The notes under the pieces are model-generated. The model worked only from the letters and a program-made list of their open reading frames with translations, had not been told where the DNA came from and ran no database searches. A stretch of DNA of 64,000 nucleotides from Marsupella aquatica (Eukaryota > Plantae > Marchantiophyta), in NCBI GenBank assembly GCA_973895155.1, contig OZ316892.1, forward strand, positions 17,288,357-17,352,356, written 5' to 3'. Of the stretch, positions 1 to 64,000 are shown piece by piece. The stretch's first letter is position 1; each line of letters starts with the position of its first letter. The position numbers and the translations under genes are program-made.

Positions 1-255
1 TCTAGGGCATTGGACAAAGTGGACCCGAGTCACCTTTTACTGGATGGCAAAGAAGATTTGAGGGGCACTAGGAAGCAGTTTCTCAATGATCTTAATGGTT
101 CTCCACATAGGGAAGAAGGGTCCGGCGACTTATCGCCCTTATGTCTGAACTCTGAGTCGACTGCGGACTCCAAACGGGAATTCGCAAGTAGAGCAGATCC
201 GCCATCATCGAAATCACAAGCCATCGCAGGCAACGGGGAAAAGCGGAGCGTCTGA
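1..255 (+). CDS. Possible 3' end of an upstream gene (low-complexity C-terminal tail), product unknown
   Basis: Frame is open from base 1 to TGA at 253-255 (SRALDKVDPSHLL...GNGEKRSV*). No recognisable motif. Confidence 0.25.
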   Translation, partial: SRALDKVDPSHLLLDGKEDLRGTRKQFLNDLNGSPHREEGSGDLSPLCLNSESTADSKREFASRADPPSSKSQAIAGNGEKRSV

Positions 256-1411
256 TGAAGGGATATTTTGGAAAGCATCCACGGACCCGTTTACAGGAAC
301 GTTGGTGAAAACTGAGTCGTTCGTTGTTGAGAGCTACGTACAGACAAGGGTCAGAAGGATTGCAGTCAAGGGTGTATGGAAAGATTGGTCTCGTTTACCT
401 GTAAGTGGAGATTTGTCCCCAGGCACACGTACGGCGTGGTTTAAAGCGTCATTCCTTGTGTCGAAGAGCAGCACGGGACATATCATTCCGCTCGTGACGA
501 GAGTTTTGTGCAACCTGACGATGTACATATCCCGATAGGACTTTTAGTGTCGACCACCAGACAATTCTACCTCTCTGACGGACGCAACCCTGTATTTTTT
601 TTGTGTTGGTATGGCTGGTTACTGTGATTTTAGACAAGTCAATGATACTCCTTGCAGATAAATTATGAGGCGGAAAGAGGTATTCATGCCGGAGGAAAAG
701 GGAGTTTTCTCAGTTAACTTTTTCAGAGTATAATTGGGTAGTTCTTGCAGGCACTTATAATGTAAGTAGTGTTTGGGTGCGCGATTTGCAACTACATCTC
801 TATGTCGTGTAGTTCGGAGTGGTGAGCTTCATCGTCTCCGCTGCTGGGCTCGCTTGTTTCTTTTCAAGGTCAGATTAATTATGGTAGTCGGGAACGATTT
901 GTTGATGTATAAAACGATGCCTATCCGGAAGAGTCAGACGTGCAAGATTGAATACGAGCCATTCTTTTTGTGATGTGAAATGTTACCACACACGTTTCCA
1001 TCCTCTGTTGCTATTTGTCTGAGCTGGTTCGGCATGCTGTGGAGTCTCATTCTACAACGATCATGCATCAATGGACTTCTGATTCTTTCTTATCCATGTT
1101 GCGTTTATTAATGTAGTACCACTATCGTTGCAATCTCAACAACCACATCCTGGTAAGTCATGAACCCAGCTCGAGAGGCTGGTGGTGGGGCAGGATGTCC
1201 ATTACCTGATCCTCTCGTAGACTGAAGGATTGTTCATTCGTGTCTGCGTTTGAAGTGACAAACAATTGTTGTTGAATTGTGACGGGAAAAAGCAAAGAGG
1301 AAAGTCTGGTACTGCACTTGAGTAGTGAACCCATTTCGGTTCTAGCTTCGAGGACTGAAATGCCTCCCCATTGCTTTCTGTGTTAAACTTGCTTTCTACT
1401 TCCGAAATCAA

Positions 1412-1438
1412 CGATGCAGATGCAGATGCAGATGCAGA
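1412..1438. repeat. (GATGCA)n microsatellite
   Basis: gatgcagatgcagatgcagatgcaga read directly. Confidence 0.85.
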
Positions 1439-2059
1439 TTCAGAGACTCAGAAACAGACAATATTCCTGAAGTACTTTTCACTTGGTTGTTGTGCAATGT
1501 TTGATTGAAGAGTGTACAGCTCTGCGGTTCACTGGGCAGTGCTTTATCATACAGAAATCGCAGCATCACTCTTTGACCCGAGTGCATTAAATTGATTGGG
1601 ATGTTTCTGGTACTGCATGTCCAGTTTCTGACCTGAATAAAATCGTTTGGGATGTTCCTGGATGGAATGTCTGGTCTGTTTCCGGGCATCTGAAACCGGC
1701 ACTTCTGTATTGATCAGGAGAATCTGTGCAATAATAGTGTGACTTTAGTTCGTTGTTATGAATCCCACTAAGGATAAGAGGTGCGAATGGCTTCCTTTTG
1801 CAACATTGTGCTGAGCTGGAAGTCACCCCAAGTGCTTTATAAAGTAAGGTACAATTGCTTTTTATCACTGGGATGGAGCACCACTGCTGAAACCATGACA
1901 GATGGTTTGGATCATCCGACGGGAAGACTGAGCTTAGCTTTGATAGTATGTGTGCGACAAGCCTACAGTCACTTTATACCTTCACTTAATACCTTTTTTA
2001 TCATTCCGGGTGGGGTGGTACAAGTCCTTGCTTTCTCCTTTTATTGGGTCTCCTGCCTT

Positions 2060-3050
2060 TTGGGAGGGACCCAGTTTGGCTTGTTTTCTCTCCTTTCCTT
2101 TATGAGGTCTCCTGGCTTTGGAATAATTGTTTCCGTGTTTGCGTGTGTTTTTGCTTGTTTTTGCTTGTTTGCTCCCTTTTTTTTTTTTTGGGTTTGTTTT
2201 GTTTCTATTACTAGGTCTCCTGTAGTTGGGATCTTATTTTCCAGTTTGGCTTTTTTTGGCTTGTTTTATCTCCTTTACTGCCATCTTCCCTTGAACAAAA
2301 TGCCAAGGCCTTGTTTTTGAATAGTAGACCATGGGACGTTCTATTAAATAGTGTGCCTTAGGCATTGTATTTAAGTTTTGCCATCTTCCCTTGAAAATAA
2401 TGCCAAGGCCTTGTTTTTGAATAGTGGGCCATGGGAAGCTTTTTTAAATAGTTTGCCTCAGGCATTGTATTTAAGTTTTGACTATGTTCTCATTTTTTGT
2501 ACATGAAGGGTGTTATGTTTGAAAATGGATGTTGTATTCAAATATTAGTTTTGTATTTGAATATTATCATTGTCATATGATTCATGAATATTTACTGTTT
2601 GTGCTCAATGTGAAACAGCTAAGGGTTAAATCTCAAACACAACAACTTGAACACAACACCAGTTTTTGAACACAACATCCTGGCAATGTGCTAAAATGAT
2701 GTTGTGTTTGAAGAAAAACTATTTTTTCTTATGGAGACCCTAAAATTTCCAGGCGCTGTGATTGGGGGAAGACGGTAGGTCTCGTGTGGTTGGGATCTTC
2801 TTTTCCACTTTGATTCTTTGGGGCTTATTTTCTCCCCTTTGCTAGGGGTCTACTGAATCTGTTTTCTCTCTTTTCCAGTTTGGGTGTTTGTTGGCTTGTT
2901 TTCTCCCTTCTGGCTTGTCTTCTATCCTTGACTGTCTCCTCTAGTTGGTATCTTATTTTCCAGCATGGCTCTTATTTGACTTTCCATCTTAGTTATTGCT
3001 TCTTGTTTTCTTCCTTTATTGTGACTCCCAGATCTTTCTAGTGTGGTTCT
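2060..3050. repeat. Degenerate T-rich tandem repeat, interrupted by a TIR element
   Basis: Recurring ggtctcctgtagttgggatcttattttccagtttggct...ttgttttctc units on both sides of the 2281-2775 insertion. Confidence 0.6.
2281..2775. mobile_element. Non-autonomous Tc1/mariner-pogo-like TIR element (MITE), copy 1
   Basis: Left end CCATCTTCCCTTGAACA, right end GGGGGAAGACGG followed by TA. The left terminus is internally duplicated near 2381. The empty site ttacTAggtctc is visible in the neighbouring host repeat unit (~2208). Confidence 0.7.
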
Positions 3051-3725
3051 TTTTGTTCCTTGGTTGTGTGATATATGTTGTTCTATAAGTTCATTTTACC
3101 ACTTTGGGTAGTGAGATATAGTGTTTTCTAAGTTCAGTTTCTCGTTGTGGGGTGGGAATACAACTGAAAGTTCCATGAAACTATGACAGGAGGTTTGAAT
3201 CTCACGGTGCAAAGCAGCTATTCCTTTTTTTGTGAAGATTTGGCAAAATCTGATACTCTGGGACCTGCAGTTAATGATACAAAGGGGACAATTTTTGGGA
3301 GAAAATTGTGTGGAGAAAACTACACCTATTGGCTTGTTGTTGCTTCAGTCTAAGGGTATTTACAAGATCATGTGGTCGAGATTAGGCCACAGATCTGAAG
3401 GTATCAGTACGTATCTCACGTGGGAACTGCTGGAAACTCCTTCCTCCATGCTGCTACCATTAGCCACTGTCCCAACTCAAAAAATAAAAGAGCAAACTGG
3501 CTGGTGGGAAGATCTGCATAGCTTTAGGGTGCAACATCAGTCTCAACCAAAAATAAGAAACATCAGCCTCAAGACACACAAGTTCAGCATGACAGAATGA
3601 CATTTTGCATGGATTGTATGGAATGTTACATGTATTTCATGGACATAGAGGTACCAAGGGAAAGTTTCTACCACAAAGAATCCCCTCTTTGTCTTCAATG
3701 AAATTGAACCTCTCCTAACGACATG

Positions 3726-4040
3726 AAAACCCACTTCATTCAAAATACTCCATTTGATCTTTGTCCTCTCATCTCCATATTCAAACTTAATTTCAATGTG
3801 CAACTCTTCATCCTTCCAACAGTCACAATATCAAGCTTTTGTGACCAAGGGTTTCTCAAACTTATTTAGGTTCCCCAATTGTAGAAAACCCACTTCATTC
3901 AGAATACTCCATTTAATCGTCATACTCTCATTTCCATATTCTAACATTCCAACCTGCAACTCTTCATTGCTCCAACTAGTCAAATAAAATCAAATGTACT
4001 TGACCAAGGGTTTCTCGAACTAATCTAGGTTCCCCAATTA
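3726..4040. repeat. Tandem duplication, ~160 bp x2
   Basis: aaaacccacttcattc...gaccaagggtttctc...ggttccccaatt occurs at ~3726 and ~3886. Confidence 0.8.
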
Positions 4041-4064
4041 ACCACAAGTAGTTATAATTGTCTT

Positions 4065-4450
4065 TCCGTGAGTGCTTAAAAGTGTTTTTAATCAGTCCAA
4101 CCCTAACTATAATTAGTGGCAGACCATATCAATTGTCAAAGTAGCAATGCATGTTTGAGTGCTTAAAAGTGTTTTTAATCAGTCAAACGGTAACTAAAAT
4201 TAGTGGCAAACCATATCAATTGTCAAAGTAGCGATGTACTGTAGTACTTTTCGTGAGTGCTTAAAAGTGTTTTTAGTCAGTCCAACCGTAACTAAAATTA
4301 GTGGCAAACCATATCAATTGTCAAAGTACCAATGTACTGTACTACTGTAGTACTTTTCGTGAGTGCTTAAAAGTGTTTTTAATCAGTCCAACCGTAACTA
4401 AAATTAGTGGCAAACCATATCAATTGTCAAAGTAGCAATGTACTGCAGTA
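4065..4450. repeat. Minisatellite of ~90-105 bp x4, upstream of LSM5
   Basis: gagtgcttaaaagtgtttttaatcagtccaaccgtaactaaaattagtggcaaaccatatcaattgtcaaagtagcaatg repeated four times. Confidence 0.9.
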
Positions 4451-4803
4451 CATGTCAAACCAGGACAAGCTAGGAACGATAGATGTAGTGTAGTCCATAA
4501 ATTTGCCAATCGAGCTCCTGTGTAAAACTAGGAAGAAATCGATGCTTCGGACAGTTCGGAGGCTAGCAAAGGCCTGGGAAGAAAACCAGATTCATCGTAC
4601 CGTATGCGATCGACACTAGCTTCTGAAAAGCTTCACCAGATGTGATGGATTGTACAGTGTAAAGCCCATTTTCGAAACTGCAGCTGACGGAACGGTGCGG
4701 AACTGCAAATGCTCGTAGCCTTCGAGTGTTCTTTGGGCGTTCACTCACTCATTCCTTCCTTCGACTCGACTGCGAGTGCGCGAATAGAGTAGACCACTTC
4801 GTC

Positions 4804-5906
4804 ATGGCACACAATCCGTCCCACCTCATGCCTTCAGGTGGATATGACTAACTGACTGACTGACTGACTGACTTCCTTCTCTGGCCCGTTTTGGTTTGGA
4901 ATCACTGCGAGGATTCGTTTCGAACATGTGTCCGGGTGTTCTTTTCGTAATCCTCGCCGCGCTGGCTTGCAGAATTGATCGACCGATGCATAGGGTCAAA
5001 AATTTGGGTGATCATGAAGGGAGATAAGGAGCTCGTTGGCACTCTCAGAGGTTTCGACGTTTACGTGAACATGGTGCTCGAGGACGTGACCGAGTAGTAT
5101 GTTCTGGCTCCACTCTGTTTGGCCCGTGTTCCTTCGCTTCGGTCCATCTCTGGCTCCGTGTTGCTTCAGAGTAGAGAATAGGTTCTTTTCTACTGTTGCC
5201 TCTCTCATAAGTGGAAGTGGTGTGGTAATCATGCGATGAGGCAATAAACGAATGTTGTCTGTCAGCCCGCTGAGCAAATGAAAACATTTTTGGCTGCTCT
5301 GTTTGGTCAGTGAAATCACAGCAGAAGGGCGCCGAATAACGAAGCTCGATCAAATTCTTCTCAACGGAAATAACATTGCCATTGTAAGTGCTGTATTTGT
5401 AAACCAAGTTTACGGTTTAGGGTTTGGGGTTTATGCCTGTCTCATCTTTGGAATTTTATCGTACACCCATGGGTTAACAGTCGAGTAGAGCCTGTATGCA
5501 AGAGGCGAAGGATATTTTTGGTTAGGTCAAGACTTACGATAGCGTTTGGATATATATTCTTTAAAACTCACCTATTTTCATGTGATTCGTACCTGCCAAT
5601 ATTTTTCGAGCATTGCCTACTAAGAACTTTCTTCTCCATGAAGATGGAATCGGAAGTATATACTAATGAAAACTGTTAAACTTTGTACATGGAAGTCTAC
5701 TGTCCGGATAGTTGAATAAATTGTCACTTTCATAGCTTAACATCTTAGTTATTCTTCGGCAAAAAATGTATCTTGTTGCCAAATCGTATGATGCAAAGGA
5801 ATGTAAAGTCTACAAGACCCAAAAACAACAGCTCGCAACAATGCCAGATATTCTGATGTACCCTAAATGTGTGGTGCAGCTTGTGCCTGGAGGAGGACCA
5901 GAGTGA
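4804..5906 (+). CDS. LSM5: Sm-like protein LSM5. Exons 4804-4837, 4973-5096, 5311-5383, 5880-5906
   Basis: Spliced translation [85 protein letters not shown] matches plant LSM5. All introns are GT-AG and in phase. Confidence 0.96.
4847..4873. repeat. (ACTG)n microsatellite in LSM5 intron 1
   Basis: actaactgactgactgactgactgact. Confidence 0.85.
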
Positions 5907-7214
5907 CCGCGAGTTTCAATGTCTGGGTTTGAGAACAACAAATTCTGGTTCCTTACGTCATCCGTTTAATCGCACTTGCAAGTTTTTTAAAGAATGATAG
6001 CCTACTCAAACTTAAACAAGTTTATGGACCCAGCGCTCTATTGTAGTCAAGAGATCTAGTAGCTCCACGTTTCTGCAATGAATAGAAGATCCTCAGCCTT
6101 CCTAGTGGACCATGCTTGTGCTGACCAAGTGCGTCCAGACGTTCAATTGATACGATGGAATTACTTACATGTTTGTGTGCTCTAACTACAAAACACGTCC
6201 GTAGTGATTATCAAAAGCATATCACGACGTTTTTGCAGAGTTCCCATTAGAGGGAAACTGGACAATATCTGTGTCATCGCATGCCTCCTATCGGGAAACT
6301 AGCTTCTGAGAAGTGTGAAGATGGACTGACTCAGTCAGCCAGCTGAAGGGTGTATGTTGTTAGTGATCCAAATTGATTTTTGATTTTCTGTGGTGACAAA
6401 TCAAATCCTAAGTACAGGCCACCCTTAAGTCTGCACGCGTGTCACATAGCAATGCAATTAGAGGCTTAAGTTAGACATTGAGCTGCTACAGAAAAGAACA
6501 TGAGTTCCTATCGAGTGGTGCCCTATGAGTGAGGAAGACCATAGCGTTTCTAAGGCCATGCACTGCATGTTTGTAACTCCGTAGCCGTGCTTTGGACTTT
6601 TCTGGTATGCCCATAACCAGATTATTGTGCCCCATCTATCCATTGAATGTTTTCCTTCTAGGTCAGACTGTAGATCACCTCCCAATGCACGTTTCTGCAA
6701 AATTATCTGCAGTCCATTGCAGGACCTATACGTGCAATCATTCTATTTTTTAAAATCTTTTGAGGAGGTTCTAGAATACTTCCACTGGCTGTTGAGTTGC
6801 GGGTGCCTGTATTATATAGTTTGTCGTTGAATTCTGTTTGTACGCATGTAGATGCCCTTTTTGTGCTTGAGTATCCATATCTAGGTTATTTGCTATGCCC
6901 ATTGGTTGCACGAACGTTGTTACTCTGCTGGTAAGTATTACAATGGAGGAGCGTACATAGGCAGTGTAAGAGTCTGATACCTCTCTAATTGAGATTTGCT
7001 TGACCTCATCATTAGAGTAAAGGTACGCTACCACCCCGCCGTGTGAAGAATCATGAGAAATATGTTGTTGTCTATCATCGTTGTGACGGTAGCTGATGCA
7101 TCTGATCCGGATGAGTAAGTGATTTTTTCATTTCCTTTTTTACTTTTGCTTTCGTTATGTTTTTGGAGAGAAATATAACAATGGGGGTATGGATAAGAAA
7201 ACATTGAATAAAAT

Positions 7215-8480
7215 TTACCACTGCTTCAGCTCTTGTGGGAGCAGGCATTCATTTTTGAACATTACAGCGGTGGCCAATTTTTTACCCAACCATCCATGGT
7301 GAATGAGCCCTCTAGAGCCAAGTCCACCAAGTAACCACCACTTTGTCTTTGAAGGCTGAGAGGTATTTTTGGGTGCCCCCAGAGTTATTCTAACGTGCGA
7401 ACTTTGCACAAGATCGTCAATGCACCCGACTAATGGTAGAGATCCTAGAGCTGAACGAGGTGGCATAGCTCTTAACCCTGCCTGCATACCTTCGATTTCC
7501 CATTTTGAAATGGATGGATAGAATGGTGTAGTTTCTGAAAAAAGTTTGTCCAGAGCTTGTGATCCCTCCTCTTTAGACACCAAGAAGGACGAATTGGTAG
7601 AACCCCAGTCCTTGGTGGCACCCAGAAGCACATTTCTCTCGCCTTGTGCAGCGAGCCATGTGCTTGACAGAATATTGGGTGCTCTGCTTTCATACATTTC
7701 AGTGAAGCCATCGGGCGCATGAAGCTTTGCAACAACACCTCGGCAAAGTGAAATGGGTAGCTTGTTGCACAACTCAGGCAGAAGACCTGCTTGGGCTCCA
7801 AGGCAAACTATAACAGCCTCATAATCACCACTAAGATCACGAAGAGAGTTGATCTTGTTTCTACGGAAAACTGCTTCTGTGCCAGGACTGCCAATCATTC
7901 CAGCCTGTCTCGCGAATTCTTCACATGCGACCCATAAAGCCTCAAGGTAGCGTTGCGGATGGATGTTGATTGCTTGCGGAATATGCAGCGCACGAGCATC
8001 TGCTGGCAGCACCAACCCTGGTAGTAGAATTCCAGCTTCTGAACCACTCAATAACCTTATTTTACTACTGTCGTTTTGGTCCTTCACATTCTTCTGAAAG
8101 GTTATGGCGTGCTTTTCCTGTCTTGCCAGCCTTAGGATACCTCTTCGCCACGCTAAAGGTGCTGTTGAACTGTCAAATCTTGTTGCTTCAGCCACAGCTA
8201 ATAACCTCAATGCTGCGGTCCAACCTTCGGCTCCCTTCCATAAGAGCTTACCTTTTGGATTATAGGGATGCAACAAGCCTCCGGATACACCTGACGCTCC
8301 TCCACCAACCCCAACTTCATCGAACAGGTCAACACACACAGGAGCCAACGAGTTCGTGTGCTGCAGCAGATGCCAAGCAACTGAGACACCACCAAACCCT
8401 GCCCCAAGCACAGCAAATCGTCGTGGTACTCCAGGCTGCACATTTGCCACAGCAGGCAGCGTAATTGATGCCATGGACAT
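7215..8480 (-). CDS. FAD-dependent oxidoreductase, DAO/glycine-oxidase-like family, intronless, 421 aa
   Basis: N-terminal dinucleotide-binding motif AVLGAGFGG, GASGVSGGLLHPY, GLRAMPP and C-terminal GGLGSRGL. Confidence 0.9.
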   Translation of the reverse strand: MSMASITLPAVANVQPGVPRRFAVLGAGFGGVSVAWHLLQHTNSLAPVCVDLFDEVGVGGGASGVSGGLLHPYNPKGKLLWKGAEGWTAALRLLAVAEATRFDSSTAPLAWRRGILRLARQEKHAITFQKNVKDQNDSSKIRLLSGSEAGILLPGLVLPADARALHIPQAINIHPQRYLEALWVACEEFARQAGMIGSPGTEAVFRRNKINSLRDLSGDYEAVIVCLGAQAGLLPELCNKLPISLCRGVVAKLHAPDGFTEMYESRAPNILSSTWLAAQGERNVLLGATKDWGSTNSSFLVSKEEGSQALDKLFSETTPFYPSISKWEIEGMQAGLRAMPPRSALGSLPLVGCIDDLVQSSHVRITLGAPKNTSQPSKTKWWLLGGLGSRGLIHHGWLGKKLATAVMFKNECLLPQELKQW

Positions 8481-8517
8481 CTGGGAGTGGGAGCAGGCTG
8501 CCAGTTCTCCTCGTACC

Positions 8518-8533
8518 TAAACCCTAAACCCTA
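8518..8533. promoter_or_regulatory. Telo-box (AAACCCTA x2) upstream of the oxidoreductase ATG
   Basis: taaaccctaaacccta lies ~40 nt 5' of the start codon. Telo-boxes are established plant promoter/5'UTR elements. Confidence 0.6.
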
Positions 8534-9796
8534 CCCGTCTACGAGATGAACATTAAGGTTGAAGAGAAAACTGCTGCTGGAATCACAGGAAATTCAATTG
8601 ACCGGAGACACTACCTGCTCAACAACAATTCAGAGGCGAAAAAACTTCCACGGCTAGCTCCCCGGTTCCAATTTAATGAAGAAGGAAAATGCTCTAGTGC
8701 AATCTCCTTTTGATGAAACCCCTCCCCAAGTCTTGTGATGTCTCGGACAATATCTGATGACCAGCCCGGAGTAACACGTCATCCACCGATTGCACCAAAC
8801 CCTTCCATGTCCGGACTCGCAGAAGCTGATTCAATATCCACATTGATTGGAACACCACAGGAATATCCCACAACTGCATGGGATTGAAGTCCTCCACACC
8901 ACAGCTACAGGACAATATGTATCCTCAAGGAGATGCACGAAATGCCTCACACCGCTCAAAAGGACACACGAATGCTCTGCTATTGACCATTTCTAGAGCA
9001 GGTGCAGGTCTACAAAATGTGCAACATTGAAAGAAAGAGGAGCACAAGAACATAATGCGGCTGGCAATGGCTCGCATGAATTTGTGCGACAGCACCCAAA
9101 TGGCAAACAGAGTTGGACTACCATAGATTACAGTTTGTGAGCGTGTTGGATGTGACCCTAGAGAGCAATCCAGGGTGATCCTTAAGGATTCTAAAAATTC
9201 GCGAGGGTGGCGAAAGTTATCTTGTAACAAGAGAAGATAAAGAGTGGATGGACCTGGGTTTGATGTGAAACCCAGATGGATTTTTAAGATTCCAACAATG
9301 CAGATTGGATGGACCGACACGGAGAGTCTAATAATGCTCGGATAACAGCTTTTTTACTTTGAACTGCAATGTGAAATGTGATCAAATGGGCTCTGGACTG
9401 TTTGAAGCCACTTTCAATCTGCTTACCCATTGATAAGTCATTTCTTATGCCCAAACTAAGTACTGAATTTCTTCAGAAAAGCGAAGCTACATTCCCAAAA
9501 GTGGTGACTTGTTGTTCATGTCTAAACTACTTAGGGGAGTCATTCACAAATGCAAATAGTCCTTCCCAAAAGTGGTAATTTGCATCATGCCAAAACTAGT
9601 CAGAGCATACTTCACAAAAGGAAATATCAATTGGTAACTTGTTTATAAAATGTGAATATTTTTGTGTTCCTCAGACACGGACAAAATGATCTAACAAAAC
9701 TCTCAAACTTTGTCAGATAATGGATTGGACATCAAAGAACATGTTGGCAAAATTTGAGCTTAAACAAAGATCCAAAAGTTGTCACAATAAATGCAT

Positions 9797-9925
9797 TACT
9801 GTCCCCGAACACACAGCAGGGCACATATTTGAATAGTGGGCCATGGGTAGTCAAATTTGAATAGTGCCCCCAGGGTGTTGTGTTTGAGTTTCAAATTTAG
9901 GCATTGTGATGAACACAACCCCTCA
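9797..9925. mobile_element. Partial terminus of the same pogo-like TIR family
   Basis: tactgtccccgaacacacagcagggcacatatttgaatagtgggccatggg...gaatagtgccccca resembles the subterminal sequence at 2281-2350 and 11880-11971. Confidence 0.5.
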
Positions 9926-10910
9926 GTCCGTCCATGCTTTATATTCTGTGTCAAGGAGCAGATGCTAGGAATATTCTTTGCATAAATTTACTAGATTTAC
10001 TTTTGACGGATAGATCTCCCCATATTTTATCTCCCCATATTTAAGGAAAGCAGTCAGTTTAAGCCTAATGGATCCCATGGCTTGGTGGGAAACTCACATT
10101 GACCCAAACTTTGTGGCAACTGTGGCATAAGATTATGATGGAAGTGGGATTTGGCAAATTTTTGTCACTAAGAAAATGATGGAATAGTCATTTGAACCAT
10201 CTCAAAATTTTCTAAGACAGTCAAAAATTGTAGTAAACAGCCACTTGCACCAGACAGGGGAGAAGTGTCTATGTCTATTTGTCACTCTCAATCAGTGCCT
10301 TCCTCTACCATCCTAGACTCCTCCACAATTTAAGGAAAATAAGAAATCTGGTTAGTTCTGGTAATCTCTCGTGTCAGTGGCAGTTTGAGCAGTGGACCCA
10401 TGCTCAGGAAGTTTTAGCAGTAGTGGACATATATTTGGCAATCAATGCACACAACTAAGTTTAGGAATGAACCCATGCTTGATTGATCTTAGTAACATAT
10501 CCATGCTTGATTTATCTTAGTAACATATCCATGCTTGACTGATTTTAGCAAAGGAGCATGTTTAGTTTCCCATGTTTGGGTAGTCTCATCAGCAGGTCCA
10601 TCTAGGAGGCCCACATTGGTTCATTTGGGTAGAGACCAATGCTTGGCTACTTTTCAAACGGATCCATGCTTGGCTGCAGTGGATCCCATGTTGAAAGGCC
10701 CATGCTCAGCGGACTTTAGTATCGGTCTGTGCTTGGCTAAGTTTAGCATAGATGCATACTCAGCTAGTTTAGAATGAGTCCATGCCAGGATCCAAAATCA
10801 CAGGGCTCCTGAGCAAGTTGAGTCATGATTGGATTGTTTCTGAAGCCATTGGCTCACTGAAAATGAAGTACAACTATTGTATCCATGCCACAGGCATAGG
10901 TTATGAGCTA

Positions 10911-11971
10911 CTATCTTCCCCCGAACACAACGCCCGGGCATTGTGTTCGAATATGGTCAAAACAGGGACTTTAGGCAAAAAATACATTTTCACTCAAACA
11001 CAACGCCATATTAACACAGCACCCGGGCGCTGTGTTCGAAATTGACTTTGTATTCAAAAATGTGCACATTCAAGTGACTATAGGAGAAAGGTAGTCGGGT
11101 TGCAACTACTATCCGTTACTTTAAAATCTTCCAACACATCCACTCTTTCAACTTACAAAATCCATCGTCCTTTGAGAAAAGTAAGCTAATTTCAAAATCC
11201 TTCATTCTTGGAGAAGTGTTCGTTGTTTCCAAAATGTTAAACAACAATCCAGAAGTATCGATATATTCTTCTACTGTGTAAACTTTTGGCAGACTTTCAC
11301 ATCAACCTCTGACTGATGCCACGACGTCTCGTCAAAGAAACTCATAGTGCCTACGTACATAATTAGGTCTGACTACTCACTTTCACTATTTTCAATTTTC
11401 CATTGCCTTCAAGATCAAGGCACTCGAATAGAAACAAAGTAGTCTCACGAACATTCCACACTGCATGAAGAAAGATTAAATAATTATAGAAAGGGGCAAA
11501 TTGGCCACAGTAAACCGAACAACTGTGAAAAGTGGACAAATATGTTCTACTAAGTGATAATAGTACACTTGGTATGTATGGTTTGTCATGTTTTGTTTTC
11601 TATTGCAAATTTGATTTCTCCCCTTGTGTAATTTCAATGGTTCAATTATTTAGCCACACATCCTTTGAATGAGCAAATATTGTTGGGAAGTCAAAAAACC
11701 AAAACTTGAACACACTCCTCTCTAATACACATAACTTTTATGCATATCATTCCTACTTACACTTTACATGCATCTCACAATGCCAAAATTCAAGCACATT
11801 ACCTTAAATTTGAACACAACACCACATTTTAAACACAGCGCCACAAGTCCAAAAAATGAAAACATTGACTTCAAACTTGAACACAGCGCCCTGGGCACTA
11901 TATTTGAATAGAGTGCCCCTTGGCTCACTATTCGAATATAGCGCCCGAGCCTTGTGTTCGGGGGAAGATGG
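10911..11971. mobile_element. Non-autonomous Tc1/mariner-pogo-like TIR element, ~1.06 kb, TA target duplication
   Basis: TA|CTATCTTCCCCCGAACACAACGCCCGGGC ... GCCCGAGCCTTGTGTTCGGGGGAAGATGG|TA: ~29-bp inverted termini flanked by TA on both sides. No transposase ORF inside. Confidence 0.8.
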
Positions 11972-13259
11972 TAGTATAAAAAGACGACAGTATTTTTGAG
12001 AAACCATCTGGATAGTTTAGCTTAGTTAATCCATCCAAGTCAAGGGGAATGGATTGTAACCCAAAGGACTGGATGGGCTACTCTCTTCTTACCCAATCAA
12101 AACGCATGTAGAGATATCGTTTGTGCACATATTAGGGAAAAATCCAAAATCTAGTAAAACTCACTGTGTTTGGATTTTGAACTTTTACCAGTGAAATTTG
12201 GGGAAGTGAATAGTGTGACTTAGCATGTAGTTGCTCTGTCATTGATTTCTGCCTCAAGCAAAAACATGCATGGTAGCCATTTCCGTAAACATGCTGATAT
12301 GTGTTTGGTTACACCCGCAAACTGGGACAGGTTGTAGAAAACACAAAGACAGGAATGATTCATTCAGCTTTTACATGTACTGATATTAAAAGGTTTTGAT
12401 AGGGAGTCTGTTCTACTTGTTTGGGCACATTTTTAGTATTGTCAAAGCATCATCCCACATTTCGACCCTCAAAAAGAAAAGGGACTGGGCTTCGTCCAAA
12501 TCCCAATCCTTCTGTATTTTGTGAGGATGTTGAACTAGCCAATGCCTCAAGGGTCTCATAGGGAAAATATGTGGGACACGCCTAATATTTACTTATAAAC
12601 ATAAACATTTTTAAGATGATTGAAAGTCTTAGATACTTTCTTGATCTTGAAGCGCCACTGTCCATGACAAAACCTGGATCCACCAGTTTTCACCATTTTT
12701 AAACATTTTTCCTGAAAGTGTGGAGCAAAGTCTCACCCTAAGAGGAGAGAAATGTGAAAAAGTGAGAACTATTGGACACTTCTCTTGTTATATGGACAGG
12801 TGGTTTAAGGCTAGCCATCAGATCTTCAAAGATCAGGCTAATCCCATTACAAGGAATGGTAGATTTTGGCAATTCTGCTTAGTTTTGTTCTCTTTGTATC
12901 ATTCTCATTGCAAATTCTCTGCCACGAGGTTGTGCCACATCAAAACAACAAGGCACAAACAGGAAGATCCTAATTATGACAGTAACAAAAGGGCACATTC
13001 ATGTTTGTGACAAAAGCAATGTAATTTTTGGGGCGCCATGCCGTAAGTATTGAACGTAAGAAAAACCAGAATAGAAAGGAAGAGATGTCATTTAGTAAAA
13101 TAAAGTTACCATTCTGATGTTTGTTAATGATATATCAATGTTTTACATCAAAATCTTTGTATTTTATAATTGTTTGCACGTTAAAAAAAACTAATACATA
13201 AAAATGTACATATTAGAACCCATTTGGCTCCACATTGTAAAACTAAATAATCAATCTCC

Positions 13260-13725
13260 TAAATACTTGATAAAATCTGTCAATGTTTGATTCATCGAAA
13301 AGCTCAAGATCAAAATTTAGAAACTCATGACCTCTTTAGTACTCTCTTGATAAAATCTCTCAATGTCACAGTCATTGGAAAGTTAGAGAAAAATTAGAAA
13401 CTCATCATCTTCTTAGTACTTGACAAAATCTATCAATGTTAAGTTCATTGGAAAGCTAAAGAAATCCAGACACTCATGATCTCTCTAATTTTTGACGAAT
13501 ATTTCCAATGTCACACATTAGAAAGCTAGAGAAATTGAAAACCTCATGATCTCTTTAGTACAGTGAGAAAATCTGACATGAAATTTGTCAATGTTGGACT
13601 CAATGTTGGAAAGTTAAAAGAATTCAAGAACTCATGATCAAAATTTCTTATCGTCACACTCATTGGAAAGGCAAAGAAATTCAAAAACTCATTTGGAACT
13701 TGACAATTTGAGGCTTATTGGAAAC
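13260..13725. repeat. Degenerate AT-rich tandem repeat, ~60-70 bp units
   Basis: Recurring aaaatctgtcaatgt...cattggaaagctagaga...gaaactcatgatctct. Confidence 0.7.
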
Positions 13726-14840
13726 CTTTTCTTTATTAAAAGACGTCACAATCCCGTCACCTTCACAAACTTAGCTGTTGCAAATTGATTTTTCAATTAC
13801 GTTGTCATCGTTTGTTCGCAATGCTTGCTTCCTGACTTGAATTGTTCGCGTCCCTCCAGGCTTCAATTGAAGCTCACTCTAAACACACATTGATGACAAA
13901 TTGCAGCCTCTACATCAAAGAAACAATCGCTGGTCTCCCCTTCACACCATAGCTTTCTTAAATAAACATAAATTAAAAACTACAAAACTTGCATGTGAAA
14001 TGATGGCTCGTCTGTTTTGTGTGTTCTTCCCACCGAACAACAAGTGCCCTTTTGCCAACAGTTGAGTGTTGTCCTCTAGTCTGTCTTGTGGTGGTAATGC
14101 TCAACGTAACTCACAAATGATCAATCATGAATGATAGAAACACGATTTCTTCAATGTTTAAGCGAAGACCGAAAAAACTCAATTCCTCCACATTCAACCT
14201 TCCATTTGATAAACCAAAGAGATCATCTCAACCAGATCAATCTCCTCTATCTTTTGAGCATTCTCTTCTGTACGAGCACACACCAAGATCACCAGGAGAC
14301 TCAAAACCATTGGATATCGCCCTGCTGAAAAATTGATTTCACTTCATCACACACACATTCCTTGGATGAACATGGGGGTCCACGAAGTAATTTTTCCGGG
14401 AGCTAGAGAATTGAAGGTTTTGGTAATTTTATCAATCATAAACTTATTGCCAACAACAACTACTAATGGAGTGACATCTTGGCTTGTGCATTAATTCTAT
14501 TAGATTTAATTTTTAAGATTTAATATGAATATTAGAACTTGTGTTTTTTTATGTCTCCTCTTCTCTAGTTGCCTTGCAGGTGAAAAATTAAAAATTATCT
14601 TAAGATTCATAAACATCAAATTATAAGCCCCAAATTCACATGGACCACCAAAATGTGGTCCTTTAAAGCAGTGTGTCCAACGTGAAGCTGGGTTTCACTT
14701 TCTTATAGAAGAAATGTTTGAATGAAATATTAAAAAATGGTAACGTTTGGACACGTCCCCGTTTTATAGTACTGGTGGTGACAGTGATTATGATCAATAG
14801 GTGTGACAAAGTTAAACACTCGGTGTTATAGTTTTTTTTT

Positions 14841-14948
14841 GGACTTATCTTGCTTATGGGGTACATAGTTTGGTAACCTATAACTATTTTGTTGGGACTT
14901 ATCTTGCTTATGGGGTATATAGATTGGTAACCTATAACTATTTTGTTC
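14841..14948. repeat. Tandem duplication, ~54 bp x2
   Basis: ggacttatcttgcttatggggta(c/t)atag(t/a)ttggtaacctataactatttttgtt occurs twice. Confidence 0.85.
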
Positions 14949-15180
14949 ATTTTATATCATGAACCCTAATGCATAGTAGAAAACATTTTAGACCAGAATG
15001 GACTTATTTAAAACTGCTTAGCCTAAATAGATGTGTTAGAATTTGAGCACCCCCCGCTATGTACTGCGCTACCAGAGCAAAGAAAAACATTCTCACGGGC
15101 TATACTGCTGGTTGAGCCTAGTATACTGGAGCAAGCAAAAGCAATGTCGCACAGGCTATACTGGTTGATTCATGTAGCGT

Positions 15181-15740
15181 CATCGGACGGCTAAAGTCGG
15201 CCACTAGGGAATTCCATTGCAACAGCACCGTCCGATGCTCCCCCGGACTGACTACTGTAAACATGTATAGTACAAAACGTTGAAAACAAATATAGGACCG
15301 TACAGTACTTGTTTTCGAATTTGAACACCACTCATTCCTGACAGGTGCAAACGAACCTCCCCATACCGTATGCTAGCGGTGCAAGGAAAACCATTTTCGC
15401 GGGCCATTCTAGTGGATTCCGATAATATCATCGGACGGATGGAGTTTGTCCCATGTGAATTTCGTATGCAATACCACCGTCCGATGCGCCCCCGGACTCT
15501 GCGGTAAACATGCATAGTACAAAACGTTAAAAACAAATATTGGACTGGAGGTGTTTTCGAATTTGAACCCACTCATTCCTGACAGGTGGCAATAACGAAC
15601 CCCCCATACCGTGTGCTAGTGGAGCAGGAAAACTATTTTCTTGGACCATTCTGGTAGATTCTGGATCAGTCATCGGACGGCTGAAGTTAGCCCTGGGGAA
15701 TCCCATCTGCAATATCACCGTCCGATGCGCCCCCGGACGG
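15181..15740. repeat. ~245-bp tandem repeat x2.3, each unit opening with a CATCGGACGG...CCGTCCGATG inverted pair
   Basis: Inverted pairs at ~15181-15237, 15429-15486 and 15671-15727. The intervening sequence is also duplicated. Confidence 0.85.
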
Positions 15741-16195
15741 ACTGTGACAGCCCGACACTGCAAACTTGCAAAGCTTTCATGACCCCGTCTAGTTTTCCTC
15801 TCCTTTCCTTTCCTTACCTTTCCATCGACGATCGCCAAGACTGGAAAAAGGAGGCGAGCGAGTGCGCGATCATCGCCGAGTGTGCCTTCGACAATCGATG
15901 GTGGAGGCTTCCGATTGACGAACAGTGGGAGTGGATTCGAGAGCAGCGGTGTGCAGGTTTCTACTGCAGTGTGTGGTGGCGGAAGTCCCCTGAAAATGAA
16001 TTGGCAAGAAAGGGCAGCAGAAGAACAGAAGTGAGGAATCAGTTGTTGGTGAGGCAACGAGGTCTTTGATCGATCTTTGGGTTTGGTAGAGACAGGTTCT
16101 GCTGGGACGGTCGACGAGTGTGGATTCTGTTTGGTGATCTGTGTGGGGAGTGCAGTGCTCTAGAGATTGATGTGGTGAAGAGTGGTACCGTAGCT

Positions 16196-19100
16196 ATGGC
16201 GGATAGAGCCGGGCATTCGGATCACGGGGGATCAAGCCATCACGGACATCATTCGTCGCATCATCATCGAGACTCGCATCCGGAGCGGGACAGAGATAAA
16301 GAACGGGGTAGGGATCGGTCGAGGGACCGGGATCACGAGAAGGACACTAGGGCAGGGGACCGAGGGAGAGACAGAAATCACCGAAGTGACAGAGATGCGG
16401 TTTTGTACGGGGATCGCAATGGCCACAGCGTCGGTGGTGGTGGTGGTGGTGGGCATGGACACGGGGTGCCCAGTAGCATCGTGCGCATTGTGGAGGGCGG
16501 TGTGGGATTTCGTAAAGAAACGGCCTATGAGGGGGATGATGCCGATGGCGATGGATATCACCGGGATCACAGATATGGCTCTGGCTCTGCAGGTTTGCAT
16601 TTTTATATACTGCTCCATATGGCTATTGGATCTTTCATCGGTAATCCCTGGCAGTTTTCTTATAGCACGACGGGTTGGTTGGGTGGTTAATTGGTTGGTT
16701 GGTTGGTCGGGTCGGTTGCTCGCTGGGTCGGTTCTAGGATGGCCATAAGTTCCATAGCTCAGCTGGTCAACCAAGGAAGTTAGCGAGGCTTTGCCTCACA
16801 GAAATGTACTCGGGTTGAACTCCCTTTCGTTGAACAGCTGCCGGTTACGAGGCTGCCATGAGGAGCGCCCTGGTAGCTATCTGCAACGGCCTCTGGTTGC
16901 AGTAAGCAAATAACCTTTTTTAGCTCTTCATGAACTGAAGGCGGCATTCGGCCTGTCCCACGGCATAGTGCTCCAAAAAACAGATTGTGAAGTAACACAT
17001 GTAACGACACTGGTGAAGCCGATCGACTAGACATCCCGGTCTTTGATCGGAACGAAGTCTTTAAACGGAGGGGGTTGACCCCGAGTTAGTTGGACTTTAG
17101 TTGCTTGGGTCGTCTGACCTCTTACCTTACATCCTGTATGTTCTTTGGCGTTGTAGCCGGGCGGCGGATAACGGGGATTAGGGTTGAATCCCTCAAAGTA
17201 GGCAGTTCTTGGCAAGTTGTGACCGTGTTCGGTTGGACGTTTAGACTGGACGGTAATTCTTGGTCAAGGTGGATGTTTACTGTGGATTCGGGGTCGATTG
17301 AAGTCGAAGGTATTTGAGTGTAGATTTTCGTTTGTTGAGATAAGTCTTCCTGAGGAGTCATCTGTTGAGGATACGTGCATTCTTTGGCCAGTTGAGGAGG
17401 AAGATGGTCTATTTGCGGTTGCACGCCCTAAATTAAACTCTCGTGGCGTGGGTTTGAGTTGGCTTTTGTTCAAAACTTGTGGAAGACCGATTTTCCCATT
17501 CAAAACTTGACATGGCTCAATATGTGGACGATATTGAGCCTACGGTGTTAGACATTAAATGCGAGGGACATTGTTCTGACCAGGTAGTGAGTTCAGGTTT
17601 CTTGAATGGACAAGCTGGGATGAAGGGGTGGATGACAAACTTGCTGTCAATTTCTGTGTGCTCATCTAAGGATATGATGTTGGGACAGCCTGGGAAATTT
17701 GTGAAACTTACGCCTAGCCCGGTAGTGAATGAGGGGTGTACTGGTCAAGGAGATCATGGACTTCGGGCAACGAAGTAGGAGGATGGTAAAGAAGAGGCAA
17801 GAGTTGTGAAACACTTTTGGGTATATGTGTAGTACTGCCCGTATGGAGTCCTTTCTAGACAAATGCTGCCGCCATGATGGACGTCAAACTGTTGAGATTT
17901 GGCTGAAGAATCTCTTCGGGCATTTGCTGACGCCTCAGAGTATCTCAAGGATTTCTTGTAATGTCCTGGCAGCTCGCTCTCAGCTTTCAGTTTGTTGGTT
18001 GAGATGCTTTGAAGGACATGTTTGTCCACAGTGTCGCTTACAGTTGTGTGATCTGGTTGCTTGATCTTGACAGTCCGTCGCGGGATCCAGAACTTTATAT
18101 CTTGCGGATATTACTCCATGATATCCAATTTTCCGGATTGAAATTCATTTTTGTGGCTGCTGATTGAAACTCTTTTTTGCAGGAGCTAATGGCAGCTCAG
18201 GAGCCGATACTATCTTCATATCTAACCTTCCTGAAAGTGTTACAGAAGAGGGATTAGCAGCTCTATTGAGTGAGGCTGGGGCAATCAAGGTTAATTCGTA
18301 TTCCGTATATATCCTACGATTGTTTTGAAACTAACAGATAAACAAGAATGATTGCTGGAAGGTTTTGTCCGAATTAAGTTGTAATCAAATTGACGTGAAG
18401 ATTCGTTTGTGAACAAGTAGATTTGCGAGTTTTCCAGGGTTGCGGATTTTCCTAGCATCACGCTGCAGCTTTGTTACTATGAATTTCTAGGACTTGGTGG
18501 TGCGAAATGCTGATCAAAACTGTAATTGTCAATGCGCAGATTGATCGCAAGTCTGGTCTTCCCTTGGTCAAGCTTTTCCGAGACAAAGAGAGTGGACTTC
18601 ATGAAGCTGAAGTTGTCTTGGATGACCCTCGCTCTGCAACGGGAATTGTGAACTGGTTCAATGGTTCGCTTACCTTGCCTTTCTCTGAGTGCTTCCCACC
18701 TTATGCACGAATGTTGGAAGTATTTAGCTTTTCAAGGTCGATAAGTAGCTGGCCCTTGAGGTGTTCTGCACTAAGCTTAATGAAATGAATGTCTGTCCGT
18801 GTGTTGTGGAGTCGATTCTATATTGAACCTAAAAGTTATTTCTTTTTACCCATTTAGATAAAAAGAGTAAGCGTTTCTATTCTGAATTTGCCTTTGCTGT
18901 TCTCGCAGGGTATGAGTACAAGGGGAGCAAGATACAAGTTTCTCTCGCGCATGCACCCATATCTGCATCTAGTCCTGGATTTCGTGACCGGCGCTCCGGT
19001 TCTTATGGAGCTGATTATGAGAGAGAGAGGGATATGCCGCCTCGTGGCAGAGGTTACAGAGGTGGGAGGGGCCGTGGCAGACACATTGATCGATTTGGGG

Positions 19101-20211
19101 GCCCTTCTCATGTCCCACCTCATATTGGAATCGGACAAGGTGCGCCACAGTTCGGAAGGGGGTTTGGTGGGGGCTTTGGAGCCGTAGATGATTTCCCTGC
19201 CGGAGGGGAGAGCTTCGGACGGAACAATCCCAACGTCACGCCACGAGAAGGTGACTGGATATGCTCCGAACCGACGTAAGTAATCTTTCTGATCGCTGTT
19301 GTCATTATCGTGTTGTTCCCTATCATTCTGTGAAGAAATTTGGCCTTGATCCAGGAAATTCACTCTTTGTCATTGTTTGGTTCTCGCAAAGATTATCCAT
19401 AATCATATTAGTCACAGCAGCCTTGTGCCCAGGATCCTACGTTCGCATTGTGGATGATGTCCGTTTGATTGAAGTTTTACTTTCAGTTGTCTTTCCCATT
19501 CACCATCCAGCGAAGAGTTTTGCGGCTAAGGCATGCCACTGATTGTGTAGGTGTGGGAATCTAAACTTTGCGCGAAGAACACACTGCAATAATTGTAATA
19601 AGCCTAGGCGCGACATGGTTCTTGGCATGGGAGGCGGTGGGGTTGGCCCTCATGCTAATTTCCGAGGTCCTCCTCCCCATACCCCTTTTCTAGGTGGAGG
19701 TCCACCTCTGGCACACAGCCTTGAGCGTGGTTTGGGTGGATTTAACGGACCTGTAGGACCTTGGGGTCGAGGAGGTCCCCGAGACTTTGACAATGGCCTA
19801 CCAGGTGGCCGGATGGGTGACAGGTTTGACCACGGCAGTCTTCCTGGACGGATATCTGAAAGAGTGGATTTCAGGCCGGGCAGGAACTTTCGGGACAGGG
19901 ATGAGTTCCGTGATCGGGATGATTATCGAGACCGAGAGAGGTTTGAAAGGCCGTCGTTCGAGGGGCGCAGTGGCTTTTATGAAAGTGGTCCAAGGGACCG
20001 AGATAGAGATGATCGATATCATGACAAAAGAAGTTTAGAAAGAGGAGAGCCAAGGAATGAAAGGCGATTTAGCCCACCGTCGCGGGCACGGTGGGGAAGA
20101 GATCTCAGAGTGAGGAGCCGGTCCCCAGTGCGAAGTGTATCAAGAGAGTATTACAACAGAAGAGATGACAGGCGAGACGATCGAAGGGACCGAAGAGATG
20201 AGATTTATTAG
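16196..20211 (+). CDS. FET/TAF15-like RNA-binding protein (RRM + RGG + RanBP2 zinc finger + RD/RS tail). Exons 16196-16592, 18183-18289, 18540-18663, 18909-19275, 19551-20211
   Basis: Spliced frame gives a FET-type RRM (DTIFISNLPESVTEEGLAALLSEAGAIKIDRKSGLPLVKLFRDKESG...DDPRSATGIVNWFNGYEYKGSKIQVSLA), RGG boxes, the finger [26 protein letters not shown] and an RSRSP/RDDRR tail. GT-AG junctions are in phase. Confidence 0.88.
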
Positions 20212-20719
20212 ACTGAGGCTCATTGCTGCCCACTAGCTTTACTTCAAAGTAAGCTCTCTTACTTGCTCGGTACCGAATTTAAGTAGAGGACCGTCCAGGT
20301 TAGGAAATAGAGGATTTGTCTCCTTTTTATTGCCATGGGTCTTAAGGAACAATGCACGTGGACGGCTGCGCAGATTGTTTGAAATATTATTTGTAAAGTC
20401 TTCCCTTGATTTATTGAAAGAATTCATACGCTTCCTTAGTGAAGATCAAATGTATGCCCTTTGGAATCAAGGTTGTACGTTGTACTTAGAGGATTCCATT
20501 TGGCAACAAAGGAGTTGCTGCGAGCTGAGAAAACGAGGAAGACAGATTCGCTTGTCCTTAGGCTAAAGGGACTCCGATCCATTCCTGTTGGACCATTTCT
20601 GAATCACAATGCATGCCTCATTTGACGTTGATTACAAAAGCTTGGTGGCCTTTTCACCTCACTCTTGACAACCTGCGACAACCGGGCAGCGATGAGCTGG
20701 AGGCCCTTCGTTAGGCAGC

Positions 20720-21210
20720 TGCGTTTCAACATCCCGAGCGATAGGAAGTGCCATGTTGTCTTCTGCACTGAATGTAAGATAGTCACCATCTATTTTAACA
20801 TTGAGATCTAAGAATTGGCAGTCCCTTGCTCGGCAGCTGGGTTTCAACCTCCCGATCGATTGGAAGTACCGTGTTGTCTTTTGCTCTGAATATAAGATAT
20901 TCACCATCCATTGGAACATTGAAATCTAAGAATTGGCAATGAAGAATTGGCAACAATTGTCTGTCTGTACAGCGGACGTGCTTTTATCATCTCATGTGGG
21001 ATTGGGATTCTGGCGTCCTTTTATCTGGCCATTTCCCGTTTAGCTTGAAGTTGTCCTGAACTTTGTGGAATCAATCTCTCTTCGGTTGGCAAACATTTGG
21101 AATTCTGAACTTGTTGTATCGAATGTCATCCTTGAAGTTTTCCTGAACTTTGTGGAATCAGTCTCTCTTGGTTTGGCAAACATTCGGAACTTTGAAGTTG
21201 ACGTATGGAA
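20720..21210. repeat. Two adjacent tandem duplications (~118 bp x2 and ~87 bp x2)
   Basis: ...acattga(g/a)atctaagaattggca occurs twice, and ttgaagtt(g/t)tcctgaactttgtggaatca(a/g)tctctctt occurs twice. Confidence 0.75.
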
Positions 21211-21726
21211 GGTCCATTTCTAAGCATTGACGTTTGTAGCTGTGGCGAACATGGTGGGCCGAATTCAAACGACGCTGCAAGTTTTCACCTGACTAAAAAC
21301 TCCACAACAGTGCATGCCCTACGAGGATTATTTCCTGAAATTGTAAACCACCTGTTCGATATGACTCTGTGTGTTATGAAGTTCCATGTTTAGAAAACAA
21401 TAAGTGATCTTGCCTGGAAGATGGATGGTCCGTGACTCTGTGTTGGTGTCTGTATCCTCCTCTACAACAAAATATGTATGTGCCATGACGAGTTGGTTGC
21501 ACTTCAAACTCAAGTTCCTACTTTTTCTTAAACTTCAGATTTCATAGTCAAGAGCCAGGCATTTGAGGACGATGGATCTCAGAGTTGGGGTATTCTCAGC
21601 TCATTCAAAAGATCAAGTACATTATTTTCTTCTGAAGTAATTTGAGCTTGTTCCGTGGTGAGTAGGGAAGTTAAAAGTTTGGATGGATTGAGACATTGAT
21701 ACGCCTGTTAAATCTAGGTCGAGTTA

Positions 21727-22520
21727 ATGCTCCCCCCATTTTCTTTGGGGCCCATACACTGCCTGTCCCAGTGCCCGAAAGTACCGACTGGCTGGACTTT
21801 ACCAAAAGTAATTGCTAGACCGACGGCCCGGCCCGGTCCTCCCCCCTATAGTTCAAACCGGGCTGGTTTTCTTGCCCTTGATCGGGTGGGAGACACGTCC
21901 AGTCAATGCTCCCCCATTTCCTTTGGGCCCCATACACTGATTGTCCCAGTCCCCAAAAGTGCCTCCCCCATTTCCTTTGGGCCCCATACACTGATTGTCC
22001 CAGTCCCCAAAAGTGCCTGAAAGTGCTGCCTGCTAAGGCCTGAGTTTGCCAAAGGTAATGGCTGGATTGATGGCCCGGCCCTCCCCGCGATAGTTTGAAC
22101 CGGGCTGGTTTTCCGGCCCAGTTATAGTGGTCGGGTAGGGGGATACGTCCAGAGTAATTGTTGGACCGACGGCCCAGCCCTGCACCCGATAGTTCGACCT
22201 GGGCTGGTTTTCCGGTCCAGTTATATAATTGGTCAGGTGAGAGACACGTCCAGAGGAATTGCTGGACCGGGGCCTCCCCATGCCCTGAAAGGCTGAAACC
22301 AACATCATAGTGGTCAGGCGGGAGACACGTCCAGAGTAATTGACCGACGGCCCGGCCCTCGTCACTCCTCAGGCCCTGAAAACAACACCAATACAGGCCC
22401 GCAAATGACGCGACCAGTGGGGATGCTCTTAGAGTGGTCGGGTACGAGACACGTCCAGTGTAATCACCGACGGCGCGGCCCTCCCCAGGTCCTGGAAAAT
22501 ACCCCAATACACACCTGCAA
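21727..22520. repeat. GC-rich degenerate repeat array with a near-exact 54-bp duplication (21909-22018), possibly transposon-subterminal
   Basis: Recurring gagacacgtccag, gaccgacggcccggccc and cgggctggttttc motifs. Confidence 0.7.
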
Positions 22521-22784
22521 TTGGCCCCACCAGTGGGCATGCTCTAACATAAGACAAGAGCTTGTTGTCCAATGTAGAGTAGTTGTTGGTGGACATCGTC
22601 ACTACATGATGATCTGGCGGGGGATATCGGCAGAGGCTCGATCTCCACCATCGACTACGACTACGGCTTCAGTCTCCGGATCGACTATTCTTCAGGTAGA
22701 CCACTGCTCGAGGGATTCAAACATCTCTCTTCATGGATTCTCGCTGGGTGACGTGAGGGTTGGTTCCAGCTTCATCTTTACTGT

Positions 22785-23080
22785 TCTCAGTGAATTAAGC
22801 GGTGTGAGTTTTGGTTTCTTCTTCAAAGCTTCAGGTCCTTTGTGGGTTTCAGAGAACTCTGGTGAATTGTGGTGTTGAGTTTGATTTCATCTGCAAAGCT
22901 TCGGGGTCCTTTGAGTGTTTCGGAGAAGTCTGCTGAATTGTGGAGAATAAGTTTGACTTCTTTGTTAAAGCTTCAGTGTCCTTTGTGGATTCGGAGAAGT
23001 CTGGTGAATTGTGGGGTATGAGTTTGATTCCTTCTTCAAAGCTTCAGGGTCTTTGTGGGCTACGGAGAAATTCTCTGAAT
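22785..23080. repeat. Degenerate ~70-bp tandem repeat x4
   Basis: gtgaattgtgg...gagtttgatttcttc...aaagcttcagg...tttgtgg...cggagaagtctg units. Confidence 0.7.
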
Positions 23081-23779
23081 GTGAGCAAATGCCGGCAGAA
23101 TAGAGAGAGGTCTGAGAGAGAACTTACCAATAAGGCGATGATGTGGGACGAACTTTAATGTCACCAGAAGAAACCCACTAATCTGTAATAAACAGTTGAC
23201 GCTATCATTGGTCACTTGCGGGAGCTCTCAATTCACTCTAGCCCCGCCCTCGTCTCGTGGACTGCCTTTTCTCCGTCAGATGGGCGGTGATGTGATTTCT
23301 TTGAATTCCATCTAAGCAACTCATTCAAGTGAGATGAATCTGTCTTTCAGGTGTCAGTGTCCATTTGAAGTCCATTTTGTCCTCATGGAGTGCATGTAAC
23401 GTGTGATAGGCGGTGCTTGGGGTTCTAGACGGTATGCCTGGGTTAAGGATGTTTCGGCACCCAATTGAATAAATAACTACAATCTGAGTCTATCCCAGCT
23501 TAGGTTCAGTAAAGTTCCGGAGAGCAGCTACAGTCAACTCTAAGTGAACCAAAGATAAGCTTTTCAAAGCTGCCGGAGGAAGTCTGAATAATCTAGTAAC
23601 AGACAACCTGGAGTTTATTTCCTTTTCAAGCTCATTTAAGAGCAGAATTCTTAAAGCAAGGTAGTCGAACACATGATCTGTATTGAGTTGAGGGTCCAAT
23701 TCGTTCACCGAAATGATCCGGGATTGTTATCTCAAGGAGCATGGAGAAAGGAGTGGAGGATCTGGTGAAGTGGATCATG

Positions 23780-24270
23780 ATGGCATTTGTTCCCATGTAT
23801 GCAAAGAGTGGCAGCATTGATGATGCTCAATGCGTTTGTTGACAGAATGATGCAACGTGATGTACTCACATGGAATATGATGGTTGGTGGACGTGCGGAA
23901 CACGGATATGGGAATGGAGCCTTGGAAGTCTTTAGAAAAATGAATGCAGAGGGAGTGAAGCCGGATGAGTGCCTATTTGTGGCAGTTTTGGTACCTTGTA
24001 GGCCTGCAGTAGAGGAAGGGTGCAACTTGTTTCTAGCTATAACCAAAGGTTATGGTATTAAACCTACAACCGTGCATTACACTTGCATGGTGGAACTTCC
24101 TGGGCGAGCCGGCCATTTGGAGGAAGCTTAGCATTTTATTCGTCGCATACCTCTGGAGCCAAATGCTACACCCTGGGGAGCCTTGCTTGGTGCCTGTAGA
24201 GCTCATGGTGATGTGGAATTTGCTGAAGGTGCTGCCAAAGAGGTTCCCCTGGACTTGAACGACCTGGTGG
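23780..24270 (+). pseudogene. PLS-class PPR (RNA-editing-factor type) fragment ending in an E domain
   Basis: MYAKSGSIDDA, frameshift, DRMMQRDVLTWNMMVGG...GVKPD...YGIKPTTVHYTCMVELPGRAGHLEEA*HFIRRIPLEPNATPWGALLGACRAHGDVEFAE. Frameshift plus in-frame TAG, no N-terminus and no DYW. Confidence 0.88.
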
Positions 24271-24924
24271 TGGAGACAAATGCTAAGCTGACACTTCTGT
24301 TCGTGTTCTGTAGGAGTGTAGATATTTGACAAATTCTTTTACGTCTGTGTCTATTCTCGTTCCGGCTATGATAGCTGTAATGTAAGAGAATTCCTTATGG
24401 ATCTATAGGGGCGACAATAGGTTCTTAAGATTGCCTCAAGATCTCCTGGACTGGAACGACCGGCTATGAGTATTAACTCGAGTGGAGTTGTTCACAGAAT
24501 TGGAGAGTTTGAGAGATTTGAGATAGATTTTGGTGGAGATGGGTCTCGATCACGTCCATGGTGGGAGACCTTGCTGTTGCGAGTCATCTTCGTCTTCAGG
24601 ACTACCGGCATACACCCCAATCAAGCTGAGTTGGCCCGTGCGGAATCTATGCAAGTTTAGACGCCTGCTCACCGCTTGTGGTAGCACTTTCTGGTGAACT
24701 CTTTAGTTTAATTGACGAGGAGGTTTGATTGCTCGTTTCCTCAGTACCGCATGAGCGGGATTTTCTACAAAATTTCTCGAGAGTTAAACAGGGAAGAAGA
24801 TGGTCACTCATCAGACTATTGGGCCGGTTGGGTACAAGCCGGGGAACCGTCTTTGCTGTGAACTTTGGGAAAGAAGTTAACTGGGAGGAGATTTGTCCGT
24901 CACAGATTGCGCGATTTGGTCAAT

Positions 24925-27660
24925 ATGGATCAGGGAATGGAGGGGGACATGAAAGCTGCACAATTTGTTTCTGTTTTTTTCCAATGGCAGGAAGATCACC
25001 CCGTTCAGGGAGAGGAGGTCTCTTTTGAGTTATTAGAGGCCACAGAGACTACCTTGGATATTAAAGCAAAGGGCATGTCGTTCCAGCTGTTACTTCCTGC
25101 AGTACTACTTCAGAAGGACGTTGTGTCTGATGAGGTAATCATTGCTATGAATCTGGATAATTCAGCTCCTAGCAGCCTTATGGTTGCAGTGAACGAGAAA
25201 CTGGAACGTGTTCCAATTGGTCCACGTGCGCTTGAACAGGGGTTGGATGTTATTGCCAAGGCACTGATAAGCTATGAAGGAAAGAGAAAACGGGAGCCAC
25301 AGAGTAAGGCTGTGCAGCTTCAAGGCGGGATGACTTTGCTCCATGATTTCACTTTTCCAATTGAGAGCTCAATTGGTCAGGCCAATACGGTTGAGGTACA
25401 CGAAGAAAAGTCATCAAACTATGATAGTGATGTTGGGTTGAGTTCAGATGGTCTGGAGGGACATTTCAAAGGTTCTCTTCAAGGGGTGATCAGAGAAGCC
25501 AGTGAGAGGTGTGAGGCAGCTCGGTATCGCAGTGTGGAGTCTTTTCTTTATGTACCTGTCGAACCAAGCTTTTCAGGTCCATCAGAGCTTTTGTATATGG
25601 ATGACATATTGAAGTTTTGCAAAGTCTCGGCTGTGTCTAACAAGTGCCAGGTGAGGATACAAGCCGAGGTGGTCGGCTTTGTCAATGATGTGAAAATAGC
25701 TGCTTCTCTTGGATTGCCATGCTCCAAAACTATCCAAATATTCCTAGAGTTTGACAAGCAATTCAGGGTTGAAAGGGGCCCGAGGCAGCCTTTCACATTG
25801 AACCGTGTCACTGCGGGACTTCAAATGGCAAGATGTGCGCAGTTTCTTCCGGATGTTGAAACCAGTTGGACTGACTTCACGGGAGGGGGATCACATGACG
25901 AATTTGAGGCAGAATGTAGGAAGTTTCATGGACGACGGACTGTGGCATATGGTACAACTCTGCTTATACCTGAACTGATCAAGGCTTTCTTCGCCTTCAG
26001 GAGTGGAAATTCTGCTGTAAACCCTCGAGCAAGACCTTGGAAAAATCATTACATGGATGCGGCTCTTGAGAGATTTGCCTTGCTAGAAAATCCATTGATT
26101 GGCCTAATATCTTTTATTGGATCTCAAATGAGGACCCTGCCGAGTTGGTGTGCCGTCTGCTGGAGTCTGCTTCCTACATCAGTTTGGCGACTAAGAACTT
26201 GCCAAAACGATTTGTGTTTATATGACTTTGAAGAGCTGGGGTTAGGGGCAACCATTCATCATGAGATTCAGGAATCGCCAGAGGTGGTGGAGTTGGAATT
26301 GTCTCTGGCATGTGCAGCTGCCTCCAGTGACCGGGATGTTTTTGAGCCTTTCCCATCATTTTTACTATCAGAAAGTGTCTTGAGGGGACGGAGCGGTTGG
26401 TTCTCTGAGACATCTAGGCAGGTTACTACCAGGACGGTGGACAGCTCATCAATTCCTATTGCGGCAAAGAAGATTGTTACTGGAGGAGTAACAACCTTTA
26501 TTCAGCAAAGAGAGAGTGATGGAAGTGAGAAAACGAACAAGCAATTGTCACTGCTGTTGGGAATTCTGCAAGACATCCCAAGTTTAGCAGATCTTAAACA
26601 GAGTGCTGGTGATGAGAATTCACTGAAAAAAAACCTATTTAAGGCGGCCTTTTCCATATGGAGAAAGACCTATCCTAGAGCAAGGGCGGCGCAATGTCAG
26701 ATGTGGCTTTCGTATGAACTTTTGAGGTTCATCCTGTCAACAAATAGGTTGTCCCTTCGCATCATGAGAGAGGAAGAAGAATTCGAACTCAGCGCCAAGC
26801 CCAAATTTCAGTTTGTGGTGATTCATGACTCTCCCGAGAAAGAAGCAATATTCAATGAGCGCAGAAAACAGAAAGGTTCTTTTTTTGCCTTCCATGGAAG
26901 TGGCCCTGGTAACTGGTACTCCATTTTGAGGAATGGGCTGAGGCCCATGAGCAATACTAAGTACATGTGTTCTGGAGCTGATTATGGTGAAGGAATCTAC
27001 CTTGCTGATAATTTTGACATTTCATATTCGTATGCCAGACGCAGCTCACAGCGTTCCTGGGATAACAGAAGTCGTTCCTGGGATAACGGAAGTTTGAGAA
27101 AAGGAATGGTAGTGATAGCCATCTGTGAAGTAATTGCAGGGGCCACTAGAGGACTGGCTAAGCATGGCCGTCGCCTAAATAAGCACATATTTGTTGTTCC
27201 ACCTGGTCAGGAGGATAGCGTCTCGGTGCGCTATTTGTTCGTGATGGATCAATTCTGTAATCATTCTGAATCACGATTATTTATCAGGGGGCGCATGTTG
27301 CAAGAAGGTTTTCCATCACCGCTTCAAATGGATCTGAGGGAGAAGTATGAGAGATTACAAAAGGAAGACCAGGTGCTGCAGGCGATCACTTTGCTAGAGC
27401 GAAGGAAGACAGCCTTCTGGAGAATGAAAGGGGAAATGTCCTGTCCCAAGACTGATACCGACCGTGTGGACAACAAGCTACCAATCCCTGCCACTACAGA
27501 GCCTGGTTGCTACGCATCACCTGGAAGTGAGGGAGAGTCTCCCACATCCAGTTATAGAGCGCCTAGCTCAAAAAGGTTCAAGGGCGAACTACACAAGGGC
27601 ATCATTGACAGCTACGGCAAGACAGGCTATCACTGCAAAGCTCACGACTGTACAAAATGA
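24925..27660 (+). CDS. PARP6/PARP8-like (clade 6) mono-ADP-ribosyltransferase, intronless, ~911 aa from the first ATG
   Basis: Cys cluster WCAVC...RTCQNDLCLYDF, DVFEPFP motif, catalytic FAFHGSGPGNWYSILRNGL...YGEGIYLA...HIFVVP (H-Y-I triad). Confidence 0.85.
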   Translation: MDQGMEGDMKAAQFVSVFFQWQEDHPVQGEEVSFELLEATETTLDIKAKGMSFQLLLPAVLLQKDVVSDEVIIAMNLDNSAPSSLMVAVNEKLERVPIGPRALEQGLDVIAKALISYEGKRKREPQSKAVQLQGGMTLLHDFTFPIESSIGQANTVEVHEEKSSNYDSDVGLSSDGLEGHFKGSLQGVIREASERCEAARYRSVESFLYVPVEPSFSGPSELLYMDDILKFCKVSAVSNKCQVRIQAEVVGFVNDVKIAASLGLPCSKTIQIFLEFDKQFRVERGPRQPFTLNRVTAGLQMARCAQFLPDVETSWTDFTGGGSHDEFEAECRKFHGRRTVAYGTTLLIPELIKAFFAFRSGNSAVNPRARPWKNHYMDAALERFALLENPLIGLISFIGSQMRTLPSWCAVCWSLLPTSVWRLRTCQNDLCLYDFEELGLGATIHHEIQESPEVVELELSLACAAASSDRDVFEPFPSFLLSESVLRGRSGWFSETSRQVTTRTVDSSSIPIAAKKIVTGGVTTFIQQRESDGSEKTNKQLSLLLGILQDIPSLADLKQSAGDENSLKKNLFKAAFSIWRKTYPRARAAQCQMWLSYELLRFILSTNRLSLRIMREEEEFELSAKPKFQFVVIHDSPEKEAIFNERRKQKGSFFAFHGSGPGNWYSILRNGLRPMSNTKYMCSGADYGEGIYLADNFDISYSYARRSSQRSWDNRSRSWDNGSLRKGMVVIAICEVIAGATRGLAKHGRRLNKHIFVVPPGQEDSVSVRYLFVMDQFCNHSESRLFIRGRMLQEGFPSPLQMDLREKYERLQKEDQVLQAITLLERRKTAFWRMKGEMSCPKTDTDRVDNKLPIPATTEPGCYASPGSEGESPTSSYRAPSSKRFKGELHKGIIDSYGKTGYHCKAHDCTK

Positions 27661-28358
27661 GACTGGGGAGCTCAAGCCGTGGGCATCCGGTGGAGCACGA
27701 ATGGAGTCAGCCACTGCAACACAGGCCATTACAGCAAAGCTCCCGAGTCTACAGACTGACACTGGGCAGTCAAAGCTGAGATCATCTTCTCCCAGTGGAG
27801 CTCGATTTGAGTCAGCCACTGCAACAGAAGCCATCACAAAGAGTTGAAGAATATTCAGAAAAAACTCGGAAGTCAAAGCAAGGAACATCTTCTTCCGGTG
27901 GTCTTGGCTCTCAGCCATTTCTGGCAAACATCACTGTCGAATTTCCGGAGGAGACTAATATTTACATATGGCACGTAACTTTGTCTCACAATCTGGTCAA
28001 GAGCCATGCTACCCTATACAAGGACCTGCAAGAGCAGGCTGTTTTGATGAAGCAGCCTGAATCTTATGTTCTTTTGGTATCCTTTTGAACCTCCATTTGT
28101 CAGAGTTGTTAGCCCCAAGTTCGTATTCTACACAGGACACGTCACAATTGGTGGGAGCATCTGCATGGAGCTACTTACTACCACTGGGTGGCTACCCTTG
28201 AAAGTGTCTTGGTTTAAATTGTGGATGCATTTATCGGAGGGCAGGGGAGGATCGACATGAGGTCTGTCTGGAAAGAATACTCGAAGGAAGAGTCACAGAG
28301 ATCTTTCACTCGAGTTGCTGAACAACATGGTTGGACTGGTAGCAAAAGCAGAAATTAA
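27570..28358 (+). pseudogene. Disrupted C-terminal UBE2Q-like ubiquitin-conjugating (E2) domain of the PARP gene
   Basis: Pieces in shifting frames: SATATEAIT / KELKNIQKK / NITVEFPEETNIYIWHV...LYKDL / [15 protein letters not shown]...[19 protein letters not shown] / [19 protein letters not shown]...YSKEESQRSFTRVAEQHGW...*. Confidence 0.85.
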
Positions 28359-28664
28359 GTCAATATGACACGCGTGTGGGCCTCAATCTACATAACGACT
28401 TTGGTTGTAACTGAGAACGAGGGCACAACTTTCATGAATTGCTAAAAAGTGTAATATATTGTAAAAGAGAAGTGGTCCTGAGCAGATTTTGAAAATATGG
28501 TCAATCCGGTTTTCGGGCAGAATGGAAGTGTCTCTGATATTCCAAGAGAAGTTGTCCGAGGTATAATACATTCTTTTGGCATTGGGTTGGAGGTGGGTAC
28601 GATGATTTTGAAAAGAGCATGGTTTAGTAATTTCTAGTAGTTCGGTGAGACATAATCCTACATA

Positions 28665-30157
28665 GGAGTGGACCTTGCCACCTAGCATCCCCGCCTAAGT
28701 GCCCCTGGTGCCCGAACGTCTTCACGAAATACCTTGAACAAGCAATTTAGTGCCCCTTGTACCAGCAGCAGCCCTTCCCATATGAAGCCGCATTTGCTCT
28801 CTAACATGATTGTTATTCAACGGTCTTCACTGTTTGCACAAGCAACCAAGTGTCTTGGTAAGTAACTCTTCAGTATCTAGAACTCGTCAAGTCTAGCATC
28901 CTAACTTAAGCTCAGCAGACATTGGTAAGTAGGTCAGCAATAGGTCCTTTCGATGCCATAAGTTGGAACCAGAACTCACGTTCACTGTTCGTCCAGAATA
29001 GCTCTTTCCTTGAGTGCTTCCCTGGTTCCCCCTCGTACCTATCCATCACCAACTGACCGCCCTGACACTTGGACATGCTCATGGCCCAAATAACGTAGCT
29101 TGTCGTAAAGCTTGTCCCAACGCTTTGGGACCATAATGGCCTCGACTCTAGTAACCAACTCCCGGTTCTCGCCCCACTGATGGTCTAGGGTCCAAGTGCC
29201 CTTGGAACTCAACCTCCATGCCTATTTGGCCTTGCCTCTCCAACGCAAGCTCCCTTGAGAGACTGAACATAGCTTGGCTGCTGTTTCGGTAGGATTTGGC
29301 AAGCTTACGTGATAACACCCGCAAACCTCGAGAGTCTACGGCACCCCAAGACCTAGCTGAGCTCAGGAGGATGTAGTCCTCCTTGAGAGCTTTCCAACAC
29401 ACCCCAAGAAGTCCTCCAACGGACTTCCCGTTGGGAAGATATCGTCGTTTCCATTTGGCGTTTTCCCTTAGTGTCGCGATCGTTGCGGCTGACGACTTCG
29501 GCTCGCCCTTAGCCCCCAGGGAGACACCACTCCCCTCATATATGTTTTTGGAGATCTGCCACCCCTGGACCAACTTTGGTCCCTAAAATTTTGGCCTCCA
29601 ACCTAGATCCTATCGTGTATACCGGGCGTGTCACCGACCAACAACGCCCATAACTTTCTCGTTAAGCGTCCGCAAGCGGAGTGCCTTAGCCCGTTGTGAT
29701 CGGGCTGACCTAGTGCTCATGCCTAGGCCCTCAGATCTCATCGTTGCTCGGGCCTCCCCGATCAGCCCAACTTGGATTGGGCCATAACTTGCGCCCCAAA
29801 CGTCCGTTGCCCATTGCGTCAACTCCATTGGCCCATGGCGTCAATTCCATTGGCCTTGGGCCCAAGAGGAGCTCTCACTCAAGCCCTGAGAACTCAAAGT
29901 CCGTCCGGGGGTCCGGACAGTCAACCTTGAGCCCGGCCCGTTTCCCCTTGACCCGACCAGCTCTCGGCTAGCCTAAGGGTTGTGTGTCACCAGCTTGGCG
30001 CCCTGCCTTTGCCAGTGCCACATCTCGTTGCCCACAAGTCTCCCCATGTTAAGTCCTCCCCGGATGGTCTATCGAGGCTTGGACCATAAGGGAGCTCGGC
30101 GTCGGAGTCAGCGACGCCGGAGCTAAGTGTTAAGGTAGTCGAGTTCTGCGACTTACA
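28665..30157 (-). mobile_element. LTR-like dispersed repeat (probable solo LTR), copy 1, ~1.5 kb
   Basis: Colinear similarity to 47270-48500 and, inverted, to 58345-59150. The minus-strand start reads TGTAAGTCGCAGAACTCGACTACC. No coding domain. TSD not resolved. Confidence 0.65.
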
Positions 30158-30679
30158 TTAAATGACAGGTATCCTTGGCAAAGAGGATGTTAACTTTGAG
30201 TAGGTAGTCAAATGACATTTAGATAGTACAACATTCAGTCTTTATTATAGATGAAGACCTCTACTTTTCCTGGAAGATGGGTACATACGTTTTGGAACGA
30301 AGTTGCTATTCTAGCTATAAAGTAGTTAGTCAAGGCACATACTTCCTATTGCTCAACACATGTGGTGTCTGAGCGCCAAGTGGCTGAGATTTTGAAGAAT
30401 TCAAGTGTTGAAATGATATTTTGAGGGATAATTGAACAAATACTGAGGTGAGATTCCAGAGAATAAATGAAAGAAATGCAAACAGTAAAGCTGCTGTTAT
30501 GTATGAAAACCAATGGTAAACCTCCGATGGGGTTTAGTCGTGAAAAGCAATTTCCCCAGGTATCCTGACTGAGCCCGTGAAAAAATTACTCTCTCAGTTT
30601 AGGAGTAATTATATATAGATCATGATTTTCACTACCCAACAAAGACTATAAGTAGACTGACTAGTGACATACTTGCCTA

Positions 30680-30925
30680 TGCAAAGGACTAGCCTGACTG
30701 CGCGCCCAAGCTTTGCTCAGATTCACTCTTGCCTTCCCCATCTGTACCCTCACCCCTAAACTTGGCCTCCACCCAGGAATTGCAGTCTAGACTAAGGCTT
30801 CACTCTAGACAGTAGCTTCGACATAGTTACATATGTAAAGGACTAGCCTGACTGCCCAAGCTCAGATCCACTCTTGCCCTCCCCATATATTCCCTCACCC
30901 CTAAACTTGCCTCCACCCAGGAGTT
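30680..30925. repeat. Tandem duplication, ~155 bp x2
   Basis: aaaggactagcctgactg...cactcttgcc...ccctcacccctaaactt...cctccacccagga occurs twice. Confidence 0.75.
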
Positions 30926-31348
30926 TAGGGTTTAAACCCCGTGTGTATTTCCTTCTTTGTAATTCTAGAGATGGTTATTATCCATTACCCCGCGGGTGAG
31001 CCACAGAACCCATGTGCCAGCCTGGCCGGGGGATTTTCAAATTTGAATGAGAATACAAGCAAGGAGCAAGTGACATTCATACAGTTATAATTTTTTGGAA
31101 TGTGCAAGGCCATATAGTCAGATTGTGTCAGGCACTGGTATTACTGTTTCTAGTCTGTGCCAGAACATGTTTGGCCTGTTTGTGGCAGGCATACCCTTAA
31201 CATTTACCAATGGTCCCGAGGTGGGCCATTAGTCAAATATGGCCTCCCTTATGCCTCCCTGCATATGCAGGCTGACAGACGGTGCCATTAGGATATACAC
31301 AATAGCTCCAGTTCCAAAGGGATTACACCCCATGACCCAAAGAGCCCA

Positions 31349-31498
31349 TGGGTTATGCTGCTATGTCATCCCATCCCACTCCCACTCCCAGGCTCTGGGT
31401 TACGCTGCTACACCATCCCTCTCCCACTCCCACTCCCACTCCCAGGCTCTGGGTTACGCTGCTACACCATCCCTGTCCCACTCCCACTCCCACTCCCG
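31349..31498. repeat. ~50-54-bp tandem repeat x3 containing (CCCACT)n, upstream of the TPR gene
   Basis: gggttacgctgctacaccatccct(c/g)tcccactcccactcccactccc units. Confidence 0.85.
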
Positions 31499-32118
31499 TT
31501 GTGTCTCACTGTGTGTCTCACTCTTTCTGTCTCTCTCTTGCTGTACATACTTTCTTTCTTCTTCGCTTCCGATTTCCCTCGAGAACACACAACGTCGTCT
31601 CATCATCAGTCCGTGCTCAGCCGCCGAAGCACCACGATCCACCATTGACCCTCGTTGCAGACCGGACAATTGTCTCTGATCGAGAGTGCTGTGCTCGCGA
31701 ATCTGTGGAGCTGCTCTTGGGAAGGCTTCGGAGGGAGCAGAGAAGGAAGGAGAGAAGGAGGGAGGGGAGGACGGAAGCGAGATGCATCGACGATTCATGG
31801 ATTGACGAAGTAGTGTTTTTCTCTATCGAATTTCCGCTCGTGGTTTTGACTCTGCGGTGGTGATGGATTCTGATCCGGGGACTGAGGGTTTGCGATGGTA
31901 GATTTGTTGTTGTTGAGGTTGTCGTTTCTCGGATACGCTTGCGTGATTAAGAATCGGAAGTGCTCCGTGAATTGGACGATCTGTGGGCGTTTACCGATCT
32001 CTGCGTGGAGGGAGCAGTTTGAGGGGAACAGCGGTGAACGGATGTATCAACGTGTTGGTGGACGAGAGTGAAGTGTGGAGGTCGGAGAAATTGCGGAGAG
32101 GAAAAGGGGGAGCGGAAA

Positions 32119-33447
32119 ATGAGCGCTGCGTTGTCAAGGACAGAGAGAGCGCATGGGAAGTACAGAGAGGGGCAATATGCGGAGGCGCTGAAGCTTTACT
32201 CCAGTGCCTTGTCTGTTGCCAAGCGAGGACCGCACCGGATTGCTCTGCATAGCAATCGTGCTGCCTGCTATCTCAAGCTCCAGAATTACAAAGAGGTGAC
32301 TGCTTTTGGAGAGTCTTCTGTTTGCATTCTGTGGAGTGAAGTGGGACTGAGATGAAACATCTTTTCTCTGTAGTAGGGAGAAATTTAAGAGAAATTTAAG
32401 AGCACATCACCACCTTTTTTGGAGGGTCTGTAGTGCATGTTTATCGAGGTGTTCCTTTGTGTGGTCATGGTTTCAATCAAACGTTTTATTCCATTACTGA
32501 ATTTTAAGTATTTGTTGCCCTAGTTTCCTTGCGTGCCTCTTGCTTTGCTTCTCTTCATGCCAGCGTTGCATTGGTTCCACCTGGCACGGTGTCTTAACTA
32601 CTGCAAATTGGTCGCCTTTGTGTACATTCAATCTCTTGCCCCAATTTAAGACTAGGCAGATTTCAAATGGATTTCTCTCTGTTCTGACATAATTTTGACA
32701 GGCAGCAGATGAGTGCAGTGCGGTGTTGGAGTTGGACCCCAAGCATGCAGGGGCGCTTATGTTGCGGGCACAGACATTGGTGGCCTTGAAAGACTATCAC
32801 ACGGCTCTTTTCGATGTGAATCGTCTATTGGAGCTAGACCCTTCTTCTCAAGTCTATCGTGGCTTACAAGCACGACTGAAGACTCAACTGGTAAGGTTTT
32901 TAACCCAAACATAGGCGAGAATCTTTCTTACCACGTAGGAATGGTTTCTAAATATTTCTTCTGGTGGATTGAACGATGTGCCTTTTCTCTCAGTGGAATC
33001 TAACTGAAACAGGTTCTCTCTATCCTCATTTAGTCTGCTGTACGTTGGTACACTCGATGGAGCATCTGCATCAAGTTGACTTTGTGGTATCTGCACAATA
33101 GTATTGCGTGACTTCTTGTCAGTCCTTGATGAGTGGAGTTGCTGCAGTCCTTGTCAACAATTACGGAGGAAGATGAAGGGGAAGAAGAGGAACCAGATTC
33201 ACCCAGCAGCATCGACAGGGAGGTTGAAAGAGAATCAGAGTCATTTATGACAGTTCCACCCACTGCAGACGAGAATAACCCACAGCCTGAGGGATGGGAT
33301 GCAATTCCTAAGCCACTAGGCCACTCCAAAGTAAATTATTCTCGGTGGGACACTTTTGCTAATGACTTGAGTAGCGATGAAGAGGAGGAGGAAGATGATG
33401 AACCTCAGTACAGGTATCGCTTCAAGGCAGTAAATTTTGTCAAGTAA
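32119..33447 (+). CDS. Tetratricopeptide-repeat protein. Exons 32119-32295, 32702-32890, 33148-33447
   Basis: TPR motifs (ERAHGKYREGQYAEALKLYSSAL; LHSNRAACYLKLQNYKEAADECSAVLELDP; ALMLRAQTLVALKDYHTALFDVNRLLELDP) and an acidic tail with GWDAIPKPLGHSKVNYSRWD. GT-AG introns in phase. Confidence 0.9.
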
Positions 33448-34145
33448 ACTTTGGAAACCTGGTTCATTACGAGATGTATAAAATATAGTCATTATTTGCC
33501 CATATGAGGAGACTTGGTGTGATTGTGGCATTGTCCTTGCCCATATGCCTCCATTTCAATTATTTTATCAATATGCGGTGGCCTTCTACCCTAAAAGCCG
33601 TTAAGGTCTGGTGGTTATCTGTGTGGGTTCGCTGCTTGGGTGTACTGTGTCAAACATTTTCACGCCGTTTGTGTTCTGTGAAGTTCGCTAGTAGTAGCTT
33701 TCTAAGAAACGAAATCTTGGGCATTGTGAGGGGGCTCTTCATATTGCAATGCAATTCATTTTTAAGGACTTGGGGGCATGGTAAATTTCTATTTGTTATC
33801 AAGAGGTTCTCAAGTATTCTGGTATTTGAGTTCAAAACTCGGTTCGGAAGCTATTTTTATAATCTCTGGTCGGAAATTGGCTTCACATTTCTATCCTTCC
33901 CCCTCTTCCGGATCAAGGGAGCACTTCGCGCTATTTTTACACCCTCTGCTATAAAATTGCCTCACAGTTCCATCTTTCCACCTCGTCCCGGTCAGCTCTC
34001 AAGTGGCGCCACGTACTTAGTAGGTCCAAATCTCAAGAGGGGTAGCTAATAAATACACGACCATAGGAACAGGTATCAATATGTTTTATTGGACTGATTC
34101 ACTCGACAATAGGAACAGACAACGCAATAGGAACAGATAAGGCTC

Positions 34146-34227
34146 TTTGACGTGTCTAGTAAGATGACTCTTCCAAGAAGGTGCTGCTACCCTCTTGGAA
34201 GGGAGTCATCTTACTAGACACGTCAAA
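34146..34227. other. Near-perfect 82-nt inverted repeat (candidate miRNA/hpRNA precursor or tiny foldback element)
   Basis: tttgacgtgtctagtaagatgactc-ttccaaga pairs with tcttggaa-gg-gagtcatcttactagacacgtcaaa: 25 + 8 bp with a 2-nt bulge. Confidence 0.75.
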
Positions 34228-34933
34228 AGTAGAGAGAACAACGAACCCTTGCGAGCCAACCCAGAAATTGCGATACAAAGTTAGCATAGACGAAATGGGG
34301 TTCAACAATGACAGGCGGCTAAGAAAAGCGATTTGGTTGCGATGTACATCACGACAGTCTGGGCCCCTACACTGAAGATATGCTCTATAGACGTATTTGA
34401 CTTGGTCAAATGTATCAGAAATTTGTTGCGTCGGATTCAGCGGTTTGCATACCCATAAATTTGTTTTATTTTGTGTTGAAGCCTCTATATTGGTCAAATT
34501 GTTTACGAAGACATCCGTATCTTCCGTGAAATTCAGGCTAAATAATCCACATATACCATTTAATCCAAAATCCCTCCTGTGTAGATTCATTTATTCTCCG
34601 ATATCTGGGACCAATTCGTCTCAGGGGAAACGCCAAACAAGTGGCCATTTCAAATGTTCATACCCAGAACTTCCGTAATCCTCCATAAAGCAGAATGTTC
34701 CAACACCAAACCCCACCATCAAAGTAAAGAAGTTAACGCTTTGGGATCTAATTGGGAAAAGCAGCCACAGCCATTCTACTAGTCCTGCAGATTCAATGAC
34801 ACAGTTCTGGAAATCACTCTGACAATGGCCGTAACATTTGTCTCTCGTGTCCTAACGAATAACACCGTCGTTGACCTCAGAGTCAATCTGTAATGCAAAA
34901 TCTTCCAGCTGACAATTTCAGGACTTTTTGAAT

Positions 34934-37900
34934 TCATACATTATCGTTATCTTCAGACTCCCAAACATCCCCTTCATCATCCTGCTTCGATGGGGAAACA
35001 CTTATAGGGAATTCCTTCACTGTGTCTGCAGTAACATCCATCCAAACATTTTTGCTGACCCCTTTTGGCATATCAGTAGTGACCTCTCCCGTTGACTTAG
35101 TGATTGGCATTCGGACTTTGTGGGCTGATTTGCGACCCCTTTCGGCTTGCAACTCTGCGGCCTTCTCGGATAATTTCCGCTTCCTTTTGGTCCTACCATT
35201 CACTCCAAGCTCTTCCTCTGCATTAACATTACACAAAAAAAGGCCCCTGAGAGACTTTGGGATAACAAATCAAAATCAGCTCATTATCGGGCAGGGACTG
35301 CCGGCCTTCTTACAAACAGCAGATGTACCCAAAATCCTGTCGAAGAGGGGTAATCTTTAGTCCCGATGGGTGAGGAGGCCGACAACGAAATCTTCAAATT
35401 CTTTGTAAATCTATACTCGTGCTGAGCTCAATCTTTACCTGGTATAAAATCGCCCATACAATTGGCAGTTAACTCCATCTCCATTAAACTGGGCCCTGGT
35501 TCGGAAGCAGGAGACCTGTCTGATTCTGTAGCACTGCTGCTAGAAGGTTTGGGTGGAGTTGTTGTGTGCTCACGAAATGATGTCACTAGAGGTTCATCCC
35601 GCACCGGCACAGTCGGTAAAAAATAGAGTCCATCTTGTGATTCATCCGAGTCACTAAATGCTGCTACTTTCTCCGTTGTTAAGATATCTACCTCCACATC
35701 GTCCTCCATCGACGGAACCTGTACCTGCAACACCTTCACAGTTCAAAAGAAAGGAACTACGTCCACAGAAACAGACCTAGTCAAAGGACTTGCACTGTAA
35801 AACGCGAGATTTTCAACATTTATCAAAAGGTTTCTTCCCGGCTTCTCAATCATTGAAGAACTAGGCCGGAAGAAAGACACTGCGAAACCTAAATCGTCTA
35901 TGTCAACATGCAGAATAATCACCCTCATTGCAGACACATGACTAGGAGTAATCCAGAGAATTAAATTTAATCTTCTGAGCCTGCAGTTCTCATACAATGT
36001 ACATGGGGCAGATGACAACCTTGCCGACGTCGAGAACAATGTCGAACTCATCTTCTTGTTCCACGTACTCCTCATTCTCTTCCAATTCTTTAAAATCTGG
36101 GGCAAATGCACTCCAATTCTCTGTGTAATCTTTAGCCCACAAATATATAGCCCCTGACATTGATACAGACGCAACAACCGGACGTGTTGGGTGCCAGGCT
36201 AGGTCAGACAGGCCCTCCTTAGGGCCTTCAAGTATGCGAGCAAGTTGCCCGAAATTCCTGTTCCATATGTGGATCTTGTGCTCTCCTTTATTGGCAGACG
36301 CTCCAACCACACATTCACCATCCCCGTTGAAGCAAGCAGCTTTCCAGTGCATCCTATTTACGGCGTCCTGATACTCTCTTGTCATTTGGAGACCTCCAGA
36401 GTGCCCGCTCTCAGAAAAATCTCCATTTGAAGATAAATCTATAATTTCAGACAATCGTGCAGCTGAGCCGTTCCTGGGCAGTCGATTTTCAAATACACGA
36501 ATGATTCTATCATTTGAGTTTGTCAGCAGGTATTGACCGTTTCGACTGAAAACAATGTGCCGAATCGCAGCACCTCCAGGTATCGGGACAACGGCTCTTA
36601 CCTTGTATGACTTTGCGTCAACAATCACTATCTCACCCCTAAAATTTCCAACATAAATTAAGTCACCCTTCTTATTAAAGCTGGCTGTAGAAGGCGAGTA
36701 AGCCGCATTGGCATCACCATGCTTCCCGCGTATACTGCCACCACTATTGTCCCCAATCACTGTGGGAACAACGACAGGTAAAGAACGAATGGTAAGGCCA
36801 TCAAAATCTACTGAAATTGGGGCACCACTCAGTGGACACGCCAAACACGAAGTGGGGACGGTTACTCCTGGATCCAAGAAGCAATGGAGGGCTGCTTGCG
36901 GTAGGGTAATCTCGGAGATTTTCACACCGTTGGCAACATCCCATAGCACGAGTCGCTTATCAGTTGAAGCTGCTAGCAAGCGATGCCCACACTTGGACCA
37001 GCTCACACTTGTCACCGGTGAAGTGCAATCAGGATCTCGTAACTCTTTCGCTACTCCGCGTGTATCAAAATCCCAGATAACACAAGCACCATCTGTACAC
37101 CCAGCTGTCCACCACAACACCGGCAAAACCATCCTCGTCAACAGCAAATACAGTACTTTTGACCAGAACAACTGCATCTGCATAACTAAGCCCCTGCCTC
37201 CTCAAGTCTATCCTTCTCATAAGGTAGTCAGGTCAGGTCCGCAGCGAATTTGGCAGAGCTCTGCTTTCAAGAAGAATAAAGGGACCAGGAGACCAGGCCC
37301 ATGGCCAAACAACAGACCCATAGATTACTAACTCTGTTCCCCATCACGCAAGAGTTTGAAACGGTAGCCATGATATCAGTACGATTTCTTCTATAATTCT
37401 GGAAATGCTGGACGGCCAGAGTCTTGACAAGTTCAAAAGAGCTAAAGCTGCATTCAGCAACCTCTAATTAGCCACCAGAACAGTATTATCAGCAATATCT
37501 GCTTATGAAGTGTGGAAAAAACCGTAACGGACCACCTTCGAAGTAAAAGGGTGATTTGTTGAAACCATTTGAAGCGGATATTTCCTGGGAAGTTTACAAA
37601 CATGACTGCCACTAAAATTATTGCATGTTTGCTGACGTAGGAGTTCACGCGGACTCGTTGAGAAGTGCATTCTAGAGAGCATGATTCTTCAATAGTCAGT
37701 TGTGGGGTTTCTCGGTCCAAGACATCTCTCAAAGCTGAGAATGAACTTAAACCACAAAATCTCAAAATTAAGCGGAAGCCGAACAATAAGTCAAAACAAT
37801 TACGGGCAATGCACATACCTGCTAGGAGTGTCCCTCGTCGATTGAAAGCTATACACTTCGCAACTCCATGCTCCAAATATTCTTCAATAACTTCCGGGAA

Positions 37901-38364
37901 ATCGCTTTGAAATGGGTCTGCTCCATGCCGACAGTCCAAACAAAGCGAGTTGGACAAACCATTAGGAGTGCTTTACGAGCGCCGATCAGTCCAGGACTAT
38001 CTATCCTTGCGGTCAAGAGGTGAGTCACGGGACAATTCTGTTTGACATGACACGCACAGTGCACAGTCTCGTCTACGTCCTCTGCCACCAGTAATTATTC
38101 GTGAAGAACACAAACGACCACGAAGCTCTCTTCAAGGTGCTTCATCCAAAACGAGGCTAGTCCGACGGAGGACTTCAAAACAAGCCTGCCGAACTCGGAT
38201 ATGGACTCCCCTTGAAAGATCGATCCCTACTACCAAAACAGAGAGAGAAAAGGTGCGGGAAAACAGCTTGAAACCCCTTACGAGCAGTCGAGCGACCGTG
38301 AAGAAGAAAGCAAAACAGAGCTTGGAAAGAGCAGGAGCGACTCACCAAGGAGGCAGAGATTCAT
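34934..38364 (-). CDS. RBL: RBBP5/SWD1 WD40 subunit of the COMPASS H3K4 methyltransferase complex. Exons 38364-38346, 37917-37819, 37104-36020, 35724-35439, 35217-34934
   Basis: MNLCLLDPFQSDFPEVIEEYLEHGVAKCIAFNRRGTLLAAGCTDGACVIWDFDTRG, WD40 repeats, and the diagnostic ENWSAFAPDFKELEENEEYVEQEDEFD. GT-AG junctions in phase. Confidence 0.95.
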
Positions 38365-39082
38365 GGCGTCGTCGTACACGAAATGCGGAGAATCAACAAT
38401 TGCACGCTGGCCATAACGAAGCAAGCTGCAAGGTTACGAGAATTGCAGACCATTGTCAGTGTTACTTTCTCAACTTTTCAAAATGACATTCTCCCCAAGA
38501 AAATGTTCACCGCCGTAGAAAGAAAGAAACCATGCCCTAGCGAACTCCACCTCACTGAGGCAAAAGAAATCTCTACTCTCGGGTGCGAGCATTATACAAT
38601 AGCGCGACGACGGATTCCGCACGTCATTCGGAAGCGAGGAAAACCCCGTTCGGCATCCGCGGTGCCAAACACTGCACAATCTCGCAGAGAGGGCCAACAC
38701 GATCACCGCAACACGCGAAGTGTCTATCTGAGCTGAACAGTAATCCCAGCAGACTAGCGCGTCGTTCATGCCCCCCTCACGTCACCGAGCTGCTCAATCA
38801 ATCATGCAAGAACCCGCAATCCTTCCTGTTAAAAATTACTCGTGACAAATCGACCGCACCGGAAACGATTGTCGACATACAAAACAAATACTGTTCCAGC
38901 ACTTCAAAACATCGCGCTGCTCGGAGGCATCGTTCTCCACGAGAGCAGCGGGCAGTAGAGAAGCGACCCCACGGACTACTGCAACTCCTTCGACTCCTTC
39001 GACTTCGAATGGAAAACGATCGACGAGGCGCTCACTCAATCACCTGCAGTCCTTCCTTCTTACTCGTCACAAATCTGCAACA

Positions 39083-39835
39083 CCAGAAACAAGTGTCGGG
39101 ATACAAACTGATTACCCTTTCCTTAATTAATTAAACATAATAGAGATGAGTTCCATGGATTACATGCTATTTCCTTCTTTTGCCTTGAAAACAGAAAGTT
39201 ACCCATCCAACAGAGTATAATCCTTTTTTTACTTGACAAATCAAAAACATCAGAAACAAGGGTTCGGGATACAAATTGATTACCCTTTCCTTAATTAATT
39301 ATTAACTAATTAAACATAATAGAGATGAGTTCCATGGATTACATGCTATTTCCTTCTTTTGCCTTGAAAACAGAAAGTTACCCATCCAACAGAGTATAAT
39401 CCTTTTTTTCCTTGACAAATCAAAAACATCAGAAACAAGGGGTCGGGATACAAAGTGATTACCCTTTCCTTAATTAATTAATTGAACATAATAGAGATGA
39501 GTTCCATGGATTACATTCTATTTCCTTCTTTTGCCTTGGAAACCTAAAGTTGACCCATCCAACAGAGTATAATCCTTTGTTTCCTTGACAAATCAAAAAC
39601 ATCAGAAACAAGGAGTTGGGATACAAAGTGATTACCCTTTCCTTACTTAATTAAACATATTAGAGATGAGTTCCATGGATTACATGCTATTTCCTTCTTT
39701 AGCCTTGAAAACCTAAAGTTGACCCATCCAACAGAGTATAATCCTTTTTTTTCCTTGAAAACTGAATGCTGACTCATCCAACAGCGGTCTTTCTTTTTTG
39801 CCTTGTACACCAAAACTTTACCCATCCAACAGAGG
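39083..39835. repeat. ~170-180-bp tandem repeat x4, upstream of RBL
   Basis: cagaaacaag..gggatacaaa.tgattaccctttccttaattaattaaacataatagagatgagttccatggattacatgc...cccatccaacagagtataatcc starting near 39083, 39251, 39430 and 39603. Confidence 0.92.
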
Positions 39836-39839
39836 ATAG

Positions 39840-40090
39840 GCGATGAACTCCAGAGCATGCACCATTGTGGGGTAGCCCACAAGGGGGTCACACCTTGGAC
39901 CAGGAGGGAGAGAGGGTTGGACCAGAGCCCAAAGCGGACCAGCCAGGGCTGAGAAAAAGCCAATACTCCCACCACTACACCCCACCCACACACACACTCA
40001 CCCTCCACAACCCTTGCTTGTGCAGGGGAGATTGAACCTGGAACTTCTAGATTCTAGGCGCATCCCTTGGCCAACTCACCAAAGCCAGTT
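39840..40090 (-). mobile_element. tRNA-derived SINE-like element
   Basis: Minus strand reads GGCTTTGGTGAGTTGGCCAAGGG...GGTTCAATCTCCCC: Pol III A-box and B-box-like motifs at tRNA-like spacing, followed by a GC-rich body unlike the AT-rich flanks. Confidence 0.45.
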
Positions 40091-40319
40091 TTTGTTTTGT
40101 TTTAATTTATAAAAATGGCCTCGAGGACCCGCCCCAAAAGACCGGGGGGGGGGGGGCAACGGGGGAGGGGAGAGCCCGGCCCAGGACCCCCAGGGTTGCT
40201 GAAAAGCTTGCCAAGAGGCCTCACCAAAGCCAGTTGGTTGCTATTTCCATTTCATCCTTGCTGCATCTCTCTTTCTTTGGTTTGCTTCTTCACTGAAAAC
40301 TGCTTTTTGCACCTTCACT

Positions 40320-41340
40320 AGAAATGGATTCCATGTTATTTACTCTTCATCTTTGCCCATCCCTGTTTTTTGTTTGCACCCCCACTAAAAACTAAAAACA
40401 AAGTAATCACAATTCCTCGAACACACTAGAGATACAGGGAAAAAAAAACCTTGACTAAGCAAGGATTCCATGCTATTTTCTCTTCCTCTTTGTCCCATCC
40501 CTGTTTTTTTGTTTGCATCTTCACTAAGAAAGTACTCCATGTTATTTCCTCTTCATCTTTGCCCATCCCTGTTTTTTGTTTGCATCCTCACTAAGAAAGT
40601 ACTCCATGTTATTTCCTCTTCATCCTTGCCCATCCCTGTTTTTTGTTTGCACCCCCACTAAAAAAAGAAACAAAGCAATCACAGTTCCTCGAACACACTA
40701 GAGATACAGGGAAAAAAAACCTTGACTAAACAAGGATTCCATGCTATTTTCTCTTCCTCATTGTCCCATCCCTGGTTTTTGTTTGCATCCTCACTAAGAA
40801 AGTACTCCATGTTATTTCCTCTTCATCTTTTTCCATCCCTGTTTTTTGTTTGCATCCTCACTAAGAAAGTACTCCATGTTATTTCCCCTTCATCCTTGCC
40901 CATCCCTGTTTTTTGTTTGCACCCCCACTAAAAAAAGAAACAAAGCAATCACAGTTCCTCGAACACACTAGAGATACAGGGGGAAAAAAAACCTTGACTA
41001 AACAAGGATTCCATGCTAGTTCTCTTCCTTATTGTCCCATCCCTGGTTTTTGTTTGCATCCTCACTAAGAAAGTACTCCATGTTATTTCCTCTTCATCTT
41101 TGCCCATCCCTGTTTTTTGTTTGCACCCCCACTAAAAAAAGAAACAAAGCAATCACAGTTCCTCGAACACACTAGAGATACAGGAAAAGAAAACCTTGAC
41201 TAAACAAGGATTCCATGCTATTTTCTCTTCTTCTTTGCCCCATCCCTGTTTTTTTGTTTGCATCCTCACTAAGAAAGTACTTCATGGTATTTCGTCTTCA
41301 TTTTTGCCCCATCCCTGTTTTTTGTTTGCAACCTCACCAA
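40320..41340. repeat. Higher-order satellite: ~64-bp subunits plus a spacer, in ~200-265-bp blocks
   Basis: ccatgttatttcctcttcatctttgcccatccctgttttttgtttgcatcctcactaagaaagtact subunits alternate with aatcacagttcctcgaacacactagagatacagg(a)n ccttgactaa, seen 4 times. Confidence 0.92.
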
Positions 41341-41519
41341 AAAGTGATACAAAGTGACTTTTGTGATTTATTTCATTGTATTTTTTAGTGCATTAAGTTT
41401 CCATATAGTCTCCCTTCTTTTGATGAGGGGATTATGCAAAACACTATAAGTGGAGGAAATCTAAAGCTTAAATGTAGTTTACCATACAAAACAAAGTAAT
41501 GAATTGTATCAAACATCAC

Positions 41520-42850
41520 AAAAATTTGTTCTTAATTTCTTTCATGTTTTTGGCCAAGCATGTCAACCACTTCTTGCATAGCCCTTTAATAAATTTTCCA
41601 ATTGATGCTGGTCATTCCTATCAAATTTAAGTGAGATTGCAGCCCAAAGATCTGCGAATTTCAGCCGGCCTGTTTACCTTGAAGTCATGATTGTCATCCA
41701 AGGCTAAAAAAACTGCTTCCATGTCCTTATCGTTAATTTTTGGTAGCGTTAGCGTCCTGTGTCTCTTAGCTCTTTGAAAAGCTTTGCACACTGATGAAAA
41801 TCCAAAGTACGCTTCCCATCTTCATCAAGAAGGTTAAATGTGGAATTCAAAATTTTGGTTCTTGTTTCGTCCACCCCCAAGATAATGTGCAAGCTGTCCC
41901 TTGAAACTATCATGTACAACGGCAAGAGCAAGATTGGTGATAAAGAACACCCCGATGAGAATATACAGGATGAAAGAACAAACTCGAGAACCGTGATTGC
42001 TTGTAAGCTGGCAACCATACATCAGGATTGTTTGAAGTTGTAAACATGACCGTCATTTGGTACAACATTTCAAGACAGGATGTAAACACCTCCATTCCTT
42101 GAATTGTATCCTCAAATAGAACATAAGCTAGCCAGCTCCAGAAAAGTAGAAACAAAAGCGTAAGTGCTGCAACGTCTATGAAGTCTGGTATGATGCCCAC
42201 AAAAGTCTGTATGCTATTACGGAGATCAGGAATATTTGCAGCAACAATAAAGACCCGAATGTATGAAGCCAATCTTACGGACAGAGTACTGATTGCCCCT
42301 GAAGGTGACACGTAAATTGTTTCAATACACAGTCAACAATCAGCAGTATGATCAGAGTAAATTTGAAAATGTTCAGGTGATTGACCCAAAACAGTTTATT
42401 TCCTATGAACAGGATTGGGAACAGAGTGTGCACAGAGAGTATAACTAAAGTCACAATCTCAAAACTAAGAGATTTCCATCGAGACAAGTATGGCAGCTCT
42501 CCCAAAAAGAACTTATACTTCGGACCACACGGATTCGGAAAGTCTCCCTTGCACCACAGCGGGACCTCAAAGAAGTTGAGCAGAATGATGCTTGCCGAAT
42601 TGAGAAGCCACACATAACTCAGCTTGATGTAAGCGAAATATAGCTTGGTTGCCAGGGCGGAAATCTCCTGCTCCAGCACCTTGGTAGGAATACCCTCCCC
42701 ATCCTCCGCCAGATTCACCAGAGCAGCAGCTTTCTGATACTTGTTCCCTGTGGCAACGGCGCTGGCTCTCCGAAAATAATGGTATTTCCTAGAGGTCTCC
42801 TCTGCCCCGTCCCCTGACGACCCCCGTCCATCCAACAACGGACCCTCCAT
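41520..42850 (-). pseudogene. TPC1: Intronless, frameshifted, 3'-truncated two-pore channel TPC1 copy (probable retrocopy)
   Basis: MEGPLL...YQKAAALVNLAEDGEGIP...LNFFEVPLWC, frameshift, pore MFTTSNNPDVWLPAYKQSR, frameshift, FFITNLALAVVHDSFK, frameshift, EF-hand region FNLLDEDG, frameshift, LPKINDKDMEAVFLALDDNHDFKVN. The second channel domain is absent. Confidence 0.92.
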
Positions 42851-43666
42851 CGTCACAGCACTCTGTTTACCCTCGATTCCCCGCCTCACTGCTCGGCTGC
42901 ACCATTCACTGTTCAGTCCTTATGAACTGGACTGAATGTTTCTTCTAGGGAAATAATCCCCCCAAATTTTTGTGGGTGAAGTGCTAAAGAGCTCCGACGG
43001 GAATTAGGATTCGAAAATAGAGACGAGATCAGCCCGAATCAACAAACACTCGACAGTGTGAGTTTCAGTGACCCCGTCGAGCTCACTCACTCCACAGCTC
43101 CCTCTCCGACCTCCGAAGTTGTCTGTGTTACAATGATTGATGAAATTACAGTTGCCATGAGCCTGGCTGAACATAATCTGCCATTGCTGAATCGGCTCCA
43201 ACCTACTTTCCAAACCAGGACTCACGCATCCAGAAACACTGCTGGGCACATGCGTCAGCTTTTCTCTAGATTCTAAACTCAAAAAGTATTACTGAGCTGA
43301 GACATACAGCAAGTAGCTGAGACACAGTCATACACAAGGCCCCATACGTGAGTACAGACAGATTTGGCATCTACTGTAGCAAGTAAACTAATTCTCTGGA
43401 GAATGCCGTCCAGGAGGGAGACCTGGAGCCGTCGTCCCAATCAAGACCAATTCATCTGAAACTAAAGAAACTAATAAAGCTGTCTATTTCTATTTTTGCT
43501 CTGCGTGTTTACCTTCTCAAAAACCCTCTGAAACATGACACTGGACACCCTGGAAAGGCATGGCGTCCGTGAATGACAATTGAAGCACAGGATTATGAAC
43601 CAAGCAGGGGGCAAGAAGGTGAGTGAGGGAACACACGAAGCAAAATGACAGACCGAGCAAAAGAAA

Positions 43667-44389
43667 TTAAGTTTCCGGTGGTGTCAAATCCACTTTCTCC
43701 ACCGGAACCAGAACTTCATTCGTGCGCAAAAACCACGGAGTGAACGGATCATTATATCTCGCTAGCACATGCTCTCCAATAACCCTAAACCCCGATGCCT
43801 CCTCTTGCAAGGCAGTGCGCAGGATTCCTAGCTTCTTTAGCGTAAGGCTCTCGGTCGCCACTCCACTGAACGTGATGGCTGCGACAGTCCTCGCCGAGAT
43901 CTCTCTCAACTTCACCCTTTCGTCTGTTGGCTTTGGCACGGAATCCATCGTATACTTCGCAGGTAAAATAAATTGCATGGTCGTCAACGGCTTCGTCTTC
44001 TTCTTCTCCCCATCTTCCTCCTCGGTGCCTTCTTCCATAGTGATCACGGGCGCTGTCATCGCAATGGCCTCCGAGTCCGAGCTCTTGGTGATCACGGGGG
44101 CGGTCATGGCGATTTTCTGAGCCTCTTCTCCGCCCTCATCCTTCATGTCCGCATCCTTTGAATCTGCGATAGGCGGGCCTGATTTTTTGTTGGCAGGGCT
44201 TCCGAAGGCGCCGATGTACGAGGCGAGGATCATGAATCCGCCATCTCGCCCTCCTCTCATGGTGGACGCGTCATACGAGACCTCTGCGGCAACGCAAGGT
44301 GAGTATTCGCGGATCTCGTACTTGATCCCTTTCTTAATTACGGTGTGCTTCGGAGTCTCGACGAGAATTTTGCCTAGGAACATCCCCAT
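43667..44389 (-). CDS. SOUL haem-binding family protein, 240 aa
   Basis: MGMFLGKILVETPKH...YEIREY...GFMILASYIG...IAMTAPVIT (twice)...MQFILP...LARYNDPFTPWFLRTNEV. Confidence 0.95.
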   Translation of the reverse strand: MGMFLGKILVETPKHTVIKKGIKYEIREYSPCVAAEVSYDASTMRGGRDGGFMILASYIGAFGSPANKKSGPPIADSKDADMKDEGGEEAQKIAMTAPVITKSSDSEAIAMTAPVITMEEGTEEEDGEKKKTKPLTTMQFILPAKYTMDSVPKPTDERVKLREISARTVAAITFSGVATESLTLKKLGILRTALQEEASGFRVIGEHVLARYNDPFTPWFLRTNEVLVPVEKVDLTPPET

Positions 44390-44457
44390 CTCGACGGACG
44401 AGGATCAACAAAGCTAAACTGCACTACACTAGACAAACTTCGTAACGTAATGGACAC

Positions 44458-44938
44458 GATCGACTAGGCAAAGTAGAATTGCTCGCTGAAACTCGAATCC
44501 CCGTCAGATTATTCACAGTACACAGCGAAATTCATCATCCGATGAGCTGAATAGGATCGACTCGGCAAAGTAGAGTTGCTCGCTGAAACTCGAATCCCCG
44601 TCAGATTATTCACAGTACACAGCGAAATTCCTCATCCGATGAGCTGAACAGGATCGACTCGGCAAAGTAGAGTTGCTCGCTGAAACTCGAATCCCCGTCA
44701 GATTATTCACAGTAGACAGCGAAATTCCTCTCCCGATGAGCTGAACAGGATCGACTCGGCAAAGTAGAATTGTTCGCTGAAACTCGAGTCCCCGTCAGAT
44801 TATTCACAGTAGACAGCGAGATTCCTCTCCCGATGAGCTGAACAGGATCGACTCGGCAAAGTAGAGTTTCTCGCTGAAACTCGAATCCCCGTCAGATTAT
44901 TCACAGTAGACAGCAAAATTCCTCTCCCGGTGAGCTCA
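44458..44938. repeat. 97-bp tandem repeat x5, starting ~70 nt upstream of the SOUL ATG
   Basis: gatcgact starts at 44458, 44555, 44652, 44749 and 44846. Units are nearly identical. Confidence 0.95.
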
Positions 44939-46022
44939 GGCACGACTGCACTACAATCCTGTACAAAATGGCAAAACTTCTCGAGCTATTTTTGAGATAG
45001 CAACTAGGGAGAGCTGAAGATTTCCTCGCATTCGAGAGTAAGATTTCTCCAGATGTCGTCAGTCCGTGCTACAGTAGATTTCAGACATTTTCAGTGGGGG
45101 CCATTATATCGTTTTACTCCCCGTCAGATCAAATCTGGACCTTATGTTTGTCACTCTCCAAGCTTCATAGTTTGGGATAATGGCTTTTGACAATACCTTT
45201 TTCAGAGGGTTATATAAATTTATTTATTTTCCATTAGCCACTGCATCGTTGAAGATAATGACTTTTGGCAATAGCTTTTTTCACAGGGTTATATACATTT
45301 ATTTATTTTCCATTAGCCACGGTAACTTGTGGTCATATGCTATAAATTTATTTATTATGCCATAAAAGTCTCTATAGTGACTAAAGCTGTGACTTGCTGA
45401 TAATGGCTTTTGGTCATTGTTTTTTCACATGTTTCCATAAATTTATTTATTTTCCATTAGTCTCAACAGTGACTTGCAGTCATGGCATATGACCAACCGT
45501 TATGGCCAAAAATTATAGATCATCAATGGCCAAAAATTATAGATCATCAATTAGGTAGTCCATAACTTTTTATGCTGGTATCCCTAAGGTCCATCAAATT
45601 TAGAGGTTTAAAACCCCATATTGGGTACAAACAGCTGAAAACAGTTGCCATCGCCTTTAATTAAAAGACCCTGGACCTTTTAATGAGTGAAAACAATTGC
45701 ACTTGATTGGTGGACCTTGCCACCTAGCGCTGTCGGGGGAATCTTTAGTTCTTGAGAAGCACCGAGCTCTTGTTTTTCCTATCTTGGAAGAAACCTTTCC
45801 AAAATACGTCTTTTCTCACCTCACATTACCCTTGCGATCCCCTTTGTCGATCAATTTCTCTCACCATTATCCTCTAAAATATCTCTCACAGCCTTTGTCC
45901 CACTCTACGATGAGCGGCTTCCTCACACTAAACCTCGAATCGGCCTATCCTCTTTCCACATAACTTACTTCCCAAGTCAAGTCACAGATTGCAATTTCCA
46001 ACGAATCCTACAATTAGATAAG

Positions 46023-46502
46023 TCAATTATAGAAAACAAAGACTATGATCTTAAGATTTACTATAGATGATATAATCACAGACTCTGGCATCCTAAGCAT
46101 AACATTGTATCTTTCATCTCCATATTTTCTAACTAAAACATCTCTACAATCAACCTTCTTACGGCATACCACTCTAATGTCAATAGATGAAGGAAAATCA
46201 GACACATTATTAAGAAGCCTATTCAAATCTAACTCCGGTACATTTATGGATTGTCTATTAAAATCCATCTAATATAAAATAAAAATAGTTACATTCCATT
46301 CATTTCCATAAACAACAATCGGGTATACAAATGGTGCATCGCTATTCATAACTGTTTCCATTAACTCAAACCCAAAATGATAAAGAAGATGCATTCTCAT
46401 GGTATGCTTGCTAAGACAATGAATTCTAATTAAGAAAGGATTGACAAATGGCACAGCAGGTGGGGAATAAACTCTAGGTACTCCATTTATCATATTATTC
46501 AT
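46023..46502 (-). pseudogene. Orphan 160-codon frame with one internal TAG, preceded by a putative 5'UTR intron and TATA box
   Basis: Two ORFs abut in frame (TAG at 46271-46269, then ATG). GTAAG donor at 46640, TTTAG acceptor at 46513, TATAAATA at 46714-46707. Confidence 0.35.
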
Positions 46503-46818
46503 TACAAGCACACTAAATTGATCTCAAGACTAATAAACATAAAACATAAAATAGTTCTAAGGCTAACAATCAAGTTAGTACCCAAGCATGGAGGTAAATA
46601 ATAAACAAGACATGTGCACAAGAGGGGAAGAGTTCCTTACAGTGTTGCGAGTCCGACACGATAGATCAAACAAATGTGAATAAGGAGAGTGTGCTCCTCT
46701 TCACTTTATTTATAGTGCCCCTTTGTGTTTTCCAAGAGGGCATGGATCGATACCTTGACCCTTGGATGGAAGCCAAGTGGCAAGCATCAAGCACCTATAA
46801 GTGTGCTAGTACTATTCA

Positions 46819-47128
46819 TAGTTGGTGGAACTACCGTGCGTAGTTGGTGGAATTATTACGCGTAATTGGTGGAACTACTATACGTAATTGGTGCAACTAC
46901 TATGCGTAGTTGGTGAAACTACTATGCGTAGTTGGTGAAACTACTATACGTAATTGGTGTAACTACTATGCGTAGTTGGTGAAACTACTATACATAATTG
47001 GTGTAACTACTATGCGTAGTTGGTGAAACTACTATGCGTAATTGGTGCAACTACTATGCGTAGTTGGTGGAATTACTATGCATCTAGTTTGTAAAACTAC
47101 TATGCGTAAATGGTGGAACTACTGTGTA
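46819..47128. repeat. 22-bp minisatellite x~14
   Basis: Consensus tagttggtg(g/a/c/t)aactactatgcg. Confidence 0.92.
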
Positions 47129-47269
47129 CCATTGTAAAATGTACATACTACATATAGAATGTAACATATATGCTCTAATAGTACTATGAAGCTTTTAAGT
47201 AAAACTCTCTTCACATAAACTCAAATAACATAATATGGATTCTTGCTTTCTAAAAGGAATCCCCACGAC

Positions 47270-48500
47270 AGCGCCTTCACCAGTCCCAGCACCCACGCCT
47301 AAGTGCCCTTGGTGCCCGAAAACCTCCACGGGATACCTCGAGCAAGCGTCCTTAGTGTTCCTTGCACCCCCAGTGGCCCCTCCCATACGAAGCCGCACTT
47401 GCTCTCCAACACGACCACTATTCAACGATCCTCATTGTTTGCACAAGCAACCAAGCGTCTCGATAAGTAACCCTTCAAGATCTAGATTTCTCAAGTCTAG
47501 CATCCTAAGTCAAGCTCGACAGACATTGGTAAGTAGGTCAGCAATAGGTCCTCCCAATGCCATAAGCCAAAACCAGAACCGACGTCCACTATTCATCCAA
47601 AATAGCTCCTTCCTTGGGCACAGCCTGGGTTCCCCCTCGTACCTATCCATCACCGACTGACCGCTGCCCCCAAGACATGCTCATGACCCAATTAGCGTAG
47701 CTTGTCCTAAAGTTTATCCCAAGCTTGTCCTTACATGCCAGGACCAGAATGGCCCCGACTTTAGCAACCAACTCCCAGTTCTCGCCCCACTGATGGTCTA
47801 GGGGCCAAGTGCCCTTGGAACTCAACCTCCATGCTTACTTGGCCTTGCCTCCCCAACGCAAGCTCCCTTGAGAGAATGAACGCGACTTGGCTACTGTTTC
47901 GACAGGACTTGGCAAGCGGTTGAGATAACACCCGCAAACCTTGAGAACCTACAACGCCCCCAGACCCAGCTGAGCTCAAGAGGATGTAGCCCTCCTCGAG
48001 AGCTTTCCAACACACCCAAGAAGTTGAGAAGTTATTGTAGTTTCCGTTTGGCATTTTCCCTTAGTGTCGCAACCGCCGCGACTCACGATTTCGGCTCGCC
48101 CTTAGGGAGACACCACTCCCCTCATATATGCTTCTTGAAACCTGTCACCCCCTGACCAACTTTGGTCCCTAAACTTTTGGTCTCCAACCCAGACCCTATC
48201 CCACATGTCTGGGCGCGCCACCAATGGCAACGCCCATAGTCCGTCCGGGAGTCCGGACGGTTGGCCTTGAGCCCGACCCTTTTCCCCTTGACCCGACCAG
48301 CTTTAAGCTAGTCTAAGTCCTTAGTGTGTGTCACCAGCTTGGTGCCTTGCCTTTGCCAGTGCCTGTCTCATTGCTCACAAGTCTCCCATGCTAAGTCCTC
48401 CCCATATGGCCTATCCGGGCCTGGACCATAAGGGAGCTCGGCGTCGGAGTCAGCGATGCCAGAACTAAGTGTTAAAGTAATCGAGTTCCGCGAGTACTTG
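47270..48500 (-). mobile_element. LTR-like dispersed repeat, copy 2, with an internal deletion relative to copy 1
   Basis: Colinear with 28680-30150 but lacks ~29650-29900. Shares ggaccataagggagctcggcgtcggagtcagcga.gcc...ctaagtgttaa. Confidence 0.65.
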
Positions 48501-51500
48501 ACTTCACAGAAACCAGGTTAATGCACCTCATGAGAACCAATGGAGGGCCACAACACAACCAAACTTAGATTGATGGTGGAAGGTGAGTGTATGTCCAATA
48601 GCCTAGGCAAGGGGATTATCTTTTGTATTAGAGTCAATTTGTGGTATCCATGAGTGCACAGCATGCAACAATTTTTTGTCCCTACTCAAGATTGAAATAA
48701 ACTTCCAGAAATGCACAGTTATATAAGCAGTAACATTTGACAGCAAAGGAAAAAATATGTTACTGCAAAAGAAATTTCTACTCGCAACAGTTGGGTTTGC
48801 CTGCATGGTACGATACCCTATGTAACCCGCACCAAACACTTATTGGTCCATTCTTTACTTTCTTTGTAGGCATGAATCTGGGCTAGTGAACTGATTGTTA
48901 GTTTTCTGACCACTGGAGAAGAACTGAATTGAAATTATTGAGTTTCTTGGTGTTTTGCTCTTACTGAAGTTCTCAATTGGACTGAATTGCTTTATCTCGA
49001 TTTGACTTCTCCTCTGGACAGTGACATAATATTGTCCTTCTCTTGTTCCACTGTCTGCTTTCTTCAAAAAGTTGTTTAAACATCAAAAACGTCCTCTGAG
49101 ATGTCGGTTCAATGTTCAATAAAATTCTGGGGCTGAAATCCGGGAATGTATCCGGGCTGCATTAATTGGACTTCTGTCACAAAAGTTGGCACTATTTCTT
49201 GGTCAGGTCCTAATTTTCCTGGCTACTACATGATTATCGGACGTATTTCTTCAGCATCACTTGACATGCAGTCAACAAATTTAAGCGAACCTGTATACAA
49301 TCTCACTGGATCAAGGAGCCCCCTTGAGAATTAACTGATGAGAAGAATATCTTTACTCATTGACATTCTGGATGATTGCTCGTTCCTGGACCTTTGCGCG
49401 ATGTCGACTAGCCGTCTTCAGTTCAGTCACAAAACCAATTCCACGCAATGGCATCGCGACATACAGTGGTTGGCTTCACAAAATCAACTTCGCGCATCGA
49501 CAATCGTGAGCTCTGGTTAAATTAAACCTAGTAGGTTGGCGTCTGATACTAGTACGCGGAATTGATCGTTCTGCTGCTGGATACCCTCCATCATCCGAGT
49601 TCTACTTCAGCTTGCAGCTTATTTCATCTTTACTGCCCACCCATCCTAAACATGTATGGAGATCTTCACATTCTGCCCCTTTGCTCTGGCCTGGGCAGCT
49701 CATTGTCGACCATTCATTGGAGCAAGCTCTGGTGGGCTTGTTCGTTCACCTTACTCCCCTCCTTTAGGACCTCAGTGTAAGCGTCATTCACTCTCTTCGT
49801 CTTTCCTTCAGGAGCTCCGTGTGATGCTCCTCAGCTGACTGCAAACATTGGGTACATAGGTGACCAATTTTAGTCTATTGTTGTTCCTACAGGATGCACA
49901 ACTCTTCTCCCTATTGTTTTCTAAGCTTCTCTTCATCCTCAAGTTCCTTCCTAAGCTTCTCTTGCTGCTCCTGGTCTATCCTTTGCTGGAGCATTAATTT
50001 CTTGCTCAACTTTTATCTCTTCTCTTTGTTGTCCTGGTCACAAGGTATCGATACGGTGATGAACATGATGTTGATGGGGTCCTTGAAGGATTGTCCGATA
50101 TGGCTTGCTATATTTCTTCATCCGAATTCTGTCAGATTGCATTCCAGAAGAGCATAGATTCTAAACTCACCCATACTGTGAAATTGACGAGAATGTGAAC
50201 TTTTTTAGCCTTGAACAAACCAATTGAATGTGAACTTTTGAAGTCTACAGACAGTGTCACAGGAAAACAGTAAGGTGATTTGGCAAGTTTCTTTCAAATT
50301 GACAGAGTTTTTTAGGGCGAAGAGGCGAGCTGTAATCAACTAGGTTCCTTATCACGGTTACATGTCCATTCCTGACGAATAGGAGTGCTACAATTGAAAA
50401 TGTAGTTCATCAGCTAGATTCGCAGGTAGCGTTATGTGAACATTAGAGAAAAGTGGTACTCAATCAGGCTTGAGGTGACCATGAGGCACCTATCACCGCT
50501 TGCGTGGGATCTCCTTACTTTAAGGTCCACCGGGATTACTTTAAGGATTGTGGGAAATTAAAGTAACCCTTTCTTCACCTTTTCGATGGACCGATGATGA
50601 AAATGGAGGTGATTGCGTATACAACATACATTATTACTTGCATTTGAAGCAAAAGCTTGAAGTCGGACAATTTCAAACAGCCCTGTTCCGCTCTCCCGCT
50701 GAGTTCGTTACCGGAGATCATTGTCTACAAAGTTTTTACAAGTACTCATTGTTAATTTAGAATGCCTGCCTTTATACTGTAGGCTAAGTTTACGCGGAAC
50801 AGGGATAACAGCAAATATCTGTAACTTACACTATCACTGATCATTTCAAAGGTGTCATACCATATGCTCGAGCCAGTATTGGGGTTGAGTTTTACTCTCA
50901 TCGCAAAACAGTTTTGCTCGTCAGCCAAGACTGAATTTGGATCTTCGTGAAATTTTTTAAGCTTTGTCTTTTGTGATACGTTAAGATTAGCAAGTACAGA
51001 CCACAGACCCCGGGCCAGTTCTGTTTACTAATAATCCTGACCTGAGGTGTTCAACTTGTCGTCTTGGAGCAGCAGGGAGCGGAACAGACACCTATGGCGT
51101 TGCCCTAGTTGATGACGGTGGTCCGCAAGCAGCACGCCAGCTGCGTCCTGAACGCAGCAGATCGTGACACCACCAACAAAGATCACTAACCACCAGCTGT
51201 CCAACTCGTGCCTTTCCTCACCAACGGCCAGCAGGTTGTTGCGGGTCACATAATTTTTTGATAAAAAGAGGACTGTCACTTTCAGTGCCTAAACCCTGTC
51301 AGCCTCTGCTAATCAACACATAAGGTATTCCATTGGGAGAGAATTCGTCTTTTAAGCTCTTACTTCATCATTCGCCTGCATCCGATCTCTTGCAATCAGC
51401 TGCTGACGATTCTGCAGATTCTCAGAGGCAACTACGCATCTCAATGTCTGGACACTTAACTTTGACAACGTTTTGAAATATCCAGCACATTTCCTTTTGG

Positions 51501-52704
51501 ATTGCCGTGAATGTACAATGTTATGCCCTTTCCTTTCTTTTACACTTTTATTCTGGGCTCCTTCTATCTGTATGACATAGCTGCTCCTATCTGTATCACA
51601 TGGCTCGTTCCATCTGTAAGAGATGGCTCCAGCTAGCTGATAACATACCGGGTGTTTTCTGCTTCCCTGGATTAACCTCACCCAGCAGCAGCGAAGGACG
51701 CCCGACTTATTTGTCACCCAATAGTGCAATGTGGAAGTTCCTGAAGCATTGATACTCAGAACCTGGCGTCGTTTGTTCCAGTAAACTATCAGTGTGGCCC
51801 GTCAGAGTAACCGACTCTTCCATTTCGCCCAGTATGCCTGACACGAAAAAAAGGTTTGAATGGGCACCATCCGCTGGTTCACTGATGCCTGCCTTGCTTG
51901 GGCATCTTCCACCACCCCAGAGGACCACTTATTGTCAGTGAATTCTATCCTATTCTAACCTAACTTTCGAGGCTAACTTTGGTGTAGAGACCTCAAGGGC
52001 AGAATTTTCTCACACTACCAATGATGCCACCAAGCTCGTGACGATCTGAATCCCGTCAATAGTTGAATGTGTCATGTGACATGTCCAAGTGAAAAGGATA
52101 AATGGGGAGTTTCTCGCATTCTCTATTACAAACTAACTAAGATTCCTAGGATTGACACCTGAATTGACTTACCAATGTATGCCCTCCTGTACAACAGAGC
52201 GCTCTCAATTGTTGCCAAGTCCTGCAATGCTTCCGATGGCGAACTCCGAAAATAAGGCTTATGTCCACCCTGTATCGGAATTTCCTAGGAAAGTATGCTG
52301 AGACCTACGAACCACGATTTGAAGCATAGATGCATGCGCCCCAACTGGCGGGTAACAAGGAACGGGGGAGTTCCCCTCTGATTCACTTCGGCGTGCGGAG
52401 ACCATTGTATCGAGACTGCTCGAGTCGTGCTTCCTCAAAACGAACGCCGACGACTCATCTATTGAACTTTTCTCAAGAGGCTACGGCGAGGAATCGAAGC
52501 CAAACTTGTTTTATTTTTACAGAAGCAAATCTCTAGCAATACTCGACTTATTAGCGAGTCAAATCTTGTGAGGGAGTCCAGGAAAAGATCAAAACCCTCG
52601 ATTGCAGAGCTCTCTGTCGCACTCTATCGGACACTTCGTCTGCGAAATTGCTTCTCCCATATGTCATGTCCAGCTAGAGCTCGAGATAAATGGATACGAA
52701 GCGA

Positions 52705-52998
52705 CTACCACCACCCGTAACGAAGATCGATATACTTGTTCTTAATCCAACGCCAACTACTTCTGACCGACGACTTCATTCTCCCTTCGACGGTATACAC
52801 CTTGTAAGACGCCACACGCTTCCTGCGCTTCATTTCAGGGTCCTCCGTTCCAAACCCCCACGAGTTTGACTCCGAAGGCTTGTAACGCTTAATTTGATAC
52901 GGCTCCTCGTAATGTCCTCCGTAAGACTTGGTGCCATAGCCAGCCCCGTTAGAGCCCCCGTTGTACGACTCGCCACGGCGCTCCATAGACATGGACAT
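52705..52998 (-). CDS. DUF3511 family small protein. First in-frame ATG at 52998, possibly extended to a CTG at 53037
   Basis: C-terminal WGFGTEDPEMKRRKRVASYKVYTVEGRMKSSVRSSWRWIKNKY...YGWW is the DUF3511 signature. Confidence 0.9.
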   Translation of the reverse strand: MSMSMERRGESYNGGSNGAGYGTKSYGGHYEEPYQIKRYKPSESNSWGFGTEDPEMKRRKRVASYKVYTVEGRMKSSVRSSWRWIKNKYIDLRYGWW

Positions 52999-53551
52999 GC
53001 CGTAGCTCTTGGACGACGTTCCCGACCGTCCCGCCAGCTTGACAGATTTTTCAGGCCCAAAGAACTGAAACGTCCCCCGATGCAATTCACCACCGTTACG
53101 TCCTCGTCTCTCAGCACTCCGCAGTACTGCAATTCCCGGCTCTTTCTCGATCAATCTCCCCGCTTGACCTCCAACCAACTCCCCACGATATGCAAATGCA
53201 CCGAGTCAGGCCGCTCCACAAACCCGCACTCTCCACGAAAACTTCGGCTCTCCAACTGATTCGATCGTCACACCATTCACGACAAACGGATTCAAGCAAC
53301 CAGAAAGCGAGCGAAGCTGTCCAAACTGATGCACACAATTGACGAGCGAACACCGAAGTGAGATGACTACCGGGATCGAAGGACTGGGGCTGGGACTGGA
53401 GCGATCGCAGCGAGACACCGATCAATAATGCATCGGGTTGACATCGCCACCCTGATTGCAGCCACAGAGGGCTTTACTCCGCTTTAGCCTTTAGGCCTCT
53501 AGCCACCAAACCACTATAGGTTCCATAGTCTGACAAACCGGATCAAAGAAT

Positions 53552-54290
53552 AGGGCTGAAAAGTTATACTTATGTTTGATGGACCCCCAAAATGACAAAT
53601 TCATTCATTCATCTTACTAATATTTACTTGATGGACCACTGAATTAAAATGTTTTACTTGATAGACCCCATGAGCTTTTAGGTACATTGATTTGAGGTCT
53701 ATCAAGGGTCTGGATCACTAATGAGTCCATCAAGTAACACTTTGTATTTTGGGGGTCCATCAAGTATCTGTCTAATACTTAGCGAAGAGAAGTTACTTTA
53801 AGGCCTACAAAGGTCCAGAGTGGTAACTCAACAAGGACAAAACTGAAAATGACTTACTAAGGACAAAGCAGTTAATGATTTACAAAGGACAAAAACTTAA
53901 AATGAGGGTGGACAAAAACAGGAACGGGAGCAAAGATGAACAAAAGTGACATAGACTCGGTATAAAAAAGGGTGGACAATAACCAAGGATGGGGCAAAGG
54001 GGAAGGGGAAATAGTATACAATTTATTTTTTGCAAGGTTTTGTGTCTTCGTATCTATTTACTGTCCAAGGAACCGGTAATCAGACTAGTGTTACTTGATG
54101 ATGACACCCCTAAGTGATCCAGTCCTTTGATGGACTTTAAATTACATGATCAAATCCTCAGTGGATGGGAGTACGTTGATAGACCTTAAGTCAACAGTCC
54201 ACTGATATACTTTAACCCAATATCTCAGTTGTCCCATCAAGTAACAATTTTTCATTTTGGGTATCCATCAAGCAAAACGTCCAAGCTCTT
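53552..54290. mobile_element. Degenerate MITE-like element with inverted subterminal repeats
   Basis: Left tttgatggacccccaaaatgacaaat is the approximate reverse complement of right atttttcattttgggtatccatcaagcaaa. Several internal ttacttgatggacc / gtccatcaagta motifs. Confidence 0.5.
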
Positions 54291-54512
54291 AAGGGGGCTT
54301 TATGAGAGCTAGGCGGCAGCAGATTTGTTTTTTCTATGTGTGAGACGCAGTCCTAGCTATTCAAATGTGGGACTAGGCTGCACTTCACTTTACATGAATT
54401 TGGGGGCACAATCAGGCAAAACTTAGGATCCTAGTCATATGCTAGTGGGCCACTTGTGAGTCCTTTTTATCCTGATGTGTGCATTTTGTCAAAAACTTAG
54501 ACCTTCTCTTGA

Positions 54513-54666
54513 GGTGCTCTAAAAGAATGTACCAAATGACCATTTCTATTCAGGGTCGTAGCGGTTCTTATTTCTAGACCAGACAGAAGTGCTCTAAAAG
54601 AATGGACCAAATGATCATTTCTATTCACTCAGGGTCTTAGCGGTTATTATTTCTAGACCAGACAGA
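54513..54666. repeat. Tandem duplication, ~75 bp x2
   Basis: gtgctctaaaagaatg.accaaatga.catttctattca...agcggtt.ttatttctagaccagacaga occurs twice. Confidence 0.85.
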
Positions 54667-55482
54667 TTGGCTCAATCATTTTCACTGTAGGTGTGCAGCA
54701 TTTTCACGTAGTGTGTGCCAACTGGCCCTCTATTTGCTTTAAATGGAAATACACTGAATTGCCCAGTGTTACAGGAACCGGTCTCCTTCTTCACGATGCC
54801 TGAGATGAACACGCCAACTTCACTTGACTCGAAACTTGGGGGCATCAATAACGTGACAAAACCATTGTTGAACCTAGTGGATGCAAAGGTAGCCATTGAC
54901 ATTCGCCAAACTCACGTTAGTGTAAATGAATTTGGGGGTAAAACGAATACCAATCTAGTGGGCCACTTGTGGGTCCCCTTTTTCGGGACTGTGGCCAATT
55001 TTTAATGTAAAATCTGGCAAACCATTGCCGATCAAGGGTAGCCGTTCAAATGCACTAAACTTCACTTTACTGTACATGAATTTGGGCTAAATTTATTACC
55101 AATCTAGTGGGCCACTTGTGAGCCTTTTGAGAAGTATGTGGCCATTTTTTTTACTGAAATTTATCAACACCTGTTGGTACGGCATTTTTATTCATGATTG
55201 TTTCACCTGTTGGTACGGCATTTTCATTCATATGATTGTGCATTTGTTTTGTCCAGACCTGACACATTTTGGTTCAAGCAATTCAGCTTTGCCTCCAATG
55301 GATAAAAAGTGAAGACCTGGCACATTTAGGCCCAAGCACTTCAACCCGCTTTTGTTTTGGTGTGAACCCAATCCAGAGGAACCCAGAAAGGCAATCAAAA
55401 TAAAGGAACACCCCGAAATAAAAGGCTAAAGGCCTGTCCCAGCCAAAGCTAGAAATAAAACCAACAAATGTCAATATATCCT

Positions 55483-55815
55483 AACCCTACATAGCAAGCA
55501 GTGGTAAGCAGTGGTGGACGCAAGGAAATGCTCATGTGTAGTGCTTACTTGTCTAGAACTTTGGACCACCTCCACTCGTGGGCCTATTCAGGTATGGTGT
55601 CTACCAACCCTACATAGCAAGCAGTGGTAAGCAATGGTAAGCAGTGGTGGACGCAAGGAAATGCTCATGTGTAGTGCTTACTTTGTCTAGAACTTTGGAC
55701 CACCTCCACTAGTGGGCCTATTCAGGTATGGTGTCCACATAGGAAGCAGTGGTGGACTTGGACTCAAGGAAATGCTCATGTGGAGTGCTTGCTCTTTCTA
55801 GAACTTTGGACCAGT
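55483..55815. repeat. ~125-bp tandem repeat x2.6
   Basis: aagcagtggtggacgcaaggaaatgctcatgtgtagtgcttactt.tctagaactttggacca occurs three times. Confidence 0.85.
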
Positions 55816-56036
55816 GGTCCAAACATTTCCAGTCTATGCTGAGAGGAGAACAAGAAGTGGCCTTTGGTGGAAAAAGTCACAAGTTCCCCCCCCTGCTCTT
55901 TTCGCTGAGGATGTCACTAGTACTGTTGCTTATCTCACAAGAGGGAGAGCATGGATCAAGGGATGACGACCAGACTGTTGTTTCGGTTGTTTTTTCCTCG
56001 CATGGGAGAGCGAGTGATAATAATGGAGAACCAATA

Positions 56037-56310
56037 ATGGACCAGAAGCCGAACGAGAAGGTGCTGAAGGTGAAGGCGCTCCTGTAGTCCTTCCTGTTCG
56101 CTCGGGCGCACGAGCTTGTCGCCACTTCAGAGTTGGACATTTTGACGAGAGAAGGCTCCACCACCGCCGAGTGTGTGACGGGGATCATTGGCTAGTTTCT
56201 GCCTCTCGAAGCAATCCGGGACTGCTCTGATCTAAAATTATGTCATGGATCCCGTGAAGGTGAAGGATGGCGACGAGCTTGCAGTCATTCCTTCAACCAG
56301 CGGGGGATGA
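56037..56310 (+). pseudogene. CNX7: Molybdopterin synthase sulfur-carrier subunit (CNX7/MOCS2A/MoaD) pseudogene
   Basis: MDQKPNEKVLKVKALL*SFLFARAHELVATSELDILTREGSTTAECVTGIIG*FLPLEAIRDC, frameshift, NYVMDPVKVKDGDELAVIPSTSGG*. LFARA.EL and the terminal DELAVIP..SGG are MoaD hallmarks. Confidence 0.85.
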
Positions 56311-57124
56311 CGAAACCCTCAATTAACTTCCTTGTCGTTGTCAATTTCTGTTTAGGGCGATAGCAATGTTGACAACGAGTGCCAAGGAGAGCGGTGGAGT
56401 GGAGTGGAAAATTAGTGTCAATGGCAACCTCTGCTGAATTATTGCCGTGAAACATACTGCGAATTGAAATGTAGGCTTGAACTTTAGGTCTTTTCTTAGG
56501 AAGCAGCACTGTCTACCTGTGTGGAGCAGCGAGTGCAAAATTGGTGTCAATGCGACCTATGCAAAATGCATCCAATGCAGAATGCAGAACGCAGAATGTG
56601 CTCAACTGGTCTCAAACAAGATTCATGTTCCCGTGACCGATGGCAAGAGTAGTTGGGATCAGTTGGATCCAGTCCCAACACAAAAGTGATATATTTCTGA
56701 ATATGGTGTGTTGGTGGAAACCAACGGGACTGATCTGTTCCAGTGCAAGGGTTTACTTGATACCTCAGAAAGTTCTCTAAACCAGCCAACTGTTCGAGGG
56801 CCAACTGTCCGAGGAAATGAGTACTGAAGATCTAATAATCTTTGTGATTCGCAAATTCAAGTGATTGTTTAGAGTTCACTTGAAAGAAGTACCACGAGTG
56901 ACTTTCAATATACTCTTTGTAGACAATGGGTACATATTGAATAGTACACCCTGGGTCTCTCAACTCAGAACCTCGTTCATTATTAGGGGTATCCTCGTGA
57001 GCACCATGCCGATCTAACAAGCGTAAAAGTTGTTGACAAGTACGCACAAGATTGTGATTAACTCACAGACTGTCAGGCTTCGGAAAGGAAGCCCTATAAT
57101 TGAAGAGTTCATAGTTGCAGCCAC

Positions 57125-57580
57125 TTTTTCTGTCCTTGTGGAGCATCTCCTAAGTTACCATTTGTGTACTTGGAGATCTCCTATTTGGTAACTATAACTC
57201 TACAAGTAGCACGACAACACATTTATTTTTCTGTCCCTTTAGAGCATCTTGACAGGTTTGAAGGTTTTGGGGTTTGAAGCACAGTACGACAACACAATTT
57301 TTTTTCCTGTCCCTTTAAAGCATCTCGGCAGGTTTGAAGGTTTTTGGGTTTGAAGCATCTCTAAAGGTTAGTGGGTTTGCAGCATCCCCAAAGGTTACTG
57401 GGTTTGGTTCTTATTAGAAGGATATACCCAATCAGGCATTTTTGTCTGTCCCTTTAGAGCATCTGTAATGGTTTATTACTTTGGTTCCTGTAAGGAACAT
57501 CCCCAAATTGACAACACCTCTTTTTTAAGTTTGTTTGTTGTCAAGGAATATACCCAGTTTGACAACATCTTTCTTTTTTA
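57125..57580. repeat. Degenerate tandem repeats
   Basis: Recurring ttttctgtccctttagagcatct and gtttgaaggttttggggtttgaagca. Confidence 0.6.
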
Positions 57581-57755
57581 GTTTACCTTTTATAACAGTT
57601 ACGGTCAAATGAAACTCCGCCCCAACACAGGGAATTATTTTCCTCACTCGACATCAACTCACACCACTTGCTTACAATCTGGAAACCCCAGAACTAACAC
57701 AAATAGAAACTCAAAACCGTATATTGTGTCCCAAGCACAGTAACCCAAAAACCCA

Positions 57756-57820
57756 GTGCCTGGATATCCAATAGCTGGTGCCTGGATATCCAATAGCTGG
57801 TGCCTGGATATCCAATAGCT
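57756..57820. repeat. 22-bp tandem repeat x3
   Basis: gtgcctggatatccaatagctg. Confidence 0.9.
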
Positions 57821-58344
57821 AGACAGTGAAATTCAATATAGTGCGAGTGAAGTATATGGTGTAGTAGACACACTAACCCAAAATTCCAGTGCCTGTGCCT
57901 GGAATTCCAATAACTAGAGAGTGAAATTCAATAGGGTTGTAGTGAATGGGTTAGACCTTACTTTTGACACTTAATTAATTACTGGAGTTAATCACCCAGT
58001 TACAGTACTAAGGCTTTCCAGTAGGAGGGAAATATCGTCGTGCACATACACATCGTTACACAATCTACATCGTTTGTCACACACATGCATATGTAGGCAC
58101 AAACAAACTTAAAAGACTGGGATACAAATCGAACTCATGTCCACACATGTCCAAAATCTACAATAATCTTCAATGAATCTAACAACAATCATAGTCAACA
58201 ATACACAATCAATCCCGTCCAATCTGATCACACGCAAATGTTGAGTCAAACACACCTTGGGCTTCAAGGAATCCGTGTTACATGCATACAAATTTGGCCG
58301 GCCACCATAGCCGCCAAAGCTCATGCTTGAAGCCTACATCAAAA

Positions 58345-59150
58345 GAAGTTGCAAAACTCAACTACCCTAACACTTAGCTCCAGCGTCACTGACTCCGATG
58401 TCAAGCTTCTCTATGGTCTAGGCCTCCTGAGCGGCCATCCAGTTAGGTCTAGGTTTGGGGAGACTAGTGAGCAATGAAGCTTTGCACTAGAAAAGGCGAT
58501 ACGCTAAGCCGTAATGCACACTAATAACTTAACTAGCAATAGGAGCAAGTCGAGTCATGGGGAGGTCCGAGCTCAGGCTAGACCGTCCGGACCCCAAACA
58601 GACTTTGAGTTTCTGAGGGCTTGAGTGAGATCGAGCTCCTCTTGGGCCCAAGGCTAAAAAAGTTTACTTCATGCGCAACGGACCTTTGGCACAGTGCAAT
58701 TGTAGCATCCGGGACCACAGATTGATGGTGGGATCTGAGGACCAAAGCATGAACATTGGGTTGCCCCAATCATAAAGGACTATCATGGCACTTGAGTTAG
58801 TACGTCCAACTAGAAAGTTATGGGCATATCAAGCTAGTTGTGTGTCCATGTGATCAGGTTGGAGTCCAAGTTGAGGGCCAAATATAGGGGACCAAAGTTG
58901 GTCTGGGGTGGCAAGTCTGTAGAAGCATATACAAGGGGAGTGGTGTCTCCTTGGGGGCCAAAGGCAACCCCAAGTTGTGAGTCACAGCGATCGCGACACT
59001 AAAGAGAAACGTCAAACAGAAATGACAATAACTTCTCAACGGGAAGTCCGTTTGAGGCCTTCTTGTATGCGTTGGAAAGCTCTCAAGGAGTACTAAATCA
59101 TCTTGGGCTCAACTAGGTTTTGGGGTGATTTTGGTTCTTGAAGTTTATGG
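58345..59150 (+). mobile_element. LTR-like dispersed repeat, copy 3 (more diverged, 5' half only, opposite orientation)
   Basis: gttgcaaaactcaactaccctaacacttagctccagcgtcactgactccgatg and ggggaccaaagttggtc.ggggtggca...ggggagtggtgtctcc are reverse complements of segments of copies 1 and 2. Confidence 0.6.
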
Positions 59151-60498
59151 GGGCTGTCTCTCCGTGTTGTCTACTCAAGCTAAGATGAACAATGTATCTC
59201 GCTACTCAAGCTTTACTACATGTAACATACAAGAGTATTACTTCACTCTAGGCTCATTGACCATACCGAGTCTCTGCAATACAATATCTCACTAGATATT
59301 TTAACTAGCTAGCTCCATAAAAGAGCCTGAGTTCCCACTATCCAAGCAAACTCTACTTGGGATATAGTGTGCAGCCTAGTTAACCTAACCTAGTCTGCGA
59401 CTAAGATAAGCCGTAACTATGGTTATAGTATAATTCTAGACTAAGAGTAAATACCTAATAGTCTCCCTCTTGACTTTGGTCTAGGGGAGGATAACATTGC
59501 TAACCTATATGATTACTCAACTGGAAGTCCTGGACAAAACCAAACCGGTTTCTCCTCTCTTAACCAGAGCAAACCAGAACTAAGTTGTAGCCTAATACAT
59601 AGGAATGAGTAAGAGCATATATAAGTAATTACAACAAATGTTAAGAAAACCTTACTTGTGACACAATTGCAAAACCTGCAACACATTACGGTGTATAGAG
59701 AAACCATTCAAAGGAATCACTTTGGTAAAGTCATTGAGTTTACCGTCAATCTTGACTGACTCAAACAAATTATCAGACACAAGTGCCTAATAAAATGATA
59801 CCTAACAACAATGTGCTTCACTCTATTGTCCATCACCTGGTTTACAACAAGGTGGAGCGCACTCTAACTATCACACTCGGGGGTCTCACTATATGGCTCG
59901 GGGGGGTCACTTCCACGGAAGTGGCACATCACGTGCGACGAAGTATAGGGCCATTTAATTGGGTTTGGCGGAAGACTTCGGAAGTTTGGTGGAAGAACAA
60001 TAGGGCCCGTTTTAATTGTTGGGCCACTTTAAAGCACAATAGGCATTTTTTAATTGGGACATATTCCACGGAAGATGTCCATATAAGTTAGGGGTTTTAC
60101 TGCCATATGTATATGTGACACGCGTCATGTTTATATTGGACCACGTGTCTCCATGTAATTGGGACACGTGTTTTTACATGGCAAATATCCATTTTTTCTG
60201 CAACATCAATGTTTTAATATTTGCCCTATTGTAACCGCAAACTTCTGTCCAAAAACTATATTATGAAGGACTTATGTTGGGTTTATTGGGACGGGGTCTA
60301 AAGTGGGTTACGGGAACCCCAGGGGGACCCATGATGCCACTCGGGGTTTGCAAGGGCCATTGATATTTAGGGTTGAAGATCCAATGGTCAAAAATGGCCC
60401 GGGTGGCGGCTTTAGGGACGGGATTGTGGGCCCAAGGGTGGATGGATGAAACAGGGAGAACGCGCGAACATTGTGTTTCAAACTCAATGTTCATTTTC

Positions 60499-60720
60499 TT
60501 TGTGACAAACGGGAGGTCTGCTGCCGCGACTTTGGAGGATCGTTCAACTTTGTGACAATCGGGAGGTCTGTTGCCGTGACTTTGGAGGATCGTTCAAGTT
60601 TGTGACAATCGGGAGGTTTGCTACCGTGACTTTGGAGGATCGTTCAAGTTTGTGACAATCGGGAGGTCTGCTGCCGTGACTTTGGAGGATCGTTCAAGTT
60701 TGTGACAATCGGGAGGGCTG
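60499..60720. repeat. 50-bp tandem repeat x4.4, followed by degenerate related repeats to ~62240
   Basis: tgtgacaatcgggaggtctgctgccgtgactttggaggatcgttcaagtt starting at 60501, 60551, 60601, 60651 and 60701. Confidence 0.92.
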
Positions 60721-62879
60721 CGCTGTGTGCCGCACCTTAGGAGAGGATCATTTGAATGTTGTGTGCTGCCGTGACATTGGAGAGGATCGAGGCTAGGTAG
60801 ACTGTGGAGGCCAGGAGACTATTGCTGACGCAAGTTCCAGGGCAAGTTTGGAGAGGAGGTAGATTGTCGAGGTCGACTGTTACTGTCATTCCGCTTTCAA
60901 TTGGTTGATATTGGTATCTGGTTGCCTCTATCGCTTGCATTGCCTCTATCGCCTACACTCACCATCGCCATGTATTGTGTGCTCACTGTCATTGCCATCT
61001 TGGAGGTGCGCACGATTGTGGTCCAGTGTTCTGCTTATTGTGATTGCCAACTACTTCTTATGCGCCTAGACCATTTGACTGCTTCCTGTGCGCCATCACT
61101 TGGAGTTGGGTCCCAGATCATTGCAAGTTGTTGCATCATCGTCCCAAACCATTGTGACAGCTTGGGACATTACATCGAGCTTGGGAGGTCGCAGCGAGTT
61201 GGCCTCATTGTTGCCTTGGTCCTCTGTTCCCCTACTGACATGATTACTACTTGCGCGATCCTCCCTGTTGCGTTGAAGAGGTTGGAGGTCGAGAGGAGGG
61301 TTGCATTGGAGAGGAGGCCGGAGGTTGAGAGGAGCTGTTGCATTTGAGAGGTGTTGCGGACTTGCATTTTTTGTGCAGCACTTGCGGCTCATGTTTTAGT
61401 GTAGTTTGCTTTGAGCTTTCGCTTGATACTTTCTTTTGATGTATTATTTTGCTGACATTTGAATAGGAGGAAGGCGGCGCTCTGAAGAAATAGTGGGAGG
61501 ACGTCGTTGCCTGGCTAAACGTTTGGATCGAGCTCATTGTGGAGGTCACGATTGTCTGTACACATTGCGAAGGTCTGTACACATTGTTGTTTTGCTGCAT
61601 TCATAATCATTGCTTCAATTTGTAATGTGCTTCAACACGTCGCCTTAATGTTTGTTGGTGCCTCACATTCATTCCCGCATTCATTCTATCCTGGTTGTGG
61701 AATAGGGTCTACTATGGATCGCAAGGCTGGGAGGACTACTGGGTGTGCGAGTTCGGAGCTCCATCTGTTTGTGGGAAATCGGAGGAGTATTGCTGTGCAG
61801 CGCTGCTGCAACATTGGAGCTCTAGTGGACTGTGCCAGAGGAGGCCGGGAGGACTGTTGGTGCAAGTTTGGAGGCTCCCCATTTTCTTTGTGAGAAATCG
61901 AAGGTCGATTGCTATGCGCTGCCACCATTTTGGATCTTTAGTCAACTGTGGAGGCTAGGAGGAGTATTGTTGCTGCGAGTTTGGAGCTCCAATTTCTGCA
62001 TGAGAAATTGGAGGATTGTTGTTTGCTGCCGCAACCTGGATCTCTAGTTGACTGTGGAGGCCGAGAGGACTACTGCTTCCGCGAGATTGATTCTCTTTGA
62101 GACAACTAGGAGGACTGCTATTGCCACGAGTTTGGAGGTCGGGAGGACTGCTATTGTCGCGAGTTTGAAGGACTGTTCGGAGGCCGGCCGGAAGGACTGC
62201 GCAAGTTCAAGAGCCTGTCAAGACGTTCGCTACTGCTAGTCAACTTTGAGCAGTGAAGGTTAGTGGTCTGTTGCCTATCATTTTCATGCCCTTTGGACAT
62301 TGCTCATCGTCCTGTTGTTGACTGTAAGACTAAACAATGTCATAGTACAGGTCAACATTATTGTCTGCAAGGGCTACATTTTAAATCTGGGTTGGCATCC
62401 CCCACTCGCATCCGGAAGGACATTTGTCATCTTCATTTTCCCCACATTGTGTATTGCTTGCTATATTCTTGGTCACTAGTGCGGGCATCATCACGCAGCC
62501 CCAGACCCTCACTGCTATAGAAGACACTATCTGTGGACTGTGCTTCATCTCTGGTTTCTTACTCAATTGTTTCTCTTGCTCTTTTGTTTCCAATGTCCTT
62601 TTATTTGCTACTCAATTTGTTGAATCTTTTGTCCACTATTTATGGAAACGCTGTCAATAGTTGTGTAAACGCCATTTGCCACAGTCAATGTCTTGATGGA
62701 GACAGAGTAGCCATTCAATATTCAGACTATCTATGGAATGTGCAGATTCAGTCGATCTTGGGTGCTGAGGAAGGAGTTTGGGCTCTGATCCGACTACAGA
62801 AGTTGTTGGGAGGATCCAAGTAAGCTCCACACTGTTGCAGAGGACAACACGGCCTTATAGCTTTAGGGTTTATTGTCCC

Positions 62880-64000
62880 ATGGGTCGTAGAAATGAGTCT
62901 ACACCAAAGCCCTGTTCAGTTTCAAAGCCAATTTTGAAGGGTGTGAATGCCTTCTTAGTTCCGCATGGATTTTCAAGAGCTCGTTTTGAAGTTTTGCGCA
63001 GAAAGCTAATTGAACGTCATGGTCAGCTTTGCCCTATTGCTTCCAGCAACACCACTCACATTGTTGCTGGTTCTTGGGGAGCACTCATGTCCAAGTGGAC
63101 ATGGTCTGATGTAAATTCCCTCATTCAAGAGCATGCATTGAAAGTTGTCTCATTTGAATGGATGTGCGAATCCCTCAAAGTAGGAGTCCTAGTAGACGAA
63201 GGCCCTTTCAACTTAATGTTGACTGAGGTAGAGTCTAAGGCAGACTGTACCAAGAGAGAAGTAGAAAAGATTAAACAAGATAAGGCAGCTGCAGTTTGGA
63301 GAAGTGTAAACTTGATCATGCCAAAACGTAGATGTGTGTAGCTTACTCTAAATGTAACCTCTGCTCTTGAAGCAATTTTATAAAGTGTTACTTGTCTGCT
63401 GCAATTCTTTGCATGTCTGCTGTTTGTGCTCTTCAAGCACTGTGTATAGGACTTTTGGTGTGTAGCTTTTTAAAACTTAGTTGCTTCTCTTTTTTTTGCA
63501 GGGACATTCTAGCACAAGGCAGAAATTGGGGAAGTTTAGGGTCTGAGCAAAGGTCGGCCCCTGTACCTTGTTTGTTGTGAACTTGTCATTTTGTTGGAGT
63601 GAGCACAATCTCAGTCTAGGTGCATTCCTAGGTGCATTGAAGATGGTTGTCACACGCAGTGCTCTATCTGAGTACCATCAGCAGAAGGGTGTGCGATTTC
63701 GTGTGAAGATGATCCACTCTGGGATCGTGCCTACAGACTGTGCTGTAAGCTGGGGCTATCCATCTGTGCCTGGCAACCATTACAACAGGCTGAGTACATC
63801 CCCACCAGTGCCAAATAGTATCCGTCTTGTTAAAGACGTAGATGGAGTGTTGGATGAGAGCTGTGTCTTATTGGAGGCTTGTCTCCATTGTCACACCCAA
63901 ACATGTCATCATTGTAGGGGAGGTGACTCAAACATAGTGCAGACTGAAGCACAGTACATGGCAAGAATGGCATGGGGCGGTTGCCTAGCGTGGAATACTT
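62880..64000 (+). CDS. BRCT-domain protein (BRCT resembles the DNA polymerase lambda N-terminus), partial. Probable further exons ~63502-63552 and ~63615 to the window end
   Basis: ILKGVNAFLV...RRKLIERHGQL...TTHIVA...VVSFEWMCESLKVGVLVDEGPF fits the BRCT pattern (THIV, W..ES). The downstream frame is open to the window end and contains CLHCHTQTCHHC. The donor after the BRCT exon is not resolved. Confidence 0.6.

What the first reader, a model, noticed from the sequence alone, without database searches (positions are those of the whole stretch)
24925..28358. PARP6/8-like ADP-ribosyltransferase-E2 fusion losing only its ubiquitin-conjugating half
Seen: an uninterrupted intronless ORF of ~2.7 kb with a PARP6/8-type Cys cluster and an H-Y-I catalytic domain. 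It is followed at once by a UBE2Q-like E2 domain with about five frameshifts or deletions and a premature TAA in ~800 bp, although the active-site segment [14 protein letters not shown] remains. Known: clade-6 PARPs with a C-terminal UBC domain occur in fungi and non-seed plants and are essentially uncharacterised in plants. H-Y-I triads indicate mono-ADP-ribosylation. Inference: the frameshift near 27570 detached the E2 and selection kept only the transferase, giving a stand-alone plant mono-ART. It is a natural experiment in ADP-ribose/ubiquitin crosstalk.
Basis: partly seen in the sequence, partly recalled or inferred. Interest (0 to 1): 0.78.

Follow-up and report, generated by a model that had tools for sequence, protein, structure and literature searches.

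The report
Decaying duplicate of liverwort PARP-E2 gene
This is a spare second copy of a plant gene that joins an ADP-ribose-attaching enzyme to a ubiquitin-conjugating enzyme; the ubiquitin half is broken while the other half still reads through, but an apparently unbroken copy is present in the same sequencing data and a close relative has wrecked both halves of the spare, so it is likely a duplicate dying in steps rather than a new enzyme.

Summary
24925-27660 is an open, intronless 911-aa PARP6/8-like (clade 6) frame with a C4 zinc finger and H657-Y692-I755. The E2 part behind it carries five indels and a TAA, reproduced with no difference in contigs of a public run. The interpretation needs three corrections. 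(1) It is a duplicate: all four runs laid at 80% also hold a ~88% alike paralogue with the missing E2 letters. (2) The oldest lesion is the -1 at ~27840, shared with sister organism B (1-3% apart), not the one near 27570-27585. (3) In B this copy is dead in the transferase half too: a stop at 26032 and -1 at 26664 and 26772, in 3 of 3 runs. Conserved-site counts (0 of 91 changed in zinc finger-ART, 4 of 50 in E2) suggest the E2 went first and the transferase stayed constrained for a while. Whether it is still selected or expressed is unresolved. E2-less clade-6 PARPs are already common in plants (16 complete ones among 38 plant-clade relatives). Verdict: real, most likely a duplicate decaying stepwise; modest interest.

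The parts
24925..27660 (+). Open intronless frame, 911 aa, PARP6/8-like (clade 6) protein without its E2; last ~25 residues are out of frame
   Evidence: covered without difference by contigs of X1
24925..26140 (+). N-terminal region: two predicted alpha/beta domains with disordered inserts; RWD-like by analogy with PARP6/8 and fungal PARP2 (inferred from PMC10450202 and PMC13720257, not shown by my fold search)
   Evidence: model pLDDT mostly above 85 for residues 11-120 and 221-280; no RWD chain among the rows listed
26149..26217 (+). C4 zinc-finger motif C409-x2-C412-x13-C426-x4-C431
   Evidence: first three Cys in 56 of 56 relatives, fourth in 55 of 56; fits CX2CX9-19CX4C of PMC4245714
26800..27252 (+). 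ADP-ribosyltransferase core with H657 (26893), Y692 (26998), I755 (27187)
   Evidence: Pfam PARP residues 640-746, E 2.9e-10; best fold match human PARP16, E 1.5e-9, TM 0.76 over the target; triad columns
27052..27093 (+). In-frame 21-nt tandem duplication in a loop of the catalytic domain
   Evidence: organism B contigs over 26843-27238 have 0 gaps, so it is shared
27583..27586 (+). Lesion 1: +1 base; leads to the present stop at 27658-27660; absent from run X4 of organism B
27587..27838 (+). Former linker: ~99-105 nt repeats that resemble the start of the E2 first helix; also present in P0002
27838..27840 (+). Lesion 2 (oldest): -1 base at the first helix of the E2, TGA follows at 27845; shared with organism B
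   Evidence: no gap here in X3 record 16, X4 record 23, X5 record 31; the paralogue has the extra base
27841..28358 (+). Broken UBE2Q-type E2 domain, ancestral stop at 28356-28358; catalytic Cys codon at 28162-28164 still present
   Evidence: Pfam UQ_con on one fragment, E 7e-4, below the curated cut-off; 134 of 175 residues identical to P0002 when read with X at breaks
27860..27863 (+). Lesion 3: -1 base; absent from X3, X4 and X5
   Evidence: table 4
28077..28078 (+). Lesion 4: 20-nt deletion removing a core strand of the E2; state in organism B not shown
   Evidence: (21 letters put in over 27838-28113 in the paralogue, one of them lesion 3)
28194..28199 (+). Lesion 5: 10-nt deletion; absent from X3, X4 and X5
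28215..28217 (+). Lesion 6: TAA in place of a Gln codon; state in organism B not shown
   Evidence: X1 record 8 identical

Best explanation
This locus is the second copy of a duplicated clade-6 PARP-E2 fusion gene with a broken E2 half and an open transferase half, and it is likely a redundant duplicate decaying in steps. Shown: a paralogue about 12% diverged carries the E2 letters missing here; one -1 indel at the first E2 helix is shared by organisms A and B; after their split A gained at least three more lesions, all 3' of the catalytic domain, while B gained a stop and frameshifts in the transferase half. Inferred: the first lesion cut the protein to about 970 residues ending just before the E2; the E2 then evolved freely while the zinc finger-ART core stayed under purifying selection for a time; the copy has since become dispensable. 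If transcribed, A would make a 911-aa protein predicted to be a mono-ADP-ribosyltransferase with no ubiquitin-conjugating activity, but no selection on it today is demonstrated.
For: Two copies at similar depth in 4 of 4 runs laid at 80%; 252 of 2073 and 36 of 276 letters differ from the paralogue in the two halves. B's copy: stop at 26032 (R370) and -1 at 26664 and 26772 in X3, X4 and X5; further -1 at 25615 in X4. Order of loss: window-specific changes at columns conserved in at least 90% of 18 outgroup fusions and in P0002 are 0 of 91 in zinc finger-ART and 4 of 50 in the E2; neutrality since duplication would give about 11 of 91. Relaxation of this copy: among the 40 of 418 paralogue differences shown, 13 amino-acid changes are window-derived and 4 paralogue-derived, 5 unresolved (p 0.049). 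A versus B: 12 of 33 shown differences synonymous against ~27% neutral, p 0.15. By my hand count, A-derived replacement steps (about 7) are nearly as many as in dead B (about 10).
Against: A has 0 disabling lesions in 2658 nt where B runs show at least 3-4, on branches of similar length, and none of A's six replaced codons hits a conserved column, while B hits P637 and L185. This leans to continued selection but is not significant (0 vs 3-4: p 0.06-0.13; 2x2 tables p 0.045-0.12). Long-lived E2-less relatives in moss and conifers show the truncated form can be kept. In moss, long 3' UTRs do not predict nonsense-mediated decay (PMC6009662 passages), so the message could be stable. The paralogue was seen only as fragments: its full frame was not assembled.
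Confidence: 0.55

Rival explanations
1. Working stand-alone mono-ADP-ribosyltransferase: after losing the E2, this copy is still expressed and selected in organism A, and only organism B has lost it.
For: Open 2.7-kb frame, intact C4 finger and H-Y-I triad, 0 of 91 conserved core columns changed; all A-specific lesions lie 3' of the catalytic domain; confident fold like PARP16; E2-less clade-6 proteins kept in Physcomitrium, Selaginella and conifers.
Against: Dead in all 3 B runs only 1.2-2.6% away; 13 vs 4 excess of replacements over the paralogue; the A branch is too short (about 0.7-1.3%) for 0 of 91 to be informative (P 0.07-0.24 under neutrality); chosen for study because it looked intact.
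Confidence: 0.33
2. The whole copy died at once (promoter loss or first frameshift), and the 3' clustering is chance plus a more mutable 3' end.
For: B's dead copy also has more lesions per base in the 3' part (X4: at least 2 in 776 nt vs 4 in 2658 nt); the E2-versus-PARP contrast weakens at looser conservation cut-offs (p 0.16-0.18).
Against: At the neutral time implied by the E2 (3.8%, range 1-10%) about 7 of 91 core columns should have changed; 0 did (P 0.0006 at the point estimate). Homopolymer runs are not denser at the 3' end (11.6 vs 15.4 per kb).
Confidence: 0.1
3. The lesions are assembly errors or are spliced around, and the gene is an ordinary full-length fusion.
For: Three of five indels sit in short single-base runs.
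Against: Contigs of X1 match the window letter for letter across all lesions; lesion 2 recurs in three runs of two other studies; two lesions delete 20 and 10 nt of the E2 core, which splicing cannot supply.
Confidence: 0.01

Closest known systems
Clade-6 PARP-E2 fusions (fungal clade 6A / PARP-Ubc / fPARP2; moss, fern, algal and Calypogeia fissa homologues such as P0002)
   Same: Same order of parts: N-terminal region, C4 finger, helical extension plus ART with H-Y-I, linker, UBE2Q-type E2; 66% identical and colinear with P0002
   Different: E2 destroyed by five indels and a stop; a duplicate with an apparently unbroken paralogue
E2-less plant clade-6 PARPs: Physcomitrium P0020, Selaginella P0035, conifer proteins (Taxus P0026/P0034, Cryptomeria P0031/P0038/P0039, Pinus P0037)
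   Same: Same end state. P0020 is sister to the E2-bearing Physcomitrium P0017 (SH-aLRT 94), the same duplicate-then-lose pattern
   Different: Those losses look old and stable (Taxus-Cryptomeria pair); here the E2 remnant is still 77% identical to a working one and the copy is dead in a sister organism. Their DNA was not checked for E2 remnants
Human PARP6 and PARP8 (H-Y-I, mono-ADP-ribosylating; PMC9149570 table, PMC10450202 passages)
   Same: E2-less clade-6 architecture with C4 finger, helical extension and H-Y-I
   Different: Distant (the animal PARP6-like P0067 hits at E 1e-26 over 43% of the searched region); activity of the plant protein untested
Arabidopsis SRO2 (clade 2)
   Same: A plant mono-ADP-ribosyltransferase whose mark antagonises ubiquitination (PMC9861866 passages)
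   Different: Different clade and domains; shows that plant mono-ARTs and ADP-ribose/ubiquitin crosstalk are already described

Membership tests
Clade-6 PARP6/8-like ART | PARP catalytic domain with PARP16-like helical extension | tested here: met
   Pfam PF00644 40.4 bits above cut-off 26.7, weak PF18084; the ten best fold matches are all PARP16 chains
Clade-6 PARP6/8-like ART | CX2CX9-19CX4C zinc finger before the ART | tested here: met
   C409, C412, C426, C431
Clade-6 PARP6/8-like ART | H-Y-I triad, no catalytic Glu | tested here: met
   H657, Y692, I755; I755 aligns with the Ile of IWV in PARP6-like P0067, and 38 of 56 relatives have Ile there. Assigned by alignment, not by superposition
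Clade-6 PARP6/8-like ART | N-terminal RWD (E2-like) domain | tested here: inconclusive
   alpha/beta domains predicted, but the whole-chain fold search listed only ART chains; domains were not searched separately
Clade-6 PARP6/8-like ART | Mono-ADP-ribosylation activity | not testable with these tools
   needs enzyme assay
PARP-E2 fusion (PARP-Ubc) | In-frame C-terminal UBCc domain with active Cys | tested here: not met
   stop at 27658-27660; E2 in four fragments. Ancestrally met; apparently met by the paralogue
Functional stand-alone gene | Expressed and under present purifying selection | tested here: inconclusive
   A-versus-B tests not significant; expression could not be tested
Duplicated pseudogene | Functional paralogue present and disabling lesions | tested here: inconclusive
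   paralogue present; met for the E2 half in A and for the whole copy in B; not met for the PARP half in A

The most novel reading that the evidence does not exclude
Plant clade-6 PARP-E2 fusions repeatedly split their two activities after duplication (E2-less copies in moss, lycophyte and conifers; a Cryptomeria copy that keeps the E2 and loses the catalytic Tyr), and this locus is that split caught in progress: a newborn, still-selected stand-alone mono-ART in organism A, lost in sister organism B, next to an intact fused paralogue.
Probability: 0.3. Interest if true: 0.5.

Novelty: new member of a known kind. Interest (0 to 1): 0.3.

Why it matters
As a decaying duplicate it is ordinary. 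Its value is as a dated series: intact fusion, E2-less copy and fully dead copy among close relatives, in a PARP clade described as poorly characterised in the passages read (PMC4245714, PMC13720257). If the copy in A proved expressed and selected, fused and unfused enzymes from one genome could be compared to ask what the E2 does for the transferase. The wider pattern of repeated E2 loss in land plants is arguably the more useful lead; three paper searches returned no study of it, which does not cover subscription journals.

Tried and rejected
No whole genome is held for the window, so the paralogue could be seen only as contig fragments; tblastn finds no second copy within the 64 kb. Run search: no RNA holder listed; this says nothing on expression. 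A search among shorter proteins found 5 distant hits and neither the paralogue nor B's copy. One search read the last E2 piece in the wrong frame; its counts are void and were redone. The careful tree did not finish; the quick tree with SH-aLRT only is used, and my E2 pattern missed P0059-P0061, whose ends look like divergent E2s; P0019 and P0036 look truncated and were dropped from the count of 16. A target-site duplication around the frame (9-nt repeat at 24919 and 28359) was rejected because the paralogue's likeness runs on to ~28416. Nonsense-mediated decay as the killer of the truncated message was considered; the moss paper argues against long 3' UTRs as a trigger. The promoter scan is for bacterial promoters and is irrelevant here. 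Earlier findings: none. A full dN/dS could not be computed because the read tables show 40 of 418 and 40 of 138 differences. No complex prediction was run.

Full report
Observation. The + strand frame 24925-27660 is open for 911 residues. Pfam finds the PARP catalytic domain at residues 640-746 (E 2.9e-10) and a sub-threshold UQ_con match on one downstream fragment. The best of 76 relatives is P0002 of the leafy liverwort Calypogeia fissa, a 1174-aa PARP-E2 fusion, 66% identical and colinear from the first Met. I infer from this that the window is a liverwort; no genome is held. Against P0002 the 3' part has +1 at ~27585, -1 at ~27840, -1 at ~27863, a 20-nt deletion at 28077/8, a 10-nt deletion at ~28197 and TAA at 28215. 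Read with X at the breaks, the E2 remnant is 134 of 175 residues identical to P0002, so the loss is recent.

The lesions are real. Six runs hold the stretch; five were laid. Listed contigs of X1 (organism A) tile 24900-28113 and 28146-28400 with no other letter and no gap. X1 may be the source sample, so this excludes assembly error only. Two deletions remove E2 core sequence, so splicing cannot restore it.

It is a duplicate. At 80% likeness all four runs laid show a second copy at similar depth (X1: 18.8 vs 12.6 and 15.5 vs 16). It differs at 252 of 2073 letters in the PARP half and 36 of 276 in the E2. It carries the missing letters: 21 put in over 27838-28113, 10 at 28195-7 and the extra base at 27838. 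It is also intronless where seen and is not within the window. I saw it only as fragments, so 'intact' is inferred from the indels shown (12 of 37 rows); the indel rows shown for it look frame-neutral. The mechanism of duplication was not tested.

A sister organism dates the lesions. Organism B's copy of the window gene is 1.2%, 1.4% and 2.6% away in X3, X4 and X5 (listed pieces). It lacks lesion 1 (shown for X4), lesion 3 and lesion 5 (all three runs), but all gaps in the contigs that span ~27840 are accounted for elsewhere, so lesion 2 is shared. Lesion 2 lies at the first helix of the E2 and leads to TGA at 27845, leaving about 970 residues. The state of lesions 4 and 6 in B is hidden in the cut tables. 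In B the transferase half is dead: a stop at 26032 (R370) and -1 at 26664 and 26772 in 3 of 3 runs from two studies, plus -1 at 25615 in X4 and further gaps in X5; the His codon lies downstream at residue 657. B has its own E2-side lesions at 27636 and 27942.

Selection, for. At columns conserved in at least 90% of 18 outgroup fusions and in P0002, window-specific changes are 1 of 111 in the PARP half (0 of 91 in zinc finger-ART) and 4 of 50 in the E2 (Fisher p 0.03; 3 of 158 vs 5 of 59, p 0.04, at 80%; p 0.16 and 0.18 at 70% and 60%). Neutrality since the duplication would have changed about 11 of the 91. So the core was constrained for most of the copy's life and probably after the E2 was released.

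Selection, against or unresolved. The A branch is about 1% long, and 0 of 91 is expected by chance with P 0.07-0.24. Of the 40 differences shown (of 138), 33 lie in the PARP half; 12 are synonymous against ~27% expected, p 0.15. A-derived replacements (S383R, K537T, D546G, N582T, M600L, G746K; polarised by hand with P0002 and the paralogue) all fall at variable columns, but are about as many as B's. No disabling hit in A versus 3-4 in B gives p 0.06-0.13; lesion-by-half tables give p 0.045-0.12 depending on the two undated lesions. Against the paralogue, 13 replacements are window-derived and 4 paralogue-derived among the 40 of 418 rows shown, nearly all N-terminal (p 0.049), so this copy was already relaxed. 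Expression was not testable.

What the protein would be. The model (pLDDT 76.7, pTM 0.71) is confident through residue ~835 apart from three inserts and disordered after it. The ten best fold matches are human PARP16 chains (best E 1.5e-9). C409/412/426/431, H657 and Y692 are conserved in 55-56 of 56 relatives, and I755 aligns with the Ile of a PARP6-like animal protein. H-Y-I enzymes PARP6 and PARP8 are listed as mono-ADP-ribosylating (PMC9149570, table and passages). Mono-ART activity is therefore predicted, not shown. The new stop leaves at least 698 nt of extra 3' UTR; in moss a long 3' UTR did not predict decay (PMC6009662, passages), so a truncated message could persist (inference).

Comparison with what is known. 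Clade-6 PARP6/8 homologues with a UBCc domain are described in fungi, Physcomitrella and Chlamydomonas, with the CX2CX9-19CX4C motif (PMC4245714 and PMC2964712, passages). The domain order RWD, C4 finger, helical extension, ART, E2 is described for fungal PARP2 and, without E2, for PARP6/8 (PMC13720257, PMC10450202, passages). Eighteen of 322 fungal PARP-Ubc proteins lack a detectable UBCc (bioRxiv 10.64898/2026.07.25.740670, passages; supplements not seen and might list more). In my quick tree of 57 proteins the plant clade has 39 rows: 20 with E2, the window, 2 apparently truncated predictions and 16 E2-less proteins with a complete ART, including Physcomitrium P0020 (sister to its E2-bearing paralogue P0017), Selaginella and two conifer groups. 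Starred branches force at least 7 changes of the E2 label over the whole tree, one of which is probably a miss of my pattern. Cryptomeria P0053 is the mirror case: E2 kept, catalytic Tyr lost. A plant mono-ART that counters ubiquitination, SRO2, is already reported (PMC9861866, passages). Searches listed no paper on liverwort or conifer clade-6 PARPs; subscription journals are mostly not covered.

Verdict. The feature is real and well read. It is a clade-6 PARP6/8-like gene, no longer a PARP-E2 fusion. Most likely (0.55) it is a redundant duplicate decaying stepwise, E2 first. A still-working stand-alone mono-ART in organism A remains possible (0.33), and would be a new member of a form that plants already have many times. 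Interest 0.3.

Noticed in passing
protein P0053 (Cryptomeria japonica, 928 aa): Mirror case: keeps a complete E2 but has lost the catalytic Tyr and part of the donor loop of the ART, inside a conifer group whose other members lack the E2.
   Followed up: partly
proteins P0020/P0017 (Physcomitrium), P0035 (Selaginella), P0024-P0039 (conifer groups): E2-less clade-6 PARPs recur across land plants; several conifer ones have replaced the third triad residue (Tyr, Thr, Ala, Phe, His).
   Followed up: partly
window 23781-24329 (+): Broken pentatricopeptide-repeat gene fragment with an in-frame stop at 24129-24131, about 600 nt upstream of the PARP start.
   Followed up: partly
window 24919-24927 and 28359-28367: The same 9-nt word covers the start codon and follows the ancestral stop directly; probably chance, since likeness to the paralogue continues beyond it.
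   Followed up: partly
window 27609-27901: Three imperfect ~99-105 nt repeats in the linker, each resembling the start of the E2 first helix; present in Calypogeia P0002, not in the moss and fern relatives shown.
   Followed up: partly
run X5 record 30 (window 27368-27563) and run X4 (window 28316-28348): An X5 contig is 97% like the window copy and then runs on unlike it at 27563, where the paralogue also departs (gene conversion or a chimeric contig); X4 holds contigs both with and without a 31-nt skip, suggesting more than one haplotype.
   Followed up: no
window 7218-8516 (-), 35993-37201 (-), 43670-44404 (-), 52708-53205 (-), 62769-63338 (+): Ordinary neighbours: FAD-dependent oxidoreductase, WD40 protein, SOUL heme-binding protein, DUF3511 protein, BRCT-domain protein; no link to the finding seen.
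   Followed up: no
window 46810-47123, 44454-44936, 39124-41354: Tandem arrays (14 copies of 22 nt; 5 copies of 97 nt; 170-270 nt units) in non-coding DNA.
   Followed up: no
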